Positions 1 through 64,000 of a stretch of 64,000 nucleotides of DNA are shown here, one piece after another. The translations under genes and the position numbers were made by a program. Location of the stretch: the NCBI RefSeq assembly GCF_055900595.2, contig NZ_CM148325.1. One strand, given 5' to 3'. How positions within the stretch are numbered: the stretch's first letter is position 1; the number at the start of each line of letters is the position of its first letter. The notes beneath the pieces were generated by a model. It had not been told where the DNA came from, did not search any database, and was given only the letters and a program-made list of their open reading frames with translations.

Positions 1-627
1 GTAACGCAGGGGCTTTCCGAAGCGGGTTATGTCATTGATGCCGTTTCTGATGGCAGAGATGGGCTTTATCTTGCGCTGAAGGATGATTATGCATTGATCA
101 TTCTGGATATTATGCTTCCGGGTATGGATGGCTGGCAGATCTTACAAACGTTAAGAACAGCAAAGCAAACCCCTGTTATTTGCCTTACTGCAAGGGATTC
201 TGTCGATGACAGAGTCAGAGGGCTGGACAGTGGAGCAAATGATTATTTGGTAAAACCTTTTTCATTTTCTGAGTTGCTGGCAAGGGTTCGGGCACAATTA
301 AGGCAACATCACGCTTTGAATTCAACATTAGAAATCAGTGGCTTAAGAATGGACTCTGTAAGTCAAAGTGTGAGCAGGGACAATATCAGCATTACACTGA
401 CGCGCAAGGAGTTTCAGTTACTTTGGCTACTGGCCTCCAGAGCTGGCGAAATTATACCCAGAACGGTTATTGCGAGTGAAATTTGGGGAATCAACTTTGA
501 TAGTGATACCAATACGGTGGATGTCGCCATTCGCAGGCTCCGCGCAAAAGTTGATGATCCTTTTCCTGAAAAGCTAATCGCCACAATCCGGGGGATGGGC
601 TATTCATTCGTAGCGGTAAAAAAATAA
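1..627 (+). CDS. hprR: OmpR-family response regulator HprR (YedW), 5'-truncated by window edge
   Basis: Frame 1 is open from nt 1; translation has receiver and winged-helix domains matching YedW; stop overlaps the next ATG (TAATG). Confidence 0.85.
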   Translation, partial: VTQGLSEAGYVIDAVSDGRDGLYLALKDDYALIILDIMLPGMDGWQILQTLRTAKQTPVICLTARDSVDDRVRGLDSGANDYLVKPFSFSELLARVRAQLRQHHALNSTLEISGLRMDSVSQSVSRDNISITLTRKEFQLLWLLASRAGEIIPRTVIASEIWGINFDSDTNTVDVAIRRLRAKVDDPFPEKLIATIRGMGYSFVAVKK

Positions 628-1985
628 TGAAAAGATTATCTATAACCGTCCGTTTAACCTTGCTTTTTATATTGCTGCTGTCTGTTGCTGGCGCTGGAAT
701 TGTCTGGACTCTCTATAATGGCCTGGCAAGTGAGTTGAAATGGCGCGATGATACAACACTCATTAACCGGACAGCACAGATCAAGCAGTTGTTAATTGAT
801 GGGGTAAATCCAGATACGTTACCTGTATACTTTAACCGGATGATGGATGTTAGTCAGGATATCTTGATCATTCATGGTGATGGCATCAATAAAATTGTTA
901 ACCGGACAAATGTCAGTGATGACATGTTAAATAACATACCTGCTAGTGAGACAATCAGCGCAGCTGGCATTTACAGAAGCATTATTAATGACACTGAGAT
1001 TGATGCTTTACGAATTAATATTGATGAAGTTTCGCCATCATTGACGGTTACTGTGGCTAAATTGGCTTCAGCCAGACATAACATGCTTGAACAGTATAAA
1101 ATTAATAGCATTATAATTTGCATTGTCGCCATTGTACTTTGCTCAGTATTAAGTCCGCTGTTAATCAGAACGGGATTACGAGAGATCAAAAAGTTGAGTG
1201 GTGTAACGGAAGCGCTGAATTATAACGATAGCCGGGAGCCTGTTGAGGTTAGCGCATTACCGAGAGAACTAAAACCTCTTGGGCAGGCGTTGAATAAAAT
1301 GCATCAAGCCTTAGTCAAAGATTTTGAACGCCTAAGTCAATTTGCTGACGATCTCGCTCATGAACTTAGAACGCCAATTAATGCATTACTGGGTCAGAAT
1401 CAGGTTACGCTCAGTCAAACCAGAAGTATCGCTGAATATCAAAAAACAATTGCCGGTAACATTGAAGAGCTGGAAAATATTTCGCGGTTAACAGAGAACA
1501 TACTGTTTCTTGCCAGGGCAGATAAAAACAATGTTTTGGTGAAACTGGACTCGCTTTCTCTCAATAAGGAAGTCGAAAATTTGTTGGACTATCTTGAATA
1601 TCTTTCAGACGAGAAAGAGATTTGCTTTAAGGTCGAGTGCAATCAGCAAATCTTTGCGGATAAAATTTTACTGCAACGAATGTTATCGAATCTTATTGTT
1701 AACGCCATTAGATATTCGCCAGAAAAATCGCGTATTCATATAACCAGTTTTCTTGATACCAACAGCTATCTTAATATTGATATCGCCAGCCCTGGAACGA
1801 AAATTAATGAGCCTGAAAAACTCTTCCGTAGATTTTGGCGGGGAGATAATTCGCGTCATTCCGTAGGTCAGGGACTTGGTCTTTCTTTAGTCAAAGCGAT
1901 TGCCGAATTACATGGGGGAAGTGCTACGTATCACTATCTCAATAAGCATAATGTGTTCCGGATTACGTTGCCGCAAAGAAATTAA
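627..1985 (+). CDS. hprS: Sensor histidine kinase HprS (YedV)
   Basis: 452-aa ORF with N-terminal TM segments, HAMP and HisKA/HATPase motifs (HELRTP, GLGLS); translationally coupled to hprR. Confidence 0.88.
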   Translation: MKRLSITVRLTLLFILLLSVAGAGIVWTLYNGLASELKWRDDTTLINRTAQIKQLLIDGVNPDTLPVYFNRMMDVSQDILIIHGDGINKIVNRTNVSDDMLNNIPASETISAAGIYRSIINDTEIDALRINIDEVSPSLTVTVAKLASARHNMLEQYKINSIIICIVAIVLCSVLSPLLIRTGLREIKKLSGVTEALNYNDSREPVEVSALPRELKPLGQALNKMHQALVKDFERLSQFADDLAHELRTPINALLGQNQVTLSQTRSIAEYQKTIAGNIEELENISRLTENILFLARADKNNVLVKLDSLSLNKEVENLLDYLEYLSDEKEICFKVECNQQIFADKILLQRMLSNLIVNAIRYSPEKSRIHITSFLDTNSYLNIDIASPGTKINEPEKLFRRFWRGDNSRHSVGQGLGLSLVKAIAELHGGSATYHYLNKHNVFRITLPQRN

Positions 1986-2092
1986 CATAGGGCTTCAGTA
2001 CGCCATAAATTAACCGTGAAAAAACGCAGCCACGTCGTGAATACTAACGCGGCTGCGATTGATTATGCGCTTACATTAAAACGTAACAGGGA

Positions 2093-2944
2093 TTAACCCG
2101 CGTAAGCTGCCAGCATTTCCTGCGCCGCCAGTTTACCCAACGCATTCGCTGAGAAAGGACTGTCGCCGGTGAGAAGTTTACGGTCCTTATGTACTCGCCC
2201 GGTGATGTCGTCATTAATGATGTTCATGCCCATTTTCTTCAGTTCTTCGCCGAAGTACCAGTTGAGATGACCCGGCATATAGCCTATCTCTGGCGTTTGT
2301 TTGTCAGCGGCGTCTGGGAATGCACAAATGGAATAACCATTCAGTGGGTTATCGCCGTGGCGAAGCGCCAGAAAAGCCGCCGGGCCGTGGCAAAGGGAGA
2401 TAACAAAACGGTCATTTTTGATTGCCCACTGTAAAGCAGCAGCCACGTCCTGGCTTTCTGGTAAACCAATAAGTGCGCCATGACCACCAGGAACAAAGAT
2501 TGCTGCATATTCGCTATCAGCGTTGAGGCTGGCGACAACATCCGCGAGTTTCTTCGGATTGCGGAACAACGATTTATGCTGCTCAAAGAATGGCATTACT
2601 TTTTCATCTTTGTGCGGCATAGCCCAGTATTCAAACTTGGTCATCAGACCGGAAATGGTCGCCACTTCGAATTCGAAACCTGCAGCATGGAGATGATACA
2701 ACGGCAGCAACGTTTCAATCGGATGGTTACCAGTCGAGAACAGTTTTCCGTTATCGGTCGGCAAATAACGTTCGTCCGCGGCGATCACCAGAATTTTATG
2801 CTTACCGCGATACGGTTTTGGATAGTCCACGCCATCAAGATCAGAGACGGGACTGGTATATTGGCTAAGCGAATATTCTGAAGGGAAGAATGCATTATCT
2901 TCAGCAATATCGACCTGCGGATTTTTACTTGTTTGAACAGTCAT
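2093..2944 (-). CDS. hchA: Hsp31 glyoxalase III / chaperone
   Basis: 283-aa ORF, DJ-1/PfpI family, translation matches HchA; ATG at 2944. Confidence 0.93.
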   Translation of the reverse strand: MTVQTSKNPQVDIAEDNAFFPSEYSLSQYTSPVSDLDGVDYPKPYRGKHKILVIAADERYLPTDNGKLFSTGNHPIETLLPLYHLHAAGFEFEVATISGLMTKFEYWAMPHKDEKVMPFFEQHKSLFRNPKKLADVVASLNADSEYAAIFVPGGHGALIGLPESQDVAAALQWAIKNDRFVISLCHGPAAFLALRHGDNPLNGYSICAFPDAADKQTPEIGYMPGHLNWYFGEELKKMGMNIINDDITGRVHKDRKLLTGDSPFSANALGKLAAQEMLAAYAG

Positions 2945-3307
2945 AGTGTATTCCTTATTGTTGCTTAGTTAGGGTAGTCACTATATTTGCGACTGAGCTG
3001 GTCGCTATTTTTAACCAGGCTGGAAAATTGAGTCAATATATCGAAAGCGGTAGTCGGCGGGTGTAAGTATGTAATGATGATGCTGCACTGGTGTTGAATA
3101 TTATTCACGCCAAATTTTCCTTATTGAGCAACGTCGTCGCAAGTGGCCTCAATGATTTTAGACCATTATCAGAGGTACGGGGCGGCGGGGAGAGATTTAG
3201 TGCTGTGGAATATTGTGGTGCTGATGAATATTTATATCCTGGATTGGTAGAGAAAAAGCTTATTTCATGCACTATTTTTGCAAATATTTCTATATGGGAA
3301 GCGTGTT

Positions 3308-3316
3308 TGTTACGGG
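3308..3316. repeat. Left copy of the 9-bp IS1 target-site duplication (TGTTACGGG)
   Basis: The identical 9-mer directly flanks both IS1 ends. Confidence 0.85.
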
Positions 3317-3371
3317 GGTGATGCTGCCAACTTACTGATTTAGTGTATGATGGTGTTTTTGAGGTGCTCCA

Positions 3372-3647
3372 GTGGCTTCTGTTTCTATCAGCTGTCCCTC
3401 CTGTTCAGCTACTGACGGGGTGGTGCGTAACGGCAAAAGCACCGCCGGACATCAGCGCTATCTCTGCTCTCACTGCCGTAAAACATGGCAACTGCAGTTC
3501 ACTTACACCGCTTCTCAACCCGGTACGCACCAGAAAATCATTGATATGGCCATGAATGGCGTTGGATGCCGGGCAACTGCCCGCATTATGGGCGTTGGCC
3601 TCAACACGATTTTACGTCACTTAAAAAACTCAGGCCGCAGTCGGTAA
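3372..3647 (+). CDS. insA: IS1 protein InsA
   Basis: 91-aa [24 protein letters not shown]..., Zn-finger/HTH InsA. Confidence 0.95.
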
Positions 3648-4069
3648 CCTCGCGCATACAGCCGGGCAGTGACGTCATCGTCTGCGCGGAAATGGACGAA
3701 CAGTGGGGCTATGTCGGGGCTAAATCGCGCCAGCGCTGGCTGTTTTACGCGTATGACAGGCTCCGGAAGACGGTTGTTGCGCACGTATTCGGTGAACGCA
3801 CTATGGCGACGCTGGGGCGTCTTATGAGCCTGCTGTCACCCTTTGACGTGGTGATATGGATGACGGATGGCTGGCCGCTGTATGAATCCCGCCTGAAGGG
3901 AAAGCTGCACGTAATCAGCAAGCGATATACGCAGCGAATTGAGCGGCATAACCTGAATCTGAGGCAGCACCTGGCACGGCTGGGACGGAAGTCGCTGTCG
4001 TTCTCAAAATCGGTGGAGCTGCATGACAAAGTCATCGGGCATTATCTGAACATAAAACACTATCAATAA
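3566..4069 (+). CDS. insB: IS1 InsB (transposase made as an InsAB' fusion by -1 frameshift)
   Basis: 167-aa ORF overlapping the insA 3' end in the -1 frame, the standard IS1 arrangement. Confidence 0.9.
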
Positions 4070-4084
4070 GTTGGAGTCATTACC

Positions 4085-4093
4085 TGTTACGGG
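4085..4093. repeat. Right copy of the 9-bp IS1 target-site duplication (TGTTACGGG)
   Basis: Identical to 3308..3316. Confidence 0.85.
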
Positions 4094-4313
4094 TTAATTC
4101 ATCAGAATGTGCATTTGGGGTGTTGGCTGGAAGAGTCGCTGGTAGATGTTATTGTGCCAGCAGGGGCAGGGTAAGGTACTGTATCGATATGCTTTGGCAA
4201 TTGCATGTGCCGCAGATGGAGATGAAATGCCAATAAAAAAGCCTGAGTTCGATGAGGGACGAACTCAGGCTAGTGTTAAGTTTTACAGTAACACGCCGCA
4301 GCGCGTTGGCTGA

Positions 4314-5429
4314 TTAGAACTGGTAGACGATACCAACTGCAAACTGGTCATCAGCTGCTGCGCCAGTAATGGCGGCGTCATCTTTATCCAGCATGTTGAA
4401 TTTGTATGCAGTATAAACGTTCATGTTCTTATTAAAGTAGTACCAGGTACCAACTTCAATGTAGTTCACACGGTCAGCGTCAACATATCTATGTCCAGGT
4501 ACCCCTTTGATATCTTTACCTTTAGAGTACACATAACCTAAGGACGGACGCAGACCAAAGTCGAATTGATACTGAACAACCGCTTCAAAGTTCTGGGTTT
4601 CATTGATAAGTTGATCACGCATTATTGTATTGCCTTCTCGATCGGCAACACCTGTATCAATAGAACCCGGAGTCATATTACGAGTTTCGCCGTACATTAC
4701 AGCTGCGTAGACATTGTTCGCGTCATACTTTGCAGCCAACGACCACAGTTCAGCATTTGAACCGTTTCCATCGGCAACTTGATCGTTGGTGCGATCAGAT
4801 TTGCTATATGCACCAACGATACCAAAACCATTGATGTTATAGTCTACAGACAACGCATAGCCGTCACCATTTTGTTTCTTAGTGCTACGGTTGCTGTTTT
4901 TGCCTTGGTACTGAATCGCAAAATCAAGACCATCAACCAGGCCAAAGAAATCATAGTTACGGTAGGTTGCAACACCGTTGGTACGACCATTCATGAAGTT
5001 GTCAGCGGAAGCCCAGGAATCGCCACCCCATTCAACTAACATATCGGTATAAGCTGCGGCATCATAAGCAACACCGTAGTTACGGCCATAGTCAAATGAT
5101 CCTAACTCGTTATATTTCAAACCGGCGAAGGTTAAACGGGTTTTTTCCTGGTTTTCACCTTCGGGCTTGCTGGCGTCGAGGTTGTATTCAAACTGACCAA
5201 AACCAGTCAGTTCGCTGGTGATTTGGGTTTCACCTTTAACACCGAAACGAGCATAGGAGGTATCTTCGTTTTCGCTGTTATTATCATCAGTATTTGACCA
5301 GATGCGTTCGCCAACCATCTTGCCGTAGAAATCAACTTTATTGCCATCTTTATTATAAATTTCAGCCGCATTTGCTGCGCCAGCAACTAATAACGCCGGG
5401 ACCAGCATTGCCAGAACTTTTCTTTTCAT
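4314..5429 (-). CDS. yedS: Outer-membrane general porin, OmpC/NmpC family, apparently intact
   Basis: Track ORF 4314..5459; start trimmed to [21 protein letters not shown] signal peptide; C-terminal ...GIVYQF beta-barrel signature. Confidence 0.8.
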
Positions 5430-5976
5430 TATGTATTCCCTTGTGATTATAATCTTCATGAATATATCAATAAGTGCCGTTATCCAAAAAAAAGCACATT
5501 TGGATACTATTCTATGAAGTTCATTTTATTTTAAGGATTACATGTAACAAATGTATTTAAAAGATTTCAAAATGTTTCTAATCTATTTAATATAATTCGG
5601 GATTATGAATTCTGAATATAAACATTCATGAATATTATAAATGCATATCAATAAGTTATGAGTTGAGCAGAAAGATAGGGGGTATCAATGATTGTTGCGC
5701 TAAACACCTGGTGTGATCACGCGCACATTAATGAAGGAATAAAAAAAGCCGGCATCATGCCGGCCCCAAAAATATAAACAAGACGATAAAAGGCTAATAA
5801 CGTAAGCATCATGACACAGAATAATAAAAAGGTATAATTGTAATCAGTGCTAATATATTGATTAAATGAATTAATAAAGCCGATATCAAAGATAAATAAA
5901 ATCGCTCAAAACGATTTTTCCTGTATTCACTGCCGTTGCGCAAAAATTATCTATTTGTTCAAAAAATGAGTGAGTC

Positions 5977-6360
5977 TTGACTGGCTCATCCAATGTGGAA
6001 AAATGTGACTTTTATCACATAATAGTACTAAGTCTGAATTTTCCGGGTTATCTCAAAATGGAATACGGTTCGACAAAGATGGAAGAGAGACTCTCTCGCA
6101 GCCCTGGCGGCAAACTGGCTTTGTGGGCTTTCTATACATGGTGTGGCTATTTCGTCTGGGCAATGGCGCGTTACATCTGGGTGATGAGCCGGATCCCCGA
6201 TGCCCCCGTGTCGGGATTTGAAAGCGATTTAGGCTCTACCGCGGGAAAGTGGTTAGGGGCACTGGTCGGATTTTTATTTATGGCTCTGGTCGGGGCATTG
6301 TTAGGCAGCATTGCCTGGTACACCCGACCTCGTCCCGCACGTAGCAGACGCTATGAATAA
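5977..6360 (+). CDS. yedR: Small inner-membrane protein YedR
   Basis: ORF with two predicted TM helices; start uncertain (TTG at 5977, GTG at 5995 or ATG at 6058). Confidence 0.55.
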   Translation: MTGSSNVEKCDFYHIIVLSLNFPGYLKMEYGSTKMEERLSRSPGGKLALWAFYTWCGYFVWAMARYIWVMSRIPDAPVSGFESDLGSTAGKWLGALVGFLFMALVGALLGSIAWYTRPRPARSRRYE

Positions 6361-6399
6361 AAACTGCTAAGGTGGCGACTCTTTGGCAACGGAGCGCGT

Positions 6400-7095
6400 A
6401 TGGACTTACAACACTGGCAGGCACAGTTCGAAAACTGGTTGAAAAACCATCATCAGCACCAGGACGCGGCCCATGACGTGTGTCATTTTCGCCGCGTCTG
6501 GGCTACGGCACAGAAGCTGGCGGCAGATGACGATGTCGATATGCTGGTGATTTTAACCGCCTGTTATTTTCACGATATTGTGAGCCTGGCGAAAAATCAT
6601 CCGCAAAGGCAGCGTTCTTCAATCCTGGCGGCAGAAGAGACGCGTCGCCTGCTCCGTGAAGAGTTCGAGCAATTTCCGGCGGAGAAAATCGAGGCCGTTT
6701 GTCATGCCATTGCCGCTCACAGTTTCAGCGCGCAAATCGCCCCCTTAACAACGGAAGCTAAAATTGTCCAGGATGCGGATCGGCTGGAAGCCCTGGGGGC
6801 GATTGGCCTGGCGCGCGTGTTTGCCGTTTCAGGGGCATTGGGCGTGGCGCTGTTTGATGGTGAAGATCCGTTCGCACAGCATCGCCCGCTTGATGATAAA
6901 CGCTACGCGCTGGATCATTTCCAGACTAAGTTGCTGAAGCTACCGCAAACCATGCAAACCGCAAGAGGCAAGCAGCTGGCGCAGCACAACGCGCATTTTT
7001 TAGTCGAGTTTATGGCGAAGCTCAGTGCCGAACTGGCGGGGGAGAATGAAGGTGTCGATCACAAGGTGATAGATGCGTTTTCATCCGCTGGCTGA
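6400..7095 (+). CDS. yedJ: HD-domain phosphohydrolase YedJ
   Basis: 231-aa ORF with an HD motif (CYFHDIV). Confidence 0.8.
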
Positions 7096-7161
7096 GCGCG
7101 TGGCCCTAAATGGCTGTAATTATGTTAACCTGTCGGCCATCTCAGATGGCCGGTGAAATCT

Positions 7162-8580
7162 ATGCAGGAAAATATATCAGTAACCGATTCATACAGCACC
7201 GGGAATGCCGCACAGGCAATGCTGGAGAAACTGCTGCAAATTTATGATGTTAAAACGTTGGTGGCGCAGCTTAATGGTGTAGGTGAGAATCACTGGAGCG
7301 CGGCAATTTTAAAACGTGCGCTGGCGAATGACTCGGCATGGCACCGTTTAAGTGAGAAAGAGTTCGCCCATCTGCAAACGTTATTACCCAAACCACCGGC
7401 ACATCATCCGCATTATGCGTTTCGCTTTATCGATCTATTCGCCGGAATTGGCGGCATCTGTCGCGGTTTTGAATCGATTGGCGGACAGTGCGTGTTTACC
7501 AGCGAATGGAACAAACATGCGGTACGCACTTATAAAGCCAACCATTATTGCGATCCGGCGACGCATCATTTTAATGAAGATATCCGCGACATCACCCTCA
7601 GCCATAAAGAAGGCGTGAGTGATGAGGCGGCGGCGGAACATATTCGTCAACACATTCCTGAACACGATGTTTTACTGGCCGGTTTCCCTTGTCAGCCATT
7701 TTCGCTGGCTGGCGTATCGAAAAAGAACTCGCTCGGGCGGGCGCACGGTTTTGCCTGCGATACCCAGGGCACGCTGTTTTTTGATGTGGTACGCATTATC
7801 GACGCGCGTCGTCCGGCGATGTTTGTGCTCGAAAACGTCAAAAACCTGAAAAGTCACGACCAGGGTAAAACGTTCCGCATCATCATGCAGACGCTGGACG
7901 AACTGGGCTATGACGTGGCTGATGCAGAAGATAATGGGCCAGACGATCCGAAAATCATCGACGGCAAACATTTTCTGCCGCAGCACCGTGAACGCATCGT
8001 GCTGGTGGGTTTTCGTCGCGATCTGAATCTGAAAGCCGATTTTACCCTGCGTGATATCAGCGAATGTTTCCCTGCGCAGCGAGTGACGCTGGCGCAGCTG
8101 TTGGACCCGATGGTCGAGGCGAAATATATCCTGACGCCGGTGCTGTGGAAGTACCTCTATCGATATGCGAAAAAACATCAGGCGCGCGGTAACGGCTTCG
8201 GTTATGGAATGGTTTATCCGAACAATCCGCAAAGCGTCACGCGTACGCTGTCTGCGCGTTATTACAAAGATGGCGCGGAAATTTTAATCGATCGCGGCTG
8301 GGATATGGCCAAAGGTGAGAAAGACTTTGACGATCCGCAGAATCAGCAACATCGTCCACGTCGGTTAACGCCTCGGGAATGCGCGCGCTTAATGGGTTTT
8401 GAAGCGCCGGGAGAAGCGAAATTCCGCATTCCGGTTTCGGACACTCAGGCCTATCGCCAGTTCGGTAACTCGGTGGTCGTGCCGGTCTTTGCCGCGGTGG
8501 CAAAACTGCTTGAGCCAAAAATCAAACAGGCGGTGGCGTTGCGTCAGCAAGAGGCACAACATGGCCGACGTTCACGATAA
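7162..8580 (+). CDS. dcm: DNA-cytosine C5 methyltransferase Dcm
   Basis: Motifs FAGIGG and PCQPFS; start trimmed to MQENISVTD (residue 4 of the track ORF). Confidence 0.92.
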
Positions 8581-9031
8581 GGCCACTCGCAGCAAAAATA
8601 TGCGCGCGATTGCCACGCGTTATACGGCGATAGAGAAGCGCCTCGCCAGTCTGTTAACCGGGCAGGGCCTGGCGTTTCGCGTTCAGGACGCCAGTCTGCC
8701 CGGACGTCCGGATTTTGTCGTTGATGAATATTGTTGCGTGATATTTACCCACGGCTGCTTCTGGCACCATCATCACTGCTATCTGTTTAAAGTGCCTGCG
8801 ACTCGAACCGAGTTCTGGCTGGAGAAGATAGGTAAAAATGTTGAGCGCGATCGCCGCGATATCAGTCGCTTGCAGGAACTCGGCTGGCGCGTATTGATTG
8901 TCTGGGAGTGCGCGTTACGTGGGCGCGAGAAGCTGACGGATGAAGCGCTTAGCGAGCGTCTGGAAGAGTGGATCTGCGGCGAAGGTGCCAGCGCGCAGAT
9001 CGACACGCAGGGGATTCATTTACTCGCTTGA
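8561..9031 (+). CDS. vsr: Very-short-patch repair endonuclease Vsr
   Basis: Start at [16 protein letters not shown]..., inside a longer track ORF; overlaps the dcm 3' end by 20 nt. Confidence 0.9.
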
Positions 9032-9940
9032 TGCGTCCTGAATAACTGGCGTAACTACGGGTTTTGCCGGGAAGAGATATTTTCCCAACGTGACCAGTAC
9101 CACCGCGAAGACAATTACGCCGAGCGCCAGCCATTCAATCTTCGACAGCGTTTCTCCGCCCAGTCCCGTACCCAGCAAGACCGCGACCACCGGGTTAACG
9201 TAGGCGTAACTGGTGGCGAGAGCCGGACTGACGTTGCGGATTAAATACATATAAGCGTTAATGGCGATAATCGAACCAAACAGCGCCAGATAGCCGACCG
9301 CAAGGAAGCCTGAAAGGGAAGGGAGCGCCGTCAGTTTTTCACCTGCAATCATCGACGCGATCATTAACACCACGCCTGCCGCCAGCATCTCAATCGCACC
9401 CGCCATCATCCCTACAGGTAAGGTAATGCGCGAGCCATAAACCGAGCCAAACGCCCAGCTAATCGAGCCGATTAAAATCAGAATCGCGCCCCACGGATTG
9501 CCGCTTAAATTTCCACCGCTATTGAGCATGATGATTCCGGCAAGCCCAATGGCAATACCCACCCATTCCAGTTTGCGCGTTTTAATGCCAAACAGGCGGC
9601 TGAAGCACAGGGTAAAGAGGGGCACGGTTGCAACCACTACGGCGGCGATGCCGGAAGGAACATTTTGATGTTCGGCAACCGTCACCATGCCATTACCGAC
9701 AGCCAGCAATAACAGGCCAATCAGCGCGGCATTGAGCAGAGGACGTAGCGGGGGGAGTTTGTGTCCGCGCAGTAGTAAAAATGCCAGCAATAAAATACCG
9801 GCTGCCAGGAATCGAACGCCCGCCATCATTAACGGAGGCCAGCTTTCCACGCCAATCCGAATGACAAAATAGGTTGAGCCCCAAATGATATACAACGCAA
9901 ACAGCGCGCCAAAAAGCGGTAATAACTGGCGGAAACGCAT
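9020..9940 (-). CDS. yedA: EamA/DMT-family transporter YedA
   Basis: 306-aa ORF, ten predicted TM helices, two EamA repeats. Confidence 0.82.
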   Translation of the reverse strand: MRFRQLLPLFGALFALYIIWGSTYFVIRIGVESWPPLMMAGVRFLAAGILLLAFLLLRGHKLPPLRPLLNAALIGLLLLAVGNGMVTVAEHQNVPSGIAAVVVATVPLFTLCFSRLFGIKTRKLEWVGIAIGLAGIIMLNSGGNLSGNPWGAILILIGSISWAFGSVYGSRITLPVGMMAGAIEMLAAGVVLMIASMIAGEKLTALPSLSGFLAVGYLALFGSIIAINAYMYLIRNVSPALATSYAYVNPVVAVLLGTGLGGETLSKIEWLALGVIVFAVVLVTLGKYLFPAKPVVTPVIQDASSE

Positions 9941-10112
9941 AATCCCTCACGGTGGAAATAAAAAGGTGGTTCATAGTAAACGTGAAAATCATTCTGCTGG
10001 CGAGAGATATAATTGCACTTGATTGTTAAAAAAATGTTGCCCTGTGAAGCAAGTATCAGAGCTGCCGTTTTTGCTTCATACTTACACCCTTCAACAATAA
10101 AAATGAGAGGGA

Positions 10113-11030
10113 ATGCTTTTGGCCGGGAGTAGTTTACTGACGTTGCTCGATGATATCGCCACACTGCTGGACGATATCTCCGTGATGGGCAAACTGGCGG
10201 CGAAGAAAACCGCCGGTGTATTAGGGGATGACTTATCGCTCAATGCGCAACAAGTTTCAGGCGTGCGGGCCAACCGGGAACTTCCCGTGGTCTGGGGCGT
10301 GGCGAAAGGATCGCTGATTAATAAAGTGATTCTGGTGCCGCTGGCGCTGATCATCAGTGCGTTTATCCCGTGGGCGATTACGCCTCTGTTGATGATTGGT
10401 GGCGCGTTTCTCTGCTTTGAAGGAGTAGAGAAAGTGCTGCATATGCTGGAGGCGCGTAAACATAAAGAAGATCCGGCGCAGAGCCAGCAGCGTCTGGAGA
10501 AGCTGGCGGCGCAGGATCCGCTGAAGTTTGAAAAGGACAAAATAAAAGGGGCGATTCGTACCGATTTTATATTGTCTGCCGAAATCGTCGCCATCACGCT
10601 GGGGATTGTGGCCGAAGCGCCGTTGCTTAATCAGGTGCTGGTGCTTTCAGGCATCGCGCTGGTAGTGACCGTGGGCGTCTACGGTCTGGTAGGGGTTATC
10701 GTTAAGATTGATGACCTGGGGTATTGGCTGGCGGAAAAATCCAGCGCGCTGATGCAGGCATTAGGTAAAGGATTATTGATTATCGCGCCCTGGCTGATGA
10801 AAGCGTTATCGATTGTCGGCACGCTGGCGATGTTCCTCGTCGGCGGCGGGATTGTGGTACATGGTATTGCGCCGCTGCATCACGCCATTGAACATTTCGC
10901 CGGGCAGCAAAGTGCAGTGGTGGCGATGATATTACCGACTGTTTTAAATCTGATTCTTGGATTTATCATCGGCGGCATCGTGGTGCTGGGAGTGAAAGCC
11001 GTAGCGAAAATACGCGGTCAGGCACATTAA
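10113..11030 (+). CDS. yedI: DUF808 inner-membrane protein YedI
   Basis: 305-aa ORF with an ATG start; matches YedI. Confidence 0.8.
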
Positions 11031-11108
11031 TACTCGCACAGGCTATTATGCAAAATTCGCCATCTTCAACTAAGGTGAACAAGTTTCACTCGAAAAAAGG
11101 AGGCGAGT

Positions 11109-11291
11109 ATGAGCTTTATGGTTAGTGAGGAAGTTACGGTTAAAGAGGGCGGCCCGCGGATGATTGTCACCGGATACTCCAGCGGTATGGTTGAGTGTCG
11201 TTGGTATGACGGTTACGGGGTCAAGCGGGAAGCTTTTCATGAAACCGAGCTTGTTCCGGGGGAGGGAAGTCGTCCTGCGGAAGAAGTTTGA
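11109..11291 (+). CDS. yodC: Small protein YodC
   Basis: 60-aa ORF MSFMVSEEVTVKEGGPRMIV..., RBS-like AAGGAGG upstream. Confidence 0.65.
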   Translation: MSFMVSEEVTVKEGGPRMIVTGYSSGMVECRWYDGYGVKREAFHETELVPGEGSRPAEEV

Positions 11292-11528
11292 AAGGGTATC
11301 ATTAACACCCGACCGGATGTGGCGCTCACGTCGCATCCGGTCGGGTGTACCAGTGTCTGCACTGAATTGCCTGATGCGACGCTATCGCGTCTTATCATGC
11401 CTACGTTATAAAACTATCGATGTCTGTCGCGTCTTATCATGCCACCATTATAAAATTATCGCTGTTTTGCGGTACGCTATCGCCAGGTTATGCCAGAATC
11501 ATAAAAAAGCAGGTTGGGAGTCGTCAGG

Positions 11529-14053
<2,525 letters not shown>

Positions 14054-14332
14054 TTACCAGGATGATTCTCAAAACAGCACAAATAATCAAAGATGATTTT
14101 TTCGGGAGCGATCCCGTTGACGCCAGAGCCACCAAGGGGTGACGCACGTCACATTTCTATTCATAAGTAGCGTTAATCATTCATATCGCGAATATTTTCT
14201 TGTCAGCGAAAAAAATTGCGGATAAGGTGATGAACACATCAGATTTCCTGGTGTAACGAATTTTTTAAGTGCTTCTTGCTTAAGCAAGTTTCATCCCGAC
14301 CCCCTCAGGGTCGGGATTTTTTTATTGTGCAT

Positions 14333-14560
14333 TCAACGATTCACTTCAGAGACGCTGAAGTCATGAATATCCAGTTCGAAGGCATCCGCCAATTCACGCC
14401 ATGTATGATATTCACGTCCATCGACGCTAACGTGTTCAGAATCGTTCTGGCTGCGATGAACTTCGCTTTCGCTAATTTCATTGATCGCCGCCAGCAGGGC
14501 ATCGACATCGACGCTGACCTCACGTTTTGCGGTATCGCTGTACTCTTTTGCGGTTTTCAT
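14333..14560 (-). CDS. yodD: Stress-induced small protein YodD
   Basis: Start trimmed to MKTAKEYSDTAKRE... Confidence 0.7.
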   Translation of the reverse strand: MKTAKEYSDTAKREVSVDVDALLAAINEISESEVHRSQNDSEHVSVDGREYHTWRELADAFELDIHDFSVSEVNR

Positions 14561-14632
14561 CATCTTTCCTCGCAACCGTTACTCTGTTGTTGCCGCCAGT
14601 CGTTAAGTCCGCCTGGCATCTCTTAAGTATAG

Positions 14633-14911
<279 letters not shown>

Positions 14912-14954
14912 TCTTATTCAGCCTGACTGGTGGGAAACCACCAGTCAGAATGTG

Positions 14955-15578
14955 TTAGCGCATGTTGACAAAAATACCATTAGTCACATTATCCGTCAGT
15001 CGGACGACATGGTAGATAACCTGTTTATTATGCGTTTTGATCTTACGTTTAATATTACCTTTATGCGATGAAACGGTCTTGGCTTTGATATTCATTTGGT
15101 CAGAGATTTGAATGGTTCCCTGACCTGCCATCCACATTCGCAACATACTCGATTCGGTTCGGCTCAATGATAACGTCGGCATATTTAAAAAAGAGGTTAT
15201 CGTTGTCTCTTTTTTCAGAATATCGCCAAGGATATCGTCGAGAGATTCCGGTTTAATCGATTTAGAACTTATCAATAAATTTTTTCTGACCAATAGATAT
15301 TCATCAAAATGAACATTGGCAATTGCCATAAAAACGATAAATAACGTATTGGGATGTTGATTAATGATGTGCTTGATGTGCTGACTGTTAGAAGCATCAT
15401 GGATGAAACAGTCCTCATTAATAAACACCACTGAAGGGCGCTTTGAATCACAAGCTATGGCAAGGTCATCAACGGTTTCAATGTCGTTGATTTCTCTTTT
15501 TTTAACCCCTCTACTCAACAGATACCCGGTTAAACCTAGTCGGGTGTAACTACATAAATCCATAATAATCGTTGACAT
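14955..15578 (-). CDS. rcsA: RcsA, LuxR-type auxiliary regulator of capsule synthesis
   Basis: 207-aa ORF with C-terminal LuxR HTH. Confidence 0.9.
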
Positions 15579-15867
15579 GGCATACCCTCACTCAATGCGT
15601 AACGATAATTCCCCTTACCTGAATATTTCATCATGACTAAACGGAACAACATGGGTCACCTAATGCGCCACTCTCGCGATTTTTCAGGCGGACTTACTAT
15701 CCCGTAAAGTGTTGTATAATTTGCCTGGAATTGTCTTAAAGTAAAGTAAATGTTGCGATATGTGAGTGAGCTTAAAACAAATATTTCGCCGCAGGAGTAT
15801 CCTGGAAGATGTTCGCAGGTATTATTTTTCGGATAATCCTTAGGATAACATGATAAACGTTACGGAA

Positions 15868-16653
15868 TTATATTAATGGCAATTCACTAATAATATCAGC
15901 CAGCAAATTAAACATCTCACTGAATAAATGTTCGCAAAAAGGTGCAATTAACGGCATTAATGCCGCCATTAAAGAGATACCGACAGTCAGAGTTAATGGA
16001 AATCCAATAACAAAAATGGATAATTGCGGGGCCATACGATTCAGTAAACCTAATGCCAGATTCAGGGTCAGCAGCAGAGTAATGAGCGGTAACGCCAGCA
16101 TCAGCCCGTTAAGGAAAATCAAACTCCCTGCTTTGGTGAGTGCCAGAAACGCATTGCTGTTCAACGGTTCGCCACCAATTGGCAGGGTGTGAAAGGTATC
16201 GACCAGCAGTGAAATCAACCATAAATGACCGTTAAATGTCAGGAACAGCAGTAACGCCAGCATATCCATGATACGCGCTAAAACGGGCATATTGAGATGG
16301 CTGGCCGGATCGACAAACGTCGCAAATGACAGCCCCATTTGCAGACCGATAATTTCGCCAGCGGTTCGCACAGCGGCAAAGGCAAATTGCATGGTAAAAC
16401 CAAGCGCAATGCCGATCAGGATCTGCTGCACGGCCAGCCACAGAGCAAAGAACGAAAAAACAGGAACATCGTTGGCAGGTAATGATGGGGCAATAGCGAA
16501 CGTGATCATCATTGCCAGACCCAGTTTTACCCGTTTCGGCACGCTGAGTTCGCTCAGAATTGGCGCGGTAGAAATGAGCGCCAGCACGCGCAGTAACGGC
16601 CAGAAGTACAGACTTAGCCAGGAAAGCCATTGATCGCTTGTCACCTGCATCAT
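15868..16653 (-). CDS. fliR: Flagellar export apparatus protein FliR
   Basis: 261-aa polytopic membrane protein at the end of the fliLMNOPQR block. Confidence 0.92.
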
Positions 16654-16661
16654 TGTACGGG

Positions 16662-16931
16662 CTACCCGATGATATACGGCAGGTTAGTGAACAAGGTGCG
16701 GACGTAATCCAGCAACAGATTGAGCATCCACGGTCCGGCAATAATAATGGCAATAAATACGGCGATGATTTTTGGAATAAACGACAGCGTCATTTCGTTG
16801 ATCTGCGTGGCGGCCTGCAAAATACTGATGATAAGGCCCGTGACCAGCGCCACCAGCAACAGCGGGGCAGCCAGTGCCAGCGCGACTTTCATCGCTTCAG
16901 TCCCCATCATCATGACCGATTCAGGTGTCAT
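16662..16931 (-). CDS. fliQ: Flagellar export apparatus protein FliQ
   Basis: 89-aa ORF. Confidence 0.92.
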
Positions 16932-16940
16932 TTTGCCTCT

Positions 16941-17678
16941 CTAGCTGTAAAAGCTCTGCGCCAGCGAACCGACCAGCAATTGCCAGCCATCCACCAGTAC
17001 AAACAGCATCAGTTTAAAGGGCAGAGCAATGGTGGCGGGGGGGACCATCATCATCCCCAATGCCATCAACACGCTGGCAATCACCAGGTCGATAATCAAA
17101 AAAGGGATGAAAATCGTGAAGCCTATCTGAAATGCGGTTTTCAACTCGCTGGTCACGTAGGCCGGGAGCAAAATGCGCATCGGCACGGCTTCAGGTCCCT
17201 GCAACGGGCCAGTATTCGCCAGTCTGGCAAACAACCCTAAATCCGCCTCACGGGTCTGACGCAGCATAAACTCACGCAGCGGCTGCGCCCCTTTTTCCAG
17301 CGCCTCCTGCATTGATATTTTCTCTTCGCTGAATGGCTGGTACGCATCGACATAAATTTTGTCGATCACCGGCGACATAATAAAAAAGGTCAAAAACAGC
17401 GCCAACCCCAGCAATACCTGGTTAGGTGGCGCGGAGGGTGTTCCCAGCGCGTTACGCAATAAACCAAAAACAATGATGATGCGGGTGAAACTGGTCATCA
17501 TCAGTAAAATTGCCGGAATAAACGTCAACGAGGTGATGAACACCAGCGTCTGCACCGGGAGCGACCAGCTTTGTCCACCGCCAGGCAGCGGCTGGCTGGT
17601 GATACCCGGCAGTTGCGCGAAGGCGAGGGGCGTAACCAGCCAGAGAAGGACAGGTGCGACAGACAACAAACGACGCAT
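16941..17678 (-). CDS. fliP: Flagellar export apparatus protein FliP
   Basis: 245-aa ORF with signal peptide. Confidence 0.92.
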
Positions 17679-18043
17679 CAGGATCTCCCACTACGCTTAA
17701 GCAAATTTTTCATGACCGACTGAAAATCGGTCTGCGGTATCTCTTCTGTTGGTGCTGAAGGGGGAAGTTTATGCAGCAGATTGATTTGCCCTGCGGTAAC
17801 GCCGAGCACCAGCCGTGCATCTTCCACATCGACCACCACAACCCGTTCACGCGCGCCCAGCGAAGCACTGGCGCTAATTTTCAGACCGTTAACGCCAGTT
17901 CGTTTCGGGGCAAATCCCAACCGTTTTACCAGCCAGGCAGCAGCGAGGATCAGGGCAATAATGGCGATGAGTGCGCCGCTCACCTGCAGCAGTGGCGCAG
18001 CAGAAACCGGCGCGGAAGATTGCACAGTAGCGTGGTTATTCAT
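17678..18043 (-). CDS. fliO: Flagellar protein FliO
   Basis: Start taken at MNNHATVQ... Confidence 0.85.
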
Positions 18044-18045
18044 CA

Positions 18046-18459
18046 CTAACGGCTCAGGCGGCGCATTCGCTCAGACGGAGTAATGATATCGGTGATCCGC
18101 ACGCCATATTTATCGGCAACGACCACCACTTCGCCCTGGGCGATTAAATAACCGTTGATCAGAATATCCAGCGGTTCGCCCGCCAGACCGTCCAGCGCCA
18201 CGACTGACCCTTGCGTCAGACGCAACAGCTCTTTGATGGTCATCCGTGTGCGGCCCAGCTCGACGGTCAGCTTGACCGGAATATCCATAATCAGGTCGAT
18301 ATCCTGCAACGTTCCGCTGACATCACCACCGCCAAATTGCTGGAACACCGCGTCGGCAGCGCTTTTGCTACTGGTTGATTTTTGTTCGCTCAACGCTTCA
18401 GCCCACAGATCGTCCATTGCGCCGTTGTTGTCATCGGCCGGATTATTCATGTCACTCAT
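18046..18459 (-). CDS. fliN: Flagellar motor switch protein FliN
   Basis: 137-aa ORF. Confidence 0.92.
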   Translation of the reverse strand: MSDMNNPADDNNGAMDDLWAEALSEQKSTSSKSAADAVFQQFGGGDVSGTLQDIDLIMDIPVKLTVELGRTRMTIKELLRLTQGSVVALDGLAGEPLDILINGYLIAQGEVVVVADKYGVRITDIITPSERMRRLSR

Positions 18460-19460
18460 TTGGGCTGTTCCTCGTTCAGAGAATTTAAAATCGGGTTAAT
18501 CAAATGTTCTATCCGTAACGCATACTGACCGTTGAGAGTGCCGTACTGACTGGTCAGCACCGGGACGCCGTCAACATGGGCGATGATGCGATCGGGTTTT
18601 TCTATCGGCAGGACGTCGCCGGGTTTCAGTTTTAAAATCTGCGACAGGCGTAGCGAGATATCGGCAAAGTTGGCGACCAGCTCCAGCTGTGAATGCTGCA
18701 CCTGGCGCACCAGGTTATCGCGCCAGTTCTGATCTTCATTACGCGAGTTTTCCAGCGGCGGGTTAACCAACAATTCCCGTAGCGGCTCGATCATGCTGAA
18801 TGGCAGACAGATATTAAATTCGCCGGTCAGGTTGCCAATCTCCACATGGAACGGCGTGTTAACCACAATGTCGTTCGGCGAGGTGGTGATATTGGTAAAT
18901 TTCACCTGCATTTCCGAACGCACGTACTCAACTTCCAGCGGATTAATCGCCTTCCAGGCGTCGCTATAGCCTTCAAGCGCCAGCTTTAACATGCGGTTGA
19001 TGACGCGCTGTTCGGTATGGGTAAACTCGCGACCTTCCACTTTGGTCGGGAAGCGTCCATCGCCGCCAAACAGGTTATCCACGGCGATAAACACCAGACT
19101 CGGTGAAAACACCACCAGCCCTGTGCCGCGCAGCGGTTTCAGATGGATAAGGTTCAGGTTGGTCGGCACCGGCAGGTTGCGGGCAAATTCATGGTACGGC
19201 TGAATGCGGATGGCCCCGACGGTAATATCCGGGCTACGGCGCAGCAGGTTGAACAGCCCCATACGAAAATGGCGAGCAAAGCGCTCATTAATGATTTCCA
19301 GCGCCTGCAAACGTTCGCGCACAACCCGTCGTTGGGTATTCGGATCGTACGGACGAATGTCACTTTCGCCGCTAACACTGGCTGTCGGTTCGTCTTTGAC
19401 TTCGCTGTCGCCATTCAACAGCGCATCAATTTCAGCTTGAGAAAGAATACTATCGCCCAT
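18456..19460 (-). CDS. fliM: Flagellar motor switch protein FliM
   Basis: Start trimmed to MGDSILSQAEIDALL (residue 35 of the track ORF). Confidence 0.9.
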   Translation of the reverse strand: MGDSILSQAEIDALLNGDSEVKDEPTASVSGESDIRPYDPNTQRRVVRERLQALEIINERFARHFRMGLFNLLRRSPDITVGAIRIQPYHEFARNLPVPTNLNLIHLKPLRGTGLVVFSPSLVFIAVDNLFGGDGRFPTKVEGREFTHTEQRVINRMLKLALEGYSDAWKAINPLEVEYVRSEMQVKFTNITTSPNDIVVNTPFHVEIGNLTGEFNICLPFSMIEPLRELLVNPPLENSRNEDQNWRDNLVRQVQHSQLELVANFADISLRLSQILKLKPGDVLPIEKPDRIIAHVDGVPVLTSQYGTLNGQYALRIEHLINPILNSLNEEQPK

Positions 19461-19464
19461 GTCG

Positions 19465-19929
19465 TTATCGCAGAATAAAAGCGGTATACAGCACGTCGGT
19501 GACATCCTGTTTCGGTTGCCCGGCAACAAGCGGGGTGGAAAGCGTGGTTTTAATCTCGGCAATCAGGTTTTTCTTGCCTTCTTCTGTCGCCAGTACGGCA
19601 GCATCCTGACGCGAAAACAGTAACAGCAAACGGCTACGGACTTCCGGCAAATACTCACTCAGCCGCGAGCGGGTAGCTTCATCTTTCAGGCGCAGGGTTA
19701 TGCCGATATACAGCACGCGATCCGCATCGCCCAAATTGACCGTGAAGGTATCCAGCGCATAGAAGACCGGTGAGGGCACGACGCGTTGCTGCGCTTTGTC
19801 TTCAGCGGCAACCTGATGCGAATGCCAGTAGCTGTAACCTGCGCTGGCACAGGCCGCGAGGGTAATGAATACCAGAATCGGGATCCAAAGCGATCGCTTG
19901 CTTTTCTTGCTTATCGCGTAATCAGTCAT
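19465..19929 (-). CDS. fliL: Flagellar basal-body-associated protein FliL
   Basis: 154-aa ORF with one TM helix. Confidence 0.9.
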
Positions 19930-20033
19930 GTGTTGCGGTCTTCCTGTGTCGCTACTGCTTATCGGCTAATTATCCTGCGTCTTGAGCGCAACAAAGCGGG
20001 GAAAAGACGCGGATTACGGTGCTACCTCTGACG

Positions 20034-21161
20034 TTAGGCGAAAATATCAACGCCGCTGTTGCCTGTTACGCGCCCTTGTAAAGAGACGGGAACCGGAAGC
20101 GTATCGTCTTCTTCCCCCGCCAGAGGTTCATGGTTTACTGTGCGTTGGCTTTGCTGTTGTTGGGAAGCGGCCTGCTGCTGACCACTAAAGCTTTCGCCAC
20201 TGATGTTGCTTTGCCCTAACTGAATGCCACTTTCGGCCAGCTGCGTACGCAGTACCGGCAGCGCTGCTTCCAGGGCGGCGCGTACATGCTGATGCGGTGA
20301 AACCATCTGGATTTGTGCCTGGTTATCATCCACTTTGAGGGAGATTTGCACTTCACCTAAATCCTGCGGGTGCAGACGCAACTCTGCACTTTGTTGCCCC
20401 TGGCGGGTGAACAGCGAAATATGCTGGCTTAATGATTGTTGCCATTCGTGAGAACCCAGCGGTGCACTCAACACAGGCGCGGCGACGGTGGGCAGTGGCT
20501 GTGTCTGGTGTGGAGTGATTAGCGGGCTGGCGGCAGCGGTCACCGGTGAAGGTGTGCTGATGACTTCCGCTTTACTCTGGGCTTCTGCTACCAGCGGTGT
20601 TAATGGCTGAGCTGGCGTGCCGGGGGCATCATCAGGCTGTGCTGTTGTGAGTTGCGCAGAAGTCAGTTTTGTGAAGAGCGTTGGTTTCTCTGCCGGTAAC
20701 ACGGTTGACGGCACATCAGTCACTTTGGGCGTATTGTCAAAACCCGGCAACATCGCAAAAAGGGCGCTCAGGCTTGCGGTGACGTCTTCATTCAGATCAT
20801 CCGCTTTTTCGTCTTTTGCCGTATTGTTGCCAGCCACCGCAGCCAACGTCATCGTTTGAGCGGTGGTTAATGGTGTTGATGTGGATTGTTCGTCGTTGAT
20901 GACAGGCGGTGTTTCATCCACAGGGATCAGTAAATCCGCTTGTTGCGCATCGGCAAGAATCTCGCTGACCAGCGGCTCGCCTTTTGTCGTGGGCTTATCT
21001 GTTGCCACCAGCAACTGGGGGGCCGCTTTGTCGGTAGTTGTCTCGCCTGCTAATGCTTCGCTCAACAACGCGAGAAAATCTTGTGCAGCATCGCTGGCTT
21101 TGCCGCCAGGCAATGTGGTGGTGTCAACGTCGGCGGTAATCAAGGGCGCTAAGCGAATCAT
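20034..21161 (-). CDS. fliK: Flagellar hook-length control protein FliK
   Basis: 375-aa ORF with a Pro/Ala/Thr-rich central region. Confidence 0.9.
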
Positions 21162-21601
21162 TCAGGTTTCCTCATGGCGGCGCGCTGGGCGAACTCATCC
21201 ATCTTTTTCTGATCGAGGCGGTTTTCTGCAAGCAGTGCCGCCGTGGATTGCCGTTCCTGCAGTGTCTGCCAGGCCTGCAAACGTTGTTTCTTTTCTCGCC
21301 AGCTGTTCAGGGCAATGTCAACTTTCTGCGTCCACTGATTAAGTTGCTGGCGATGCTGAGTAATGGCTTTTTCCAACGTCTGGATAAACTGCTGATAGTT
21401 GATCCAGCGGTTGCTGGTCATCCCGGCACTCATATCGCTATTGAGGTTATTGCGATATTCATTCTGATAATCGATCAGCATTTTGAGCTGTTCTTCCGCC
21501 TGCTGACATCCGCGACGCATTTCACCCAGCAGGCGCGCGGCATCCTCTACCTCTTTTTCTGCCAGATCTTTCAGGGTCGCCAGCGCACCATGTTCTGCCA
21601 T
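21158..21601 (-). CDS. fliJ: Flagellar export chaperone FliJ
   Basis: 147-aa coiled-coil ORF. Confidence 0.9.
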
Positions 21602-21619
21602 CTACCGTTATCTCCTGGG

Positions 21620-22992
21620 TTATGACACTGTCGGGAAAATACGCTCCAGCCCCTGGAGAGACGCTTCCCAGTCCGCACGTTCAAAAATGCCTTGTTGCAA
21701 ATAGCCCTCCAGCTGCGGCCACAGGGCGATGGCTTTATCGAGCATCGGATCGCTGCCTTTGGCATACGCGCCGACGCTAACCAGATCGCGGTTACGCTGA
21801 AAACTCGACAACAGCTGTTTGAAGGTGCGCACTCGCGCGTAATGTTGCTCACTGATCAACGCCGTCATTGCGCGGCTGATCGACGCTTCAATATCGATAG
21901 CCGGATAGTGCCCGGCTTCCGCCAGTCGGCGAGACAGCACAATGTGACCGTCGAGGATTGCCCGCGCAGAGTCGGCAATGGGGTCCTGCTGGTCATCGCC
22001 CTCGGTGAGCACGGTATAAAACGCGGTAATCGAGCCGCCGCCGCTAATGCCATTTCCGGCACGCTCGACCAGTGCCGGTAATTTGGCAAACACCGACGGG
22101 GGATAACCTTTGGTGGCGGGTGGTTCGCCAATCGCCAGCGCAATTTCACGCTGGGCCATCGCATAGCGGGTGAGGGAGTCCATAATCAGCAACACATGCT
22201 GACCACGATCGCGAAAATCTTCGGCAATGCGCGTGGCATAGGCGGCACCCTGCATTCGCAGGAGCGGAGAAACATCCGCCGGAGCGGCAATCACTACTGA
22301 GCGTGCACGTCCTTCGGCACCGAGGATATTCTCAATAAAATCTTTTACTTCGCGTCCGCGTTCACCAATTAAACCAACGACAATGACATCGGCGCGGGTG
22401 TAACGGGCCATCATCCCCAGCAGCACACTTTTACCAACGCCGGACCCGGCAAACAGCCCCATACGCTGCCCGCGCCCGACGGTAAGCAGGGCATTGATTG
22501 GGCGCACGCCGGTGTCCAGCACATGTTCAATCGGTGTACGTTGCAATGGGTTAAATGGTGGGGTAATCAGCGCACCGGTTTCCGTCGTATCGGGGGAGGG
22601 GAGGCCATCGAGCGGTTTACCGCTGCCGTCCAGAACGCGACCTAATAACGCCGGACCGAGCGGCAACTGCTTGCCGCTTTGCAGTCCTTCAGCCGAAATG
22701 TTTTTGGCATAAACCCGCGCGCCGGGCAGGACACCTTCCACTTCCTCCAGCGGCATTAAAAACAGCCGTTGACCGTTAAAGCCAACGACTTCGCTTTCTA
22801 CTTCGTGCGTTTCGCTGCCGTTCTGACGCTCAATGACACAGGTTGCGCCGAGCGGCAATTGTAATCCGGTGGCTTCCAGCACCAGCCCGGTAGCGCGGGT
22901 TAATCGCCCGTAGCGACGTACCGCAGGCAACTGCGCCATTTTGGCTTCGAAGTTATCCAGCGTGGTTAGCCAGCGAGTCAGGCGCGTGGTCA

Positions 22993-22993
<1 letters not shown>
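21620..22993 (-). CDS. fliI: Flagellum-specific ATPase FliI
   Basis: 457-aa ORF with Walker A GSGVGKS. Confidence 0.95.
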
Positions 22994-26318
<3,325 letters not shown>

Positions 26319-26532
26319 CGCGCACCTCGTGGCTGATTATGGACGGCGTTATTGGCAAAGTGGAACAAGACTCACTCCCGGGTCAGCAAACTCGAAAAAT
26401 TGACGCTCCCATTATTTGTGCTTTCGTTTTTTTCTATCCGCCAATAAACCCGTTTTTTTGTTGCTATTTAGCGCCTTTGTCTTATTGACTTACTGGTAGG
26501 CTTTGCTACCAGAAATTATCCGGGAGACGAAA
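26319..26532. promoter_or_regulatory. Divergent fliF / fliE promoter region
   Basis: Intergenic region between divergent fliF and fliE; FlhD4C2-dependent class 2 status is inferred from K-12 knowledge, no binding box was mapped here. Confidence 0.5.
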
Positions 26533-26847
26533 ATGTCAGCGATACAGGGGATTGAAGGGGTTATCAGCCAGTTACAGGCTACGGCGATGAGTGCGCGTGC
26601 ACAGGAATCACTGCCACAACCGACCATTAGTTTTGCCGGGCAGCTGCACGCCGCGCTCGATCGCATAAGCGATACACAAACAGCCGCCCGCACGCAGGCA
26701 GAAAAATTCACCCTCGGTGAACCCGGCGTGGCGTTAAACGATGTGATGACCGATATGCAAAAAGCCTCAGTTTCTATGCAAATGGGGATTCAGGTGCGTA
26801 ATAAGCTGGTGGCGGCGTATCAGGAAGTGATGTCCATGCAGGTGTAG
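26533..26847 (+). CDS. fliE: Flagellar hook-basal body protein FliE
   Basis: Start trimmed to [10 protein letters not shown]... (104 aa). Confidence 0.9.
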
Positions 26848-27179
26848 GTTTTGTAACCTGTTGGTAATTACATCCCATCTGCCCGCGTGGGCATGGATGG
26901 GGCAAACTCACCCTATTTCTGGTTTAAAATGGATACCTGATCCTGAAAGTTTTCTGCCATCCACGATCCGTAAACGCGATAACATGTTTTGTCTTCGCTT
27001 TGCTCATAGGAAGAGTGAACTCTTTTGTTAGCCTGGGGTTCCTTCTGATCATTATTGTTCCTGCCTTTATCTCTTGCCACGCCAGAGCCCCCTGGATACA
27101 CATACACCAGGATGAAAACGGTGAGTTGTGTTCAAACTGTAGTACAATTCTCTCCAGTATGAACAGGAAAGAATATGCT

Positions 27180-27512
27180 ATGAACCCTTATATTTATCTT
27201 GGTGGCGCAATACTTGCAGAGGTCATTGGTACAACCTTAATGAAGTTTTCAGAGGGGTTTACACGGTTATGGCCCTCTGTTGGCACAATTATTTGCTATT
27301 GTGCATCATTTTGGTTATTAGCTCAGACACTGGCTTATATACCTACAGGGATTGCTTATGCTATCTGGTCAGGAGTCGGTATCGTTCTGATTAGTTTGCT
27401 TTCCTGGGGATTTTTTGGCCAACGACTGGACTTGCCAGCCATCATAGGCATGATGTTGATTTGTGCCGGTGTGTTAGTCATTAACTTGTTGTCACGAAGC
27501 GCACCGCATTAA
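27180..27512 (+). CDS. emrE: Small multidrug resistance (SMR) efflux transporter EmrE
   Basis: 110-aa four-TM protein MNPYIYLGGAILAEVIGTTLMKFSEGF... with the conserved Glu14; ATG at 27180 inside a longer track ORF. Confidence 0.9.
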   Translation: MNPYIYLGGAILAEVIGTTLMKFSEGFTRLWPSVGTIICYCASFWLLAQTLAYIPTGIAYAIWSGVGIVLISLLSWGFFGQRLDLPAIIGMMLICAGVLVINLLSRSAPH

Positions 27513-27680
27513 AAAATAATCATCCTTGAGATAACAGGAATCTGATTTGTGCATATTATGGCTAATGTTCGGGGCAACTTTATAATTATGATTGCATTTG
27601 CGCGATCATTGCGCCTTTTTGCATAATGAGATCAATGCACATCAAATAAAATAACGATAGGTCACAACAAAGAGGTTTTT

Positions 27681-28232
27681 ATGAAAAAACTTATCGTTTC
27701 AAGTGTATTGGCATTCATAACATTTTCTGCGCAGGCCGCAGCATTTCAGGTCACTAGTAATGAAATAAAAACAGGAGAGCAACTTACAACGTCTCATGTA
27801 TTTTCTGGATTTGGGTGTGAGGGGGGTAATACATCGCCCTCATTAACCTGGTCTGGTGCTCCAGAAGGCACCAAAAGCTTTGCCGTAACTGTGTATGATC
27901 CAGATGCGCCTACAGGCAGCGGATGGTGGCACTGGACTGTTGCTAATATTCCAGCAACGGTAACATATTTGCCCGCTGATGCAGGAAGACGTGATGGTAC
28001 AAAACTTCCGACTGGTGCTGTCCAAGGCCGAAATGATTTTGGCTATGCGGGATTTGGTGGAGCATGTCCTCCCAAAGGAGATAAACCCCATCATTACCAG
28101 TTTAAAATATGGGCTCTAAAAACTGATAAGATTCCTGTGGATTCTAATTCCAGCGGAGCGTTAGTTGGTTATATGCTTAATGCCAATAAAATTGCAACCG
28201 CTGAGATAATACCCGTTTATGAGGTAAAGTAG
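27681..28232 (+). CDS. ybcL: Periplasmic PEBP/RKIP-family protein YbcL
   Basis: 183-aa ORF with signal peptide; matches YbcL. Confidence 0.85.
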   Translation: MKKLIVSSVLAFITFSAQAAAFQVTSNEIKTGEQLTTSHVFSGFGCEGGNTSPSLTWSGAPEGTKSFAVTVYDPDAPTGSGWWHWTVANIPATVTYLPADAGRRDGTKLPTGAVQGRNDFGYAGFGGACPPKGDKPHHYQFKIWALKTDKIPVDSNSSGALVGYMLNANKIATAEIIPVYEVK

Positions 28233-28241
28233 GATAAGAGT

Positions 28242-29039
28242 ATGCTGGCAAAAGATAGGACTAACCTAAAGATTGAAGAAATACGGATGCATAAACATCA
28301 TGAGATTCACAGGGTTAAGCCTCTTATGCCAGCTTTATGTCGTATCCGTCAGGGAAAAAAAGTTATCAATTGGGAGACGCATAGTCTAACTGTTGATAAT
28401 AATCAGATAATATTATTTCCCTGTGGATATGAATTTTATATTGCGAATTACCCAGAAGCAGGTCTTTATCTTGCAGAAATGCTTTATTATCCCATTGATC
28501 TAATTGAAAAGTTCCAAAATCTTTATGCGATAACCGATCAAATTCGTAACACGACAGGTTTCTGCTTACCTCAGAATCCCGAGTTAATATATTGTTGGGA
28601 GCAACTAAAAACATCTATTTCCCGAGGCTTCTCAACGCAAATTCAGGAACACTTAGCAATGGGCGTTCTACTTTCATTAGGAGCACATCATGTTAATTGT
28701 TTACTTTTATCAGATAGTAAACAATCATTAATAAGTCGTTGTTATAACCTAATGCTATCCGAACCTGGAACAAAATGGACAGCAAACAAGGTAGCGAGAT
28801 ATCTCTACATTTCTGTTTCCACATTGCATCGCCGTCTGGCAAGCGAGGGAGTAAGTTTTCAAAGTATATTGGACGACGTGAGGTTAAATAATGCGTTGTC
28901 TGCTATACAAACGACAGTAAAACCCATCAGCGAGATTGCCAGGGAAAATGGTTACAAGTGTCCTTCTCGTTTTACTGAAAGGTTCCATAATCGTTTTAAG
29001 ATAACACCAAGAGAGCTAAGAAAAGCGTCCAGAGAGTAA
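28242..29039 (+). CDS. ybcM: AraC-family transcriptional regulator YbcM
   Basis: 265-aa ORF with C-terminal AraC-type HTH. Confidence 0.82.
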
Positions 29040-29330
29040 AAGTATTTTATGAAGGAGCAACAGCATCGATTTTTATTTTAGAAAATAAATACGGCATACT
29101 CAACCTATTGGAGCCTGAACAATCCGGTGACTTCTGCGCTAATCGGGGACGTTTATAAGCACATATAATTGATATTATCGTCCTCCATCACAATTTCAGA
29201 AATGCACGTGTGATTTTTTTGCATCCGGCGTTTGGACTATGTGGAGTTCAAGAGTGGGAAAGTTACAAGAGGTTGAGGGGATAATTAAAGGGATGCTTAT
29301 GACATTAGATATCCGGATAGGTACGGATAT

Positions 29331-29390
29331 CGTTGTTATTAAATCTAGTTTGTTGTTATTAAATCTAGTTCGTTGTTATTAAATCTGGTT
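29331..29390. repeat. Three tandem copies of a 20-bp unit (YGTTGTTATTAAATCTRGTT)
   Basis: Direct head-to-tail copies at 29331-29350, 29351-29370 and 29371-29390, differing at one or two positions each. Confidence 0.9.
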
Positions 29391-30019
29391 TATACGTTAA
29401 GATGCAACTACAGCAGAAATTGCCACTGTTAATTTTTTCATCGTGAGCCCTTTTATTTGAACTATTATTTAAAAATGATGTCACTGCACTATAAATATTC
29501 ATCCAATCAATGAGATTATTTCAAGATGTAAGTTTTAGTTTCTCATTTAAATTGTGAAGTAGATCCCTATCTTTATCTGAACTGTTTCTATTGCACACAA
29601 TGCATGACTATTTTGTGAACGAATATAAATTTGGTAGTCAAATTATATTAAAGGTTGTTATTTATGATTGACTCATAATTTATTTATTTAATTTAAATAG
29701 CCTAGAAATAACCATGGAAATTATTTGCATGATGTTTGTTTGGATTTATTAATGTAATTGAGGTGGTTTTATTTAATACGCAATATAGCGCCGCTTGATA
29801 TTAGTTCTATTTTTTTTGCGTAAGATAGATGAGACAAACAGAGACGCATAATGGTTTGCAAGGCTCTAATACTTTGATGTTGAGGATGTGATGGGGCATG
29901 TACGGGGCATAGTACAATGATGTCCATGCTGGTGTAGATAATCTCCAGGCTTATCCGGTGCGCCGTAAAACCCCGTCCTTCAGGGCAGGGATATAAGGCG
30001 CGGTTTTCCACCTGACCAG

Positions 30020-30443
30020 GTGTTTGCTGTTGTTCAATGTATTGGCGGATGACGGATATTGGCGCACCTCCGCAGCTACTGGCAAAATAGCCAGCACTCC
30101 ACAAAACGCCTTTGTAGTAATACCTGACTGCAATATCTGGTCGATCTCGTCGCAGTCACCTACCCGATACGCCTTTGAGGCTGTTTACCAGACTGGATAT
30201 CGCCAGTTTGGGAGGATAGTTAATTAACAAATGGACGTGATCTGGTTCGCCATCCATTTCAACCAGTTCAGCTTCAAAATCAGCGCATACATTTGAAAAG
30301 TAAGCGCGTAGTTTTTCTGTCGCGTCATGGTCAAAAATCTGACGTCGGTATCTGGTGACAAAGACCAGGTGAACATGCATCAGGAAAACACAATGCCTTC
30401 CACGCCGGATATCGGTTTCTTTTTTCACAGACCAAAGTATCAT
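30020..30443 (-). pseudogene. tnpA: IS200/IS605 TnpA (HuH Y1 transposase) interrupted by an in-frame TGA after codon 95
   Basis: N-terminal 95 aa carry the HuH motif (HVHLVF); TGA at 30156-30158; the same frame continues ...YYYKGVLWSAGYFASSCGGAPISVIRQYIEQQ (conserved TnpA C-terminus). Confidence 0.75.
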
Positions 30444-30450
30444 TTGGCCT

Positions 30451-31659
30451 GTGAAACGACTACAGGCATTTAAATTCCAGTTAAGACCAGGTGATCAACA
30501 GGAGTGTGAAATGAGGCGCTTCGCAGGCGCATGTCGTTTCGTTTTCAATCGTGCTCTGGCGCTTCAGAATGAGAATCATGAGGCCGGTAATAAATACATC
30601 CCTTACGGGAAAATGGCTTCCTGGCTGGTTGAGTGGAAAAATGCCACTGAAACGCAATGGCTTAAAGATTCTCCCTCACAGCCATTGCAACAGTCACTGA
30701 AAGACCTTGAGCGGGCTTACAAAAACTTCTTCCGGAAGCGGGCTGCTTTTCCCCGATTCAAAAAGCGGGGACAGAATGATGCATTCCGCTACCCGCAGGG
30801 CGTTAAGCTCGATCAGGAAAACAGCCGTATTTTTCTGCCGAAACTGGGCTGGATGCGTTACCGCAATAGCCGTCAGGTCACGGGTGTTGTGAAAAATGTC
30901 ACTGTCAGCCAGTCCTGCGGTAAGTGGTACATCAGTATTCAGACAGAAAGTGAAGTATCCACTCCGGTTCACCCTTCAGCATCAATGGTCGGGCTGGATG
31001 CTGGCGTGGCTAAACTCGCCACGCTGTCAGATGGCACAGTCTTTGAGCCTGTAAACAGTTTTCAGAAAAACCAGAAGACGCTGGCGAGACTTCAGCGACA
31101 GTTAAGCCGCAAGGTCAAATTCAGCAACAACTGGCAGAAGCAGAAACGCAAAATACAGCGACTGCATTCCCGTATCGCAAATATCCGCAGGGACTACCTT
31201 CACAAAGTCACAACGACCGTCAGCAAAAACCACGCAATGATAGTCATTGAGGATTTGAAGGTCAGCAACATGTCAAAGTCAGCAGCGGGTACGGTCAGCC
31301 AGCCGGGGCGCAATGTCCGGGCAAAATCAGGTTTAAACCGTTCGATACTGGATCAGGGCTGGTATGAAATGCGCCGCCAGCTTGAGTACAAGCAGCTCTG
31401 GCGTGGCGGTCAGGTGCTTGCTGTTCCGCCAGCGTACACAAGCCAGCGTTGCGCGTGCTGTGGTCATACAGCGAAAGAAAATCGCCTGTCACAAAGTCAA
31501 TTCAGATGCCAGGTATGTGGATATACAGCGAACGCCGATGTAAACGGCGCTCGTAACATTTTAGCGGCGGGGCACGCCGTTCTTGCCTGTGGAGAGATGG
31601 TGCAGTCAGGCCGCCCGTTGAAGCAGGAACCCACCGAAATGATTCAGGCGACAGCCTGA
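30451..31659 (+). CDS. tnpB: TnpB (IS605 OrfB) RuvC-like RNA-guided endonuclease, apparently intact
   Basis: 402-aa ORF with RuvC-I (GLDAG), RuvC-II (IVIEDLKV), zinc finger (CACCGH...CQVCG) and RuvC-III ([10 protein letters not shown]). GTG start at 30451; an ATG at 30511 is the alternative. Confidence 0.85.
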
Positions 31660-31698
31660 ACGTAGCAGGGATCCTCGTCCTTCAGGGCGTGGAGGATG

Positions 31699-32370
31699 TC
31701 AACAAACAGGTTGAATTAACTCCGCGCCCTGGTTTTTGACATTACCTACCGCGCGCGATACCGGGTGCCAGGTGAACTGGTTTGCTGGCACACAGCCGTT
31801 GGTAGCAATTTCTGATGCTTCTTTACCGCCAATCTCTTGCCGCATCCATTCCCGCGCAGCTTCTGGCGACAGTACCAGCGGGCGGCGGTCATGAATATCT
31901 ACCAGACCCTGGTCTGCTGCTGCAGTGACAATTAAAAATCCTTCGGCTTCGTCACCGCGCTCAAACGGTGTGCTACCTATCGCGGCCATAAAAACAGGTT
32001 GTCCGTCAGCACGATAGATAAAATAAGGCTGTTTTTTGTCGCCTTCTTTTTTCCACTCAAACCAGCCATCGGCAAAACAGATTGCCCGACCATGTTGCCA
32101 GAGCGGTTTAAACATACGACTGGTGGCCGCAGTTTCTACGCGGGCGTTAATCAGCGGCGGTTTATCCCACCATCCGGGAGCATATCCCCAGAAAACCGGA
32201 TCCAGATGAAGGTGTTCATCACGTTCACTGAGCAGAAGAACTTTGGTTCCCGGCGCGACGTTGTATCTGCCAATGGGTTCGGGATCATAGGGAATATCGC
32301 GTTCAATATCTTCCGCGAGAAGCGCAAGGTAATCTTCACGCGTTTGGGATTGGGCAAAGCGTCCACACAT
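31699..32370 (-). CDS. yedK: SOS-response-associated peptidase (SRAP) YedK
   Basis: Start trimmed to MCGRFAQ (catalytic Cys2). Confidence 0.85.
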   Translation of the reverse strand: MCGRFAQSQTREDYLALLAEDIERDIPYDPEPIGRYNVAPGTKVLLLSERDEHLHLDPVFWGYAPGWWDKPPLINARVETAATSRMFKPLWQHGRAICFADGWFEWKKEGDKKQPYFIYRADGQPVFMAAIGSTPFERGDEAEGFLIVTAAADQGLVDIHDRRPLVLSPEAAREWMRQEIGGKEASEIATNGCVPANQFTWHPVSRAVGNVKNQGAELIQPVC

Positions 32371-32478
32371 AGCAACCTCCTGAGAGCACACTGAAAAGAA
32401 TAGGAGAGGGGGCGGGTAAAATCTATGTGGTACAGAGGCAACGATATTCCCGCTGTTGGCCACAGCGGGAATGAGGGA

Positions 32479-32712
32479 TTACTTCTGAATTAAATAACGA
32501 ATGGTCGGCCCGTCTTGCTGAATATCCAGCACCGTATAGCCGTGATTACGAGCATCCAGTGGAATATTATTGATCGACTGCGGACAGTCGCTCACCACTT
32601 CCAGGATCTCACCTTTTTTTAACTGCGGCATCGCCTCAAGGGTTGCGACTGCCGGATAAGGGCAGGGTTCACCCACCATATCAAGACGGTAATCAGGAAT
32701 GATATTTTTCAT
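32479..32712 (-). CDS. yedF: TusA-like sulfur-carrier protein YedF
   Basis: 77-aa ORF with CPxP motif. Confidence 0.85.
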   Translation of the reverse strand: MKNIIPDYRLDMVGEPCPYPAVATLEAMPQLKKGEILEVVSDCPQSINNIPLDARNHGYTVLDIQQDGPTIRYLIQK

Positions 32713-33914
32713 GCGATCTCCTTAGCAGTCTGCGGTGCCGCACGGCGGAAGAAGCGTTTTTCCCAGCCGATAATCAACATCAGCGCAGTAAACAACAGCA
32801 AATATGTCACCAGCAGGCCACCCATCGGGCCAAAGGTTTTCAGCAGGTTGATTTTGTCCCAGTCGGTGGCCAGCGCCGGAGCGAAATCATCCCAGTAATA
32901 CGCCAGAATGGTTGAGCCGATCACATTGCCCAGACCGACCCACCAGTAGTGCACCTGACCTTCTACCGCGCGGTACATCCAACCGGTTTCGCAGCCGCCT
33001 GCCAGCACGATGCCAAAACCAAACAGTAAACCACCAATTACCGCGTTTGGTCCCGCCCACATGATTTTGGGTTCAACGCCTAACTGTACGTAACTGAAGA
33101 TCCCGATGGCACTCACCGCCATACCGATAATGATTGCTTTCGCCATATGGGTACGTCCGGTGATCCACATATCGCGGAACGCCGAAGTAAAGCAGATTTG
33201 CGCACGTTCAATCAGTAAACCAAAGCCGACGCCAAACAGCATTGCCAGCCCCAGTTTTGGTTGGTTCATCGCCGTGAGCAGCGCCCAGCCCAGCATACCG
33301 AAAAAGACCAGCATCCCGAGACGAAAACGACGCCGCGCCTGATCCGGTTTTTGCGTCAGCGGTGAGGCGGCAGAAACTTTCTGCATTTTCACGGGAATAC
33401 GGAAGATGGGCAGCAGGGTAAAGCGTGCGCCAAACCATGAACCAATGGCAGTGGCGATGGCAAAGAACCAGGCATGCAGCGAGAACTGAGGAATACCGGT
33501 AAAGAACGCCGCCAGGTTACAGCCCATTGCCAGACGCGCGCCAAAACCAGCGATAATACCGCCAATAATGGCCTGCATAATGCGGATACGGCTGCGTGGC
33601 ATGCGCAGTTTGACATTGTTGGCCCACAGCGCTGCGGCAAAGCAGCCGCCAAACATGCCGAGGATCATCATCCCGTCGATGCGGGTTAATGGCGATCCTT
33701 CCAGATGGATAATTTTAAAATAACCCCACTCTTCAGCATGGACGCCAAACAGCTGCAGGAGCTGGCCGCCCCAACGGGTAAATTCACCCGTGACAGCCCA
33801 AAAGGTGCCAGTAATGCCAAAATAGTAAGTGGAGAGAATACCCGCCGCGATGACCGCAGGGATGGGTGCCCAGAATTTAATCAACCAGGCGTGTTTGAAT
33901 TGCTGCCATGACAT
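32709..33914 (-). CDS. yedE: YedE/YeeE-family inner-membrane transporter
   Basis: 401-aa polytopic ORF overlapping yedF by 4 nt. Confidence 0.85.
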   Translation of the reverse strand: MSWQQFKHAWLIKFWAPIPAVIAAGILSTYYFGITGTFWAVTGEFTRWGGQLLQLFGVHAEEWGYFKIIHLEGSPLTRIDGMMILGMFGGCFAAALWANNVKLRMPRSRIRIMQAIIGGIIAGFGARLAMGCNLAAFFTGIPQFSLHAWFFAIATAIGSWFGARFTLLPIFRIPVKMQKVSAASPLTQKPDQARRRFRLGMLVFFGMLGWALLTAMNQPKLGLAMLFGVGFGLLIERAQICFTSAFRDMWITGRTHMAKAIIIGMAVSAIGIFSYVQLGVEPKIMWAGPNAVIGGLLFGFGIVLAGGCETGWMYRAVEGQVHYWWVGLGNVIGSTILAYYWDDFAPALATDWDKINLLKTFGPMGGLLVTYLLLFTALMLIIGWEKRFFRRAAPQTAKEIA

Positions 33915-34097
33915 GAATGTAGCCTCTGAACTCAGAAGGTTTGAAACAAGAGTCGCGAATCATACATCATGCAAATTTATTTTCGGGGTAATAATTCACA
34001 AAAATAATAGTTAGATCAAATTTCTCTCTGAACCTGGAAAGGCTGGCGACATCAGGGCTTTAATGCCACAATCCTCTTTTCTTCTCATGCAGGACGA

Positions 34098-34514
34098 ATG
34101 ATGAAAAAACTCGCAATTGCAGGCGCGCTCATGTTGCTGGCGGGCTGTGCCGAAGTCGAAAACTATAACAATGTCGTGAAAACCCCCGCGCCGGACTGGC
34201 TGGCGGGCTACTGGCAGACCAAAGGGCCGCAACGTGCGCTGGTCAGTCCGGAAGCGATAGGCAGCCTGATTGTCACTAAAGAGGGCGATACCCTGGATTG
34301 CCGTCAGTGGCAGCGGGTGATTGCCGTGCCGGGCAAGTTGACATTGATGTCAGATGATCTCACTAACGTTACCGTAAAACGTGAGCTGTACGAGGTTGAG
34401 CGTGACGGTAACACCATTGAGTACGATGGTATGACGATGGAGCGTGTGGATCGCCCGACGGCAGAGTGTGCCGCCGCGCTGGATAAAGCGCCGTTACCGA
34501 CGCCACTGCCGTAA
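34098..34514 (+). CDS. yedD: Lipoprotein YedD
   Basis: 138-aa ORF with lipobox LLAGC. Confidence 0.8.
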   Translation: MMKKLAIAGALMLLAGCAEVENYNNVVKTPAPDWLAGYWQTKGPQRALVSPEAIGSLIVTKEGDTLDCRQWQRVIAVPGKLTLMSDDLTNVTVKRELYEVERDGNTIEYDGMTMERVDRPTAECAAALDKAPLPTPLP

Positions 34515-34547
34515 TGAAATCTCCCCGGCTTGCCGCCGGGGATGAAT

Positions 34548-36035
34548 TTAAATCACCTCTTCGATAACCCACACGCTGACGCTGCCGCCGTTGCAAAAGA
34601 AGGTCGCTTCGCCGTTTTCGTCGGTTACTACGCTCTCTTGCCGGTTCCCCAGAAAATCACGCCAGGTTTTATTGCCGTAATTCTCTCCCAGATGAATGGT
34701 TTTTTCGCCATCATCCCCGTTCGACATGACCACCACGCAGCCGGGATATTCGTCGGTGCCACTGCGGCTAAAGGCAATGCAGTTCGGATGGTCGAAAAAT
34801 AACGTCTGTACACCGTGGGCGAAACGCTGACGGGCGAGAATTAACTCATCAAGCTGTTCGATTATTGGCATATCTATTGGATAGGTTTGCCCGTCACCAC
34901 CGACATCTTCGTAATGCGCACCGTAGAGGTCCGGATAGAACACCGAAGGAACGCCATTTTCCCGCAACAAAATTAGAGCATACGCCAGCGGTTTAAACCA
35001 CGGTTCGACCGGCGCTTCGAGGGCTTGCAACGGTTGGGTGTCGTGATTGGCAACGAGCGTCACGGCGTGGAAAGGATCGGCTTCCACTAATGTACCCGTG
35101 AAAATCTGCGTCATGTCGTAGTCGCGCCCCATGCGCGATGCTTCATGGAATTTCATCTGCAGCGGCGCATCAAACAGCATGGTTTTGCCTTCCACCTGAT
35201 CAATATACGTTTGCAGCTTATCAACTTCATGCGACCAGTATTCCGCCACAATAAACAGCGGCTTTGGCGCAACTTCTTGTACGTGTTCGATCCACTCTTT
35301 ATAAAACCATGCCGGTATATGTTTGACCGCATCAAGACGAAAACCGTCGCATTGCGTTTGTTCCATCACCCAGCGCGCCCAGTATTTAATCTCTTCCGTC
35401 ACGGCATGATTGCGGAAATCGATATTCTCGCCCATCAGATAATCGAAATTACCTAATTCATCATCAACCTGATCGTTCCAGCCTTCGCCGGTGTAGTCGT
35501 TAACAATTTTAAATATGCCATCTTCATCAGGGTTTTCGATATGGTCGATACCGCTAAAACATTTGAAATCCCAGATAAACTGCGAGTATTGCCCGGCACG
35601 AGCGGGGAAGGTGTAACGCGTCCAGCCTTCACACTCAATGATTTCTTCGTCAATTTGCGTACGGTCATCAGCATTTACACGCTGCACGCGAATAGCTTCT
35701 TTTTCATCCGCGCCCATTTTGTGGTTGACTACCACGTCCAACAGCACCGCAATGTCATTACGTTTCAGGGCGTCAATGGCGGCCAGCAGTTGTGCTTTAT
35801 CGCCATATTTAGTAGGGATGCTGCCTTTCTGATCAAACTCACCTAAATCAAATAAATCATAGGAGTCGTAGCCGACCGAATACCCGCCCGATGCGCCTTT
35901 ATAGGCGGGCGGCAACCAGACCATATTGATACCAATATCATTAAAACCGTCGGCGCGCTCGGCCAGTTCAGGCCAGAGCTTACCGCCTTCCGGGTAATAC
36001 CAGTGAAAACATTGTAACAGCGTGGGATTACGCAT
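34548..36035 (-). CDS. amyA: Cytoplasmic alpha-amylase AmyA
   Basis: 495-aa GH13 ORF. Confidence 0.92.
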
Positions 36036-36112
36036 TCTTCGACTCCATTCAAGGGGAACATTAGAAGCGTAGCCGTAATCGGATTATTCGCGAGCCATCG
36101 ACTCATTCAGAT

Positions 36113-36478
36113 TCAAAAGAGGTTATCCTGCGGAGCCAGCACAAAGCCGCCCTGATCGCCATAGGCACTTAACACCGATTTTTGCACCGATGACTGACCG
36201 ACCAGTTTCGCCAGTTCATCCATCCGAATCTGTAATAACTGCTTTACCTTGCTTTCGTTGTCGAGAATCAGGCGCAGCATCGGGCGGAGCTGCTCCTGCA
36301 TCGTGGTGGACGGGTCAATCTCTTCAGTCAAATGTGCAATCTCCTGCACCGCATTAACATACGCCATTTCGCTGGCGATGAGTTCGTCCCATTGTTCTTC
36401 CGTTGCCAGGCGTAACATGAGCTGGCTTTTTTCGACGAGTTGTTGCCAGGCGAAATACAAATGCGGTGCGTGGTTCAT
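36113..36478 (-). CDS. fliT: Flagellar chaperone / anti-FlhDC factor FliT
   Basis: 121-aa ORF. Confidence 0.9.
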
Positions 36479-36888
36479 CAGACTGGGTCCTGAATCAAAG
36501 AAGGGGAGAGTAACGACTCTTTCCAGGCATCGGCAATATTGCGCATTAATGCTTCCACTTCTTCGACTGCGGAGACATCGTTGCGTAAATTGGCTTGCAG
36601 CAAGCGCCTGACCATATAGCTATAAAGAGCAATCAAGTTTTGGGTTAATTCGTCTTTGCTCTCTTCATCAAGACTCACCCGCAGTCCGTTCTCAATGATG
36701 TTGATCGCTTTTGACAAAGAGACGCCTTTGCCTTGCTGATTGTTGTCCTGCATAAACAGGCGCGCTCTAACCAGTGCGCTCAGCACTCCATCAAATAGCA
36801 TGGTGACCAGCTGCTGCTGGCTGGCGCTCATTACGGCGCTTTCGACGCCAATTTGTGCATAGGCTTTTGAGCCGCTCGCGGTATACAT
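36478..36888 (-). CDS. fliS: Flagellin-specific chaperone FliS
   Basis: 136-aa ORF. Confidence 0.92.
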
Positions 36889-36902
36889 GCTGACCTCCGT
36901 GA

Positions 36903-38315
36903 TCAGGAATTACTCATTGCAGTAAATTGTTGGCTGAGATAGGTACTGGTGTTATTCAGTTTGCTCATCATGGTATCTAATTGCGTAAACTGTGCAGTGT
37001 AACGCGCCACGGTGTCATCAATGCTGGCACTGACGGATAGATACTGTTTGGTCAGTTTTTTCAGTGTGGCGTTAATACTGTCCTGTGCGCTATCAATAAT
37101 GCCATCATCGGCAAGGTAACCTTTTACCTCGGTGGCAATTTTGGTGGTAATTCCTGTTTCTTTACCATCGCCTACCAGCAATTCACGTACGGATGCTGTA
37201 TTTTCATTCAGGACTTTTTTGAGTTTATCATCATCAATTTTCAGCTTACCCGTCGTGCCGTCCTGCTTAATCCCGATCTCGTTTAATGTTTTGAAGGCAC
37301 CGTCGCTGGCACCGTTTGCAAATTGTGCGCGGATGCCGCTTTGAATTGTACGTACAACGCTGTCTCCGAGAAGTGCACCATTATTTTTATCTTGTGCTTC
37401 AGCACCTGGGTCTACTTCTTTATATTTTGTCAGGGTGTTAAAGGTGTCAATGAGGGAGTTATATGAATCCACCCAGCCTTTAATTGCTTCGGTTGCTTTA
37501 TCGTTGCTTTTTGTCACCGTGACCCGGACGTCAGTGACTTTTTTGGTCAAATCGAGAGTCACTCCCTGAGGAGCATCGGTAATTTTGTTACTTGAACGTT
37601 CAATATCGATACCGTTAACGTTTAGCTGTGCATTTTGCGCGTTAACCAGTTCCTTCATATTCCCGGTGTTGGTCTTGCTGTCATAAGCCAGCAGATCATT
37701 TAATTTACTGTCACCCTCAACAGATATGGTCATTTTATTGGCCAGACCTTCACTGGCGGTCAATACCAATTGATAGTTACCATCTTTGACTTTAACGATA
37801 CTAGCGGAAATTCCACTATCGGCATCGTTAATGGCTTTGCTGATCTCATCCAATGACGTCTGATCTTTATTGAGCTTGATTTCCAGCGGCTCTTTACGAC
37901 CGTCTTGGGTAATTTTTATTGTGCGTGTATCTGATGACTCATCACCCAGTGCATCTTTTGTTGATGCAATGATTGTCGGGGAATCAGTTCGTAAAGATTG
38001 CGCCTGCGCCAGTTGGGTTACGCTGATGGTATAGATACCGGGAGCAGCACCTGCTTCGGTGGAAACTTTAAGGTCTTCATTGCTACTGGTAACGGTAGTG
38101 CTTTTGAACAGATCGGCTTTATTTAACGCAGTATTTGCAGTCTGGAATTTTTCTAATGCACTTTTTAATGTGCCATAGGCTGTCAGACGTGCGGTATTGT
38201 CACTCTGTTGCTGAGTAATTGGGTTTAAGCGTTTTTTTTCAGCGATGGTCAGGTTGTTTAGCAATGTATCCAGCGGCAGATTCGAACCAACGCCAAGAGA
38301 TGTAAATGAAGCCAT
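36903..38315 (-). CDS. fliD: Flagellar filament cap protein FliD
   Basis: Start trimmed to MASFTSLGVGSNLPL (residue 27 of the track ORF). Confidence 0.88.
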   Translation of the reverse strand: MASFTSLGVGSNLPLDTLLNNLTIAEKKRLNPITQQQSDNTARLTAYGTLKSALEKFQTANTALNKADLFKSTTVTSSNEDLKVSTEAGAAPGIYTISVTQLAQAQSLRTDSPTIIASTKDALGDESSDTRTIKITQDGRKEPLEIKLNKDQTSLDEISKAINDADSGISASIVKVKDGNYQLVLTASEGLANKMTISVEGDSKLNDLLAYDSKTNTGNMKELVNAQNAQLNVNGIDIERSSNKITDAPQGVTLDLTKKVTDVRVTVTKSNDKATEAIKGWVDSYNSLIDTFNTLTKYKEVDPGAEAQDKNNGALLGDSVVRTIQSGIRAQFANGASDGAFKTLNEIGIKQDGTTGKLKIDDDKLKKVLNENTASVRELLVGDGKETGITTKIATEVKGYLADDGIIDSAQDSINATLKKLTKQYLSVSASIDDTVARYTAQFTQLDTMMSKLNNTSTYLSQQFTAMSNS

Positions 38316-38473
38316 ACCTAATTCCTTTTGATTGCAAACAGTAGATAAGCGGGTTATCGGCAATTTGTGCGCAAAGTTTAATAGTTGATTCACGAAGATG
38401 ATGCGCAGAGTAGAGTTGTATATTACGGATATTTCAGCCGTTAAGAAAAAACAGGAGAGAAACTAAAATTTTC

Positions 38474-38500
38474 TAAAGTTCGAAATTCAGGTGCCGATAC
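38474..38500 (+). promoter_or_regulatory. Sigma-28 (FliA) class 3 promoter of fliC
   Basis: TAAAGTTC-N11-GCCGATAC, close to the sigma-28 consensus TAAAGTTT-N11-GCCGATAA, about 70 nt upstream of the fliC ATG. Confidence 0.8.
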
Positions 38501-38569
38501 AAGGGGTACGGTGAGAAACCGTGGGCAACAGCCCAATAACATCAAGTTGTAATTGATAAGGAAAAGATC

Positions 38570-40144
38570 ATGGCACAAGTCATTAATACAAACAGCCTGT
38601 CGCTGTTGACCCAGAATAACCTGAACAAATCTCAGTCTTCTCTGAGCTCCGCCATTGAACGTCTCTCTTCTGGCCTGCGTATTAACAGTGCTAAAGATGA
38701 CGCAGCAGGTCAGGCGATTGCTAACCGTTTTACAGCAAATATTAAAGGTCTGACTCAGGCTTCCCGTAACGCGAATGATGGTATTTCTGTTGCGCAGACC
38801 ACTGAAGGTGCGCTTTCTGAAATCAACAATAACTTACAGCGTATTCGTGAATTGTCAGTACAGGCCACTAATGGTACAAACTCTGACTCCGACCTGAATT
38901 CAATTCAGGATGAAATTACACAACGCCTTAGTGAAATTGATCGTGTTTCTAACCAGACACAATTTAATGGTGTAAAAGTTCTGGCTTCTGATCAGACTAT
39001 GAAAATTCAAGTAGGTGCGAACGATGGTGAAACCATTGAGATTGCCCTTGATAAAATTGATGCTAAAACCTTGGGGCTTGATAACTTTAGCGTAGCACCA
39101 GGAAAAGTTCCAATGTCCTCTGCGGTTGCACTTAAGAGCGAAGCCGCTCCTGACTTAACTAAGGTAAATGCAACTGATGGTAGTGTGGGAGGTGCTAAAG
39201 CATTCGGTAGCAATTATAAAAATGCTGATGTTGAAACTTATTTTGGTACCGGTAATGTACAAGATACAAAGGATACAACTGATGCGACCGGTACTGCAGG
39301 AACAAAAGTTTATCAAGTACAGGTGGAAGGGCAGACTTATTTTGTTGGTCAAGATAATAATACCAACACGAACGGTTTTACATTATTGAAACAAAACTCT
39401 ACAGGTTATGAAAAAGTTCAGGTGGGTGGTAAGGATGTTCAGTTAGCAAACTTTGGTGGTCGTATAACTGCATTTGTTGAAGATAATGGTTCTGCCACAT
39501 CAGTTGATTTAGCTGCGGGTAAAATGGGTAAAGCATTAGCTTATAATGATGCACCAATGTCTGTTTATTTTGGGGGAAAAAACCTAGATGTCCACCAAGT
39601 ACAAGATACCCAAGGGAATCCTGTACCTAATTCATTTGCTGCTAAAACATCAGACGGCACCTACATTGCAGTAAATGTAGATGCCGCTACAGGTAACACG
39701 TCTGTTATTACTGATCCTAATGGTAAGGCAGTTGAATGGGCAGTAAAAAATGATGGTTCTGCACAGGCAATTATGCGTGAAGATGATAAGGTTTATACAG
39801 CCAATATCACGAATAAGACGGCAACCAAAGGTGCTGAACTCAGTGCCTCAGATTTGAAAGCCTTAGCAACCACAAATCCATTATCCAAATTAGACGAAGC
39901 TTTGGCAAAAGTTGATAAGTTGCGCAGTTCTTTGGGTGCAGTACAAAACCGTTTCGACTCTGCCATCACCAACCTTGGCAACACCGTAAACAACCTGTCT
40001 TCTGCCCGTAGCCGTATAGAAGATGCTGACTACGCAACCGAAGTGTCTAACATGTCTCGTGCGCAGATCCTGCAACAAGCGGGTACCTCTGTTCTGGCAC
40101 AGGCTAACCAGACCACGCAGAACGTACTGTCTCTGCTGCGTTAA
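38570..40144 (+). CDS. fliC: Flagellin FliC (H antigen), 524 aa
   Basis: Conserved N- and C-terminal flagellin domains ([22 protein letters not shown]... / ...QNVLSLLR) around a divergent central domain. Confidence 0.95.
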
Positions 40145-40160
40145 TTTACACTTATCGCTC

Positions 40161-40187
40161 AAACCCCGCCACCGGCGGGGTTTTTTC
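40161..40187 (+). terminator. Rho-independent terminator of fliC
   Basis: CCCCGCC-ACC-GGCGGGG hairpin followed by TTTTTT. Confidence 0.8.
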
Positions 40188-40308
40188 TGCATGGAATTTA
40201 CCGGTAACCCCCAAATAACCCCTCATTTCACCCACTAATCGTCCGATTAAAAACCCTGCAGAAACGGATAATCATGCCGATAACTCATATAACGCAGGGC
40301 TGTTTATC

Positions 40309-41028
40309 GTGAATTCACTCTATACCGCTGAAGGTGTAATGGATAAACACTCGCTGTGGCAGCGTTATGTCCCGCTGGTGCGTCACGAAGCATTGCGCCT
40401 GCAGGTTCGACTGCCCGCGAGCGTGGAACTTGACGATCTGCTACAGGCGGGCGGCATTGGGTTACTTAATGCCGTCGAACGCTATGACGCCCTACAAGGA
40501 ACGGCATTTACAACTTACGCAGTGCAGCGTATCCGTGGCGCTATGCTGGATGAACTTCGCAGCCGTGACTGGGTGCCGCGCAGCGTGCGACGCAACGCGC
40601 GTGAAGTGGCACAGGCAATAGGGCAACTGGAGCAGGAACTTGGCCGCAACGCCACGGAAACTGAGGTAGCGGAACGTTTAGGGATCGATATTGCCGATTA
40701 TCGCCAAATGTTGCTCGACACCAATAACAGCCAGCTCTTCTCCTACGATGAGTGGCGCGAAGAGCACGGCGATAGCATCGAACTGGTTACTGATGATCAT
40801 CAGCGAGAAAACCCGCTACAACAACTGCTGGACAGTAATCTGCGCCAGCGAGTGATGGAAGCTATCGAAACGTTGCCGGAGCGCGAAAAACTGGTATTAA
40901 CCCTCTATTACCAGGAAGAGCTGAATCTCAAAGAGATTGGCGCGGTGCTGGAGGTCGGGGAATCGCGGGTCAGTCAGTTACACAGCCAGGCCATTAAACG
41001 GTTACGCACTAAACTGGGTAAGTTATAA
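40309..41028 (+). CDS. fliA: Flagellar sigma factor sigma-28 (FliA)
   Basis: 239-aa sigma-70-family ORF; GTG start. Confidence 0.93.
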   Translation: MNSLYTAEGVMDKHSLWQRYVPLVRHEALRLQVRLPASVELDDLLQAGGIGLLNAVERYDALQGTAFTTYAVQRIRGAMLDELRSRDWVPRSVRRNAREVAQAIGQLEQELGRNATETEVAERLGIDIADYRQMLLDTNNSQLFSYDEWREEHGDSIELVTDDHQRENPLQQLLDSNLRQRVMEAIETLPEREKLVLTLYYQEELNLKEIGAVLEVGESRVSQLHSQAIKRLRTKLGKL

Positions 41029-41073
41029 CGTCAGTAAATGCCGCACTTTAATTTTGACTACCAGGAGTTCTTA

Positions 41074-41625
41074 ATGATGGTGCAGCACCTGAAAAGACGG
41101 CCATTAAGCCGCTATCTTAAAGACTTTAAACACAGCCAGACCCATTGCGCGCATTGCCGTAAATTACTCGATCGCATTACCTTAGTTCGCGACGGCAAAA
41201 TAGTGAATAAAATCGAGATTTCCCGCCTGGACACGCTGCTTGATGAAAATGGCTGGCAAGTGGAACAACAATCATGGGCGGCATTGTGCCGATTTTGCGG
41301 TGATTTACATTGCAAAACGCAGAGTGATTTTTTCGATATTATCGGCTTTAAGCAATTTCTTTTTGAGCAAACTGAAATGAGCCCAGGTACGGTGCGTGAA
41401 TATGTCGTTCGTCTGCGCCGTTTGGGGAATCATCTACACGAGCAAAATATTTCCCTCGATCAGCTGCAGGACGGTTTCCTTGATGAAATCCTCGCCCCGT
41501 GGCTGCCCACCACCAGCACCAACAATTACCGCATCGCATTACGGAAGTATCAACACTATCAGCGTCAAACGTGTACCGGACTTGTGCAGAAATCCTCCAG
41601 CCTGCCTGCTTCTGATATATATTAA
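41074..41625 (+). CDS. fliZ: Regulator FliZ
   Basis: Start trimmed to MMVQHLKRRPLS... Confidence 0.85.
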   Translation: MMVQHLKRRPLSRYLKDFKHSQTHCAHCRKLLDRITLVRDGKIVNKIEISRLDTLLDENGWQVEQQSWAALCRFCGDLHCKTQSDFFDIIGFKQFLFEQTEMSPGTVREYVVRLRRLGNHLHEQNISLDQLQDGFLDEILAPWLPTTSTNNYRIALRKYQHYQRQTCTGLVQKSSSLPASDIY

Positions 41626-41712
41626 ATAAGAATAAGATGTAGCGGAGTTGTTTTTGTGTTTACAAACAATGGCTCTACACTGCAAACAGACATAACAACA
41701 TTCGGGGTGAAT

Positions 41713-43604
<1,892 letters not shown>

Positions 43605-43618
43605 CTCCGGAAACGCTC

Positions 43619-44287
43619 ATGCAAGAAAGTATACAACTGGTTATTGATTCCTTGCCGTTCCTGCTGAAAGGGGCTGGGTATACCCTGCAACTCAGTATCG
43701 GCGGCATGTTTTTTGGCTTACTACTCGGGTTTATTCTCGCGCTGATGCGCCTGTCGCCAATCTGGCCCGTGCGCTGGCTGGCGCGTTTTTATATCTCTAT
43801 TTTTCGTGGTACGCCGCTCATCGCACAACTGTTTATGATCTATTACGGCCTGCCGCAGTTTGGTATCGAATTAGATCCCATTCCGTCAGCAATGATTGGT
43901 CTGTCGCTGAACACTGCCGCCTATGCCGCCGAAACGCTGCGCGCCGCCATTTCTTCTATTGATAAAGGTCAGTGGGAAGCCGCTGCCAGTATTGGTATGA
44001 CGCCGTGGCAGACCATGCGTCGCGCGATTTTGCCACAGGCGGCGCGGGTGGCGTTGCCGCCGCTGTCGAACAGCTTTATCAGTCTGGTAAAAGATACGTC
44101 GCTGGCCGCGACAATCCAGGTGCCGGAGCTGTTCCGTCAGGCGCAGTTGATTACCTCGCGCACGCTGGAGGTGTTCACCATGTACCTGGCGGCTTCGCTC
44201 ATCTACTGGATCATGGCGACAGTGTTATCGACGTTGCAGAACCATTTTGAGAATCAACTTAATCGCCAGGAGAGAGAACCAAAATGA
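43619..44287 (+). CDS. tcyL: Cystine ABC transporter permease TcyL (YecS)
   Basis: 222-aa permease ORF. Confidence 0.88.
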   Translation: MQESIQLVIDSLPFLLKGAGYTLQLSIGGMFFGLLLGFILALMRLSPIWPVRWLARFYISIFRGTPLIAQLFMIYYGLPQFGIELDPIPSAMIGLSLNTAAYAAETLRAAISSIDKGQWEAAASIGMTPWQTMRRAILPQAARVALPPLSNSFISLVKDTSLAATIQVPELFRQAQLITSRTLEVFTMYLAASLIYWIMATVLSTLQNHFENQLNRQEREPK

Positions 44288-45036
44288 GTGCCATTGAAGT
44301 TAAGAACCTGGTGAAAAAATTTCACGGTCAGACGGTGCTGCACGGTATCGACCTCGAGGTAAAGCCTGGCGAAGTGGTGGCAATTATCGGTCCGAGTGGT
44401 TCCGGCAAAACCACGTTGCTACGCAGCATAAATCTGCTGGAACAACCGGAAGCGGGAACGATCACCGTTGGCGATATCACTATTGATACTGCACGTTCAT
44501 TAAGTCAGCAAAAATCGCTGATTCGCCAGTTGCGTCAGCACGTCGGGTTTGTCTTCCAGAACTATAATTTGTTTCCGCATCGTACGGTGCTGGAAAACAT
44601 TATTGAAGGGCCGGTGATCGTCAAAGGCGAACCGAAAGAAGAGGCCACGGCGCGCGCTCGCGAGCTGCTGGCGAAAGTTGGGCTGGCCGGTAAAGAAACC
44701 AGCTATCCACGTCGTTTGTCTGGCGGTCAACAGCAGCGTGTTGCGATTGCGCGAGCGCTGGCAATGCGTCCTGAGGTGATTTTGTTTGACGAGCCAACGT
44801 CGGCGCTGGATCCAGAGCTGGTGGGCGAGGTCCTGAACACCATCCGCCAGCTGGCGCAGGAAAAGCGCACGATGGTGATTGTGACGCACGAAATGAGCTT
44901 TGCCCGGGATGTTGCGGACCGGGCGATCTTTATGGACCAGGGGCGGATAGTCGAGCAGGGGGCCGCAAAAGCGTTATTTGCCGATCCCCAGCAGCCTCGC
45001 ACCCGCCAGTTCCTCGAGAAGTTTCTGCTGCAATAA
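44284..45036 (+). CDS. tcyN: Cystine ABC transporter ATPase TcyN (YecC)
   Basis: 250-aa ORF with Walker A GPSGSGKTT and signature LSGGQQQR. Confidence 0.9.
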   Translation: MSAIEVKNLVKKFHGQTVLHGIDLEVKPGEVVAIIGPSGSGKTTLLRSINLLEQPEAGTITVGDITIDTARSLSQQKSLIRQLRQHVGFVFQNYNLFPHRTVLENIIEGPVIVKGEPKEEATARARELLAKVGLAGKETSYPRRLSGGQQQRVAIARALAMRPEVILFDEPTSALDPELVGEVLNTIRQLAQEKRTMVIVTHEMSFARDVADRAIFMDQGRIVEQGAAKALFADPQQPRTRQFLEKFLLQ

Positions 45037-45265
45037 TAAGAAAAAATCAGCCCCGACGATTCACCTGTCGGGGCGGGACGCCATTTCAAACGTGATAAAA
45101 CTGCTTAACAAATCAGCATAACTCATTAATAACATAAGAGAATGCGATGGCTTGCAAAAGTAATTCATTGCCTGAATAATATAAATTATATATAAATCTT
45201 ATTTATGTGATAGTTTGAATTATCATTATAAATGATACTCACTCTCAGGGGCGTTGCGGTTTACT

Positions 45266-45988
45266 ATGCAGGATACGGATTTTTTCAGCTGGCGTCGCAC
45301 GATGCTGTTGCGTTTTCAGAGGATGGAGGCCGCAGAAGAGGTCTACCATGAAATAGAGCTTCAGGCTCAGCAGCTGGAGTACGATTACTATTCGTTATGT
45401 GTTCGCCACCCGGTACCATTCACGCGACCTAAAGTGGCTTTCTACACCAATTACCCTGAGGCGTGGGTTAGTTATTATCAGGCAAAAAACTTTCTCGCAA
45501 TTGATCCGGTGCTGAACCCTGAAAACTTTAGTCAGGGCCATTTAATGTGGAATGATGACTTATTCAGCGAAGCACAGCCGTTATGGGAAGCCGCGCGCGC
45601 ACATGGTTTACGCCGCGGTGTCACTCAGTATTTAATGCTGCCAAACCGGGCGTTGGGCTTTTTGTCCTTTTCCCGTAGCAGCGCGCGCGAAATACCCATT
45701 CTTAGTGATGAACTGCAATTAAAAATGCAGTTACTGGTGCGCGAAAGTCTGATGGCTCTGATGCGTTTAAATGATGAAATAGTGATGACGCCAGAGATGA
45801 ATTTCAGCAAGCGCGAAAAAGAAATTTTGAAATGGACGGCGGAAGGGAAGACATCAGCAGAGATAGCGATGATTTTGTCAATCTCTGAGAATACGGTCAA
45901 TTTTCATCAGAAAAACATGCAGAAAAAAATCAATGCACCGAATAAGACCCAGGTTGCCTGTTACGCGGCCGCTACTGGCTTAATTTGA
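45266..45988 (+). CDS. sdiA: LuxR-type orphan AHL receptor SdiA
   Basis: Start trimmed to MQDTDFFSWRR...; C-terminal LuxR HTH. Confidence 0.9.
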   Translation: MQDTDFFSWRRTMLLRFQRMEAAEEVYHEIELQAQQLEYDYYSLCVRHPVPFTRPKVAFYTNYPEAWVSYYQAKNFLAIDPVLNPENFSQGHLMWNDDLFSEAQPLWEAARAHGLRRGVTQYLMLPNRALGFLSFSRSSAREIPILSDELQLKMQLLVRESLMALMRLNDEIVMTPEMNFSKREKEILKWTAEGKTSAEIAMILSISENTVNFHQKNMQKKINAPNKTQVACYAAATGLI

Positions 45989-46016
45989 TCTCTTTTCTCT
46001 GTTACGTGCCAGATGC

Positions 46017-46054
46017 AAAAACCGGCTGAAAGGCACGCTCTCAGCCGGTTTTAT
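46017..46054. terminator. Bidirectional rho-independent terminator between convergent sdiA and yecF
   Basis: AAAA-CCGGCTGA...TCAGCCGG-TTTT hairpin flanked by A- and T-runs. Confidence 0.7.
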
Positions 46055-46055
46055 A

Positions 46056-46280
46056 TTACTGACGGTAGGCTTGTTTAATTTGCTTAACCGTTTTGGAAAA
46101 TACTGCAGCCTGGGTTTCGTCTTCGATCAGCGCAAGCTGTTTTTCCATCTTTAACATCACGCGGCCCGCGTCAGCTTGTCCCATCGCCTGCAGCATCAGC
46201 GTCAGCATCGCTTTCAGGCAGGAGACTTCATTTGCCAGTTCTTGATTATTCTCGGCAGTAGAAAAATCAGGCGTACTCAT
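46056..46280 (-). CDS. yecF: Small protein YecF
   Basis: 74-aa ORF. Confidence 0.75.
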
Positions 46281-46738
46281 TTATTTTCCTCGTCATGTTG
46301 CAATGAAAATTTGCGGTGAAAAATGTTAAGGCGGCGGAGTATACCATAAGCTTTGCTAAAAATAGCAGTGGTTGTTTTTTGAGCGTGCCGTCAACGGTGC
46401 TATTAAATGTGTTAATATAATGACCAATAAATATTTTTATCATGAATGTTTTTTGCCCGTATTGTTCGGGTTAATTAATGTTACATATTCAGCGGGCTGA
46501 TTTTCATTTTTGCTGAATAAAGGTAATTTTTGTCACATTTCGTCGCAGGGCTTACTGTGAAACGATCCGGTAAGCCGTTGGTGACGGGCGTGACCATAAC
46601 TGTGGACAATCGAATTGACAAAAACGAGAGAAAAATCGAATACCCACCATTTTTAACGTTTCAAAGTTGCAATAAAAACCGCTAATATACGAATGACTAA
46701 CTATCAGTAGCGTTATCCCTATTTCTGGAGATATTCCT

Positions 46739-47395
46739 TTGATCAACGTTCTACTTGTTGATGACCACGAACTGGTGCGCGCAGGGATACGACGCATTCT
46801 GGAAGATATAAAGGGTATAAAAGTCGTCGGCGAGGCATCGTGCGGTGAAGACGCCGTTAAGTGGTGCCGGACAAATTCCGTTGACGTGGTGCTAATGGAC
46901 ATGAGTATGCCGGGCATTGGCGGCCTTGAGGCGACGCGCAAAATCGCGCGTTCCACAGCTGATGTCAAAATCATCATGCTTACGGTCCATACAGAAAACC
47001 CTTTACCAGCGAAAGTCATGCAGGCCGGTGCTGCGGGCTACCTCAGCAAAGGTGCGGCTCCGCAGGAAGTCGTGAGTGCGATCCGTTCTGTCTATTCAGG
47101 GCAGCGTTACATTGCTTCTGACATCGCTCAACAAATGGCATTAAGCCAGATCGAACCAGAAAAAACAGAAAGCCCATTTGCCAGTTTGTCTGAACGTGAA
47201 TTGCAGATTATGCTGATGATCACCAAGGGCCAGAAGGTCAATGAGATCTCAGAACAGCTCAATCTCAGTCCGAAAACGGTGAACAGCTACCGCTATCGTA
47301 TGTTCAGTAAACTAAACATTCATGGCGATGTTGAGCTGACTCACCTGGCAATTCGCCATGGTCTGTGTAATGCGGAGACATTATCAAGTCAGTGA
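46739..47395 (+). CDS. uvrY: Response regulator UvrY (BarA partner)
   Basis: 218-aa receiver plus LuxR-HTH ORF; apparent TTG start. Confidence 0.9.
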
Positions 47396-49224
47396 GTGAT
47401 CAGTTTGACGCAAAAGCGTTTTTAAAAACCGTAACCAGCCAGCCAGGCGTTTATCGCATGTACGATGCTGGTGGTACGGTTATCTATGTCGGCAAAGCGA
47501 AAGACCTGAAAAAACGGCTTTCCAGCTATTTCCGCAGCAACCTCGCTTCGCGCAAAACCGAAGCGCTGGTCGCCCAGATCCAGCAAATTGATGTAACGGT
47601 TACTCACACAGAAACCGAAGCGCTGTTGCTGGAACACAACTACATCAAACTCTATCAGCCGCGTTACAACGTTTTGCTACGCGATGATAAATCTTATCCT
47701 TTTATCTTCCTGAGTGGCGATACCCACCCGCGTCTGGCGATGCATCGTGGTGCGAAGCATGCCAAAGGTGAATATTTCGGCCCGTTCCCGAATGGCTATG
47801 CCGTACGTGAAACACTGGCGCTACTGCAAAAGATATTCCCCATTCGCCAGTGCGAAAATAGTGTTTATCGTAATCGCTCGCGTCCGTGTCTGCAATATCA
47901 GATAGGGCGCTGTCTGGGACCGTGCGTTGAAGGACTGGTGAGTGAAGAAGAATACGCTCAGCAGGTCGAGTATGTGCGCCTGTTTTTGTCTGGCAAAGAT
48001 GATCAGGTGCTTACGCAACTGATTAGCCGTATGGAAACTGCCAGCCAGAATCTGGAGTTTGAAGAAGCGGCACGTATTCGCGACCAAATTCAGGCGGTGC
48101 GACGCGTCACCGAAAAACAGTTTGTTTCCAATACCGGCGACGACCTCGACGTTATTGGTGTGGCGTTCGATGCGGGCATGGCTTGTGTCCACGTATTGTT
48201 CATTCGTCAGGGCAAAGTGCTCGGCAGCCGCAGCTATTTCCCGAAAGTGCCTGGCGGTACGGAACTGAGCGAGGTGGTAGAAACCTTCGTAGGCCAGTTC
48301 TATTTACAAGGCAGCCAGATGCGCACCTTACCGGGTGAGATCCTGCTCGATTTTAATCTTAGCGATAAAACGCTGCTCGCCGATTCCCTTTCAGAACTGG
48401 CGGGACGCAAGATTAATGTTCAAACCAAACCTCGCGGCGATAGGGCGCGTTATCTGAAACTCGCGCGCACCAATGCGGCGACGGCCTTAACCAGCAAACT
48501 TTCGCAGCAATCTACCGTTCACCAGCGACTGACCGCGCTTGCCAGCGTGTTGAAATTGCCGGAAGTGAAGCGGATGGAGTGCTTTGACATCAGCCATACC
48601 ATGGGCGAACAAACCGTCGCTTCCTGTGTGGTGTTTGATGCTAACGGCCCGCTGCGTGCGGAGTATCGGCGCTATAACATTACAGGCATCACGCCGGGCG
48701 ATGATTATGCGGCGATGAATCAGGTGCTGCGTCGGCGTTATGGTAAAGCCATTGACGACAGTAAGATCCCGGATGTGATCCTTATCGACGGCGGCAAAGG
48801 CCAGCTTGCGCAGGCGAAAAATGTCTTCGCCGAACTGGATGTCTCATGGGATAAAAATCATCCACTGCTACTTGGCGTTGCCAAAGGAGCAGATCGTAAG
48901 GCTGGGCTGGAAACACTGTTCTTTGAGCCGGAAGGTGAGGGATTCAGTTTGCCGCCAGATTCTCCCGCGCTGCATGTTATCCAGCATATTCGCGATGAAT
49001 CACACGATCACGCGATTGGCGGGCACCGTAAAAAACGGGCGAAGGTCAAAAATACCAGCTCCCTGGAAACCATTGAAGGCGTCGGGCCAAAACGTCGGCA
49101 AATGTTGTTGAAATATATGGGCGGTTTGCAAGGTTTACGTAACGCCAGCGTCGAGGAAATTGCAAAAGTGCCGGGTATTTCGCAAGGTCTGGCAGAAAAG
49201 ATCTTCTGGTCGTTGAAACATTGA
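47392..49224 (+). CDS. uvrC: Excinuclease ABC subunit C
   Basis: 610-aa ORF with GIY-YIG N-terminus; 4-nt overlap with uvrY. Confidence 0.95.
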
Positions 49225-49280
49225 TGTCTCTGTAGCAACATAGGGGTAATCTTACTGACAACAGATAGTTACCCGTCATT

Positions 49281-49829
49281 ATGCAATTTAATATCCCTAC
49301 GTTGCTTACACTGTTCCGTGTCATCCTTATCCCATTCTTTGTATTGGTCTTTTATCTGCCTGTCACCTGGTCGCCGTTTGCCGCCGCGCTCATTTTCTGC
49401 GTCGCGGCGGTGACTGACTGGTTCGATGGTTTTCTGGCACGCCGCTGGAACCAGAGTACCCGGTTTGGTGCTTTCCTTGACCCTGTAGCAGATAAAGTTC
49501 TCGTGGCTATCGCCATGGTGCTGGTAACCGAGCATTATCACAGCTGGTGGGTGACCCTACCGGCGGCAACGATGATCGCCCGTGAAATTATTATTTCTGC
49601 GCTACGCGAATGGATGGCGGAGTTGGGTAAACGCAGTAGCGTGGCTGTCTCCTGGATTGGGAAAGTGAAAACCACTGCCCAGATGGTGGCGTTGGCCTGG
49701 CTGCTGTGGCGTCCGAACATTTGGGTTGAGTACGCCGGTATTGCACTTTTCTTTGTGGCTGCGGTACTGACTCTGTGGTCAATGTTGCAATATTTGAGCG
49801 CTGCGCGTGCAGATTTGCTTGATCAGTGA
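49281..49829 (+). CDS. pgsA: CDP-diacylglycerol--glycerol-3-phosphate 3-phosphatidyltransferase
   Basis: 182-aa membrane ORF with CDP-alcohol phosphatidyltransferase motif. Confidence 0.9.
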
Positions 49830-49980
49830 TCGTTTCGGCGTAATTTTCAGCAAACGATCAAAAGTGGTGAAAAATATCGTTGACTCATCGCGCCAGGTAA
49901 GTAGAATGCAACGCATCGAACGGCGGCACTGATTGCCAGACGATAATAAAATCAAGTGATTAACTGATTGCTTGATGAAT

Positions 49981-50056
<76 letters not shown>

Positions 50057-50110
50057 GTTTAAAAGACATCGGCCTCAAGCGGATGTCTGGCTGAAAGGCC
50101 TGAAGAATTT

Positions 50111-50184
50111 GGCGCGTTAACAAAGCGGTTATGTAGCGGATTGCAAATCCGTCTAGTCCGGTTCGACTCCGGAACGCGCCTCCA
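50111..50184 (+). tRNA. cysT: tRNA-Cys (anticodon GCA)
   Basis: 74-nt GGCGCGTTAACAAAGCGG...GGTTCGACTCCGGAACGCGCCTCCA. Confidence 0.93.
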
Positions 50185-50196
50185 CTTTCTTCCCGA

Positions 50197-50283
50197 GCCC
50201 GGATGGTGGAATCGGTAGACACAAGGGATTTAAAATCCCTCGGCGTTCGCGCTGTGCGGGTTCAAGTCCCGCTCCGGGTACCA
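50197..50283 (+). tRNA. leuZ: tRNA-Leu (anticodon TAA), long variable arm
   Basis: 87-nt GCCCGGATGGTGGAATCGGTAGACAC...GGTTCAAGTCCCGCTCCGGGTACCA. Confidence 0.93.
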
Positions 50284-50326
50284 TGGGAAAGATAAGAATA
50301 AAATCAAAGCAATAAGCAGTGTCGTG

Positions 50327-50352
50327 AAACCACCTTCGGGTGGTTTTTTTGT
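50327..50352 (+). terminator. Rho-independent terminator of the tRNA operon
   Basis: ACCACC-TTCG-GGTGGT hairpin followed by TTTTTTT. Confidence 0.8.
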
Positions 50353-50478
50353 GCCTGCAACTTGTCGTTACACCCTCCTTAATTTTTAATCACCAGCAAA
50401 GCCACTCAAAAAGTATCTCTGATACGGACCGGCATGTAAGATAGGTGCTGGCGAGTTGAGATCCACAAGGAAAAGCGT

Positions 50479-51144
50479 ATGAAAACGGGACCGTTAAACG
50501 AAAGTGAGTTGGAATGGCTGGACGATATTCTGACCAAATACAACACTGACCACGCCATCCTTGATGTGGCGGAGCTGGACGGTTTATTGACGGCGGTGTT
50601 GAGTTCTCCGCAAGAGATTGAACCGGCACAGTGGCTGGTTGCCGTGTGGGGTGGGGCTGACTATGTGCCGCGCTGGGCGTCAGAGAAAGAGATGACGCGC
50701 TTTATGAATCTGGCTTTTCAACATATGGCCGATACCGCAGAGCGTCTGAACGAATTCCCGGAGCAGTTTGAGCCGTTATTCGGCTTGCGAGAAGTTGATG
50801 GCAGCGAGCTGACGATTGTTGAGGAGTGGTGCTTTGGCTATATGCGGGGCGTGGCACTTTCTGACTGGTCAACGTTGCCCGATTCGTTAAAACCAGCGCT
50901 GGAGGCGATTGCGCTGCACGGTACTGAGGAAAACTTCGAGCGGGTAGAGAAAATGTCGCCAGAAGCGTTTGAAGAGAGCGTAGATGCCATTCGACTGGCG
51001 GCGCTTGATCTACATGCGTACTGGATGGCGCATCCGCAGGAAAAAGCTGTTCAGCAACCGATCAAAGCAGAAGAGAAACCGGGGCGTAACGATCCTTGCC
51101 CGTGCGGTAGTGGTAAGAAATTTAAGCAGTGCTGCCTGCATTAA
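50479..51144 (+). CDS. yecA: UPF0149 / SEC-C-motif protein YecA
   Basis: 221-aa ORF with C-terminal [13 protein letters not shown] metal-binding motif. Confidence 0.85.
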
Positions 51145-51205
51145 GAGGTCAAATTGGGTGTCAGCGTTAATTCTGGCACCCAATAAGGAATTTGAGGCTA
51201 TCTGA

Positions 51206-52417
51206 TCACCCCACTTCTGGTAACAACCCTGCCGCAATCAAAAATTGCACGCCAATCACAGCAATACCACAGAGAAACACCACCACCAGCGCCGGACGAC
51301 CACCTTTCACCCGGTAACCCGCCTGAGGATTGTGCTTTCTGCTTTGCCAGGTCAACAGCGAAGGGATAATCAATGCCAGTACCGCCAGCGCCACACCGGC
51401 GTAACCCAGCGCCATCACAAATCCTCGTGGATAAAACAGTGCAAACGCCAACGGCGGCAGAAAGGTAATTGCACCAGTTTGCAACCGTCCACCAACGGTA
51501 TTTGAACGCTGAAATAAATCAGCCAGATAATCAAATAAGCCTAACGCAACGCCGAGAAATGACGTGGCGAGGGCTAAATCAGCAAATAAATGCACTGCCA
51601 GCTCAACATGCGGAGAGGCCACCATTTCGCGTAACGCCTGTAACAGCCCGTTTAATCCAGCATGATTAGCCAGCAATCCCATAAAGGTTGTTGAATCAAT
51701 GCTGCCAAGCGTTGCCACCTGCCAGAAAATATATGCCACCAGGGGGATCGCACTACCGGTTATAAACACCCAGCGTAGCTTACGAACGTTGCCATCCATA
51801 TAGCTGACAATACTCGGCACGCTACCGTGAAAACCAAATGAGGTAAAAATCACCGGGATTGCTGACAGAGCCAGCCCCTGTTGCAACGGCAGGGTTAAAA
51901 GATTCACTTTGTGAATATGCGGTAGTAGCAATACCAGCATCACCACCAGAAAAATAATTTTGGCGCTGAACAGAAAACGGTTAAATAAATCGACCAGCGA
52001 TGTTCCAACACAAACCACGCCACCGGCAACAAAAGTGAACAACAGCACGCCAGCGGTTGCCGACATTGAAATACCTGTCCAGTCGCTGATGCTGGAGGCC
52101 AACAATTCACCGGCACCGCTGATGTATGCCGCAGTCAGAGCATACATTAAGAACATCATACTGAAGCCCGTCAGCCATTGACCGTAGCGTCCCAGATAGC
52201 GTTTTGCCAGCGTGCCTAGACCGGTATCTGCCGGAACATGCTGGTACACCTCCAGCAGTAATAGCGCCGTGTAGCACATCAACGCCCAAAGCCCAATCAA
52301 CAAGATTAACGTAACGCTAAAACCAACACCGGCCGCAGCCAGCGGCATTGCCAGCATGCCTGCGCCAATTGTGGTTCCCGCCACGATAAAAACACTTCCC
52401 AGGGTTCTGTTTTTCAC
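51206..52417 (-). CDS. tyrP: Tyrosine-specific transporter TyrP
   Basis: 403-aa polytopic ORF. Confidence 0.88.
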
Positions 52418-52607
52418 GCTTTCTTCTGTCCTGACGATCTTTATGAGTGATATCTGCGGCGCAGGTTAAGGCATAACGGCTGCTTCGTCAAACCGACGTT
52501 ACATATGGTGTAAATATAAATGTACAATAAAAAGCATTCAGTCCTGCGCTGGCGCAAAGTCTTCATAAGCGGCAATCGCTACGCTAGGCTTTTTTTGAGG
52601 AGGGACG

Positions 52608-52847
52608 ATGGACTCTATTCACGGTCATGAAGTGTTAAATATGATGATTGAATCAGGCGAGCAATATACGCATGCCAGTCTGGAAGCTGCGATTAAAGCG
52701 CGTTTTGGTGAACAGGCACGTTTTCACACCTGCTCGGCAGAAGGGATGACAGCGGGAGAGCTGGTAGCGTTTCTGGCAGCAAAAGGCAAATTTATACCTT
52801 CGAAAGACGGTTTTTCGACCGATCAGAGTAAGATTTGCCGTCACTGA
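52608..52847 (+). CDS. yecH: Small protein YecH
   Basis: 79-aa ORF. Confidence 0.7.
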   Translation: MDSIHGHEVLNMMIESGEQYTHASLEAAIKARFGEQARFHTCSAEGMTAGELVAFLAAKGKFIPSKDGFSTDQSKICRH

Positions 52848-52884
52848 TTTGAAACGGCGGCAGTAAACCTGCCGCCGGAGAGCA

Positions 52885-53382
52885 TTAGTTTTGTGTGTCG
52901 AGGGTAGAGAGTTCTTTGTCGATAAAATACAGACCTTCGCCGCTTTTGCCTGCCAGGCTTAATTTATCAATAATCGATTTGAACAGTTTCTCTTCTTCAT
53001 GCTGCTCAGAAACATACCATTGCAGGAAATTAAATGTTGGGTAGTCCTGATTGGTCATTGCAGCATGAGCCAGTTCGTTAATTTTCTGGGTGATTAATTG
53101 TTCGTGTTTATAGGTTTCCTGGAATAATTCATCAAGTGAGGAATATTCAGCAAACGGAGATTCAACGGTATTAATACGCGGTAAATTGCCGGTATCAGTC
53201 AGGTAATCAAACAGACGCTGCATATGCGTCATCTCTTCCTGGGCGTGACGGCGCAGGAACGCGGCAGCACCTTCGAAGGTATGATAGCTGCACCAGGCGC
53301 TCATTTGCTGATAAAGCAGTGAAGAGTACAGTTCCAGGTTCATCTGCTCATTAAGTTTTTCAATCATTTCTGGTTTCAGCAT
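52885..53382 (-). CDS. ftnA: Ferritin FtnA
   Basis: Start trimmed to [15 protein letters not shown]... Confidence 0.9.
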
Positions 53383-53552
53383 GATAGTGCTCCACAAAGG
53401 TTATATTTGTTGCTGTGGCGTCACTATAATTTGTTATTTTATTATTTGCAAAAGGTAAAATATAAACTTCAATTATTAAAAATACGAATGGGAATAAAAC
53501 GCATTACCGCTATTTCTTTAATCAGCGAAGATCCCCTCGCTGATTAAAATAT

Positions 53553-53876
53553 TTAGAGAAAGACAGGGAAGGCGGAATGATGGCACTGATATGACAAAGT
53601 GAATTCCGTATTCAAACATAAGGAACCCGCAAAAAGGCTACAGTTGCCTACTGGCTGACCAAAGGGGACCGCGTGGGTATAGCCTTCCTGCTGGCATGCG
53701 CGATCGGCGATCCCGCGACTGACATAACGATCGGTATGGGCATGCTGCAAAAAAGCCTGGTCATAAACCAACCGTACAATACCTGTTGCCGCGTCAACTT
53801 CGCTCACATGGGCCTGGCGAGTAACCGTACACCCCGCCAGCGTTATTAATGAAAGAGTCAGAATCAGAAGTCTCAT
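53553..53876 (-). CDS. yecR: Lipoprotein YecR
   Basis: 107-aa ORF with lipobox LAGC. Confidence 0.75.
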   Translation of the reverse strand: MRLLILTLSLITLAGCTVTRQAHVSEVDAATGIVRLVYDQAFLQHAHTDRYVSRGIADRACQQEGYTHAVPFGQPVGNCSLFAGSLCLNTEFTLSYQCHHSAFPVFL

Positions 53877-54138
53877 GGTCCAGCCAGAAGAGTAAGAGAA
53901 AGCACTATTTTACGCGTTACAGCGCTGCGACAATGGCCGGAAAAGACGCCTGGCAGGCGCTATTTCTTGCCATCTGTAGGTGTCAGAAATAGGGGGGCTG
54001 TTTTTTGATTATCATTTTTATAACATTAAAGGAGTATTTATGTGATTTGTATCACATAAAGATTGATTTTTGTGATGGTTGTCATATTATAAGCGCAAAG
54101 ACAATAACACCTGTATAACAAATGGTCGGAGTGCCGCG

Positions 54139-54225
54139 ATGAAACTGCGCAAAATCCTGAAAAGTATGTTCAATAACTATTGCAAGACGTTCAAAGACGT
54201 ACCGCCAGGCAATATGTTCCGATAA
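54139..54225 (+). CDS. azuC: Small protein AzuC (28 aa), within the AzuCR/IsrB dual-function RNA locus
   Basis: ATG AAA CTG CGC...; MKLRKILKSMFNNYCKTFKDVPPGNMFR followed by a terminator; below the 60-aa track threshold and read by hand. Confidence 0.7.
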   Translation: MKLRKILKSMFNNYCKTFKDVPPGNMFR

Positions 54226-54254
54226 TAAAAAACCTGCTCCGGCAGGTTTTTTTG
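54226..54254 (+). terminator. Rho-independent terminator after azuC
   Basis: ACCTGC-TCCG-GCAGGT hairpin followed by TTTTTTT. Confidence 0.8.
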
Positions 54255-54339
54255 TGTCCTGATGACGGTGGATGTGACTATCGCTGAAGATGTGAAGCCG
54301 CTACTATAACGGCTTTCAAAATGCTATCAGGAGTTTACG

Positions 54340-54591
54340 ATGTCCCAGCCGCTGAATGCCGATCAGGAACTGGTTTCTGATGTGGTTGCTTGCCAGTTGG
54401 TTATCAAACAAATTCTGGATGTTCTCGATGTAATCGCGCCCGTTGAAGTTCGTGAAAAAATGTCCAGTCAGCTGAAGAATATCGACTTTACTAACCATCC
54501 CGCCGCCGCAGACCCGGTCACCATGCGGGCAATCCAAAAAGCCATCGCGCTTATTGAACTCAAGTTTACCCCACAGGGTGAATCCCATTAA
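54340..54591 (+). CDS. yecJ: Small protein YecJ
   Basis: 83-aa ORF. Confidence 0.75.
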
Positions 54592-54669
54592 AAAAACCGC
54601 TGCTTCAAACAGATGAGGCAGCGGTTTCTCAAAACCTTCATCGGCGCAATGCATTAGCGCCGATGATGA

Positions 54670-55173
54670 TCAATGCAGCTGGTGTGACACGACATTCAGA
54701 ACATGTTGGTCGGTCTGCACAGGGCACATACCCGCAAGTTTCGCACTGCGCACTTCATCAAGAATGGTTTGCAGCAACAGACCATCATGCTGCTGTTCTT
54801 TTTCCAGATCGCGCAGGAAATTGACGGTTGAATCATCATTCAGTTCTTTCGCTTCATCGGCTAACTGTGCCAACGTACTAGAACGTTGCTCGTATTCTTC
54901 CATCGTTTTTTGGAACAGTTCTTCCAGAGAGTTCAGTTTTTCACCGGGAACATCAATGGCTTTAACGATGGGGGTAGCGCCGACACTCTTCATAAAGTTA
55001 AACATGCGCATCATTTGGGTCACATTACTCTGTGCCTGGGCGCGAAGGAAAGTGGCGGTGCCGTTCAGACTCTGTTCAGAACACCAGTTACTCAGGTGAA
55101 GGTAGAGATTGGATGCGTAAAACTCGCGGTTCATTTGAGAGTTGAGTTTGAGAAGCATTCCAGCGGTTGCCAT
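54670..55173 (-). CDS. ftnB: Ferritin-like protein FtnB
   Basis: 167-aa ferritin-fold ORF. Confidence 0.85.
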
Positions 55174-55969
55174 ACCTAATATCCTTATATCCAGAAGTGG
55201 AGAGGTGCAAGATAAATCAAAACACCATAATTACTGTTTGCAGAATAATTCCTTTCTGCCGGTCCGAAATGTGATCGTGGAGTCAATTCTGACGATGATC
55301 TGAAATAAGAATAACGTCTGAACGGGTATAAGAAAATGCTTAAATCATCAAGTTTATATATTTTTACATTTCATTGATGAAATCAATGTAACTGCAATGA
55401 ATTTTAATGATAGCGCTTTTTGTATCTTGTTGATATTAATCAATGAATTTGAATTCATGATGAAGTGATGATTTTATAAAACGTTTTTTCATTTTTGCGA
55501 GATGGCTCTCATTATACGTGTTCTGTTAATTAATGAGCACAGTGATAATTAATGGCGAAATGAATGACGTACATTTTCCACATCTTTGAGTTGCGGTTAT
55601 TACACCATTTCAAAAACTCAACGCCAGGTAATGCGGCCTATTGACTGGTTAAAAAGAAGACATCCCGCATGGGTACCAAAGACAACAAGGATTTCCAGGC
55701 TAATCTTATGGATTAATCTGCTGTGCATTCGACAATTTGTCTGACAAATTGGCTTTCCCTTATGTCTTTTCCCGCTAAATTTATGCACGTTCTCACTGTA
55801 ATTCTGCGATGTGATATTGCTCTCCTATGGAGAATTAATTTCTCGCTAAAACTATGTCAACACGGTCACTTATCTTTTAGTTAAAAGGTAATGCTTTGTT
55901 TTCCGATTAATTTAACGAATGTCATTCGTTTTTGCCCTACACAAAACGACACTAAAGCTGGAGAGAACC

Positions 55970-56959
55970 ATGCACAAATTTACTAAAGCCCTGGCAGCCA
56001 TTGGTCTGGCAGCCGTTATGTCACAATCCGCTATGGCGGAGAACCTGAAGCTCGGTTTTCTGGTGAAGCAACCGGAAGAGCCGTGGTTCCAGACCGAATG
56101 GAAGTTTGCCGATAAAGCCGGGAAGGATTTAGGGTTTGAGGTTATTAAGATTGCCGTGCCGGATGGCGAAAAAACATTGAACGCGATCGACAGCCTGGCT
56201 GCCAGTGGCGCAAAAGGTTTCGTTATTTGTACTCCGGACCCCAAACTCGGCTCTGCCATCGTCGCGAAAGCGCGTGGCTACGATATGAAAGTCATTGCCG
56301 TGGATGACCAGTTTGTTAACGCCAAAGGTAAGCCAATGGATACCGTTCCGCTGGTGATGATGGCGGCGACTAAAATTGGCGAACGTCAGGGCCAGGAACT
56401 GTATAAAGAGATGCAGAAACGTGGCTGGGATGTCAAAGAAAGCGCGGTGATGGCGATTACCGCCAACGAACTGGATACCGCCCGCCGCCGTACTACGGGA
56501 TCTATGGATGCGCTGAAAGCGGCCGGATTCCCGGAAAAACAAATTTATCAGGTACCTACCAAATCTAACGACATCCCGGGGGCATTTGACGCTGCCAACT
56601 CAATGCTGGTTCAACATCCGGAAGTTAAACATTGGCTGATCGTCGGTATGAACGACAGCACCGTGCTGGGCGGCGTACGCGCGACGGAAGGTCAGGGCTT
56701 TAAAGCGGCCGATATCATCGGCATTGGCATTAACGGTGTGGATGCGGTGAGCGAACTGTCTAAAGCACAGGCAACCGGCTTCTACGGTTCCCTGCTGCCA
56801 AGCCCGGACGTACATGGCTATAAATCCAGCGAAATGCTTTACAACTGGGTAGCAAAAGACGTTGAACCGCCAAAATTTACCGAAGTTACCGACGTGGTAC
56901 TGATCACGCGTGACAACTTTAAAGAAGAACTGGAGAAAAAAGGTTTAGGCGGTAAGTAA
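55970..56959 (+). CDS. araF: L-arabinose-binding periplasmic protein AraF
   Basis: Start trimmed to MHKFTKALAAIGLAAVMSQSAMA signal peptide. Confidence 0.92.
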   Translation: MHKFTKALAAIGLAAVMSQSAMAENLKLGFLVKQPEEPWFQTEWKFADKAGKDLGFEVIKIAVPDGEKTLNAIDSLAASGAKGFVICTPDPKLGSAIVAKARGYDMKVIAVDDQFVNAKGKPMDTVPLVMMAATKIGERQGQELYKEMQKRGWDVKESAVMAITANELDTARRRTTGSMDALKAAGFPEKQIYQVPTKSNDIPGAFDAANSMLVQHPEVKHWLIVGMNDSTVLGGVRATEGQGFKAADIIGIGINGVDAVSELSKAQATGFYGSLLPSPDVHGYKSSEMLYNWVAKDVEPPKFTEVTDVVLITRDNFKEELEKKGLGGK

Positions 56960-57028
56960 TTTGCCGGAAAAATTCCCCTCTGCATGATGCAGAGGGGGTG
57001 TGAACGACCAGTGATTCACGGAGACGTT

Positions 57029-58543
57029 ATGCAACAGTCTACCCCGTATCTCTCATTTCGCGGCATCGGTAAAACGTTTCCCGGCGTTAAGGCGCTGACG
57101 GATATTAGTTTTGACTGCTATGCCGGTCAGGTTCATGCGTTGATGGGTGAAAATGGCGCAGGAAAATCAACTCTCTTAAAAATCCTCAGCGGCAACTATG
57201 CGCCAACCACGGGTTCTGTAGTGATTAATGGGCAGGAAATGTCCTTTTCCGACACGACCGCAGCACTTAACGCGGGCGTGGCGATTATTTACCAGGAACT
57301 GCATCTCGTGCCGGAAATGACCGTCGCGGAAAACATCTATCTCGGCCAGCTGCCGCATAAAGGCGGCATTGTGAATCGCTCATTGCTGAATTATGAGGCG
57401 GGTTTACAACTTAAACATCTTGGTATGGATATTGACCCGGACACGCCGCTGAAATATCTCTCCATTGGTCAGTGGCAGATGGTTGAAATCGCCAAAGCGC
57501 TGGCGCGTAACGCCAAAATTATCGCCTTTGATGAGCCAACCAGCTCCCTCTCTGCCCGTGAAATCGACAATCTTTTCCGCGTTATTCGTGAACTGCGAAA
57601 AGAGGGGCGGGTGATCTTATACGTTTCTCACCGTATGGAAGAAATATTTGCCCTCAGCGATGCCATTACTGTCTTTAAAGATGGACGTTATGTCAAAACC
57701 TTTACCGATATGCAGCAGGTTGACCACGACGCGCTGGTGCAGGCGATGGTCGGGCGCGACATTGGCGATATCTACGGCTGGCAACCGCGTAGTTATGGCG
57801 AGGAGCGCCTACGTCTTGATGCTGTGAAAGCACCAGGCGTGCGTACGCCAATAAGTCTGGCGGTTCGCAGTGGTGAAATTGTTGGGCTGTTTGGTCTGGT
57901 AGGGGCGGGGCGTAGCGAATTAATGAAAGGCATGTTTGGCGGGACGCAAATCACCGCCGGTCAGGTTTATATCGACCAACAGCCGATCGATATTCGTAAA
58001 CCGAGCCACGCCATTGCCGCAGGCATGATGCTCTGCCCGGAAGATCGCAAAGCGGAAGGCATTATTCCCGTGCACTCCGTTCGCGACAATATCAACATCA
58101 GTGCCAGACGTAAACATGTGCTCGGCGGTTGTGTAATCAACAACGGTTGGGAAGAAAACAATGCCGATCACCACATTCGTTCGCTCAACATCAAAACGCC
58201 GGGCGCGGAGCAACTGATCATGAATCTCTCAGGCGGAAATCAGCAAAAAGCCATTCTGGGCCGCTGGTTATCGGAAGAGATGAAGGTCATTTTGCTGGAT
58301 GAACCTACGCGCGGCATTGATGTTGGCGCTAAGCACGAAATATATAACGTAATTTATGCGCTGGCGGCGCAGGGCGTGGCGGTGCTGTTTGCCTCCAGCG
58401 ACTTACCTGAAGTCCTCGGCGTTGCCGACCGGATTGTGGTGATGCGGGAAGGTGAAATCGCCGGTGAATTGTTACACGAGCAGGCAGATGAGCGTCAGGC
58501 ACTGAGCCTTGCGATGCCTAAAGTCAGCCAGGCTGTTGCCTGA
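57029..58543 (+). CDS. araG: Arabinose ABC transporter ATPase AraG
   Basis: Start trimmed to [15 protein letters not shown]; two ABC cassettes. Confidence 0.92.
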
Positions 58544-58554
58544 GTAAGGAGAGT

Positions 58555-61910
<3,356 letters not shown>

Positions 61911-61916
61911 GAGCGG

Positions 61917-62345
61917 TTAATCACCCGTAAGTGGAACTAACAGCACATCGACCTCACTTGAGGCAATCACTCTTTTCGCCGAGCAGGATGCTCGCGAAAA
62001 GAAACTGTGATTGTGATTACCGCAAATCACCAAATCGAAATGATGTTTGTGACATACTTCCAGAATATGTTCGCTTAACTCACCGTAGGCAATAAACGTC
62101 TTGTCAACGGGATACCCCGCATCCTGAATTAACTTATCAAGAAAGCTTTGCGTTTCTTCTTGCATCACGCTGCGTAAATCTTCAAGCATCGGCGCGGCTA
62201 ATTGATTGTACATTTCCGGGTCGGAAGCGAGAGTAATTAAACTGATGTGTCCCTTTACTGGCCTGGCGATAGATACCGCTTTTGCCAGCAGTTGCTGACT
62301 TTCCGGTGTAACCGCAACAGCGACAAGAATATTGCTATAGCTCAT
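61917..62345 (-). CDS. uspC: Universal stress protein C
   Basis: 142-aa UspA-family ORF. Confidence 0.88.
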   Translation of the reverse strand: MSYSNILVAVAVTPESQQLLAKAVSIARPVKGHISLITLASDPEMYNQLAAPMLEDLRSVMQEETQSFLDKLIQDAGYPVDKTFIAYGELSEHILEVCHKHHFDLVICGNHNHSFFSRASCSAKRVIASSEVDVLLVPLTGD

Positions 62346-63124
62346 AACCTGTTCCTTATTCTGTGAACTTCAGGTGACATTAAAGCTTTACTCCTAATGG
62401 AGAAACGACGCAATCCCAACTCGGTCAAACAGGTAAATATTAGTCTGATTATTAGTAAAGACAATTAATCAATCACTCCCGGTGATCATATAATTTCAAA
62501 TGTAATTATAAGAAAATAGTGTACTGATTCTCCGCATTAAACAAGTGGTTAATATATGTAAAACATTTCATTTAACATTATGTTGATTGTTGCCTTTCTT
62601 TGTATTTAATTAGTTTGTTGTGCGGTAAGTGTCTGTTTAAAAATAGCTTATCTGGTATTGCATGAAAGTGATTATTTATAGCAGATGATTATTTACGGTG
62701 AGTTATTTTAACTGTGCGCAACATCCCATTTCGATTATTCCTGTTTCATTTTTGCTTGCTAGCGTAGCGAAAAACTTTTTAACAGATTGAAATACACCCA
62801 AAACAAAAGTATGACTTATACATTTATGTTAAGTAATTGAGTGTTTTGTGTGATCTGCATCACACATTATTGAAAATCGCAGCCCCCCTCCGTTGTATGT
62901 GCGTGTAGTGACGAGTACAGTTGCGTCGATTTAGGAAAAATCTTAGATAAGTGTAAAGACCCCCTTCTATTTGTAAGGACTTATTAAACCAAAAAGGTGG
63001 CTCTGCTTATTGCAGCTTATCGCAACTATTCTAATGCTAATTATTTTTACCGGGGCTTCCCGGCGACATCACAGGGTGCGGTGAAACCGCATAAAAATAA
63101 AGTTGGTTATTCTGGGTGGGAATA
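62346..63124 (+). promoter_or_regulatory. flhDC promoter and long 5'-UTR regulatory region, with no IS insertion
   Basis: About 780-bp AT-rich intergenic region upstream of flhD and divergent from uspC; no long ORF; no IS terminal sequences seen. Confidence 0.6.
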
Positions 63125-63475
63125 ATGCATACCTCCGAGTTGCTGAAACACATTTATGACATCAACTTGTCATATTTACTACTTGCACAGCGTCTGATTG
63201 TTCAGGACAAAGCGTCCGCTATGTTTCGTCTCGGCATAAATGAAGAAATGGCGACAACATTAGCGGCACTGACTCTTCCGCAAATGGTTAAGCTGGCAGA
63301 AACCAATCAGCTGGTTTGTCACTTCCGTTTTGACAGCCACCAGACGATTACTCAGTTGACGCAAGATTCCCGCGTTGACGATCTCCAGCAAATTCATACC
63401 GGCATCATGCTCTCAACACGCTTGCTGAATGATGTTAATCAGCCTGAAGAAGCGCTGCGCAAGAAAAGGGCCTGA
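63125..63475 (+). CDS. flhD: Flagellar master regulator subunit FlhD
   Basis: Start trimmed to [22 protein letters not shown]. Confidence 0.93.
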
Positions 63476-63477
63476 TC

Positions 63478-64000
63478 ATGAGTGAAAAAAGCATTGTTCA
63501 GGAAGCGCGGGATATTCAGCTGGCAATGGAATTGATCACCCTGGGCGCTCGTTTGCAGATGCTGGAAAGCGAAACACAGTTAAGTCGCGGACGCCTGATA
63601 AAACTTTATAAAGAACTGCGCGGAAGCCCACCGCCGAAAGGCATGCTGCCATTCTCAACCGACTGGTTTATGACCTGGGAACAAAACGTTCATGCTTCGA
63701 TGTTCTGTAATGCATGGCAGTTTTTACTGAAAACCGGTTTGTGTAATGGCGTCGATGCGGTGATCAAAGCCTACCGTTTATACCTTGAACAGTGCCCACA
63801 AGCAGAAGAAGGACCACTGCTGGCATTAACTCGTGCCTGGACATTGGTGCGGTTTGTTGAAAGTGGATTACTGCAACTTTCCAGCTGCAACTGCTGCGGC
63901 GGCAATTTTATTACCCACGCTCACCAGCCTGTTGGCAGCTTTGCCTGCAGCTTATGTCAACCGCCATCCAGGGCAGTAAAAAGACGTAAACTTTCCCAGA
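63478..64000 (+). CDS. flhC: Flagellar master regulator subunit FlhC, 3'-truncated by window edge
   Basis: ATG 2 nt after the flhD stop; hand translation [31 protein letters not shown]... with the Cys-rich Zn site CNCCGG; open to the window end, so absent from the ORF track. Confidence 0.88.

Follow-up and report, generated by a model that had tools for sequence, protein, structure and literature searches.

An IS609 copy at the yedK stop codon with an interrupted tnpA gene, an intact tnpB gene and probably decaying transposition functions

The element at positions 29955-31702 of the 64-kb window (the whole stretch of DNA analysed) is very probably an ordinary copy of IS609, with decaying transposition functions and a tnpB gene which is intact and constrained (Table 1). 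Domain matches and structure alignments agree with the original prediction of an IS200/IS605 family element which combines a catalytically complete TnpB with a Y1 transposase disrupted by a nonsense codon, but the limits given there, 29940-31700, required correction. No second IS609 copy was found within the 64-kb window.

The RefSeq and K-12 annotations already include this element under its name, with tnpA as a pseudogene and TnpB as an RNA-guided protein. RefSeq lists tnpA at this locus as a pseudogene ('internal stop') and names the tnpB locus 'RNA-guided endonuclease InsQ/TnpB family protein', contrary to the expectation that a chromosomal copy of this kind carries no more than a 'transposase' label, while K-12 IS609 is annotated with insQ as a 'putative RNA-guided DNA endonuclease'. 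The copy therefore carries little weight as a discovery, and its value lies in the exact ends, the TTAT target, the predicted guide and the rebuilt yedK stop codon, as well as in the population picture, where occupied and empty yedK alleles coexist among E. coli strains and tnpB appears constrained relative to tnpA. Together, the coexisting alleles and the constrained tnpB would provide a convenient natural system for the study of TnpB-driven transposon retention in a native host.

Table 1. Features of the IS609 copy and its yedK junction, in window coordinates
Feature	Position	Strand	Remarks
TTAT target tetranucleotide	29951..29954	+	Abuts LE; predicted TAM of the TnpB/omegaRNA complex
IS609 copy	29955..31702		1748 bp; IS200/IS605 family; divergent tnpA/tnpB
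Left end (LE)	29955..30017	+	Subterminal imperfect hairpin 29971-29990
tnpA pseudogene (Y1 HUH transposase)	30018..30443	-	HUH H69/H71; Y135 and Q139 past the stop
In-frame TGA, tnpA codon 96	30156..30158	-	TTA (Leu) in intact relatives; next base C
tnpB (insQ type)	30451..31659	+	402 aa; GTG start; RuvC D183/E267/D363; C334/C337/C353/C356
Putative omegaRNA scaffold	31537..31702	+	Spans tnpB 3' end and RE; 5' limit approximate
Right end (RE)	31660..31702	+	Hairpin 31673-31692; terminal TCAA 31699-31702
yedK (SRAP peptidase)	31699..32370	-	Last codon and stop rebuilt by the insertion
Flank predicted to template the omegaRNA guide	31703..31722	+	CAAACAGGTTGAATTAACTC; predicted from its position directly 3' of RE

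Boundaries, ends and the yedK junction

The ends of the element were set on the basis of the K-12 feature 'insertion sequence:IS609', which comprises the yncK pseudogene and insQ and served as the IS609 reference, together with comparison against the empty site. The window element and its K-12 counterpart share 98.17% identity over 1748 bp, with 32 point differences and no indels. The junctions could be directly read from two empty-site sequences (L009 and L010), in which …CCAGGCTTAT is followed immediately by CAAACAGG…, and the exact empty site (…GGCTTAT joined to CAAACAGG…) occurs in 456/5426 complete E. coli genomes. The filled site reads …TTAT, element, CAAAC…, with no target duplication. 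As in the IS200/IS605 family, neither terminal inverted repeats nor a target-site duplication are present and the insertion lies 3' of TTAT. This tetranucleotide directly precedes LE in seven of eight independent insertions, the exception being TTACC, while the REs of all compared insertions end in GGAGGATGTCAA. An indel threw a direct 50-kb comparison between the window and strain E308 out of register, which made it uninformative. IS609 probably entered as single-stranded DNA 3' of the TTAT at the yedK stop codon, without duplicating its target. The C-terminus of YedK is changed from …QPV-stop to …QPVC-stop by the insertion, and the new TGA lies within the RE, the stop codon of this gene thus being supplied by the IS609 copy.

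Near both ends of the element a CGTCCTTCAGGGCG core is found, and both ends fold as hairpins with one extra mismatch each in this copy. In the LE hairpin, position 29987 is an A instead of the G of other copies, so that a C·A mismatch interrupts the stem. A T at 31675 in the RE hairpin is mismatched with the T at 31690, and the DNA fold of this hairpin, -9.3 kcal/mol in the K-12 and L006 copies, amounts to -6.1 kcal/mol in the window copy. The RE also forms part of the putative omegaRNA. A consensus fold of this region across seven copies comprises 61 pairs, four of which show compensatory double changes, and the single-sequence fold gave a z of -3.0. The terminal omegaRNA/RE hairpin of the window copy contains a U·U mismatch which is absent from the six other copies and which could weaken omegaRNA function. 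Searches of the region and the window against Rfam yielded no family at the gathering score, with weak matches to RAGATH-18 (E 0.14), HgcC (0.28) and sot0042 (0.48); sot RNAs are described in PMC4615843 as lying at the 3' end of tnpB genes of the IS1341 type.

By homology to the TnpB of ISDra2, the window TnpB should bind an omegaRNA composed of RE and the 3'-terminal part of the tnpB transcript. The flank that follows RE belongs to the opposite-strand gene yedK, of which it forms the 3' end, and the predicted guide, CAAACAGGTTGAATTAAC…, would be antisense to the last yedK codons. TnpB and its omegaRNA would then cut TTAT followed by CAAACAGGTTGAATTAAC…, which is the empty yedK allele. When TTAT plus the first 16 flank bases was sought in the window, the sole near match was the RE junction of the element itself, which would escape cutting because TCAA stands where TTAT would be. 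The identity, boundaries and target site of the element, the nonsense allele with its frequency, the catalytic residues and the selection on tnpB were demonstrated in this analysis, while the expression, omegaRNA ends, nuclease activity and target of the window TnpB are inferred.

State of tnpA and tnpB

The tnpA frame opens at 30443 on the minus strand and is closed after 95 codons by the TGA that had been noted at 30156-30158. Codon 96 specifies Leu in all 14 aligned relatives. Beyond the TGA the frame stays open through …WSAGYFASSCGGAPISVIRQYIEQQ, and the natural stop is gone too, so that it extends to 29769; the TnpA proteins of relatives end in …QQQTPG/S/D/I and a stop, while in every E. 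coli copy the frame continues across LE into the flank. Alignment to the TnpA structures of IS608, ISDra2 and Sulfolobus matched Y135 with the catalytic Y127 of IS608 and Q139 with Q131, both beyond the stop, which bears out the proposed loss of a catalytic tyrosine in the C-terminal part. The HVHLVF sequence, which had been taken as the HUH motif, comprises residues 23-28 and corresponds instead to K18-W23, which form the first beta strand in the TnpA of IS608. The true motif, H69-V-H71 within DHVHLLI, is matched to H64/H66 of IS608, precedes the stop and is intact. With Leu restored at codon 96, the product scores 145 bits against the NCBIfam model NF033573 (transpos_IS200; cutoff 55), and its homologues carry PF01797.

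The TGA is a real allele, since the exact 41-mer that contains it recurs in 2726 complete genomes (3370 places), K-12 MG1655 among them, and the chance of a sequencing or assembly error is negligible. It is found at two loci, yedK (819 genomes) and ydcL (1694 genomes), and at the former 221 genomes have TTA instead. Since the selenium genes yedE/yedF lie nearby, recoding of the TGA as selenocysteine was also considered, but it appears unlikely given the Leu in every relative and the occurrence of TGA and TTA as alternative alleles at the same loci.

The plus-strand ORF of 402 aa has all the hallmarks of TnpB that had been ascribed to it, including the domains, the catalytic triad and the CxxC…CxxC zinc finger. 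Pfam domains HTH_OrfB_IS605 (PF12323; 1.7e-13), OrfB_IS605 (PF01385; 1.6e-34) and Cas12f1-like_TNB (PF07282; 5.9e-24) were identified, corresponding to the HTH/WED-REC, RuvC and zinc-ribbon parts of the TnpB architecture. The protein scores 391.8 bits against the NCBIfam guided_TnpB model (NF040570; cutoff 100), while its score against the narrower IS200_TnpB model (NF038281), 310 bits, falls under the cutoff of 425. Residues 3-376 align to ISDra2 TnpB (E 7.8e-55) across the RuvC motifs, with D183/E267/D363 matched to D191/E278/D361 and C334/C337/C353/C356 to C331/C334/C351/C354 of the latter. The conserved D-E-D triad, together with the recurrence of the TGA, upholds the original reading against both a failed RuvC alignment and an intact tnpA. 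As all three RuvC catalytic residues are present, a nuclease-dead TldR-like derivative is ruled out. A cluster with 21,309 members has an identical TnpB protein as its representative, the window allele being the commonest in E. coli, and the private amino acid changes G15D and K350Q were noted in the window TnpB. The GTG start lies 7 bp from the tnpA start, while plasmid copies start with ATG. A sigma-70 promoter scan revealed no promoter-like site on the plus strand and a single minus-strand match, which is within chance expectation.

The two genes also differ in their substitution patterns. In a comparison of five E. coli copies, 15 nonsynonymous and four synonymous changes were counted for tnpA and 22 and 24, respectively, for tnpB (Fisher p = 0.028). 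Between copies within E. coli, the dN/dS of tnpB is 0.16-0.28 (p ≤ 0.009), although these within-E. coli estimates are drawn from five sequences with a few dozen substitutions and could be blurred by gene conversion between copies. Against plasmid copies from other genera, the dN/dS of tnpB is 0.06-0.17. These ratios indicate that tnpB is under purifying selection and that tnpA is not, and together with the full-length ORF they accord with the earlier view that the nuclease gene appears preserved. The copy at the rplI locus (L003), which has an 11-bp deletion, provides a truly decayed copy for comparison.

Mobility and possible roles of the element

The change of Leu96 to TGA upstream of the catalytic tyrosine, the lost natural stop and the mismatched end hairpins would together represent decaying transposition functions, and the window copy is probably immobile by its own transposase because of the TGA, the lost stop and the stem mismatches in both hairpins recognised by TnpA. 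The original prediction of probable immobility thus holds in cis but not in trans, as genomes with the TGA allele often also hold TTA sister copies that could act on it. It is unlikely, though not far-fetched, that the copy is still mobile, either through TnpA supplied by these sister copies or through low-level read-through in cis of its UGA-C. Single genomes do hold both alleles, with one TGA and three TTA copies in NZ_AP018802.1, and the presence of the TGA allele at two loci would be expected from trans mobilisation or from sequence exchange between copies, but gene conversion explains it equally well. The C which follows the TGA is compatible with read-through, the UGA-C context terminating weakly in E. 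coli, and apart from their mismatches LE and RE are complete. However, the 'intact' tnpA alleles also show a nonsynonymous excess and the natural stop is lost in all of them, so that functional TnpA may be rare in E. coli. Furthermore, the stem mismatches affect both hairpins of this copy, and thousands of genomes share one small set of insertion loci, which points to little recent movement.

It appears decidedly improbable that the element, TnpB included, has become an inert relic as a whole, with TnpB unexpressed or deprived of a working omegaRNA. The outcome of the promoter scan, the GTG start, the U·U mismatch and the private G15D and K350Q changes would all be consistent with such a state, but tnpB is full-length with every catalytic and zinc-binding residue present, its product exactly matches the commonest E. 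coli allele, and its dN/dS between chromosomal copies lies well below 1, true decay being seen in the rplI-locus copy. A role beyond the transposon would account for selection on tnpB while tnpA drifts: the gene may have been recruited by the host or act in allele drive, either cutting incoming DNA with an empty yedK site or regulating yedK through its antisense guide. The constraint on tnpB but not tnpA, the coexistence of occupied alleles with the 456 empty ones and a predicted guide antisense to the final yedK codons could be read in its favour. It is nevertheless extremely improbable, given that the nuclease residues are intact within an ordinary transposon TnpB architecture, unlike the exapted, nuclease-dead TldR described in PMC10705468, that plasmid copies show the same pattern (tnpB intact, tnpA lost or broken), and that this pattern fits the selfish retention role set out in the same account. 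A broader proposal, that TnpB and omegaRNA of the fixed E. coli IS609 copies work without a transposase, for example as an allele drive destroying incoming empty-site DNA during recombination, is considered very improbable; loss or attenuation of TnpA would here be favoured because excision-triggered self-cutting stops. The selective maintenance of tnpB beside a drifting tnpA, and the spread of a single nonsense allele (UGA with C as the next base) to two loci in thousands of genomes, would fit this proposal. An ordinary IS609 copy with decaying transposition functions and a constrained tnpB thus remains the preferred reading.

Comparison with known systems

No study of E. coli chromosomal IS609/InsQ copies was found in the literature searched, where the sole relevant match was a nuclease screen (PMC12781874). 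An IS609-type TnpB was purified in that screen and the test target listed for it starts with TTAT, while among the nine TnpB candidates SfaTnpB was singled out as the most active (PMC12781874). The closest counterpart of the window copy is the K-12 IS609 (yncK and insQ/ydcM, between ydcL and ydcO), which is likewise 1748 bp in length with divergent tnpA and tnpB and a 402-aa TnpB, starts after TTAT, ends in TCAA and has a TGA at tnpA codon 96. It occupies the ydcL-ydcO site rather than yedK, and each copy has changes of its own: those in both end hairpins (29987 and 31675) are private to the window copy, while the K-12 element has a different LE hairpin change (29975 equivalent) and C336Y between two of the zinc-binding cysteines. 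Enterobacterial plasmids carry IS609-type elements of about 1.33 kb (LE-tnpB-RE) which share LE, RE and the TTAT target. Their 402-aa TnpB proteins are close to that of the window, with dN values of 0.02-0.04 (Escherichia albertii and Salmonella) and about 0.10 (Klebsiella), but tnpA has been deleted outright and tnpB has an ATG start behind its own upstream region.

The ISDra2 element of Deinococcus radiodurans (TnpB structures 8EXA, 8H1J, 8BF8) shares the D-E-D triad and the CxxC…CxxC zinc finger, although sequence similarity is only distant and tnpA is divergent in the window copy. In the logic common to the family, ISDra2 included, the TAM stands beside LE and the guide beside RE; ISDra2 uses TTGAT, as against TTAT for the window copy. 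With IS608/IS605 of Helicobacter pylori (TnpA structures including 2A6M and 2VJV), the window element shares the Y1 HUH fold, with H69/H71, Y135 and Q139 aligned, insertion 3' of a tetranucleotide without duplication, an RE ending in TCAA and subterminal hairpins at both ends, but its tnpA is a pseudogene and its target is TTAT, while that of IS608 is TTAC. TldR proteins have reportedly lost RuvC catalysis and are located outside transposon ends, in contrast to the window TnpB, which keeps D183/E267/D363 and sits between a complete LE and RE. The two resemble each other in their TnpB descent and in standing without a working transposase partner, as TldR is described in PMC10705468.

Identity, boundaries and setting of the IS609 copy

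Megablast analysis with window positions 29900-31750 as query gave matches in 5393 of 5426 complete E. coli genomes, with at least 80 % of the query covered by one place in 4309 genomes and a median of two places per genome. In K-12 MG1655 the element lies between ydcL and ydcO and carries the annotation "insertion sequence:IS609" (1748 bp), with the pseudogene yncK and insQ, a "putative RNA-guided DNA endonuclease InsQ"; the window element shares 98.17 % identity with it, without indels. For the identical locus RefSeq lists, in order, a tnpA pseudogene ("internal stop; incomplete… missing C-terminus"), an "RNA-guided endonuclease InsQ/TnpB family protein" and yedK. When five E. coli copies representing the yedK, ydcL-ydcO and rplI-side loci are aligned, similarity starts after TTAT and stops at …GGAGGATGTCAA, which sets the window element at 1748 bp. 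Sequence-level tests for IS200/IS605, for IS609 and for the TnpB protein gave positive results.

A query joining the two flanks found a single uninterrupted match, representing an empty site, in 456 genomes, and in two of these the junction was read as …CCAGGCTTAT directly followed by CAAACAGGTTGAATTAAC…. Insertion was thus precise, 3' of TTAT and without target duplication, which is a signature of the IS200/IS605 family. It also rebuilt the end of yedK, which terminates in …QPV at empty sites and in …QPVC here, with the stop codon within the right end (RE).

Neighbouring genes (fliE, emrE, ybcL and ybcM to the left; yedK, yedF and yedE to the right) identify the window as Escherichia coli. 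Compared with empty-site strains, the window lacks approximately 1.2 kb with an OmpC-type porin gene, located between ybcM and the yedK insertion point, which is replaced by approximately 50 bp; a 915-bp non-coding AT-rich stretch (33 % G+C) lies left of the element. Elsewhere in the window, the DsrA and RseX sRNAs and three tRNA genes score above the Rfam gathering threshold; all of them are normal for this part of the E. coli genome. Strain E308 is 100 % identical to the window over the IS609 region, while its fliD is annotated as frameshifted and that of the window is a single open frame of 470 codons; the two therefore differ outside this region.

Coordinates of features of the IS609 copy and its surroundings
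Feature	Sequence	Position	Strand
TTAT adjoining left end (LE)	window	29951-29954	
IS609 copy	window	29955-31702	
Lost natural tnpA stop	window	29955-30030	-
LE stem variant	window	29987	
TGA in tnpA	window	30156-30158	-
tnpA ORF start	window	30443	-
tnpB ORF	window	30451-31659	+
RE stem variant	window	31675	
Putative omegaRNA scaffold, end	window	31702	
Rebuilt yedK stop	window	31699-31704	
Replacement of porin segment	window	29348-29400	
Rfam-matched segments	window	14233-14319, 5741-5830, 49981-50280	
fliD	window	36903-38316	-
Porin segment	L010 (empty-site strain)	1412-2646	
TGA allele	L002 (K-12 copy)	5343-5383	

Disruption of tnpA and distribution of the TGA allele

The in-frame TGA of the original prediction was borne out in the ORF reading: it follows 95 codons, is itself followed by C, and the frame stays open beyond it through …LWSAGYFASSCGGAPISVIRQYIEQQ…. 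With codon 96 masked, the product aligns to the solved Y1 transposases of Sulfolobus, IS608 and ISDra2 (E 4e-20 to 7e-16). HVHLVF had been taken as the HUH motif, but these residues (23-28) align to the first strand of IS608 TnpA (K18-W23), the HUH histidines being H69 and H71 in DHVHLLI (IS608 H64/H66). The catalytic tyrosine Y135 and metal ligand Q139 (IS608 Y127/Q131) both lie after the stop, and the cis transposase is dead.

Codon 96 is Leu in 14/14 aligned homologues, including E. coli proteins of the same locus, and the DNA reads TTA versus TGA. A sequencing error is ruled out, as the exact TGA 41-mer was located at 3370 places across 2726 genomes (TTA 41-mer: 4481 places, 2532 genomes). 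Composite queries joining locus-specific junctions to each allele assigned TGA to 819 and TTA to 221 genomes at yedK, and TGA to 1694 genomes at ydcL, where TTA was also found. The presence of one TGA allele at two loci suggests either that the copies exchanged sequence by gene conversion or that one with TGA was mobilised in trans. Sister TTA copies in the same genome could provide TnpA; NZ_AP018802.1, for example, carries one TGA and three TTA copies.

The natural tnpA stop is moreover lost in all E. coli copies (a Klebsiella relative reads TAG, the window copy CAG). While the TnpA of relatives ends in …QQQTPG/S/D/I, the E. coli copies continue (…TPGQVENRALYP…) across LE into whichever flank follows, and "intact" E. 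coli TnpA therefore comprises 160-224 aa with locus-specific tails encoded by the LE hairpin and flank. The tnpA differences among the five E. coli copies comprise 15 nonsynonymous and 4 synonymous changes, close to what would be expected without selection, judged by the approximately three-quarters of sites counted as nonsynonymous in tnpB.

Conservation of TnpB and its predicted guide RNA

The tnpB ORF (402 aa) begins with GTG, 7 bp from the tnpA start. Its product matches HTH_OrfB_IS605, OrfB_IS605 and Cas12f1-like_TNB in Pfam, scores 391.8 bits against NCBIfam guided_TnpB (cutoff 100) and aligns to ISDra2 TnpB over residues 3-376 (E 7.8e-55). The catalytic triad D183/E267/D363 corresponds to ISDra2 D191/E278/D361 and C334/C337/C353/C356 to its four zinc cysteines, in agreement with the complete nuclease originally proposed. 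It has the same sequence as the representative of a 21,309-member cluster, and the best 120 hits are mostly 402-aa E. coli proteins, many called "RNA-guided endonuclease InsQ/TnpB family protein". Comparing E. coli chromosomal copies with one another gives dN/dS values of 0.16-0.28 (binomial p 4e-5 to 9e-3), and comparing them with plasmid copies gives 0.06-0.17; the pooled counts over five copies (22 nonsynonymous, 24 synonymous) differ from those of tnpA (Fisher p = 0.028). The window tnpB is intact and constrained; its private changes, G15D and K350Q, do not affect known catalytic positions. A promoter scan returned no useful promoter for tnpB expression.

Both ends contain the hairpin core CGTCCTTCAGGGCG. 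K-12 and another yedK-locus copy have G in the LE stem and A in the RE stem, where the window copy has A and T, respectively; the RE DNA hairpin changes from -9.3 to -6.1 kcal/mol, and the end hairpins are weakened. Seven copies share, over their last 220 nt, a consensus fold of 61 pairs, four with compensatory double changes (single-sequence z = -3.0); only the window sequence has a U·U mismatch within the terminal stem. Rfam hits here are below threshold and include HgcC and sot0042; PMC4615843 describes sot RNAs at the 3' end of tnpB genes of the IS1341 type. The fold and hits fit a putative omegaRNA scaffold of approximately 165 nt.

In the TnpB family the guide derives from the flank 3' of RE. 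The guide would thus be CAAACAGGTTGAATTAAC…, which is predicted to lie antisense to the final codons of yedK; the target would be TTAT followed by CAAACAGGTTGAATTAAC…, the empty yedK allele. The sole near match in the window is the RE junction, with TCAA in place of TTAT. An IS609-type TnpB was purified in a published screen, where the test target listed for it begins with TTAT (PMC12781874).

Comparison with related elements and known systems

The copy at the rplI/DUF2686-gene locus (L003), the third conserved IS609 locus, is in the opposite state to the window copy: its tnpA reading frame is open (204 aa; the cluster has 2552 members), but tnpB, annotated with a product of 348 aa, carries an 11-bp deletion close to the 5' end. 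The element ends are shared by five copies on plasmids of Klebsiella, Salmonella and Escherichia albertii, 4/5 following TTAT and 1/5 TTACC. The full-length Klebsiella copy has a frameshifted tnpA; the other four, from E. albertii, Salmonella and Klebsiella, lack tnpA and consist of approximately 1.33 kb (LE-tnpB-RE). These four lie 3' of TTAT on conjugative plasmids, and their 402-aa TnpB starts with ATG. E. coli plasmids also contain stand-alone RE/omegaRNA-like fragments of 140 nt (H110, H111).

The original observation was thus confirmed, and its interpretation is supported with the corrections described. The window copy is probably unable to move by itself, and TnpB would cleave the empty allele when bound to its omegaRNA. 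Such cutting is an established retention mechanism of this family (see also PMC10705468). The element does not belong to the nuclease-dead TnpB derivatives (TldR). An intact tnpB beside a lost or broken tnpA is a common state in the family, the five plasmid relatives included; the element is already known, what was proposed for it already stands in public annotation, and the locus is not novel in kind.

Follow-up and report, generated by a model that had tools for sequence, protein, structure and literature searches.

The structural and biochemical paradigm for the locus considered here is IS608 of Helicobacter pylori, a member of the IS200/IS605 family in which cleavage takes place 3' of a TTAC tetranucleotide lying 19 nt 5' of the left palindrome (IPL) and 3' of a TCAA tetranucleotide lying 10 nt 3' of the right palindrome (IPR) (PMC3201880). 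There each cleavage tetranucleotide is paired with a guide tetranucleotide located 5' of a hairpin foot, C-3 meeting G1, T-4 meeting A2 and the final base meeting base 4; base triples are formed by A-10 and G-9, which follow IPR directly on its 3' side, and the dinucleotide AT stands directly 3' of IPL (PMC3201880). The corresponding element of Escherichia coli is IS609, of which K-12 retains a remnant (insQ/ydcM); the literature that mentions IS609 consists mostly of mobilome listings. A further point of reference is ISDra2 of Deinococcus radiodurans, for which the target of the transposon and the TAM are the sequence TTGAT, as against TTAT in IS609.

The subject of this report is a pair of 13-nt motifs, CGTCCTTCAGGGC, in a 64-kb stretch of E. 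coli DNA that was analysed as a whole and is called the window throughout. We consider it very probable that the two copies are the cores of IPL and IPR, the subterminal palindromes of a 1748-bp IS609 whose ends are built like those of IS608 and which is present in the window as a decaying copy.

Identity, boundaries and insertion site

The original prediction, made from the letters of the window, proposed an IS200/IS605-family element bracketed by same-orientation subterminal hairpins and advised a search for the empty site in other genomes. Such an element is indeed present, and it is IS609, with the true ends given in Table 1. The empty site was found in strain ESBLEC_HM24, which reads ...CTCCAGGCTTAT/CAAACAGGTTGAATT... 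(the slash marks the point of insertion), with GGCTTAT/CAAACAGG at the junction itself, and the left junction of the window agrees with it to the base. Comparison of the occupied and the empty site places the insertion 3' of TTAT, without target duplication. The tetranucleotide TTAT lies directly 5' of the left end in five of five full-length IS609 copies, all at different sites, and the four copies outside the window locus are 1747-1748 bp long, each preceded by TTAT and each ending in GTCAA. The base that follows TCAA is not constant when copies at different sites are compared (C, G, T, T, A), and TCAA is for this reason taken as the final tetranucleotide of IS609. Precise empty sites exist for three further IS609 insertion sites.

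Table 1. Features of the IS609 locus, in window coordinates.
Feature	Position	Strand	Remarks
Target and left cleavage tetranucleotide (C_L), TTAT	29951..29954	+	From the empty site; adjoins the left end
IS609 (IS200/IS605 family)	29955..31702	+ (top/active strand)	1748 bp, CCGGTG...GTCAA; ends from empty site L001 and copies L002 and L004-L006
Left guide tetranucleotide (G_L), AAAA	29967..29970	+	Immediately 5' of the hairpin foot; position as for G_L of IS608 (PMC3201880)
IPL, CCCCGTCC-TTCA-GGGCAGGG	29971..29990	+	Holds the core at 29974-29986; G29987A gives a C.A mismatch
tnpA pseudogene (Y1 HUH transposase)	30012..30443	-	L96 to TGA, P117A, stop lost
tnpB (RNA-guided nuclease, 402 aa)	30451..31659	+	Apparently intact; NF040570 at 391.8 bits
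Right guide tetranucleotide (G_R), GGAT	31669..31672	+	Fits TCAA under the IS608 pairing rule with one G.T pair
IPR, CCTCGTCC-TTCA-GGGCGTGG	31673..31692	+	Holds the core at 31676-31688; T31675 gives a T.T mismatch
Right-end tail, AGGATGTCAA	31693..31702	+	A-10 and G-9 at the IS608 base-triple positions; C_R TCAA at 31699-31702
yedK (SRAP peptidase)	31699..32370	-	Stop codon now in the last bases of the element, 31699-31701 (TCA, TGA on the minus strand)
Predicted TnpB omega/reRNA guide, CAAACAGGTTGAATTA	31703..31718	+	Right flank, antisense to the yedK 3' end; inferred from the TnpB paradigm

The other copies lie at yoaG/DUF1869, at DUF3251/nrdR, at ydcL-ydcO (the K-12 insQ locus) and in a TetR gene context adjoining ytfB, and the same internal segment could be aligned from all of them. 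At the nucleotide level the window copy is 97.9-99.4% identical to these copies. From the O157 copy it differs at 36 of 1748 positions (97.9% identity), with no indel and with identical termini, and it is from the O157-type transposase, labelled by PGAP as 'IS200/IS605-like element IS609 family', that the name IS609 is taken. The window copy resembles IS609 as described in length (1748 bp), in its divergent tnpA and tnpB, in its ends and in its TTAT target; it differs in carrying five private substitutions and in its insertion inside the stop codon of yedK, while the loss of the tnpA stop is common to some dead copies.

On the left of the element the neighbouring genes are fliE-emrE-ybcL-ybcM, and on the right they are yedK-yedF-yedE. 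The 3' end of yedK reads ...CCT GTT TGA at the empty site and ...CCT GTT TGT TGA at the occupied one, and the coding sequence is accordingly 669 nt long in the empty-site strain and 672 nt in the window. The segment from 29900 to 31760 matches thousands of E. coli genomes, and of 5426 complete E. coli genomes 1095, or about one fifth, share this insertion junction, so that the insertion is an old one that has been inherited vertically. On a larger scale the collinearity of strain 203740 with the window is limited to positions from about 1 to 50360, beyond which the window continues as a K-12-like yecA-tyrP...araFGH-otsBA backbone and not as the island of that strain.

The assignment of IS609 to the IS200/IS605 family is supported by a Y1 HUH tnpA, a TnpB, palindromes in the same orientation and insertion at TTAT without duplication. 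The element is without terminal inverted repeats, and has in their place subterminal imperfect palindromes, both on the plus strand.

Anatomy of the two ends

The left end is laid out as TTAT/CCGGTGCGCCGT (12 nt), AAAA, CCCCGTCC TTCA GGGC[G]GGG and ATAT, and the right end as GGAT, CC[A]CGTCC TTCA GGGCGTGG, AG, GATG and TCAA/, where the slashes mark the ends of the element and the brackets the positions 29987 and 31675. Both palindromes form stems of 8 bp with one T.G pair and a TTCA loop, and they differ from one another only at the third base pair, which is C-G on the left and A-T on the right and is thus compensated. The cleavage site is separated from the palindrome by 16 nt at the left end and by 10 nt at the right; the dinucleotide that follows directly on the 3' side is AT for IPL and AG for IPR.

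Folding of both ends as single-stranded DNA had been put forward as a check, and the outcome depends upon the allele. Exact 28-nt units were folded in their intact and window versions. The intact alleles give exactly the hairpins described above, with -7.5 kcal/mol for IPL (z -3.0) and -7.7 kcal/mol for the version of IPR that has A at the variable position (z -3.7); the window alleles are weakened, to -2.5 kcal/mol (z -0.2) on the left and -4.5 kcal/mol on the right. In 51-nt windows taken from the window copy the z-scores are insignificant, at -0.4 to -0.6, and over both strands folded as single-stranded DNA they span only -0.4 to -1.2. The left substitution, G29987A, is private to the lineage of the window among the five copies compared; the right one, T31675, is common to copy L004, and most copies have A.

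The left palindrome is the one originally described. For the right end the original description gave an outer pairing of ATCCTC with GAGGAT, and this pairing does exist in the window copy; the stem that is conserved is a different one, CC[A/T]CGTCC-TTCA-GGGC[G/T]TGG, at the coordinates of IPR. The ATCCTC/GAGGAT pairing was rejected as the conserved right stem because it needs T31675, where most copies and the relative with 85% TnpA identity (see below) have A, and the ATCC of this stem overlaps the guide tetranucleotide GGAT. A pairing of 9 bp, CGTCCTTCA/TGGAGGATG, offers a further alternative at the right end and is not conserved in the relative with 50% TnpA identity.

Set beside IS608, the ends of IS609 share the same-orientation palindromes on the top strand, the guide tetranucleotides, a T-rich target and the lack of target duplication. 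The geometry of the right end is identical, with TCAA 10 nt 3' of IPR and AG following the hairpin foot, and at the left end AT stands directly 3' of IPL in both elements. The differences lie in the target and left guide (TTAT/AAAA in IS609, TTAC/AAAG in IS608), in the left spacing (16 nt against 19 nt) and in the right guide, which is GGAT in IS609 and GAAT in IS608, such that GGAT meets T-4 only by a G.T wobble. In addition tnpA is divergent from tnpB in IS609, as in IS605, whereas the two genes are co-directional in IS608, and the similarity between the two TnpA proteins is no more than distant (E 7e-19).

Covariation in diverged relatives

Relatives of IS609 at 85%, 82% and 50% TnpA identity were obtained when IMG/VR was scanned with TnpA as the query. 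In the 85% relative (L023 type) the target and left guide are TTAT/AAAA, the left stem is CCCCATCC/GGTCGGGG, the right guide and cleavage tetranucleotides are GAAT/TCAA and the right stem is CCACGTCC/GGGCGTGG. The 82% relative (L029) has TTAC/AAAG and the left stem of IS609, and is represented by its left end, the contig ending before the right one. The 50% relatives (L031-L033) have TTAG/AAAC with a left stem of CCTCGC[C/T]C/GGGCGGGG, and GAAG/TCAC with a right stem of CCTCGCC[C/G]/[G/C]GGCGGGG.

Across this series the last base of the target changes together with its partner in the guide, as T:A, C:G and G:C on the left and as A:T and C:G on the right, and at the level of sequence this covariation of guide and cleavage tetranucleotides is exactly that which the IS608 rule predicts (PMC3201880). 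The stems behave in a related manner, as within each relative the left and right ends share a stem of their own, which in the 50% relative is CCTCGCCC/GGGCGGGG at both ends. Among 17 distinct left- and right-end units from IS609 and the three relatives, 91.2% of cells are paired in the proposed register, compared with at most 61% in slid registers, and two stem pairs show double changes; the compensatory changes seen are from C-G to A-T and, as a flipped pair, from C-G to G-C. The stem is not strictly conserved, since the left hairpin of the 85% relative (CCCCATCC/GGTCGGGG) is interrupted by a 2x2 internal loop. The left-end and right-end cores of this same relative differ at 3 of 12 positions, so that exact identity of the 13-nt core at the two ends belongs to IS609 and is not required in the family.

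Proposed mechanism and a possible RNA role of the right hairpin

By analogy with IS608 and ISDra2, from which the binding and cleavage mechanism of the IS609 TnpA is transferred by inference, each palindrome would fold into a hairpin of 8 bp with a 4-nt loop when the top (plus) strand is single-stranded, and each hairpin would be bound by one subunit of a dimer of TnpA. Near-identical hairpins in the same orientation at both ends would be accounted for by this arrangement, since each binds one subunit of the dimer. The cleavage points would then be read by base pairing rather than by protein, with G_L AAAA pairing with C_L TTAT and G_R GGAT with C_R TCAA, and TnpA would cleave 3' of TTAT and of TCAA and excise the element as a single-strand circle, after the 'peel and paste' pattern of the two model elements. 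TnpB, guided by an RNA from the right end, may then re-cut the emptied site. Over most of the window GC skew is positive on the plus strand, cumulating to +0.43, which is consistent with a position of the top strand on the lagging-strand template, a skew measured over 64 kb being weak evidence.

The TnpB of IS609 is homologous to that of ISDra2 over its full length, with matches to the ISDra2 TnpB structures at E 8e-55 (residues 3-376). On the pattern of ISDra2 the TAM would be expected to coincide with the transposon target, the guide RNA to derive from the right end and the guide itself to be the right flank; from the TnpB literature TTAT is thus the likely TAM, and the right hairpin would be expected to occupy the 3' end of TnpB's guide RNA. 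In a consensus fold of six tnpB 3' regions, which are mostly coding sequence, IPR is the terminal hairpin after several stems and 14 pairs are compensated, and this modelled structure fits the expected guide RNA derived from the right end. A search of Rfam returned no family at gathering score; HgcC, sot0042 and RAGATH-18 were matched at 16-25 bits and count as leads, and the sub-threshold matches to the archaeal RNAs HgcC and sot0042 align precisely on IPR and then on GGAGGAnGUCA.

The position of IPR as terminal stem of the compensated fold, and the coincidence of the HgcC and sot0042 matches with it, are what might be expected had the right hairpin been kept mainly for a role in RNA, whether as the 3' module of an omega/reRNA or for the stability of the tnpB mRNA 3' end, its likeness to the left hairpin being secondary. 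We regard this as unlikely. The same hairpin is found at the left end, downstream of the 3' end of tnpA, where no such RNA role applies; the left-end and right-end stems change together in each relative, as they would if one protein were reading both; and the Rfam scores are far under the gathering thresholds. A role in RNA and a role in recognition by TnpA are in any event compatible and not mutually exclusive for the right hairpin.

State of tnpA and tnpB in the window copy

Translation of the window copy against the intact copies L002 and L004 reveals the changes that have disabled tnpA. Codon 96 has been altered from TTA to TGA (30156-30158), an in-frame nonsense change that arose by point substitution, and the natural stop TAG at 30012-30014 has become CAG, a change common to two other pseudogene copies. 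PGAP likewise flags the internal stop, and annotates the gene as incomplete with its C-terminus missing. A frameshift in tnpA was considered and excluded, as both pieces of the open reading frame lie in one frame and there are no indels. For the intact homologue the score against NF033573 is 145.7 bits (cut-off 55), and homology extends to the TnpA structures of IS608, ISDra2 and Sulfolobus; WP_000604943.1 is an example of an intact allele. Since the stop at L96 parts the HUH motif from the C-terminal tyrosine helix, the window copy cannot make an active transposase.

It had been noted that the disrupted tnpA frame meets no stop as it crosses the left hairpin and continues to 29769, and the suspicion had been raised that the left end was rearranged. 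The open reading frame is real, and it is the mutation of the tnpA stop from TAG to CAG that lets it read through into flanking DNA; the rearrangement is not borne out, as the left end is collinear with intact IS609 from the first nucleotide and differs from it by substitutions only. The idea that the left end is truncated or rearranged and that its hairpin is a remnant which came to lie within the tnpA frame by displacement, for which the uninterrupted frame and the C-terminus missing from the PGAP annotation might be cited, can hardly be maintained, given that all 1748 positions align with intact IS609 copies, that the left junction equals the empty site to the base, that the read-through results from a single substitution seen in two other pseudogene copies, and that in intact copies, too, the tnpA stop is situated past the hairpin, at 57 nt from the left end.

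The state of tnpB is quite different from that of tnpA. The motifs GLDAG, VIEDL and NADVNG, which hold the D/E/D residues, are all present, as are the two CxxC pairs of the zinc finger, and a single residue distinguishes the protein from the TnpB encoded by a copy with intact tnpA, so that, as far as its sequence can indicate, tnpB looks still functional. The five private substitutions of the window copy comprise G29987A, the stop at L96, P117A and two others. The copy is best regarded as a decaying, fixed relic that still carries tnpB. It is probably immobile; it could be moved only with TnpA supplied in trans, and probably poorly even then.

Significance of the 13-nt motif

The motif occurs in the window as exact plus-strand matches at the two positions first reported for it, in the same orientation, and nowhere else in the 64 kb. 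When up to two mismatches are allowed there is one extra match (73-85, minus strand), and the three matches seen, against 1.24 expected, are at the level of chance. On the plus strand of the window 94 distinct 13-mers are found at least twice, where about 30 chance pairs are expected. Taken by itself a 13-nt direct repeat is therefore not significant, such repeats being common in 64 kb, and the signal resides instead in the position of the copies. Both lie at most 32 nt from the ends of IS609, which were set independently from the empty site and from four other insertions, and by our own arithmetic about 5e-5 chance matches would be expected for two end regions of 60 nt.

Whether the motif is a generic REP-like repeat was checked, and in the window its only two occurrences are at the ends of the element. 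In E. coli pangenomes it is present at many places outside an IS, and this, together with the abundance of repeated 13-mers and an approximate-match count not above chance, could be held to favour a chance repeat or a generic, REP-like family of genomic repeats with no relation to the IS; such a reading is scarcely credible when both copies stand at a fixed distance from independently defined ends in every IS609 copy examined, when hairpin and guide/cleavage code covary in the relatives, and when all occurrences outside an IS prove to be a precise hybrid of IS609's left and right ends, flanked by TTAT and ending in TCAA, with no independent family among them. The many dispersed intergenic palindromes independent of an IS that characterise REP/BIME repeats are thus not what is found: the copies elsewhere always come with IS609-specific sequence of both ends, the flanks specific to IS609 being CCGGTGCGCCGTAAAA on the 5' side of the core and GTGGAGGATGTCAA on its 3' side.

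A 46-nt hybrid of the two ends

The hybrid, traced from a 36-nt plasmid match, is 46 nt long (CCGGTGCGCCGTAAAACCCCGTCCTTCAGGGCGTGGAGGATGTCAA) and consists of nucleotides 1-32 of the left end joined to the last 14 nt of the right end through the 13-nt core. Its structure is the exact product expected of a deletion between the two CGTCCTTCAGGGC motifs, and its occurrence in phages and plasmids is explained by the fact that both ends of IS609 share this core. It is absent from the window. At a coverage of at least 80% it is found in 2716 of 5426 E. coli genomes, in 107 phage records and in 475 plasmid records. About 8-9 distinct insertion sites were found, each following (T/C)TTAT with the exception of a degenerate copy on IncI2 mcr-1 plasmids. 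The remaining sites are in a phage-plasmid between the repressor and terminase genes; adjoining nleD; in HK97 and HK106, where the hybrid separates tfa from the sib/att/int region; in pUMNK88_Hly; in a prophage lysis region; in L0135 of 933W and VT2-Sakai; in H-19B, 933J and the Stx1 phages, where it follows a Fur-box-like sequence and stands 41 nt upstream of stx1A; and on a Salmonella IncFII plasmid. A scan of IMG/VR for the hybrid added no insertion sites to those already seen, and a literature search by sequence with the left end, the right end and the hybrid found no description of it.

The hybrid was not found in any genome at four chromosomal sites of full-length IS609, two of which have an intact tnpA, and full-length IS609 was not found in any genome at the two hybrid sites so tested, nleD and the tail-fibre site. 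A single candidate for a mini-element at ydcL-ydcO, in strain HH45, was rejected as a poly-G assembly artefact. For the nleD hybrid no empty site was found: the element is present in 18 of 18 genomes that have this locus, and the right flank recurs, after TTTAT, only in plasmid fragments.

Two accounts of the hybrid may be given. It is possible, and we put it forward tentatively, that it has been mobilised in trans by TnpA and represents a minimal transposon with one hairpin, in the manner of a REP; on this reading it is the exact match of the two 13-nt cores that would cause IS609 to collapse to a 46-nt single-hairpin element, or let it persist as one. Such mobilisation would be unexpected under the two-hairpin model of IS608, because the hybrid is without G_R and its stem has a C.T mismatch. 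Equally allowed is an alternative in which full-length elements inserted repeatedly and were then reduced by deletion between the cores, a course that would be favoured on the size-limited genomes of phages and plasmids.

The hybrid may be compared with PATEs and other MITE-like derivatives of IS200/IS605 elements and with REPs mobilised by RAYT. Like the former it is non-coding and keeps the TTAT target and the termini of its parent, and like the latter it is essentially one guide tetranucleotide and one hairpin. It departs from the PATEs that have been described, which keep two separate ends, in having a single hairpin and no G_R, and from REPs in that there is no RAYT for it and in that its sites number only about 8-9, all of them in phages or plasmids.

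Implications

The motif pair marks the ends of a known insertion sequence with a known mechanism, and in this respect it is ordinary biology. The ends of IS200/IS605 elements can be recognised from sequence alone, and the exact coordinates, the TTAT target and the state of decay of this IS609 copy are of help to annotation. Together with its relatives IS609 offers a tidy natural series in which guide and cleavage tetranucleotides covary according to the IS608 code. The core shared by its two ends accounts for a 46-nt stump that is widespread in conjugative plasmids as well as in lambdoid and Stx phages. The hybrid, of which one copy lies between the Fur-box region and stx1A, merits a follow-up of its own; if it is mobile, it would be a natural single-hairpin substrate that links IS200/IS605 elements to REP-like repeats.

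A left-end/right-end hybrid of IS609

Outside the window there is a 46-nt sequence, CCGGTGCGCCGTAAAACCCCGTCCTTCAGGGCGTGGAGGATGTCAA, that is a hybrid of IS609's left end and its right end, with the junction passing exactly through the 13-nt core common to the hairpins of the two ends. It is present in 2716 of 5426 E. coli genomes, in 107 phage records and in 475 plasmid records, and occupies at least eight distinct insertion sites on phages and plasmids, examples of which are listed in the table. Every intact copy has TTAT directly 5' and TCAA at its end, and at the four chromosomal sites of full-length IS609 the hybrid was never found. Two readings fit the hybrid: a mini-transposon with a single hairpin, or a scar left by recurrent deletion.

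Locations of the 46-nt hybrid and of the ends of IS609 relatives
Feature	Locus	Position in locus	Source position	Strand
46-nt hybrid	L007	1505-1550
46-nt hybrid	L008	1201-1246
46-nt hybrid	L009/L011/L015	1201-1246 or 1001-1046	HK97 20865-20910
46-nt hybrid	L012	1201-1246
46-nt hybrid	L013	1201-1246
46-nt hybrid	L016	1001-1046	933W 57867-57912
46-nt hybrid	L017	1001-1046	phage H-19B, AF034975.3 12154-12199
46-nt hybrid	L018	998-1043
46-nt hybrid	L019	1001-1046
End of relative (82% TnpA)	L029	~2930-2990		top
Ends of relatives (50% TnpA)	L031-L033	2920-2975 and 4650-4690		top

The copy in phage H-19B lies between a Fur-box-like sequence, GAATATGATTATCATTTTCATT, and the start codon of stx1A, which begins 41 nt downstream of the hybrid's end, and the hybrid is likewise upstream of stx1A in M16625.1, M19473.1 and 46 records of Stx1a-converting phages. 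Because of this placement, read from the sequence, the hybrid is probably within the stx1 leader.

Other candidate shortened derivatives

An IS609-like left end, TTTTAT followed directly by CAGGTGCGCCGTAAAACCCCGTCCTTCAGGGCAAGG, is accompanied by a tnpA 3' remnant on the Xylella fastidiosa plasmid pXF-CFBP8478 (L020:2499-2600), and on the bottom strand of L033, the locus of a 50% TnpA relative, a related element has left a degenerate unit with a single hairpin, CAGTGCGCCGTAAAGCCCGTCCTTCATGGCCGGGATAGTGTCAA, at about 4985-5050; IS609 may therefore not be the only element with single-hairpin derivatives. In the assembly of E. coli HH45 (NZ_CP116411.1 2493628-2493789), some 19 G residues joined to the right end's final 25 nt stand in place of the ydcL-ydcO IS609 locus. 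This arrangement was rejected as a biological mini-element, since it looks like a collapse of the IS during assembly.

The chromosomal insertion and its surroundings

IS609 is inserted inside the stop codon of yedK (31699-31705), such that the 3' end of the gene reads CCT GTT TGA at the empty site versus CCT GTT TGT TGA at the occupied one; YedK is therefore one C-terminal Cys longer, and takes its new stop codon from the IS's terminal TCA(A). The guide predicted for TnpB would run antisense to the 3' end of yedK. On the other side, the interval from fliE to the IS (~27400-29950) holds an emrE-ybcL-ybcM cassette, whose genes belong to the DLP12 prophage in K-12, and an AT-rich, ORF-poor gap of ~900 bp (29040-29950); in K-12 this position is that of yedL-yedN-yedM-intG. 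The strain with the empty site has an ompC-like porin gene, not the cassette, as its left neighbour. Within the element, the divergent annotated starts of tnpA (ATG, 30443, minus strand) and tnpB (GTG, 30451) are 7 nt apart (30444-30450), and therefore each promoter must lie inside the opposite gene, or the real tnpB start must be the in-frame ATG 20 codons downstream.

End recognition and the right-end module

Natural retargeting is seen among IS609 relatives in IMG/VR: at left ends the target TTAC is matched by guide AAAG and the target TTAG by AAAC, and at the right end TCAC is matched by GAAG. As judged by sequence comparison, this covariation falls exactly where the IS608 code, in which the tetranucleotide 5' of each hairpin foot pairs with the cleavage tetranucleotide, predicts. 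A 9-bp pairing of CGTCCTTCA with TGGAGGATG (31676-31698; loop GGGCG) offers the right end an alternative fold in competition with the conserved hairpin. In the 46-nt hybrid it is the minimum-free-energy fold, and the 50% relative does not conserve it. Rfam matches to the right end (31586-31715, plus strand), all sub-threshold, were to RAGATH-18 (25.4 bits), HgcC (19.3) and sot0042 (16.3). The latter two are archaeal RNAs whose consensus 3' hairpin and tail, CCCCGCCCUUCAGGGCGGGGAGGAnGUCA, are much like the IS609 right end, a likeness that suggests conservation of the right-end module across bacterial and archaeal IS605-family elements.

Follow-up and report, generated by a model that had tools for sequence, protein, structure and literature searches.

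Two genes of an insertion sequence lie back to back in the window (the whole 64,000-nucleotide stretch of contig NZ_CM148325.1, assembly GCF_055900595.2, analysed here), and they raise the question of where each gene begins and how expression of both is arranged in so little space. As the sequence reads, CAT at 30441-30443 (an ATG on the minus strand) is followed by the 7 bp TTGGCCT (30444-30450) and then by GTG at 30451-30453, while the open reading frame list gives 95 aa at 30156..30443 (-) and 402 aa at 30451..31659 (+). A sequence-only reading of the window had accordingly set a tnpA ATG at 30443 and a tnpB GTG at 30451, 7 bp apart. This layout is borne out by the letters themselves, by PGAP, which annotates both starts 7 bp apart in NZ_CP025913 and other E. 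coli copies, and by the annotation of K-12 MG1655, where yncK (1503218..1503649, minus) and insQ (1503657..1504865, plus) have an equal pair of starts. The reading favoured here, with a probability of roughly three in four, is that an IS609 copy has its internal control region here, with tnpB expressed from GTG 30451 on a leaderless mRNA, from one half of a family bidirectional module, and with tnpA dead. Coordinates of the features are collected in Table 1.

Table 1. Features of the IS609 copy and its control region (window coordinates)
Feature	Position	Strand	Remarks
IS609 (IS200/IS605 family)	29955..31702		1748 bp; right end TCAA
TTAT target tetranucleotide at left end	29951..29954	+	Empty/occupied-site comparison
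Left-end subterminal imperfect hairpin motif CCCCGTCCTTCAGGGCAGGGA	29971..29991	+	Direct repeat D4
Right-end subterminal imperfect hairpin motif CCTCGTCCTTCAGGGCGTGGA	31673..31693	+	Direct repeat D4
tnpA (Y1 HUH transposase) pseudogene, orthologous extent	30015..30428	-	138 codons; Pfam Y1_Tnp, alignment
CAG in place of the tnpA stop codon of relatives and E. coli copy L088	30012..30014	-
In-frame TGA in tnpA	30156..30158	-	Replaces conserved Leu; upstream of catalytic Tyr (IRQYIEQQ)
Orthologous tnpA start GTG	30426..30428	-	ATG in 36/37 relatives and E. coli copy L089
ATG used as tnpA start by PGAP and the sequence-only reading	30441..30443	-	Reverse complement of tnpB -10 bases 4-6
Control region between orthologous tnpA and tnpB starts	30429..30450		22 bp
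Putative tnpA -10 box GATACT	30436..30441	-	7 nt upstream of GTG 30428
tnpB -10 box TATCAT	30438..30443	+	7 nt upstream of GTG
Quasi-palindrome TTTCACAGACCAAA-GTATCA-TTTGGCCTGTGAAA	30423..30456		Spans both start codons
tnpB transcription start (first base of GTG)	30451	+	Transferred from K-12
tnpB (insQ)	30451..31659	+	402 aa, TnpB-family RNA-guided endonuclease; Pfam and ISDra2 TnpB structure match
AGGAG-N6-ATG, Shine-Dalgarno-like sequence and internal Met21	30500..30513	+	AGGAG 30500-30504; ATG 30511-30513 in frame
Probable omegaRNA scaffold (tnpB 3' end and right end)	31532..31718	+	Guide from flank, 31703 onward

The junctions of the element were set by comparison with an empty site (L004), which shows a clean insertion directly after TTAT, without target duplication, at the stop codon of yedK; megablast matches to IS609 copies at other loci start at 29950/29951. 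By likeness to other IS200/IS605 elements, TTAT is presumed to be the target-adjacent motif of TnpB. The two copies of D4 lie in the same orientation and both ends fold as imperfect hairpins, with fold energies that are not distinguishable from those of shuffles. Same-orientation subterminal hairpins and no terminal inverted repeats are the end architecture of the IS200/IS605 family, and the right end of IS608 also finishes in TCAA. The element is 100% identical to that of NZ_CP025913 and matches thousands of E. coli copies at 98-100% identity (megablast); of 5,426 E. coli genomes, 4,312 have a copy at 98% identity. Over its full length it is approximately 98% identical to the K-12 feature "insertion sequence:IS609" (1503161..1504908 in NC_000913.3), which is equally long. 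The K-12 element (yncK pseudogene; insQ/ydcM, b1432) is thus the same one, with the GTG start of insQ, the ATG annotated for tnpA and the internal TGA of tnpA that is seen in the window copy. It differs in its site, which is between ydcL and ydcO rather than in the yedK stop codon, in one base of the 7-nt spacer (TTGACCT in K-12, TTGGCCT in the window) and in a few amino acids, D15G among them. ISDra2 and IS608 likewise have a Y1 HUH TnpA together with a TnpB comprised of WED, REC, RuvC and TNB domains, as well as subterminal hairpins, and they too insert 3' to a short target, but their tnpA and tnpB are co-oriented, whereas in IS609 the genes diverge from a common 22-bp control region. The genes also diverge in IS605 of H. 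pylori.

TnpB gives Pfam matches to PF01385 (1.6e-34), PF07282 (2.4e-24) and PF12323 (6.6e-14), the domains being OrfB_IS605, Cas12f1-like_TNB and HTH_OrfB_IS605, and it matches ISDra2 TnpB structures at 8e-55 in an alignment that runs from residue 3. Its RuvC motifs GLD183AG, VIE267DL and NAD363VN bring D183, E267 and D363 into register with the catalytic motifs of ISDra2 TnpB, and the zinc-finger CxxC pairs at 334 and 353 are intact. Most copies by far have the gene intact, with 402 aa. Among Escherichia copies, codons 22-400 have pN of 0.009-0.024 versus pS of 0.04-0.12, a ratio of approximately 0.2 which indicates that tnpB is under purifying selection within Escherichia. The 3' end of tnpB and the right end of the element probably form the omegaRNA scaffold, an assignment that follows the known organization of TnpB elements (PMC10097598). 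An Rfam search of the element gave no match above gathering thresholds; the sub-threshold matches were to HgcC (19.3 bits), sot0042 (16.3 bits) and RAGATH-18 (25.4 bits).

The start of tnpB had been left between GTG 30451 and the in-frame ATG at 30511, with alignment of orthologue N-termini named beforehand as the check, and that alignment decides for the GTG. At the codon aligned to it, 69 of 72 non-redundant relatives (58-95% identical) have ATG, frequently preceded by an in-frame stop 6-24 nt away, and tblastn matches in 80 relatives start at residue 1 of the TnpB query. In codons 2-13, pN is 0 in 11 of the 17 comparisons (pS 0.12-0.75) and in all three among Escherichia copies, and it is no higher than 0.07 except in the most divergent comparison (0.16); pN/pS of codons 2-20 is similar to that of the remainder of the gene. 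HTH_OrfB_IS605 covers amino acids 1-48 as profile positions 1-47 of 47, and residue 3 of ISDra2 TnpB is aligned to residue 3 of the window protein. In ISDra2 TnpB, residues 1-12 form strand beta1 of the WED barrel (PMC10097598). On this comparative evidence, orthology, selection and the domain and structure alignments together place the start of tnpB at GTG 30451. Gene calls of 421 aa in metagenome data are gene-caller extensions upstream into the tnpA-antisense frame, and no longer protein is implied by them. For annotation, the N-terminus of IS609 TnpB may be regarded as settled, the 402-aa form from GTG being correct.

Exactly 6 or 7 nt before the tnpB start, 61 of 72 relatives have a TAnnnT hexamer, against a background of 0.26% per position, and 60 of 72 match TATAAT there at 5 or more of 6 positions, counts that are not those of independent events since the relatives are phylogenetically related. 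The box is retained in tnpA-less derivatives too, and the spacer that adjoins it is fully diverged among relatives. None of the 72 has a Shine-Dalgarno-like sequence (GGAG, GAGG or AGGA at -18..-4) before the tnpB start. As far as sequence comparison goes, then, it is established that the -10 box is conserved and that a Shine-Dalgarno sequence is lacking. A -35 element was not recognizable, and consequently a consensus promoter scan called no sigma-70 site at the tnpA/tnpB junction.

For the transcription start itself there are published K-12 data. Kim et al. 2012 (Tables S1 and S4) place that of ydcM at 1501681 with a 5'UTR of 0, count ydcM among 18 E. coli leaderless mRNAs (Table S4), and print an upstream string that ends ...AAAGTATCATTTGACCTG; Romero et al. 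2014 list an independent TAP-enriched 5' end, FWD_(II)-1501681, at the identical base. With a coordinate offset of 1976, calibrated on racR and dicA, 1501681 (U00096.2) corresponds to 1503657 in NC_000913.3, the G of the GTG, and the same -10 sequence lies at the same position upstream. The start is weak, with 14 reads in one study and a class II assignment without a bulk RNA-seq step in the other. It is absent from a Cappable-seq supplement, and the TRAINSPOTTER supplement has no insQ entry. Full-text literature searches gave nothing on the start site under IS609/insQ or yncK/ydcM, and incidental co-mentions only for leaderless TnpB. Published data thus put the 5' end on the first base of the start codon in the K-12 copy, and this start is presumably used likewise in the window strain.

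The K-12 start on the G of GTG, the conserved -10 box and the lack of a Shine-Dalgarno sequence are together the grounds for regarding the tnpB mRNA as leaderless. RNA polymerase would use TATCAT and initiate 7 nt downstream on the G of GTG, and, given neither a 5'UTR nor a Shine-Dalgarno sequence, the ribosome would have to begin on the 5'-terminal codon, so that translation probably begins on the 5'-GUG. The first 50 nt of such a transcript are nearly unstructured (-2.4 kcal/mol). The sequence-only reading had concluded that each gene's ribosome-binding site must extend into the other gene; with a Shine-Dalgarno sequence in 0 of 72 relatives and the K-12 start on the G of GTG, there is no tnpB leader and hence nothing to carry such a site. 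A terminator scan flagged a hairpin at 30447-30467 as "terminator-like", but its 5' arm is upstream of the mapped transcription start and it was rejected as a functional terminator. The message resembles other leaderless mRNAs of E. coli mobile elements, such as lambda cI, Tn1721 tetR and prophage racR, dicA and ymfK (PMC4681348, PMC3415461), in that transcription starts on the start codon, a Shine-Dalgarno sequence is absent and the gene belongs to a mobile element. It is unlike them in having a 5' GUG rather than AUG, in encoding a nuclease rather than a repressor, and in belonging to a conserved divergent pair with a second, presumed leaderless gene. The start is GTG in the window and in other chromosomal Escherichia copies, and ATG in a plasmid copy (L091). 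In E. coli a 5'-terminal AUG is strongly preferred and GUG is a poor leaderless start (PMC9031893, PMC8459731).

This last property also speaks for the leading alternative. In that reading, which is improbable but the most serious of its kind, tnpB is translated mainly from Met21 by way of AGGAG, the RNA that begins at G30451 is an ordinary mRNA whose leader measures 60 nt, and a protein of 382 aa results. The AGGAG stands at the optimal 6-nt spacing from the ATG, leaderless GUG initiation is much less efficient than AUG in E. coli, and 64 of 72 relatives have ATG as codon 21. Moreover, in RNA from a second K-12 start (1501325, 28 reads), which lies 356 nt upstream, the GUG would be buried in a 13-bp hairpin and the AUG left usable. 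Against it, the 20 codons before Met21 show conservation at the protein level, as seen from their pN values, and tnpB as a whole is under purifying selection within Escherichia at a pN/pS of about 0.2. Those codons encode WED strand beta1 and the start of the REC domain, so that a start at ATG 30511 would delete beta1 and with it part of the beta-barrel. Codon 21 is CTG, ATA, TTG or TTA in the other 8 of 72 relatives, and the AGGAG is not conserved either: GGAG, GAGG or AGGA precedes codon 21 in only 18 of 72, and about half of the enterobacterial relatives have CAA GAG in place of CAG GAG. As the start of the gene, ATG 30511 is therefore set aside in favor of GTG 30451. In E. coli the protein made could even so be partly or mostly of 382 aa, because a poor leaderless GUG start is followed 60 nt downstream by an in-frame AGGAG-N6-AUG.

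On the other strand, Pfam Y1_Tnp is matched on either side of an internal stop in tnpA (5.7e-26 and 4.1e-8), the HVH motif and the tyrosine of IRQYIEQQ are present, and the gene aligns with the intact 137-138-aa TnpA of relatives and with that of an E. coli copy (L088, in strain C7) whose tnpA is unbroken. PGAP classes the gene as a pseudogene, with an internal stop, a point that the sequence-only reading had passed over. The stop codon is also replaced by CAG, so that the frame runs on through the left end into flanking DNA. With the internal TGA, the lost stop and a Pro-to-Ala change, tnpA is, as judged from these lesions, dead in the window copy, while tnpB is intact. Among E. coli copies, tnpA is a pseudogene in many and tnpB in some.

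The start that had been assigned to tnpA probably does not hold up, since orthologues place it at GTG 30428 and the ATG at 30443 is formed by part of the tnpB -10 box read on the opposite strand. That ATG exists only where the shared box is TATCAT rather than TATAAT, an A-to-C change in the box having created it; it is missing in most relatives and in Escherichia sp. L006, which read ATT ATA there. TnpA has 137-138 aa in 31 of 37 relatives. Start-codon mapping puts the conserved tnpA and tnpB starts 20-23 bp apart in all 37 relatives with a divergent tnpA, a gap whose length is not a multiple of 3 and which is therefore non-coding; because it varies, the five extra codons (MILWS) of the annotated gene are not conserved coding sequence. 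The tnpA start annotated by PGAP and in K-12 is thus probably five codons too long, and the 7-bp gap overstates the crowding, the orthologous start lying 22 bp from that of tnpB. Given its constancy across 37 of 37 relatives, the close spacing of the two starts is evidently not chance, and the back-to-back arrangement is tidy but largely ordinary.

Within the gap, the tnpB -10 hexamer and the putative one of tnpA overlap on opposite strands. In 32 of 37 relatives the tnpA start is preceded at 6-8 nt by a TAnnnT hexamer on the minus strand. The box reads TATACT, TATAGT or TATATT in relatives, and AGTATAAT reads as TATAAT on the plus strand and as TATACT on the minus strand. The family module is CAT-AGACCAA-AGTATAAT-N7-ATG, in which the two hexamers share a TATA core and each is 6-8 nt from its own ATG; Serratia plymuthica L009 is one relative whose boxes match the consensus. 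By this likeness tnpA, too, would be leaderless in the relatives, and both genes would be expressed from leaderless transcripts in the wider family. In two published K-12 datasets no minus-strand tnpA transcription start was found near 1501658, and the K-12 tnpA box is degenerate (GATACT). The earlier claim that the promoters must overlap the opposite gene would hold only for the putative -35 regions; the -10 boxes overlap each other inside the gap. At one possible -35 of tnpA (TTG, opposite TnpB Gln5), the codon is CAA in 35 of 37 relatives versus 28 of 35 loci without tnpA, which is the same bias.

Predicted divergent transcription starts in the relatives are 21-24 bp apart, with a mode of 23. 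Bacterial bidirectional promoters in which symmetric -10 elements overlap have divergent starts 7-25 bp apart, and 23 bp is one of the spacings they favor (Warman et al., bioRxiv 10.1101/2020.01.31.928960; PMC12825309); the opposite-strand hexamers share a TATA core in those promoters as they do here. The IS609 family differs from them in that both predicted starts coincide with start codons, one of them mapped (in K-12). IS609 of Escherichia would be a weakened form of the module, with GTG at both starts and TATCAT as the box. The GTG changes probably attenuate expression, and the E. coli copies, with their GUG starts and weakened box, look attenuated, which fits the low transcript counts.

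A more conventional arrangement, the sequence-only reading taken literally, in which ATG 30443 and GTG 30451 are both true starts and promoters, 5'UTRs and ribosome-binding sites lie inside the opposite gene, so that the two 5' ends overlap at length in antisense, is highly unlikely. PGAP and the K-12 annotation give exactly these two starts, a weak AGG is found 5 nt upstream of ATG 30443, and on a longer minus-strand RNA the quasi-palindrome could fold into a hairpin (z = -3.25) that covers the start of tnpA. In K-12, however, transcription begins on the G of GTG and leaves tnpB without a leader, and a Shine-Dalgarno-like sequence is found in 0 of 72 relatives. For tnpA, ATG 30443 is missing in most relatives, whose conserved ATG lies 15 nt further in; the MILWS codons are not conserved, with a gap that varies over 20-23 bp; and K-12 has no minus-strand transcription start nearby. 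Within the Escherichia lineage 11-13 of 14 positions of the palindrome are paired, and outside it the palindrome is not conserved. It was likewise rejected as a family RNA hairpin or operator that occludes both starts, for the tnpB-side spacer is not conserved and the pairing is imperfect even in Escherichia. In IS200, a stem-loop in the 5'UTR of tnpA represses translation. A hairpin can similarly be drawn over the annotated tnpA start of IS609, but it is lineage-specific and not a conserved feature of the family; since it lies upstream of the predicted tnpA transcription start, it would be outside a leaderless tnpA mRNA. Finally, it is barely credible that the locus is a decaying relic in which neither gene is productively expressed and the paired GTG starts, degenerate -10 and weak transcription start reflect neutral decay, leaving the choice of start codon without functional meaning: the three tnpA lesions, the tnpA and tnpB pseudogenes of other E. 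coli copies and the low read counts at the transcription start would suit it, but tnpB is intact in most copies, with its RuvC triad and zinc-finger cysteines and a pN/pS of approximately 0.2 among Escherichia copies, and L088 combines an intact tnpA with a control region identical to that of the window copy.

Returning to the leaderless bidirectional module, a further and decidedly tentative proposal is that the 20-23-bp cassette acts as a self-contained, family-wide switch that yields either a leaderless transposase mRNA or a leaderless tnpB/omegaRNA precursor, never both, because the two -10 boxes overlap and only one could be open at a time. Translation of such leaderless messages would need no Shine-Dalgarno pairing, in hosts that range from Enterobacterales to Burkholderiales. 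IS609 of Escherichia would be throttled at translation by the AUG-to-GUG changes in both genes, and tnpA-less betaproteobacterial derivatives would have put the leaderless tnpB promoter under a LexA-type box; in a betaproteobacterial relative, CTGT-N8-ACAG lies across the -10 box.

Current understanding is not overturned by these findings, for separate publications have already described leaderless mRNAs, bidirectional promoters and the transcription start of ydcM. They suggest that a widespread clade of IS605-type elements may express both a transposase and an RNA-guided nuclease as leaderless mRNAs from one small bidirectional promoter. If true, this would explain how such elements function in distant hosts without ribosome-binding sites matched to the host, and it would be relevant to the expression of these TnpBs from native sequence and to the balance between tnpB mRNA and omegaRNA.

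Comparison with orthologues places the tnpB start of the IS609 copy in the window at GTG 30451, and not at the in-frame ATG 30511 that the sequence-only reading had offered as an alternative. The ORF listing gives a 402-aa frame (30451..31659, plus strand), which opens at the earliest start codon possible after the upstream stop, and a 95-aa frame on the minus strand (30156..30443). That reading had set a tnpA ATG and this GTG 7 bp apart, and both its coordinates and its spacing are exact. PGAP bounds its tnpA pseudogene at the same ATG and opens an "RNA-guided endonuclease InsQ/TnpB family protein" at the same GTG; the K-12 MG1655 copy, annotated as yncK (pseudogene, 1503218..1503649, minus) and insQ (1503657..1504865, plus), likewise has a 7-bp spacing.

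The choice between the two tnpB starts follows from relatives outside Escherichia. Scanning a single genome for each species returned 80 loci with TnpB 58-95% identical, and the tblastn matches open at query residue 1 in almost all of them. In the N-terminal comparison that the earlier reading had proposed, GTG 30451 aligns with ATG in 69 of the 72 non-redundant loci, with GTG in two and with ATT in one; the GTG is derived from an ancestral ATG. An in-frame stop often lies just 6-24 nt upstream of the relatives' start, and the N-terminal peptide M(K/Q)RLQA(F/Y)K(F/Y)xL is kept across them. By Nei-Gojobori counts against enterobacterial relatives, pN over codons 2-13 is zero in 11 of the 17 comparisons and does not exceed 0.07 in the others save the most divergent (0.16), with pS of 0.12-0.75, and pN/pS of codons 2-20 resembles that of the remainder of the gene. 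TnpB residues 1-48 span all of the Pfam profile HTH_OrfB_IS605 (positions 1-47 of 47), and residue 3 pairs without gaps with residue 3 of ISDra2 TnpB (8bf8, 8exa, 8h1j). In the latter protein, the WED beta-barrel takes its strand beta1 from residues 1-12, and REC begins at residue 13 (PMC10097598), so that initiation at ATG 30511 (Met21) would remove the strand. Moreover, codon 21 is other than ATG in 8/72 relatives and is preceded by a Shine-Dalgarno-like motif in just 18/72. Orthologue codons, substitution pattern, and domain and structure alignments place the gene start at 30451; conservation argues for the 402-aa TnpB as the functional form.

Features of the IS609 copy and its control region (window coordinates)
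Feature	Position	Strand	Basis
TTAT, before left end	29951-29954		comparison with empty site L004
IS609, 1748 bp (same length in K-12), terminal TCAA	29955-31702		comparison with empty site L004
tnpA lesion: stop TAG to CAG	30012-30014	-	
tnpA lesion: Pro to Ala in WSPGYF motif	about 30093-30095	-	
tnpA lesion: TGA replaces Leu, upstream of catalytic tyrosine	30156-30158	-	
Equivalent of K-12 -10 box, TATCAT	30438-30443	+	alignment with K-12
CAT, minus-strand ATG	30441-30443	-	sequence
TTGGCCT, 7 bases between the two starts	30444-30450		sequence
GTG, assigned tnpB start	30451-30453	+	sequence
Equivalent of K-12 transcription start	G30451	+	predicted from K-12
AGGAG, then 6 nt, then in-frame ATG 30511	30500-30504	+	sequence

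When the upstream sequences of the relatives are aligned, a -10 hexamer is found directly upstream of the tnpB start. TAnnnT lies at exactly 6 or 7 nt before the start in 61/72, and the box matches TATAAT at five or more of six positions in 60/72 (background 0.26% per position). Overlapping ribosome-binding sites had been thought to follow from the closeness of the two genes; a simpler inference replaces them, that there are none, as GGAG, GAGG and AGGA occur at -18 to -4 of the tnpB start in 0/72 relatives. An ATG spaced 7 nt from a -10 box and lacking a Shine-Dalgarno sequence is the hallmark of leaderless transcripts, and published K-12 data confirm such a transcript for tnpB of the K-12 IS609. 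Kim et al. (2012) mapped the transcription start of ydcM (1501681..1502889) to 1501681 on the plus strand (14 reads, 5'UTR length 0), printed an upstream string ending ...AAAGTATCATTTGACCTG, and placed the gene in their Table S4, "Leaderless mRNAs" (PMC3415461). An independent TAP-enriched 5' end, FWD_(II)-1501681, was reported for strain BW25113 by Romero et al. (2014) (PMC4681348). With the U00096.2 to NC_000913.3 offset of 1976 (calibrated on racR and dicA), the mapped start becomes 1503657, which is the first base of the insQ start codon GTG. Initiation at G30451 would be expected by extension from K-12, from which the spacer here differs by one base. The first 50 nt of the leaderless transcript are predicted to be essentially unstructured (-2.4 kcal/mol); in an RNA begun 40 nt farther upstream, the GUG is buried in a 13-bp stem. 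A promoter scan found no recognisable -35 element for tnpB, and the start signals in K-12 are weak, which together with GTG codons on both genes suggests that IS609 is attenuated.

The tnpA side of the control region calls for a different spacing. In the 37 relatives with a divergent tnpA, the conserved start (ATG in 36) aligns with window codon 6, GTG 30428-30426 (minus), and gives an intact TnpA of 137-138 aa in 31. From this start to the tnpB ATG the gap measures 20-23 bp (22 bp at 16 loci) and, its length being no multiple of three, is non-coding. TATACT, TATAGT or TATATT stands on the minus strand 6-8 nt upstream of the tnpA ATG in 32/37, and the consensus of the region reads CAT-AGACCAA-AGTATAAT-N7-ATG, in which the opposing -10 hexamers share a TATA core, offset by 2 bp. 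The divergent transcription starts are predicted to lie 21-24 bp apart (mode 23), which fits one preferred class of bacterial bidirectional promoters whose -10 elements overlap (bioRxiv 10.1101/2020.01.31.928960; PMC12825309). ATG 30443 exists because the box here reads TATCAT (reverse complement ATGATA); where it is TATAAT, Escherichia sp. L006 included, the minus-strand sequence is ATTATA and offers no ATG. The orthologous tnpA position is occupied by ATG in one E. coli copy, L089. GTG 30428 is therefore taken as the orthologous tnpA start, with 22 bp as the meaningful spacing, although IS609 may secondarily have adopted the upstream ATG 30443. No minus-strand transcription start near this ATG is reported for K-12 in the Kim 2012 and Romero 2014 datasets.

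The tnpA-side spacer AGACCAA(A/G) (window 30429-30437, AGACCAAAG), which separates the tnpA ATG from the shared -10 box, is strongly conserved among distant relatives (L008-L085), unlike the unconserved 6-7 nt between box and start on the tnpB side. The gap lengths make this block non-coding, and a discriminator, a regulator-binding site or a piece of the tnpB promoter spacer are possibilities. A quasi-palindrome with 14-nt arms (30423-30456) extends across both start codons, pairing at 13/14 positions in the window, 12/14 in K-12 and 11/14 in Escherichia sp. L006; the remaining relatives lack it. On the tnpB side, the spacer appears to have shifted toward complementarity with the conserved tnpA-side one, which could reflect chance, templated mutation or an operator.

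Leaderless initiation in E. coli is best on a 5'-AUG and much poorer on GUG (PMC9031893, PMC8459731). With AGGAG-N6-AUG 60 nt downstream, a 382-aa form of TnpB could be made in part from the leaderless RNA, and also from a second K-12 transcript. The latter has a stronger plus-strand start at 1501325 (U00096.2; 28 reads), which precedes insQ by 356 nt (Kim et al. 2012, PMC3415461). This start lies inside tnpA (window equivalent 30095, plus; C there, G in K-12), and its transcript would run antisense to tnpA, with the tnpB GUG within a hairpin.

Derivatives from which tnpA has been lost still keep a -10 box ahead of tnpB. In L007 (Citrobacter amalonaticus) and L091 (E. coli plasmid pLR4-171k_NDM), the left end is fused directly upstream of tnpB, and both read TAAAAT-N6-ATG; this different box ahead of an ATG indicates a leaderless layout re-created or kept after tnpA loss. 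In 8/77 relatives, CTGT-N8-ACAG (e.g., CTGTATATAATTACAG; background 0.056 per kb) overlies the leaderless tnpB -10 box, 1-10 nt upstream of the ATG. These carriers (L042, L043, L045, L053, L061, L066, L074, L076), mostly betaproteobacteria, all lack tnpA (8/8). The motif has the shape of a LexA (SOS) box and suggests that TnpB of this subgroup may be DNA-damage-regulated.

The window tnpA is a pseudogene with three lesions relative to the intact E. coli copy L088 (NZ_CP010240), the control region of which is identical. Through the stop loss, the frame continues via the left-end hairpin into flanking DNA; the same loss is found in the E. coli copies L002, K-12, L089 and L092, and may have spread with transposing copies. 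The tnpB gene is intact, with D183, E267, D363 and both CxxC pairs, and among Escherichia copies pN is 0.009-0.024 vs. pS of 0.04-0.12 (ratio about 0.2).

By megablast the region is present in 5,415 of 5,426 complete E. coli genomes, with at least 80% query coverage in 4,312, and one record (NZ_CP025913) is 100% identical. K-12 MG1655 labels its homologous copy "insertion sequence:IS609". In Pfam, the minus-strand ORF matches Y1_Tnp, and the plus-strand ORF matches HTH_OrfB_IS605, OrfB_IS605 and Cas12f1-like_TNB. Both element ends share a subterminal motif in the same orientation, and a target duplication is absent at the junctions when compared with the empty site, L004. IS609 interrupts the TGA that ends yedK on the minus strand (window 31696-31705, L004 around 900-910). 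The sequence is ...CCT GTT TGA TAA in the empty site and ...CCT GTT TGT TGA in the occupied one, so YedK is longer by one C-terminal Cys and its new stop codon comes from the terminal TCAA, hence 223 codons in the PGAP annotation, not 222. A 15-nt inverted repeat (87% complementary) pairs 31696-31710 (ATGTCAACAAACAGG, the element's last 7 nt plus flank) with 31728-31742, 17 nt downstream in yedK; it partly pre-exists in the empty site and is lengthened by the element end. Sub-threshold Rfam matches to sot0042, HgcC and RAGATH-18 cluster at 31532-31715 (plus), over the tnpB 3' end and the right end, where the omegaRNA scaffold is expected. HgcC and sot RNAs are TnpB-associated RNAs in archaea.

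The K-12 annotation already records the element together with both starts and the 7 bp between them, and the leaderless transcription start of ydcM was tabulated in a supplement in 2012; leaderless mRNAs of mobile elements and bidirectional promoters whose -10 boxes overlap are established categories. Searching full texts, with incomplete coverage, for "leaderless" together with "TnpB" returned incidental co-mentions only and no description of the family-wide module. The start-codon finding is real, and across IS609-like elements, which range from Enterobacterales to Burkholderiales, a conserved 20-23-bp module would drive two divergent, apparently leaderless genes.

Follow-up and report, generated by a model that had tools for sequence, protein, structure and literature searches.

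A predicted omega-RNA scaffold at the right end of an IS609-type element beside yedK in Escherichia coli

We analysed a 64,000-nucleotide stretch of an E. coli chromosome (the window) and found that positions 31556-31702, at the right end of an IS609-type element, very probably encode the scaffold of an omega-RNA (right-end RNA), with the approximately 16 outside bases at 31703-31718 as its guide. The element boundaries, the transposon-adjacent motif (TAM), the match between the guide and insertion-free sites, an intact TnpB and a set of covarying helices were established directly. The locus is a copy of an already known system and a textbook case of it; although it has little importance on its own, its exact coordinates, TAM and target are now given, and the predicted RNA represents an unannotated but predictable non-coding RNA that accompanies one of the commonest E. 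coli 'transposase' genes (Table 1).

Table 1. Features of the IS609-type element and its junction with yedK (window coordinates).
Feature	Position	Strand	Remarks
TTAT target/TAM	29951..29954	+	directly 5' of left end
Left end	29955..30017	+	imperfect hairpin 29971-29990, UUCA-type loop; conserved in relatives
tnpA pseudogene (Y1 transposase)	30018..30443	-	in-frame TGA 30156-30158, normal stop lost
tnpB	30451..31659	+	402 aa, intact; stop 31657-31659; predicted RNA-guided endonuclease
Predicted omega-RNA scaffold core	31556..31702	+	about 147 nt, five helices, 3' tail GGAUGUCAA
H1	31564-69/31575-80	+	loop GGGCA
H2	31586-90/31623-27	+	
H3	31595-601/31610-15	+	A.C mismatch at helix base in window copy
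H4	31641-49/31654-63	+	tnpB stop inside
H5	31672-80/31685-93	+	
Right-end hairpin (H5)	31672..31693	+	as DNA, the hairpin recognized by TnpA; as RNA, stem 4 of the predicted omega-RNA
Terminal TCAA	31699..31702	+	right-end cleavage site; complement is present yedK stop TGA (31699-31701)
Predicted guide template CAAACAGGTTGAATTA	31703..31718	+	antisense to last sense codons of yedK
yedK (SOS-response-associated peptidase)	31699..32370	-	223 aa, ORF ends ...ELIQPVC

Element boundaries, coding genes and the yedK junction

The IS609-type IS200/IS605 element (IS605 group) occupies positions 29955-31702 (1748 bp); across this whole length it shares 98.2% identity with insQ, the IS609 element of E. 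coli K-12. Its features are those of IS609, namely hairpins at the ends, a TTAT target and a TCAA terminus, with no target duplication. It also resembles IS608 of Helicobacter pylori, the paradigm of IS200/IS605 transposition, in having subterminal imperfect hairpins at both ends, insertion 3' of a tetranucleotide (TTAC for IS608, TTAT for the window element), a TCAA terminus and no target duplication. It differs in that its tnpA and tnpB are divergent and its tnpA is inactivated.

Three comparisons, with empty yedK alleles, with further E. coli copies and with 68 relatives in other species (amino acid identity 58-95%), each mapped the right end exactly to ...GGAGGATGTCAA (31702). Insertion-free alleles match the window from 31703 onward and other copies of the element match it up to 31702; in the 68 relatives, conservation ends at GAGGATGTCAA and the flanks beyond are unrelated. 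A first-pass annotation of the window had placed this boundary near 31700, within 2 nt of the mapped position, and its coordinates for the tnpB stop, the hairpin core and the minus-strand yedK stop, together with its reading of the yedK ORF as ending in ...LIQPVC, all proved correct. The core of the hairpin, CGTCCTTCAGGGC, is found at 31676-31688; elsewhere in the 64 kb the 14-mer matches only once, at 29974-29987 in the left end and with one mismatch (0.26 matches expected by chance). The UUCA loop has been described as an 'RE-like tetraloop' (PMC4615843), and among right-end cleavage motifs TCAA is the most frequent (PMC9956272).

Empty sites read ggcTTAT/CAAACAGG, where the slash marks the point of insertion, and they supply the TAM, TTAT, that the first-pass annotation had proposed to seek from such sites. 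The junction TTAT/CCGGTG is also found at the K-12 ydcO copy and at the yfeD copy, and relatives carry TTAT, TTAC or TTGAT at the TAM position. The insertion split the native TGA of yedK, and the replacement stop is formed by bases of the right-end TCAA. The encoded YedK is one Cys longer than the 222-aa product of the insertion-free allele, the NCBIfam profile (222 positions) being matched by residues 1-222 of 223; an alteration of the C terminus had been suspected, and this is what it amounts to. The accompanying proposal, that the guide would run into the yedK end and its stop codon, held for the flank, which is the yedK 3' end, with the predicted guide covering the last five-plus sense codons, but not for the stop codon, which lies in the right-end TCAA and in neither guide nor flank.

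The window TnpB matches the NCBIfam guided_TnpB model at 392 bits and, across residues 3-376, the structures of ISDra2 TnpB (8bf8, 8exa and 8h1j) with E = 8e-55. Its RuvC motifs with the catalytic D, E and D, among them GLDAGV and VIEDLK, begin at residues 181, 265 and 361, and its zinc ribbon contains two CxxC motifs. The neighbouring tnpA is annotated as a pseudogene at an identical locus in RefSeq, and its NCBIfam transpos_IS200 match spans only positions 2-84 of the 126 in the profile; the 138-aa TnpA is intact in relatives from Serratia, Yersinia, Morganella and Klebsiella. A frameshift was considered as the cause of the tnpA defect and ruled out, as translation shows an in-frame nonsense codon. 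Lacking a functional Y1 (HUH) TnpA, the window element is a non-autonomous member of its family.

Covariation in the scaffold

Covarying helices span 31564-31693 on the tnpB strand and overlap the 3' end of tnpB as well as the right end, as the first-pass annotation had envisaged for an omega-RNA scaffold. The helices were taken from RNAalifold, and pairs were counted on a MAFFT alignment and on a model-fitted alignment. In the MAFFT alignment (42 sequences), 93.4% of cells were paired compared with 40-52% when the partners were slid, 22 pairs had changed on both sides compared with 9-13 in the slid controls, and the covariation score was 0.358 compared with at most 0.10 in controls, a value reached by none of 500 shuffles. 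The model-fitted alignment (82 sequences) gave 94.5% paired cells and compensatory changes in 28 of 36 pairs; over both alignments, the slid controls were 38-57% paired. The segment 31500-31718 folds better than its shuffles (z = -3.0). A covariance model built from 39 sequences, the window sequence among them, has a single match in the window, at 31556-31702 (158.7 bits), and about 40 relatives that took no part in building it give independent support, with scores of 96-152 bits at that position.

From nucleotide 31561 onward, entropy at third codon positions lies at 0.57-0.75 bits, down from about 1.2, and covariation in H1 alters the TnpB tail, which reads AAGHAV, ARGHRV, RAGHAR or ERGQRL among relatives. 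Because H1 covariation rewrites the tail residues, it is the RNA that constrains the TnpB tail and not the reverse. These data bear on the proposal that the region is a DNA signal only, a single-stranded right end recognized by TnpA with no role as RNA. H5 and TCAA are indeed what a Y1 transposase requires, the same hairpin core recurs in the left end, and covariation in H5 would be expected of a DNA hairpin too. H1-H4, however, are placed within tnpB, at distances of 43-139 nt upstream of the boundary, and all of them covary at the protein's expense; nothing at the left end corresponds to H1-H4. In IS608, TnpA needs only the subterminal hairpin and a few tens of surrounding bases of the right end. 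We regard a role confined to DNA as extremely improbable.

Two further pairings were considered within the predicted scaffold. The H1 loop, G-R-C-A, has the potential to pair with UGUC just 5' of the guide (positions -6 to -3) in over 90% of the sequences, and the few changes there are split between supporting and breaking the pairing; a rival long-range helix suggested by RNAalifold, ACAU at 31556-59 with AUGU at 31696-99, fits equally well. The alignment of relatives contained no decisive covariation for either the long-range helix or the pseudoknot, which would be expected by analogy with ISDra2 and is compatible with the data. A sequence scan revealed no relevant sigma-70 promoter or intrinsic terminator near the scaffold, so an independent transcription unit cannot be claimed; the absence of a promoter is compatible with processing of the RNA from tnpB mRNA, but is no proof of it.

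Relation to known TnpB guide RNAs

The closest known system is the IS609 studied in PMC12781874, whose sequence equals that of the Pantoea agglomerans plasmid copy (L023). It belongs to the same IS family, the window TnpB is 85% identical to its TnpB over 399 aa, and the published 207-nt scaffold gives a gapless 83% match to 31496-31702 with the same GGAGGAUGUCAA end. That study used TTAT as the IS609 TAM (its Table S2) and assayed IS609 TnpB with such a scaffold; its text gives no activity outcome. The window copy differs from this IS609 and from the K-12 insQ copy, which lies beside ydcO, in its insertion site, which makes the yedK 3' end the predicted guide. It differs from the IS609 references also in a T.T mismatch in the right-end hairpin (31675/31690), where the K-12 copy has A at 31675 and the pair is restored; its tnpA is a pseudogene, as in K-12. 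Transcripts over the tnpB 3' end have been reported in E. coli K-12 (PMC4615843). The literature searched on insQ, ydcM and IS609 yielded no study dealing with the native RNA of E. coli.

ISDra2 of Deinococcus radiodurans (PMC10097598) provides a more distant comparison. Its TnpB is homologous to the window TnpB over the full catalytic length, and in both elements the RNA (predicted in the window) overlaps a dispensable C-terminal tail of TnpB. Mapped by eye rather than by computation, ISDra2 stems 1, 2, 3 and 4 resemble window helices H1, H2, H3 and H5; the loop of ISDra2 stem 1, the counterpart of H1, is able to pair with the 3' tail. As in ISDra2, a stem 4 with a UUYA loop is the right-end hairpin, followed by a tail of the form GAGG(A)U(G)UCAA and by a guide drawn from the flank. 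The window element differs from ISDra2 in its TAM (TTAT compared with TTGAT), in the length of its core (about 147 nt compared with 116 nt) and in an extra covarying hairpin, H4, which lies between stems 2 and 4 and contains the tnpB stop.

Searching Rfam at a permissive E-value returned three matches, all below the gathering score: RAGATH-18 (25.4 bits against 44.9), HgcC (19.3 against 50) and sot0042 (16.3 against 88). The scaffold RNA belongs to none of these three families, and no Rfam family captures it, whereas the present covariance model finds the scaffold in every relative retrieved. The sub-threshold similarities lie in recognizable parts of the structure. RAGATH-18 forms the core of the guide RNAs of IS607 TnpBs (PMC11061315); its match lies over H2 and H3 and shares CCUGUGGAG...UGAAGCAGGAA, although IS607 has a serine recombinase where the window element has a Y1 transposase. 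HgcC and sot0042 are RNAs from tnpB 3' ends with a right-end-like tetraloop (PMC4615843), and their matches reach over the right-end hairpin with its UUCA loop.

Predicted targeting and the element in E. coli populations

For the window strain, we infer transcription, processing and cleavage by homology with ISDra2 and other TnpB systems. The tnpB transcript would read through the right end into the flank, and TnpB would bind the structured 3' part and trim it to an RNA of about 150-220 nt. With a guide length of 16 nt, assumed by analogy with ISDra2, the complex would cut DNA in which TTAT is followed by CAAACAGGTTGAATTA, that is, the yedK allele without the insertion or the donor joint that excision leaves behind. 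With TCAA standing in place of the TAM, the occupied site would be spared, and a cut followed by recombination with the occupied copy would restore the element. No local excision would create such a target in the window strain, because its tnpA is dead. TTAT/CAAACAGGTTGAATTA, TAM and perfect target together, is present in the empty alleles of FDN-24, K-12 RP437 and O157:H7. Natural variant empty alleles with mismatches also occur, with TTAT-CAGATAGG... (L086) and TTAA-CAGACAGG... (L087). The latter allele ends in ...PVC* and was considered as an excision footprint; this was rejected, as its sequence is generally divergent and TTAA replaces TTAT.

An intact yedK junction was found in 667 of 5426 complete E. 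coli genomes; with perfect and mismatched empty alleles alongside these carriers, the locus is a natural test bed for TnpB homing. Of the 1094 genomes that carry the element at yedK, an estimated 427 or so apparently have no intact right end, which suggests that the right end is dispensable. In other strains, a 100-nt deletion at the yedK site has removed H3-H5 and one arm of H2. Across E. coli, an intact tnpB stands beside a dead tnpA.

We consider it unlikely that the locus is a relic, its omega-RNA structure still readable but RNA and TnpB inactive, a decaying fossil carried along with yedK. The window and K-12 copies have the same nonsense codon in tnpA, and all four copies examined in E. 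coli have tnpA annotated as a pseudogene; the scaffold contains a mismatch in each of two helices (H3 and H5), the 100-nt deletion has taken part of it in other strains, and tnpB is frameshifted in one copy elsewhere. Against such decay, each of the 30 best-ranked genomes listed has a tnpB annotated as intact, the scaffold differs from that of K-12 at 1 of 147 nt compared with 32 of 1748 positions for the whole element, and the guide is still a perfect match to common empty alleles.

In E. coli, the right end of the element supplies host stop codons to yedK, ydcO and yfeD; like yedK, the latter two genes face tnpB and have their stop inside the element. This convergent geometry would fit the idea that read-through tnpB/omega-RNA transcripts act mainly as antisense modulators of yedK mRNA. 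It is, however, explained by the positions of TTAT sites together with selection against disruptive insertions, and the flanking sequences of different copies and species are unrelated, which is the pattern expected of a guide; a dedicated regulator would not be expected to show it. An antisense function as the main role of the locus appears very unlikely.

A broader reading joins two proposals, and taken together we give them little credence: that survival of IS609-type insertions is favoured where converging genes end in an in-frame 'NNA TAA', and that E. coli has kept TnpB and the omega-RNA for a role other than transposition. For the first, the complement of the TAM holds TAA and the right-end TCAA gives a new TGA, such that insertion would be almost neutral; in E. 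coli, yedK, ydcO and yfeD show the 'NNA TAA' pattern, as do two sites in other genera. For the second, TnpB and the omega-RNA would have outlived the transposase, either as an allele drive or guard that cuts insertion-free alleles arriving by gene transfer, or by being put to another host use. Counted by reading frame, converging ORFs end at the right-end TGA at 9, 5 and 5 loci (4, 1 and 0 among enteric loci), an enrichment that is suggestive at best (binomial estimate approximately 0.045). For annotation, the logic is corrected for YedK, YdcO and YfeD, whose present stop codons are those of the transposon.

Boundaries of the element

The element lies on the E. coli chromosome in the gene order fliE, emrE, ybcL, ybcM, insertion element, yedK, yedF, yedE, and identical loci are present in many complete genomes. 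Every coordinate on which the first-pass annotation had placed an omega-RNA at the tnpB 3' end and right end was correct (tnpB stop, 31657-31659; hairpin core, 31676-31688; yedK stop, 31699-31701; yedK ORF ending ...LIQPVC). Elsewhere in the 64 kb, the 14-nt hairpin core recurs only at the left end (29974-29987), where one base differs.

Features of the element and of the predicted RNA scaffold (window positions)
Feature	Position	Remarks
tnpA remnant	30018-30443	minus strand
tnpB	30451-31659	intact, 402 aa; stop 31657-31659
H1	31564-69 / 31575-80	loop GGGCA
H2	31586-90 / 31623-27	
H3	31595-601 / 31610-15	
H4	31641-49 / 31654-63	encloses the tnpB stop
H5	31672-80 / 31685-93	UUCA loop; right-end hairpin
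3' tail	end at 31702	GGAUGUCAA
yedK	end at 31699	stop 31699-31701; converges on the element

Three independent comparisons agree on the ends. Alignments of insertion-free E. coli yedK alleles to the window start at 31703, and those of element copies at other chromosomal and plasmid E. coli sites run up to 31702. Empty sites in FDN-24 and K-12 RP437 read ...ggcTTAT/CAAACAGGTTGAATTAACTCC, and the occupied site reads ...ggcTTAT/CCGGTGCG...GGAGGATGTCAA/CAAACAGGTTGAATTA, a mapping that carries a one-base ambiguity owing to a single C. Across 68 relatives from other genera whose right ends could be read (58-95% TnpB identity), conservation ends at GAGGATGTCAA and the DNA beyond is unrelated from locus to locus. 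These comparisons place the element at 29955-31702 (1748 bp); it entered 3' of TTAT, with no target duplication, and its last bases are TCAA. It is 98.2% identical, without gaps, to the insQ element beside ydcO in K-12, which we take to be IS609. The left junction in relatives is TTAT, TTAC or TTGAT. TTAT and TCAA are reported to be the most frequent cleavage motifs of TnpB-bearing elements, at the left and right ends respectively (PMC9956272).

On the left flank (29040-29950), only about 18 nt (ataatctccaggcttat) match insertion-free loci. Further out are AT-rich DNA containing a threefold repeat, gttgttattaaatct... (approximately 29333-29390), and the emrE-ybcL-ybcM block. Since yedL or fliE occupies this place in other strains, the element adjoins a second rearrangement boundary.

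A conserved, predicted RNA scaffold at the tnpB 3' end

We aligned 42 distinct sequences, each starting at the third RuvC motif and reaching the right end, with MAFFT, which is blind to structure. RNAalifold predicted several helices on this alignment, and the fifth hairpin of the five-helix structure (H1-H5) was added by eye. Across the five helices, standard pairs were found in 93.4% of cells, compared with 40-52% in controls whose partners were slid by 1-3 columns; both sides had changed in 22 of 33 pairs (9-13 in slid controls), the covariation score was 0.358 (at most 0.10 in slid controls), and none of 500 shuffles reached the observed values. A covariance model built from 39 sequences matched once per tnpB 3' end in every relative, scored 96-152 bits at about 40 loci outside the model-building set, and had a single match in the whole window, at 31556-31702, a sequence that was itself among the 39. 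An 82-sequence alignment fitted to the model, and hence biased towards its structure, had 94.5% of cells paired and compensatory changes in 28 of 36 pairs, including all ten in the variable hairpin H4.

Changes in the H1 stem are concerted and carry over into the TnpB tail that it encodes (AAGHAV, ARGHRV, RAGHAR and ERGQRL). Third-codon-position entropy, approximately 1.2 bits over the gene, drops to 0.57-0.75 bits between nt 31561 and the stop. These two features argue for constraint on the RNA and not on the protein. The covarying tail is the counterpart of the ISDra2 TnpB C-terminal region, which is poorly conserved and disordered (PMC10097598). The match to ISDra2 TnpB structures likewise ends there, covering residues 3-376 (E = 8e-55); TnpB also scores 392 bits against NCBIfam guided_TnpB and keeps the three RuvC catalytic motifs and both CxxC motifs.

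Within the window scaffold we found two mismatches, A.C at the base of H3 and T.T in H5. It differs from the scaffold at the K-12 ydcO locus (L085) by one base in the right-end hairpin, T at 31675 versus A at L085 6879, so that the T.T mismatch stands where K-12 has an A-T pair. Over 90% of sequences could form a pseudoknot like that of ISDra2, between loop GRCA and UGUC; covariation speaks neither for nor against it, and a rival long-range helix fits as well. No promoter-like site was found near the scaffold. In a Hahellaceae genome, the scaffold model also hits weakly (30.6 bits) some 1.1 kb downstream of the element (L028 3850-3971), perhaps at a remnant of a scaffold or at a solo right end.

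A 207-nt 'IS609' omega-RNA scaffold is listed in Table S3 of PMC12781874 and is identical to our Pantoea plasmid locus (L023). Against window 31496-31702 it is 83% identical in an ungapped alignment, with the common end GGAGGAUGUCAA. The IS609 TnpB of that study is 85% identical to the window TnpB and its TAM is TTAT; the text is silent on the activity of the enzyme. We also set the ISDra2 scaffold from the same table against its published structure, mapping helices by eye. ISDra2 stem 1, whose loop pairs with bases -5 to -3, corresponds to H1; stem 2 to H2 (GCUCAUGGAG...GAAGUGAGAAUC in ISDra2, GCCUGUGGAG...GAAGCAGGAACC here); stem 3 to H3; and stem 4 to H5, with a UUYA tetraloop; the tails are GAGGUUCAA and GAGGAUGUCAA, respectively. 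The remaining hairpin, H4, is additional and specific to this family. This mapping suggests that the two scaffolds have the same order of elements.

Rfam contained no family for the predicted RNA and gave only sub-threshold matches, to RAGATH-18 (25 bits), HgcC (19 bits) and sot0042 (16 bits), all three of which are associated with genes of the TnpB type. IS607 TnpB guide RNAs have RAGATH-18 as their core (PMC11061315). sot0042 belongs to a set of transcripts described from tnpB 3' ends, with which HgcC has a right-end-like UUCA tetraloop in common, and the same study reports transcripts over tnpB 3' ends in E. coli K-12 (PMC4615843). The omega-RNA reading is supported by the covariation, the boundary at 31702 and the homology to the IS609 scaffold. 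The insertion sequence at this locus is a known one, present as a defective genomic copy and carrying a predicted TnpB guide RNA of a known kind.

Stop codons supplied by the right end

Without the element, yedK ends ...CCT GTT TGA TAA (...P V stop; 222 aa). In the occupied allele, bases 2 and 3 of the TGA are parted by the insertion, and the gene now ends ...CCT GTT TGT TGA, its stop being the complement of TCA in the terminal TCAA (31699-31702). Comparison with the insertion-free allele bears out the earlier suggestion of an altered YedK C terminus, which has gained one Cys (223 aa). The guide had been proposed to run into the yedK stop codon. The flank from 31703, where the predicted guide template starts, is indeed antisense to the last five-plus sense codons, but the stop codon itself is in the transposon end, outside the guide flank.

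The right-end TGA likewise serves as the stop of ydcO in K-12 (L085 6903-6906), where CGA TAA TAA became CGA TAT TGA and Tyr was added, and of yfeD in strain N47 (L090 2305-2308), where GCA TAA to GCT TGA is silent. Converging ORFs at a Serratia locus (L008) and the Pantoea locus also stop there, the latter with one substitution, Arg to Ser. The native ends of these genes are in-frame NNA-TAA overlapping the TTAT target; because the TAM complement, ATAA, contains TAA, insertion at such an end costs at most one residue. At the fourth fixed E. coli site (L089 278-2416, strain CUVET20-PYO2), a TetR/AcrR-family regulator gene is interrupted in the same orientation. These element-supplied stops are of residual interest. 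Enrichment of the right-end-TGA frame is weak (converging ORFs by frame: 9, 5 and 5 loci overall; 4, 1 and 0 among enteric loci), and it may simply be survival of harmless insertions.

Predicted guide targets and transposase loss

In K-12, O157:H7 and FDN-24, the empty yedK allele has TTAT followed by a perfect match to 31703-31718, the predicted guide template at a 16-nt length assumed by analogy with ISDra2; at the occupied site, TCAA stands in place of the TAM. By analogy with characterised systems, a tnpB transcript would read through the right end and TnpB would process its own mRNA into guide RNA, as described in PMC10278001. The complex would then cut TAM-flanked empty sites, and recombination with the occupied copy would restore the element, as described for the characterised family in PMC10055086. 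The tnpA remnant contains an in-frame TGA (30156-30158; SRLLRR to GR*LRR), so no local excision is expected, and targets would come only from TnpA acting in trans or from incoming insertion-free DNA.

This nonsense codon is common to the yedK and K-12 ydcO copies (L085 5222-5647), and the yfeD and TetR copies of tnpA likewise carry a pseudogene annotation. An intact 138-aa TnpA exists in relatives from Serratia, Yersinia, Morganella and Klebsiella. This distribution suggests that transposase loss preceded the spread, or the homogenisation, of the E. coli copies. tnpB is annotated as intact at three of the four E. coli sites and is frameshifted at the TetR site; the persistence of tnpB and its predicted RNA across E. 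coli without a transposase is of further interest.

The element is present at yedK in 1094 of 5426 complete E. coli genomes and the intact scaffold-yedK junction in 667, leaving about 427 carriers without it, as inferred from coverage counts. A deletion of exactly 100 nt between GTGGAG direct repeats (31589-94 and 31689-94), seen for example in EC50, 13TMH22 and N427 (L004 2990-3015), takes out the H2 3' arm and all of H3-H5, hence the right-end hairpin, and fuses tnpB to the terminal GATGTCAA, so that tnpB overlaps yedK. It accounts at least partly for this difference, its share being an estimate.

Matching and mismatching empty alleles provide a natural system for TnpB homing tests. Two empty alleles are, judging by sequence, candidates for cleavage resistance: L086 (approximately 295-320) reads TTAT/CAGATAGG, with two TAM-proximal mismatches, and L087 (approximately 300-325) reads TTAA/CAGACAGG, in which the TAM is lost and YedK ends ...PVC* without an insertion.

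Follow-up and report, generated by a model that had tools for sequence, protein, structure and literature searches.

The window, a 64,000-nt stretch of contig NZ_CM148325.1 (RefSeq assembly GCF_055900595.2), contains an intact open reading frame encoding a 524-residue flagellin, FliC. According to comparisons with public genomes, this gene is almost certainly the chromosomal fliC of an E. coli strain whose flagellin allele is H16. The gene is flanked by fliD-fliS-fliT-amyA on the minus strand and by fliA-fliZ-tcyJ-dcyD on the plus strand. This order, amyA-fliT-fliS-fliD / fliC-fliA-fliZ-tcyJ-dcyD, is the same as in annotated E. coli genomes; the K-12 arrangement is the reverse complement of that in the window. 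The features of the locus are listed in Table 1.

FliC matched Flagellin_N (PF00669) over aa 5–142 (E 2e-45; 154.5 bits, cut-off 26.6) and Flagellin_C (PF00700) over aa 439–523 (E 2e-31; 108.9 bits, cut-off 23). The protein also passed the NCBIfam FliC/FljB model NF005294, with 547.9 bits (cut-off 387).

Table 1. Features of the fliC locus, in coordinates of the window
Feature	Position	Strand	Basis or remark
Block deeply divergent from K-12 (fliD, intergenic control region, fliC, 3' UTR)	36865..40163		Identity to K-12 in 100-nt bins
fliD (filament cap, 470 aa), divergent allele co-occurring with this fliC class	36903..38315	−	Annotated in an identical O6:H16 locus
Putative fliD sigma-28 promoter	38354..38380	−	TAAACTTT-N11-GCCGATAA, read from sequence
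Putative fliC sigma-28 (FliA) class 3 promoter	38474..38500	+	TAAAGTTC-N11-GCCGATAC, read from sequence
fliC coding sequence, H16 allele	38570..40144	+	Intact ORF, 524 aa plus stop; Pfam Flagellin_N and Flagellin_C
N-terminal conserved D0/D1 part, aa 1–175	38570..39094	+	147/176 aa identical to K-12, 146/176 to Salmonella FliC
H16-specific block relative to alleles of the same locus type, aa 82–460	38815..39949	+	Comparison with O103:H2 and strain GCEC19
Central hypervariable region, aa 176–440	39095..39889	+	5–45% aa identity to K-12 per block; all-β AlphaFold2 model
G-to-A substitution (GTA to ATA), V299I relative to WP_000079829.1	39464..39464	+	Sole fliC difference
C-terminal conserved D1/D0 part, aa 441–524	39890..40141	+	Pfam Flagellin_C; ends in ...VLSLLR
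Putative fliC intrinsic terminator	40164..40186	+	CCCCGCC-ACC-GGCGGGG then TTTTTT, read from sequence; conserved with K-12

Several features elsewhere in the window were recorded. At 3317–4084, the window matched a copy of an IS1-like element, and Rfam models located the DsrA and RseX sRNA genes at 14233–14319 (+) and 5741–5830 (−), respectively. Next to yedK, at ~30019–31660, lie a degraded tnpA pseudogene (IS200/IS605) and an intact gene for TnpB, of the RNA-guided endonuclease InsQ/TnpB family; these positions were derived from the corresponding region of strain HMDUC-17. A genomic island following the leuZ tRNA gene was rejected as a feature of the window: it belongs to the comparison strain, and the window there consists of core backbone alone.

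Expression of fliC

The consensus for sigma-28 promoters is TAAAGTTT-N11-GCCGATAA. The elements of both putative promoters in Table 1 are kept relative to K-12, although the intergenic region has diverged by ~50%. Transcription of fliC would proceed from the sigma-28 class 3 promoter and end at the intrinsic terminator, 20 nt past the stop codon. An Rfam scan of the window yielded no RNA family match near fliC. A 14-bp inverted repeat within fliC (39654–39687), which resembles a terminator on the minus strand (−17.8 kcal/mol), was considered and rejected: the hairpin is absent at the equivalent positions of homologues from four other genera and is therefore probably due to chance.

The gene could nevertheless be present but cryptic, in a non-motile strain whose expressed serotype the allele does not determine. 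One genome that carries this allele is labelled O25:NM (non-motile), and possession of fliC is therefore no proof that a strain produces H16 flagella. In addition, entries labelled Shigella sonnei hold fragments of the allele. In strain STEC388 (NZ_CP041425.1), the allele is split: H16 fliC matches occur in two separate places, with 59–62% of the central query in one piece, which suggests that fliC is interrupted in this strain, for example by an insertion. By contrast, fliC, fliD, fliS, fliT, fliA and fliZ are each intact in the window, both predicted sigma-28 promoters are present, and no sign of inactivation was found within the locus (flhDC lies outside the window). We therefore consider it unlikely that the gene is cryptic.

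The central domain of FliC

The central region of flagellin determines H specificity. A reading of the window made from the letters alone (hereafter, the sequence-only reading) had proposed that this region of FliC is divergent and that the protein differs in length from that of K-12. Consistent with this proposal, FliC comprises 524 residues and its counterpart in K-12 MG1655 (NP_416433.1) comprises 498. In blocks of 20 residues, identity to K-12 FliC was 0.65–0.95 over aa 1–160, 0.60 over aa 161–180, 0.05–0.45 over aa 181–440, where the alignment contained many gaps, and 0.65–0.90 over aa 441–524. This profile places the divergent core at approximately aa 176–440, close to the ~170–440 of the sequence-only reading. 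That reading had named a centre identical to K-12 H48 as the observation that would overturn it. The central region is instead unrelated in sequence to K-12 H48, and the proposal stands.

Further details of the sequence-only reading were borne out to varying extents. The range that it gave for the variable domain, 39050–39900 (aa 161–444), covers the divergent core, but the allele-specific segment is wider, as described below. The peptide that it quoted, DTKDTT...NTNGF, was found at aa 232–270 (39263–39379). Its description of the central part as rich in Thr, Asn, Gly and Asp is acceptable, these residues together accounting for 37%, but incomplete: Ala is the most abundant residue (12.6%), and the values for the others are Thr 10.7%, Gly 10.4%, Val 9.6%, Asn 8.5% and Asp 7.8%. 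The GC content of the central part was 0.38–0.42, versus ~0.50 in the flanking genes.

Identity to K-12 FliC was 83.5% over aa 1–176 and 76% over aa 442–524. Within the latter segment, 74 of the 83 residues were identical to Salmonella FliC and 63 to K-12. That the D0/D1 ends are canonical, as had been claimed, thus holds for the protein; in DNA, the first 511 nt of fliC are merely 76–78% identical to most E. coli fliC genes. From what is established for flagellins, the conserved D0/D1 helices at the two ends of the protein would build the filament core and would retain the TLR5-recognised motif at aa 89–98. The central ~265 residues would fold into an outer, surface-exposed, β-rich domain that bears the H16 epitopes.

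The structural models of FliC rest on alignments of just 8–10 sequences. In the full-length AlphaFold2 model, calculated from a 10-sequence alignment, the predicted pLDDT was 75–93 for aa 200–430 and the helices were poorly modelled. The central domain modelled alone with AlphaFold2 had a pLDDT of 78 and a pTM of 0.74, with ~19 predicted β-strands and almost no helix. This predicted all-β fold did not match any solved flagellin outer domain.

The lack of a counterpart among solved flagellin outer domains might reflect a function of the H16 outer domain beyond antigenic variation, such as adhesion or an enzymatic activity. Its conservation across five genera, at 53–75% identity, likewise exceeds the need of a pure decoy. 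However, structural conservation for filament packing explains the cross-genus conservation equally well, and searches of Pfam, NCBIfam and PDB sequences returned no match within aa 176–440. With respect to flagellinolysins, the match to NF033876 scored 35 bits, far below the cut-off of 205, and was confined to aa 112–143, in the N-terminal helix; the HExxH motif is absent from the FliC sequence of the window. Overall, an additional function of the outer domain appears distinctly unlikely.

Allele identity and the V299I substitution

Over all 1575 nt, fliC was 99.9% identical to the corresponding genes of strains named O6:H16, O25:H16 and O157:H16, the H16 label being taken from strain names in the records and not from a curated typing database. 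A megablast search of 5426 complete E. coli genomes with fliC returned 137 genomes at a coverage of at least 80%, all at least 98.6% identical and most 99.9% identical. In sensitive blastn searches of the 5426 genomes, the central 795 nt were matched in 137, all of them H16-type records. No DNA similarity to this segment was detected in the other E. coli genomes, and no K-12 genome was among the matches. Because the central 795 nt are confined to 137 genomes that include strains named H16, we assigned the allele to H16. Such restriction is the behaviour expected of the serotype-defining hypervariable region of fliC, as described by Hu & Reeves 2020 (PMC7018530).

This assignment provides the H part of the strain's serotype. 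H16 occurs in records of ETEC O6:H16 and O25:H16 and of O157:H16, and is mentioned in a paper on STEC O118. H16 fliC is a known, catalogued allele, and its general biology holds nothing new: a hypervariable flagellin centre between conserved ends is ordinary textbook knowledge. The primary source for H-type sequences is reportedly the work of Wang et al. in 2003.

The common H16 flagellin, WP_000079829.1 of the O6:H16 strain M9682-C1 (NZ_CP024275.1), likewise has 524 residues and is encoded at the same locus by a gene that shares 1574 of 1575 nt with fliC of the window. The one substitution, which yields V299I, is also the single difference between the window and this strain over 9575 nt. The A at this position was found in none of the 137 RefSeq-complete H16 genomes. 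However, an exact-sequence look-up located the I299 protein (e.g. EGO7936538.1) in 158 index blocks and on no fewer than 69 public contigs, ruling out a private mutation. V299I is a minor natural variant.

The alternative, that V299I alters antigenic specificity or filament properties and so defines a functionally distinct H16 sub-type, is highly improbable. The substitution does lie in the outer domain, at a position where all close relatives, from five genera, have V and the most distant one has L, and the variant is missing from the complete H16 genomes. But V to I is a conservative change, the residue sits in a confidently modelled β-strand (aa 298–305) and is more likely to be structural than to form an exposed epitope, and the recurrence of the variant in many public assemblies fits a neutral clonal marker.

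That the allele represents a new or unassigned H type, as might be supposed from a length and central sequence unlike those of K-12 and from an NCBI annotation as just 'flagellin' without an H-family name (the K-12 gene is an 'H48 family flagellin'), has a negligible probability, given that one nucleotide separates it from fliC of strains explicitly named H16 and that variation inside one H type is typically small (PMC7018530).

The fliD-fliC block and its relatives

Compared with K-12 in 100-nt bins, the window had an identity of 0.25–0.86 inside a block of 3.3 kb and of 0.94–1.00 outside it, with sharp edges. The block includes all of fliD, and identity returned to 98–100% at the fliC terminator (from 40164). 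The fliD allele of the window was at least 99% identical in 859 of the 5426 genomes and at least 95% identical in 862, the latter including O103:H2, O111:H8, O26 and O176:H45 strains. For the first 511 nt of fliC, identity was at least 99% in 136 genomes, 80–90% in 722 and 60–80% in 4516. The 862 genomes with this type of fliD are close in number to the 860 in which the 5' end of fliC has an identity of 80% or more to that of H16, indicating that the fliD type and the fliC 5' end co-segregate. Judged from these genomes, fliD occurs in E. coli in at least two types that have diverged deeply from each other, and the two fliD-fliC locus types co-segregate almost perfectly. No account of fliD/fliC co-segregation in E. 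coli emerged from a search of the literature.

Alleles of the same locus type delimit the H16-specific segment. The window was 100% identical to both the O103:H2 strain FWSEC0007 and strain GCEC19 from fliS through fliD, the intergenic region and fliC nt 1–245 (to 38814). In both comparisons, the first mismatch was at 38815, and identity was again 96–100% after ~39934–39949. These edges place the H16-specific segment at aa 82–460. The H2 locus further shares the last ~200 nt of fliC, the 3' UTR and fliA with the window; between these shared parts, its fliC, which encodes a protein of 497 aa, is 70–86% identical in the D1 part, whereas its centre could not be aligned.

The edges of the segment are compatible with recombination junctions that lie within the conserved ends. 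The allele resides in an old lineage of the fliD-fliC block, separate from the K-12 block, within which the H16-specific segment appears to have been exchanged by recombination. More generally, immunity, phage and predators exert the selection that maintains H diversity, and recombination reshuffles it (PMC7018530).

Homologues of the central domain were also found in other genera. The domain is nevertheless rare: a search of 1.84 billion representative proteins with it returned 10 matches at E ≤ 0.001. Besides fragments that were nearly identical, a single full-length flagellin, 61% identical, was among them; a match to a eukaryotic CUB/EGF protein was discarded as spurious. The full-length homologues given next came, except for that of Atlantibacter, from a scan of one genome per species. 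Amino acid identity in the central domain was 75% for Franconibacter helveticus, 66–68% for Buttiauxella agrestis, 60–61% for Pantoea eucrina, 58–62% for Atlantibacter hermannii and 53–56% for Citrobacter portucalensis. In the flagellins of these five genera, homology spans the entire central domain, with small indels in loops, and the whole gene aligns at 68–77% nucleotide identity; none of them is an E. coli H antigen.

The homology extends beyond fliC. In Citrobacter and Buttiauxella, the alignment was unbroken through fliS-fliD-fliC-fliA to fliZ and beyond, with 77% nucleotide identity from fliS to fliA in Citrobacter. In a syntenic locus from a gut metagenome (L006), the fliD-fliC block was as similar to that of the window as were the flanking housekeeping genes. 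These alignments indicate that the H16 fliD-fliC block of E. coli resembles the blocks of other genera more than it does the K-12 block. Because the divergence of the relatives from the five genera is at the level expected between genera, they do not represent recent transfers. It is conceivable, and we advance it tentatively, that the H16 fliD-fliC cassette is a lineage common to several genera rather than an E. coli-specific invention, with a predicted outer fold that lacks a solved flagellin counterpart. If so, H16 would offer a handle on the source of E. coli H antigens.

Two observations were made on the metagenomic loci. In L006 (3411–5010), L007 and L008, gut-metagenome sequences from Enterobacteriaceae ~80% identical to E. 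coli, the H16-like fliC is broken into ORFs of 359 and 184 aa. The break falls at one position in all three samples, which are independent, and reflects either a genuine pseudogene created by a frameshift or an assembly error that recurs. Contig L009 encodes an H16-like flagellin at 61% identity (7191–8798), and a gene for a 535-aa methyltransferase with PKMT-type domains lies immediately downstream. The gene order of this contig, flhDC-motAB ... fliA-fliC, is unlike that of E. coli, and no methyltransferase gene occurs between fliC and fliA in the window.

The fliC 3' UTR of the window (40145–40186) is ~42 nt long. It lacks a REP-containing sequence of ~156 nt that forms the body of the K-12 sRNAs FliX and FliX-S, and by which the K-12 fliC 3' UTR, which encodes FliX, is longer. 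The full-length FliX sequence was found in 3503 of the 5426 genomes; approximately a third of E. coli genomes, including that of the window strain, therefore appear to be without sigma-28-dependent FliX. The boundaries of the H16-specific segment, the two locus types, the cross-genus relatives and the absent structural homologue are modestly useful by-products of the analysis; these and the missing FliX region deserve a record but do not render the H16 allele itself surprising.

Among known systems, K-12 FliC is the same gene in the same position and with the same domain plan. Its D0/D1 ends are 76–84% identical to those of the window in amino acid sequence but merely ~76% identical in DNA, and its C-terminus reads ...SLLQG rather than ...SLLR; the sigma-28 elements and the terminator are conserved. 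For Salmonella Typhimurium (FliC and FliD; PDB 1UCU, 9GNZ), FliC is 83–89% identical over D0/D1 and has the same ...VLSLLR C-terminus. Salmonella FliD, at 75.9% amino acid identity, is far closer to FliD of the window than is K-12 FliD, at 50%.

Follow-up and report, generated by a model that had tools for sequence, protein, structure and literature searches.

The closest described system is AzuCR of Escherichia coli K-12 MG1655 (b4663/b4434), an RNA that encodes the small protein AzuC and also acts, as AzuR, by base-pairing with other messages. AzuC is membrane-associated, co-purifies with GlpD and raises its dehydrogenase activity (Raina et al. 2022, PNAS, PMC8915982), probably by promoting the association of GlpD with the membrane (PMC8915982). 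AzuR represses cadA and galE by direct pairing, as compensatory mutations established; the nucleotides that pair belong to the azuC coding sequence itself, and the targets are contacted near the ribosome binding site in the case of cadA and within the coding sequence in the case of galE (PMC8915982). Translation of azuC and pairing by AzuR interfere with each other (PMC8915982). Transcription of azuCR is repressed by CRP when glucose is absent, and translation of AzuC is blocked by the anaerobic small RNA FnrS, which pairs, with Hfq, to the 5' UTR (PMC8915982). The AzuCR RNA co-immunoprecipitates with both Hfq and ProQ (PMC8915982), and a 2025 review gives the same picture of the system (PMC12612679). 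The literature describes azuC in a restricted set of enteric bacteria.

The window, that is, the whole 64,000-nucleotide stretch of DNA analysed here, is E. coli chromosome. It is as good as certain that the locus considered is E. coli azuCR, an independent transcription unit of about 160 nt with its own promoter, terminator, ribosome binding site and 28-codon AzuC ORF. The first-pass annotation had placed at 54100-54256 a 28-codon ORF lying between yecR and yecJ. The ORF is present, with a translation exactly as quoted, and matches to PF13992 and DUF2766 bear out the two neighbours. The ORF does fall inside that interval, but the interval is the span of the whole transcript (54097-54255), the ORF itself being 54139-54225. 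The features of the locus are these:

53553-53876, minus strand: yecR (lipoprotein), the left and divergent neighbour; a 107-aa ORF matching PF13992 (YecR), E=2.7e-30
54041-54056, no strand: CRP-type operator I, TGTGATTTGTATCACA (TGTGA-N6-TCACA), centred at about -48.5 from the transcription start site (TSS); read directly
54063-54068, plus strand: -35 hexamer TTGATT, from a promoter scan; the TTG is invariant across genera
54071-54086, no strand: CRP-like operator II, TGTGATGGTTGTCATA (TGTGA-N6-TCATA), overlapping the spacer and the -10; read directly
54085-54090, plus strand: -10 hexamer TATTAT, from a promoter scan; nearly invariant across genera
54097-54255, plus strand: AzuCR (azuR, formerly IS092/IsrB) transcript, 159 nt, mapped from K-12 b4434 through a gapless alignment
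54108-54114, plus strand: FnrS pairing site CACCUGU in the 5' UTR; a published site, with the duplex computed here
54128-54131, plus strand: Shine-Dalgarno GGAG, 7 nt 5' of the ATG; read directly, with GG.G invariant and the A nearly so across genera
54139-54225, plus strand: azuC CDS, 28 codons and TAA, translation MKLRKILKSMFNNYCKTFKDVPPGNMFR; from K-12 identity, NF033642 and codon-periodic conservation
54177-54202, plus strand: candidate stretch of AzuR that would pair across the cadA start codon (UAUUGCAAGACGUUCA against cadA UGAACGUUAUUGCAAUA), from a local duplex scan
54227-54253, plus strand: intrinsic terminator, an 11-bp hairpin (A6-CCTGC / GCAGG-T6) with a TCCG loop and a U-run, from folding
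54340-54591, plus strand: yecJ (DUF2766), the right neighbour; an 83-aa ORF matching PF10964, E=3.3e-56

The gene is in practice the same allele as that of K-12, and all of its testable defining features are present. The synteny yecR-azuC-yecJ is that of K-12. The CDS is identical to K-12 b4663 in 87/87 nucleotides and 28/28 residues, with ATG (54139) and TAA (54223-54225) both intact, and the identification as AzuC made from the sequence is thereby upheld, along with the 75.9-bit match to NF033642. The alignment with K-12 that had been proposed as a check shows no frameshift and a retained start codon; the 463 bp of the yecR-yecJ intergenic region align without gaps and with four substitutions (53923, 54033, 54226 and 54298), all of them outside the CDS, start codon, Shine-Dalgarno sequence, promoter hexamers, CRP cores and terminator stem. 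The sole substitution within the transcript is at 54226, directly after the stop codon, where the window has T and K-12 has C, giving a tandem in-frame TAATAA stop in the window. The other three SNPs are intergenic, outside the transcript. No functional difference from K-12 is expected from any of the four, and no result speaks against the identification.

AzuC and AzuCR were described between 2008 and 2022, are annotated in RefSeq and belong to the E. coli core genome. K-12 MG1655 carries both annotations, the CDS azuC (b4663, 1987873..1987959) and the ncRNA azuR (b4434, 1987843..1988001). The 461-bp region is matched in 5419 of 5426 complete E. coli genomes, several of them with 100% identity, and the RefSeq label beneath the match is ‘azuC: stress response protein AzuC’. 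The 164-nt transcript is found in 5418 of the 5426, each time with at least 95% identity, which places it in the E. coli core genome. The NCBIfam equivalog NF033642, ‘stress response protein AzuC’, is matched over profile positions 1-26 of 26 with E=1.3e-21, the cut-off for the family being 30 bits; the peptide matches no Pfam family.

A list of ORFs of at least 20 aa shows azuC not by itself but as the 3' portion of a 48-aa frame opening with TTG (54079..54225), because the ORF tool begins each frame at the earliest start codon that follows a stop; with the default threshold of 60 aa the tool would leave it out altogether. There are 38 ORFs of at least 20 aa overlapping the 2.5 kb around azuC. 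A 28-codon ORF is thus by itself within chance, and it is the identity as AzuC and the codon-periodic conservation across genera that are beyond it. The peptide has a net charge of +6. Taken as a helix, its hydrophobic moment is 0.61 for residues 2-21 and 0.53 for residues 1-20, the latter a value reached by 71 of 5000 shuffles. Moment and charge are consistent with the published amphipathic, membrane-associated helix.

The hexamers TTGATT and TATTAT, found by the promoter scan, are separated by a 16-nt spacer and have 9/12 matches, and the annotated TSS follows the end of the -10 by 7 nt. Operator I is a near-perfect CRP palindrome in which GTGA and TC.C never change among the 59 sequences compared, drawn from about 10 genera; in operator II, TTTTTGTGA...GTCATATTAT is nearly invariant across genera. 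CRP sites have been predicted at the azuCR promoter (Fig. 1A legend) and CRP-mediated repression has been reported (Raina et al. 2022, PMC8915982), which the two predicted sites found here fit. Operator II may act by occluding RNA polymerase.

The ends of the transcript are uncertain by 3-5 nt, the paper and RefSeq differing at both. The paper gives a length of 164 nt, a CDS numbered nt 40-126 and a TSS at K-12 position 1988001 (PMC8915982). The 164-nt length would put the 3' end of AzuCR near 54260, against the 159 nt of RefSeq K-12. A TSS at 1988001 puts the ATG at +43, at odds with a CDS of nt 40-126, and the TSS is therefore given here as 54097-54100, uncertain by 3 nt. The annotated 3' end lies 84 nt before the start of yecJ, which is on the same strand.

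[quoted passage not shown] In our calculation, nt 1-8 of K-12 FnrS (GCAGGUGA) form a 7-bp duplex of -11.5 kcal/mol with 54107-54115, precisely where the published site lies. In most other genera it reads CACCUGC. The last position of the target is not C in the window, in K-12 or in E. albertii (L008, where the site is divergent), and the CACCUGU of the window and K-12 leaves a terminal G-U pair with FnrS; the fully complementary CACCUGC occurs in most other sequences, including four Escherichia loci (L003, L005, L006 and L007). The CCUGC motif of the FnrS site is repeated in the 5' arm of the terminator (AAAACCUGC).

A terminator belonging to the 28-codon ORF had also been claimed, and folding finds it: an 11-bp hairpin and U-run at 54227-54253. 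The hairpin AAAAAACCTGC-TCCG-GCAGGTTTTTT is present in both the MFE and the centroid fold, and with its U-run reads AAAAAACCTGC-TCCG-GCAGGTTTTTTT. A simple consensus terminator scan did not report it. Across the 59 sequences, 99.8% of the cells of the helix are paired and 7 of the 11 pairs never vary; the stem is almost invariant, and no covariation was found in it among these sequences. Read from the alignment in this way, the conservation supports the sequence and not specifically the structure. The whole AzuCR RNA is not unusually structured or stable (z = -1.6).

No Rfam family reaches its gathering score at the locus. The sub-threshold matches are to STnc370, at 34.6 bits (54221-54285, minus strand) and 27.5 bits (54175-54258, plus strand) against a gathering score of 54, and to rsmX, at 23.9 bits against 56; these are mainly matches to the terminator hairpin, the two STnc370 alignments having been inspected. 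STnc370 was rejected as another RNA gene, the matches on both strands arising from the palindromic A-run, hairpin and T-run of the azuC terminator. Elsewhere in the window are DsrA (14233-14319, plus strand, 102.5 bits), RseX (5741-5830, minus strand, 95.3 bits) and a cluster of tRNA genes, Gly(GCC)-Cys(GCA)-Leu(TAA), at 49981-50283 on the plus strand, an order which we take to be that of glyW-cysT-leuZ in K-12.

The K-12 mechanism is likely to transfer to the strain of the window, because the CDS and the regulatory elements of the window are identical in sequence to those of K-12. A sigma-70 promoter (TTGATT-16-TATTAT), flanked and overlapped by the two CRP-type operators, would drive an RNA from about 54097 that would end at the strong intrinsic terminator at 54227-54253. 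The GGAG ribosome binding site would direct translation of AzuC, a +6 amphipathic peptide, whilst the same RNA, as AzuR, would pair with the cadA and galE mRNAs and repress them, pairing competing with translation. CRP would repress the unit without glucose, and FnrS would block AzuC translation anaerobically.

For comparison across species, 80 species loci were fetched with yecJ as the anchor and their flanks were searched for AzuC by tblastn. An AzuC ORF lies upstream of yecJ (by about 65-120 bp) in 58 of the 80, and these 58 loci together with the window make up the comparison set of 59 sequences, 54 of them distinct, from about 10 enterobacterial genera. The gene is present in Escherichia, the Citrobacter amalonaticus/sedlakii group, Enterobacter, Lelliottia, Kosakonia, Leclercia, Silvania, Pseudescherichia, Pseudocitrobacter and Huaxiibacter. 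The ORF has 27-28 codons and is free of frameshifts in 59/59, and the start codon is ATG in 50, GTG in 7 and displaced in 2. Among the 54 distinct sequences, the variable columns at codon positions 1, 2 and 3 number 10, 11 and 26 of 27, respectively, and the pooled pN/pS is 0.16, a pattern that points to strong purifying selection on the peptide. The synonymous measure pS is 0.49 for azuC and 0.65 for yecJ in the same genomes, with the deficit concentrated in codons 2-13 (0.38; codons 14-27, 0.58). Near-invariant in the cross-genus alignment (A2) are both CRP cores, the -35, the -10, the GGAG, the 5'-UTR block AATAACACCTGC and the whole terminator.

Seven Enterobacter sequences (L022, L035, L036, L037, L042, L045 and L046) have a GTG start together with AGTTGT in place of the FnrS-pairing CACCTGC (A2 columns 78-125). 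This combination suggests changed translational control, a regulatory rewiring, in the subgroup. A further Enterobacter sequence, L039, shares the altered FnrS site of these seven but keeps ATG.

Among the 80 loci, azuC was not found upstream of yecJ in Salmonella, C. koseri, the C. freundii complex, Buttiauxella or Escherichia sp. MOD1-EC7003. The last of these (L004:1360-1500) has a clean deletion of yecR and of the azuC promoter and CDS, equivalent to 53537-54226 of the window. The deletion stops exactly at the azuC stop codon, leaving a mutated terminator-like hairpin (AAAAAAACTGTTCCGGCTGGTTTTTT) adjoining ftnA. Its left breakpoint is an inverted repeat, AATCAGCGA-N8-TCGCTGATT, which in the window lies at 53500-53550, in the gap that separates the 5' end of ftnA from the 3' end of yecR (two minus-strand genes), and is probably the yecR terminator. 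In Salmonella enterica subsp. arizonae (L013:695-1333, also L028), a 212-aa ORF with LacAB_rpiB and DUF3666 domains (ribose-5-phosphate isomerase-like) stands between yecR and yecJ, without azuC.

The first-pass annotation had added that the transcript is reported to act also as an sRNA, and this is indeed published (Raina et al. 2022, PMC8915982). The published pairing with cadA and galE should be retained in the window, since the sequence is identical to that of K-12. A 28-nt local scan places a duplex of -21.9 kcal/mol between 54177-54202 and cadA -7..+19, with an overlapping alternative of -24.2 kcal/mol between 54185-54210 and cadA -15..+10. The former would be a plausible location for the cadA pairing, agreeing as it does with published pairing from within the CDS to a site near the RBS. 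The local scan gave no convincing location in AzuCR for galE. Shuffled controls (mean best -20.8, sd 2.0) do as well in energy as the best duplexes of AzuCR with cadA and with galE. The two codons at which synonymous variation in azuC is greatest, 16 and 17, fall within the candidate cadA-pairing stretch. Whole-length RNAduplex runs of AzuCR against cadA, galE and FnrS were discarded, giving meaningless end-to-end duplexes. Taken by itself, then, the sequence strongly supports the claims of a protein-coding gene and a transcription unit; the sRNA claim comes from the literature, and the sequence argues for it weakly.

As another reading of the locus, one could suppose a non-coding sRNA in which the 28-codon ORF is a chance frame. 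AzuCR was indeed first described as the candidate sRNA IS092/IsrB (PMC8915982), and short ORFs are as common by chance here as the 38 in 2.5 kb imply. Against this stand the 27-28 codons kept without a frameshift in every sequence, the strong excess of third-position variation with its pN/pS of 0.16, the GGAG held invariant at the right spacing, and the published SPA-tagged product and ribosome binding (PMC8915982); this reading is extremely improbable and already refuted in practice. Nor is there much more to be said for a real gene in another frame, whether the 48-aa TTG ORF or an antisense 28-aa ORF at 54087..54173 on the minus strand. Both frames are open in the window, and the antisense frame shares the azuC wobble positions over codons 1-12, where periodicity alone does not exclude it. 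However, the TTG at 54079 is upstream of the mapped TSS, within the promoter, and the alignment has indels between the -10 and the ATG. In other species the antisense frame stays open for anything from 12 to 48 codons before its first stop, and for no more than 16 in 25/59, whilst the periodic signal runs on through codons 13-27, beyond the antisense ORF. Both ORFs were rejected on TSS position, indels and stops in other species, and we would give a gene in either frame almost no chance.

The alternative that RNA is a small-protein mRNA only, the AzuR activity seen on overexpression in K-12 not being a selected function, has more behind it. The predicted cadA and galE duplex energies are indistinguishable from those of shuffled sequence; the third-position entropies of codons 16 and 17, within the candidate cadA-pairing stretch, are 1.80 and 1.93 across genera; pS in codons 14-27 is near that of yecJ; and most of the published repression data come from plasmid overexpression (PMC8915982). 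Nevertheless, compensatory mutations restore repression of both cadA-gfp and galE-gfp, deleting azuCR from the chromosome raises cadA-gfp expression, and the RNA is brought down with Hfq and ProQ (PMC8915982). The reduced pS of codons 2-13 (0.38 against 0.65 for yecJ) is also compatible with some constraint at the RNA level. An mRNA without a selected pairing function is thus improbable, though less so than either of the foregoing readings, and the dual-function azuCR unit is the reading preferred here.

Within the dual-function reading, the two activities need not be of the same age. It is possible, though we hold it only tentatively, that azuC is an older and more widely spread protein gene than has been described, and that AzuR pairing is a recent overlay of the Escherichia lineage. 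The older gene is suggested by the intact ORF, CRP operators, FnrS site and terminator in about 10 genera, and by what would then be losses of azuC in Salmonella, the C. freundii complex, C. koseri, Buttiauxella and one Escherichia species. The recent overlay is suggested by the position of the candidate cadA-pairing nucleotides at the most variable synonymous sites of the gene. The GTG-start Enterobacter subgroup without the FnrS site would extend this overlay to lineage-specific FnrS control.

Biologically, nothing new follows from the presence of azuC in the window. The case does illustrate that ORF tracks with a length threshold miss real, functional small-protein genes and dual-function RNAs, which can be recovered from the sequence. 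The comparative additions are modest: a wider distribution than reported, patchy loss, strong purifying selection at the protein level and scant evidence in the sequences that cadA pairing is conserved outside Escherichia.

SgrS/SgrT of E. coli is, like AzuCR, an sRNA that works by base-pairing and at the same time codes for a small protein, one that acts on carbon metabolism (PMC8915982). SgrS/SgrT keeps its coding region apart from its pairing region, and its two arms serve one pathway (PtsG) (PMC8915982). In AzuCR, by contrast, the two regions overlap and compete, and protein and RNA have different targets (PMC8915982). Spot 42/SpfP of E. coli and VcdRP of Vibrio cholerae are, like AzuCR, CRP-repressed dual-function RNAs of carbon metabolism (PMC12612679), and VcdP resembles AzuC in activating a metabolic enzyme (PMC12612679). 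The targets of Spot 42/SpfP and VcdRP are unrelated to those of AzuCR, and the sequences probably so; the likeness is one of functional analogy only.

Follow-up and report, generated by a model that had tools for sequence, protein, structure and literature searches.

An uninterrupted uspC-flhDC intergenic region in a non-K-12 Escherichia coli genome

The DNA analysed here, referred to as the window, is a stretch of 64,000 nt from contig NZ_CM148325.1 (NCBI RefSeq assembly GCF_055900595.2). At the 3' end of the window the genes are arranged in the order araH-otsB-otsA, uspC, flhD and flhC. The araH-otsB-otsA segment ends with otsA (60477-61910, plus strand) and is followed on the minus strand by uspC (61917-62345), a 142-aa ORF for universal stress protein C and the divergent neighbour of flhD. 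The flhD gene (63125-63475, plus strand) is intact, and its 116-aa product is identical to the FlhD of K-12 and of ATCC 8739. The 5' part of flhC (63478-64000, plus strand) is cut by the end of the window, its first 174 aa being identical to K-12 FlhC. UspC differs from its K-12 counterpart at one residue, number 62, which is Q in the window and H in K-12. These gene assignments agree with the RefSeq annotation at the orthologous loci of ATCC 8739, YJ6 and MG1655.

With the start codon of uspC at 62345 on the minus strand and the ATG of flhD at 63125, positions 62346-63124 make up the entire uspC-flhD intergenic region. An earlier note on this DNA, made from the sequence alone, had put the region upstream of flhD at roughly 780 bp; its exact length is 779 nt, and the coordinates given in that note run exactly from one start codon to the other, excluding both. 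The region is AT-rich (GC 0.28-0.42, compared to ~0.5 in the flanking genes). No Rfam family was matched inside it; elsewhere in the window, Rfam matches at gathering score were obtained for rseX (5741-5830, minus strand), DsrA (14233-14319, plus strand) and three adjacent tRNAs (49981-50280, plus strand). A 40-aa ORF at 62342-62464 (minus strand), for which no match was found in Pfam, occupies a position equivalent to that of a 38-aa hypothetical ORF in Salmonella (NZ_CP022016.1, locus positions 696-812), which lies within the spacer directly upstream of the uspC start and overlaps it.

The transcription start site of K-12 flhD was taken as position 1978395, the AsflhD boundary in NC_000913.3 and PMC9600491, and this position maps to 62928 in the window. 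The mapping is cross-validated by two insertion targets, since it places TTAA at -99 to -96 and the IS1 target at -107 to -100, as published. By identity to K-12, the sigma-70 core promoter was assigned to 62893-62921 on the plus strand, with a -35 hexamer TTGTAT (62893-62898), a 17-nt spacer and a -10 hexamer TACAGT (62916-62921). Aligned to K-12, the window is identical from -63 to +35. The hexamers match their consensus weakly, too weakly for the flhD promoter to be reported by a consensus promoter scan, which returned one match, on the minus strand at 62734-62705, where 3.5 were expected by chance. A promoter too weak for such a scan fits dependence on an activator. Upstream, at 62849-62864 and centred at -71.5, lies TGTGATCTGCATCACA, in which both core half-sites equal the consensus and which we take to be the CRP site. 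The CRP site of the flhDC promoter was reportedly described by Soutourina et al. in 1999. The putative core in the window is a perfect TGTGA-N6-TCACA, whereas K-12 has TCACG in the second half-site. A 39-nt context with the window allele was matched in 4485 genomes (4176 exactly), making it the majority allele by sequence; the corresponding K-12 39-mer was matched in 415 (405 exactly), mostly K-12 laboratory derivatives.

By homology with K-12, the flhDC 5' leader would extend over 197 nt (62928-63124, plus strand) and precede the intact flhD, in keeping with the long 5'-UTR that had been proposed for this locus. It is one T shorter than the leader of K-12, presumably 198 nt as judged from the AsflhD coordinates, and the missing T belongs to a run ending at 63043. 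In total the leader differs from that of K-12 by five substitutions and one indel. Two of these differences, C at +36 and T at +54, are common to all seven non-K-12 genomes of the multiple alignment described below, and the other four are polymorphic among them.

Insertion sequences were sought in and around the region by several methods. IS1, IS2, IS3, IS5, IS30, IS186, IS911 fragments and ISX were taken from MG1655 as queries and compared to positions 61900-63500 by blastn-short (word size 7, E up to 50). These eight K-12 IS types gave chance-level matches only, of 7-14 nt, the best being 13 nt from the interior of IS30 (E = 0.024), located in the flhD coding sequence. A degenerate IS1 inverted-repeat pattern allowing up to three mismatches found nothing in 62346-63124; its only matches in the window, at 3317-3339 and 4062-4084, belong to a genuine IS1. 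A pattern for IS5 ends had no match anywhere in the window. A collection of 72,556 plasmids, in which IS elements abound, was searched by BLAST at word size 11 and gave no mobile-element match to the region; 13 records were hit, all by the orthologous locus, and these records hold chromosomal DNA of E. coli or Salmonella that has been misfiled. There were no direct repeats of 12 nt or longer in 61900-63500, and the sole internal repeat was a 12-nt inverted pair, 62076-62087 (in uspC) and 62694-62705, separated by 606 nt and judged to be a chance match. The region contains ten ORFs of 20-42 aa, the longest of 40-42 aa, and a Pfam scan of these ten found no transposase family, with one sub-threshold match to a non-transposase family (E = 0.058). 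The claim that IS terminal repeats and transposase ORFs are missing upstream of flhD was thus upheld by BLAST, end patterns, plasmid search and Pfam alike, and by the same four methods a cryptic IS remnant was rejected as a candidate feature of the region.

For a finding of absence, a comparison to chance expectation is inapplicable, and the relevant control is whether an IS can be detected elsewhere in the same window. A complete IS1 was found at 3317-4084, 99.7% identical to IS1H of MG1655 and with the insA/insB ORFs, so the tests used are able to reveal an IS. The element sits between hchA (2093-2944, minus strand) and a porin gene (4314-5459, minus strand) and is flanked by a 9-bp target duplication, TGTTACGGG (3308-3316 and 4085-4093). 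For an 8-kb query that includes this element, the median number of places per genome was 10, and 15,013 places were found in plasmids. At least one IS1 that looks intact is thus present in this genome, at a distance of 59 kb from the unoccupied flhDC hot spot.

The 779-nt region was also used as a megablast query against 5426 complete E. coli genomes, and 5421 of them were matched, with a median of one place per genome, a maximum of two, and two places in plasmids. In 5271 genomes a single place spanned at least 80% of the query. When 60 genomes were sampled evenly down the match ranking, the match was in one piece of 777-780 nt in 55; it was truncated in two and split by an IS1 (~1555 nt) in three, two of which are K-12-like at 98.6% identity. 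A multiple alignment was made of the window, ATCC 8739, YJ6, MG1655 with its IS1 removed, an ST131 strain, an O145:H28 strain, a soil isolate and a dog isolate. These eight genomes are colinear over 781 columns, of which 45 are variable, indels being of single bases only, and the orthologous region measures 778-780 nt in the seven genomes other than the window. The 779 nt between divergent uspC and flhD are thus colinear with a species-wide spacer of about that length. They show no IS or remnant, the target sites used by IS1 and IS5 in K-12 are intact, and an intact flhD lies downstream. We conclude that 62346-63124 is almost certainly the regulatory region between uspC and flhDC in its standard E. 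coli form, free of IS elements. The earlier description of this arrangement as native is borne out by the species-standard layout, by the identity to K-12 around the start site and by the length of the leader. An uninterrupted region upstream of flhDC is known biology, and nothing in it is novel.

Side observations were made on related sequences. HM037272.1, a PLSDB record labelled as a plasmid of Bacillus thuringiensis CT-43, contains 491 nt (68388-68877) with 99% identity to the uspC-flhD upstream region of E. coli; the match stops near the IS hot spot, and the stretch looks like contaminating E. coli DNA, probably from K-12. In the urine isolate E05 (NZ_CM143908.1, locus L013, 3001-5400), the region is reduced to its first 221 nt, followed by IS1 and then a truncated tar, and flhDC, motAB, cheAW and part of tar are lost. 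In this isolate IS1 is associated with a loss of motility genes, the reverse of what the activating insertions bring about in K-12.

In K-12, IS insertions between about -96 and -476 are reported to raise flhDC expression and motility, and IS5 has been placed at -99 to -96, at -252 and at other sites, according to the accounts of the primary work given in PMC5100188, PMC5493358, PMC9600491 and bioRxiv 10.1101/840991. For IS1, an upstream distance of 106 bp from the flhDC start site has been published for K-12, RP437 and MG1655. The IS-activated flhDC alleles are named for K-12 MG1655, W3110 and MC1000. The statement that some K-12 stocks carry IS1 or IS5 here and are more motile for it agrees with this literature and with the MG1655 reference sequence itself. 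Relative to the window, NC_000913.3 has 776 extra bp at 62821-62828, made up of the 768-bp IS1H and an 8-bp duplication of its target CATTTATG. This is the motility-raising allele of the literature; the window shares its flanks and promoter-proximal region but is without both the element and the duplication. No IS1, IS5 or IS3 lies between uspC and the flhD promoter of the window, where the spacer is 779 nt compared to 1555 nt in MG1655. The target duplications expected of such alleles (8-9 bp for IS1, 4 bp for IS5) are likewise absent: CATTTATG (62821-62828, -107 to -100), identified by alignment to MG1655, and TTAA (62829-62832, -99 to -96), the IS5 hot-spot target identified by sequence and the mapped start site, are each single and unoccupied at 62821-62832.

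IS-free K-12 regions, such as those of BW25113 and of poorly motile MG1655 stocks, share with the window the gene order, the IS target sites, FlhD and the promoter-proximal sequence, and with IS1 and its duplication removed the K-12 region is 779 nt long, as in the window. Apart from IS1H with its duplication and 1-nt indels, the window is colinear with the K-12 upstream region, an alignment that the earlier note had proposed as a check. The two are 98.6% identical, differing by ten substitutions and two single-base indels, namely one T fewer in the leader of the window and one private extra T at -357. Five alleles were confined to K-12 among the eight aligned genomes: T at -466, G at -218, G at -64 (in the CRP core), A at +36 and A at +54. 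The allele of wild isolates (ATCC 8739, YJ6, AMSCJX02 and many others) is 99.9% identical to the window over the region, and ATCC 8739 has every difference of the window from K-12 except the extra T. Over the last 24 kb, the window is ~100% identical to the wild isolates AMSCJX02, TUM9803 and YJ6. Given these identities, 98.6% to K-12 as against ~100% to wild isolates, the possibility that the window is a K-12 genome was rejected, and K-12 serves here only as a yardstick. The otsA-uspC-flhDC order is kept in Salmonella enterica, with a spacer of 795 nt, which makes a long spacer the ancestral condition. Between the CRP site and the start codon (window 62846-63122), the Salmonella sequence aligns at ~70%; its distal 500 nt gave no alignment at the sensitivity used.

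The extra T of the window lies in a run of three (62569-62571, about -357 from the flhD start site; TTT instead of TT), as identified from the alignments. A 41-mer containing it occurred in none of the 5426 complete E. coli genomes, and a control 40-mer without it occurred in 2795 of them. The extra base is either a variant private to this sequence, in which case it could be a regulatory one, or an error in sequencing a homopolymer.

The region might be uninterrupted and still carry the scar of an earlier insertion, a solo terminal repeat or the leftover target duplication of an excised element, that alters its regulation. BLAST could miss a remnant of less than about 13 nt, or one left by an IS family other than those queried. 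In the alignment with diverse genomes, each of the 779 nt has its place in the orthologous region, with length differences of single bases only. The absence of long direct repeats from 61900-63500 and of IS1 and IS5 end patterns from the region, the single copies of CATTTATG and TTAA at the hot spot, and the occurrence of the locus in single copy over 5426 genomes and its near absence from 72,556 plasmids all argue against a scar, which we consider extremely improbable.

A different question is whether an uninterrupted region behaves in this strain as it does in K-12, where the IS-free promoter is poorly expressed. In the literature, IS-free strains are either poorly or highly motile, and fast, flagellar motility is seen in uropathogenic (UPEC) strains from phylogroups B2, D and A in which no insertion is present. 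An uninterrupted region is therefore no predictor of the motility phenotype. Because the window departs from K-12 by ten substitutions and two indels, including the final CRP-core base and the T at -357, the output of its promoter could differ quantitatively from that of K-12. It is possible, though not the reading we would favour, that the strain expresses flhDC well and is motile with no IS present, owing either to sequence variants (the perfect CRP core, the leader polymorphisms, the extra T) or to a trans-acting background. The motile IS-free UPEC strains are consistent with this, as are the origin of the window in a wild-type, non-K-12 lineage and its TCACA half-site, in place of the TCACG that is a minority allele found mostly in K-12 laboratory derivatives. 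Against it, the window and K-12 have one and the same core promoter (-63 to +35), and the CRP difference falls on the outermost core base, at which a change may have a small effect. That the window promoter is functionally unlike the IS-free promoter of K-12, as the minority TCACG set against TCACA in ~4200 genomes might suggest, seems to us improbable.

The standard, IS-free reading of the region brings with it a regulatory scheme transferred from K-12 by homology. Judging from that homology and from the literature, transcription would begin at 62928 from the weak sigma-70 promoter (TTGTAT-17-TACAGT), and by analogy to K-12 its activation would depend on CRP-cAMP at -71.5. Repressors acting across the AT-rich upstream DNA (H-NS, LrhA, OmpR, RcsAB, Fur, IHF, MatA and YjjQ) would hold the promoter down. 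The literature assigns regulation through the leader to CsrA, to the small RNAs McaS, ArcZ, OmrA/B and OxyS, and to the antisense RNA AsflhD with RNase III, and the 197-nt leader of the window would be a target of the same protein, small RNAs and antisense RNA. The earlier characterization of the promoter as tightly regulated is likewise an extrapolation from K-12. In stocks of K-12, the repression is relieved and motility rises when an IS enters upstream of about -96; the window has no such insertion.

In itself the finding has little significance beyond strain bookkeeping: flhDC stands behind its standard regulatory region. The hot spots at which IS elements insert in K-12 remain available as targets in this genome, and, were motility selected for, the intact IS1 found elsewhere in it could provide an activating insertion. 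The comparison also indicates that the MG1655 reference is unsafe as the wild type for this locus, as it carries both IS1H and a minority allele of the CRP site. If TCACG weakens activation by CRP, this would help to explain both the frequent fixation in K-12 stocks of IS insertions by which motility is regained and the existence of motile wild strains in which the region is uninterrupted.
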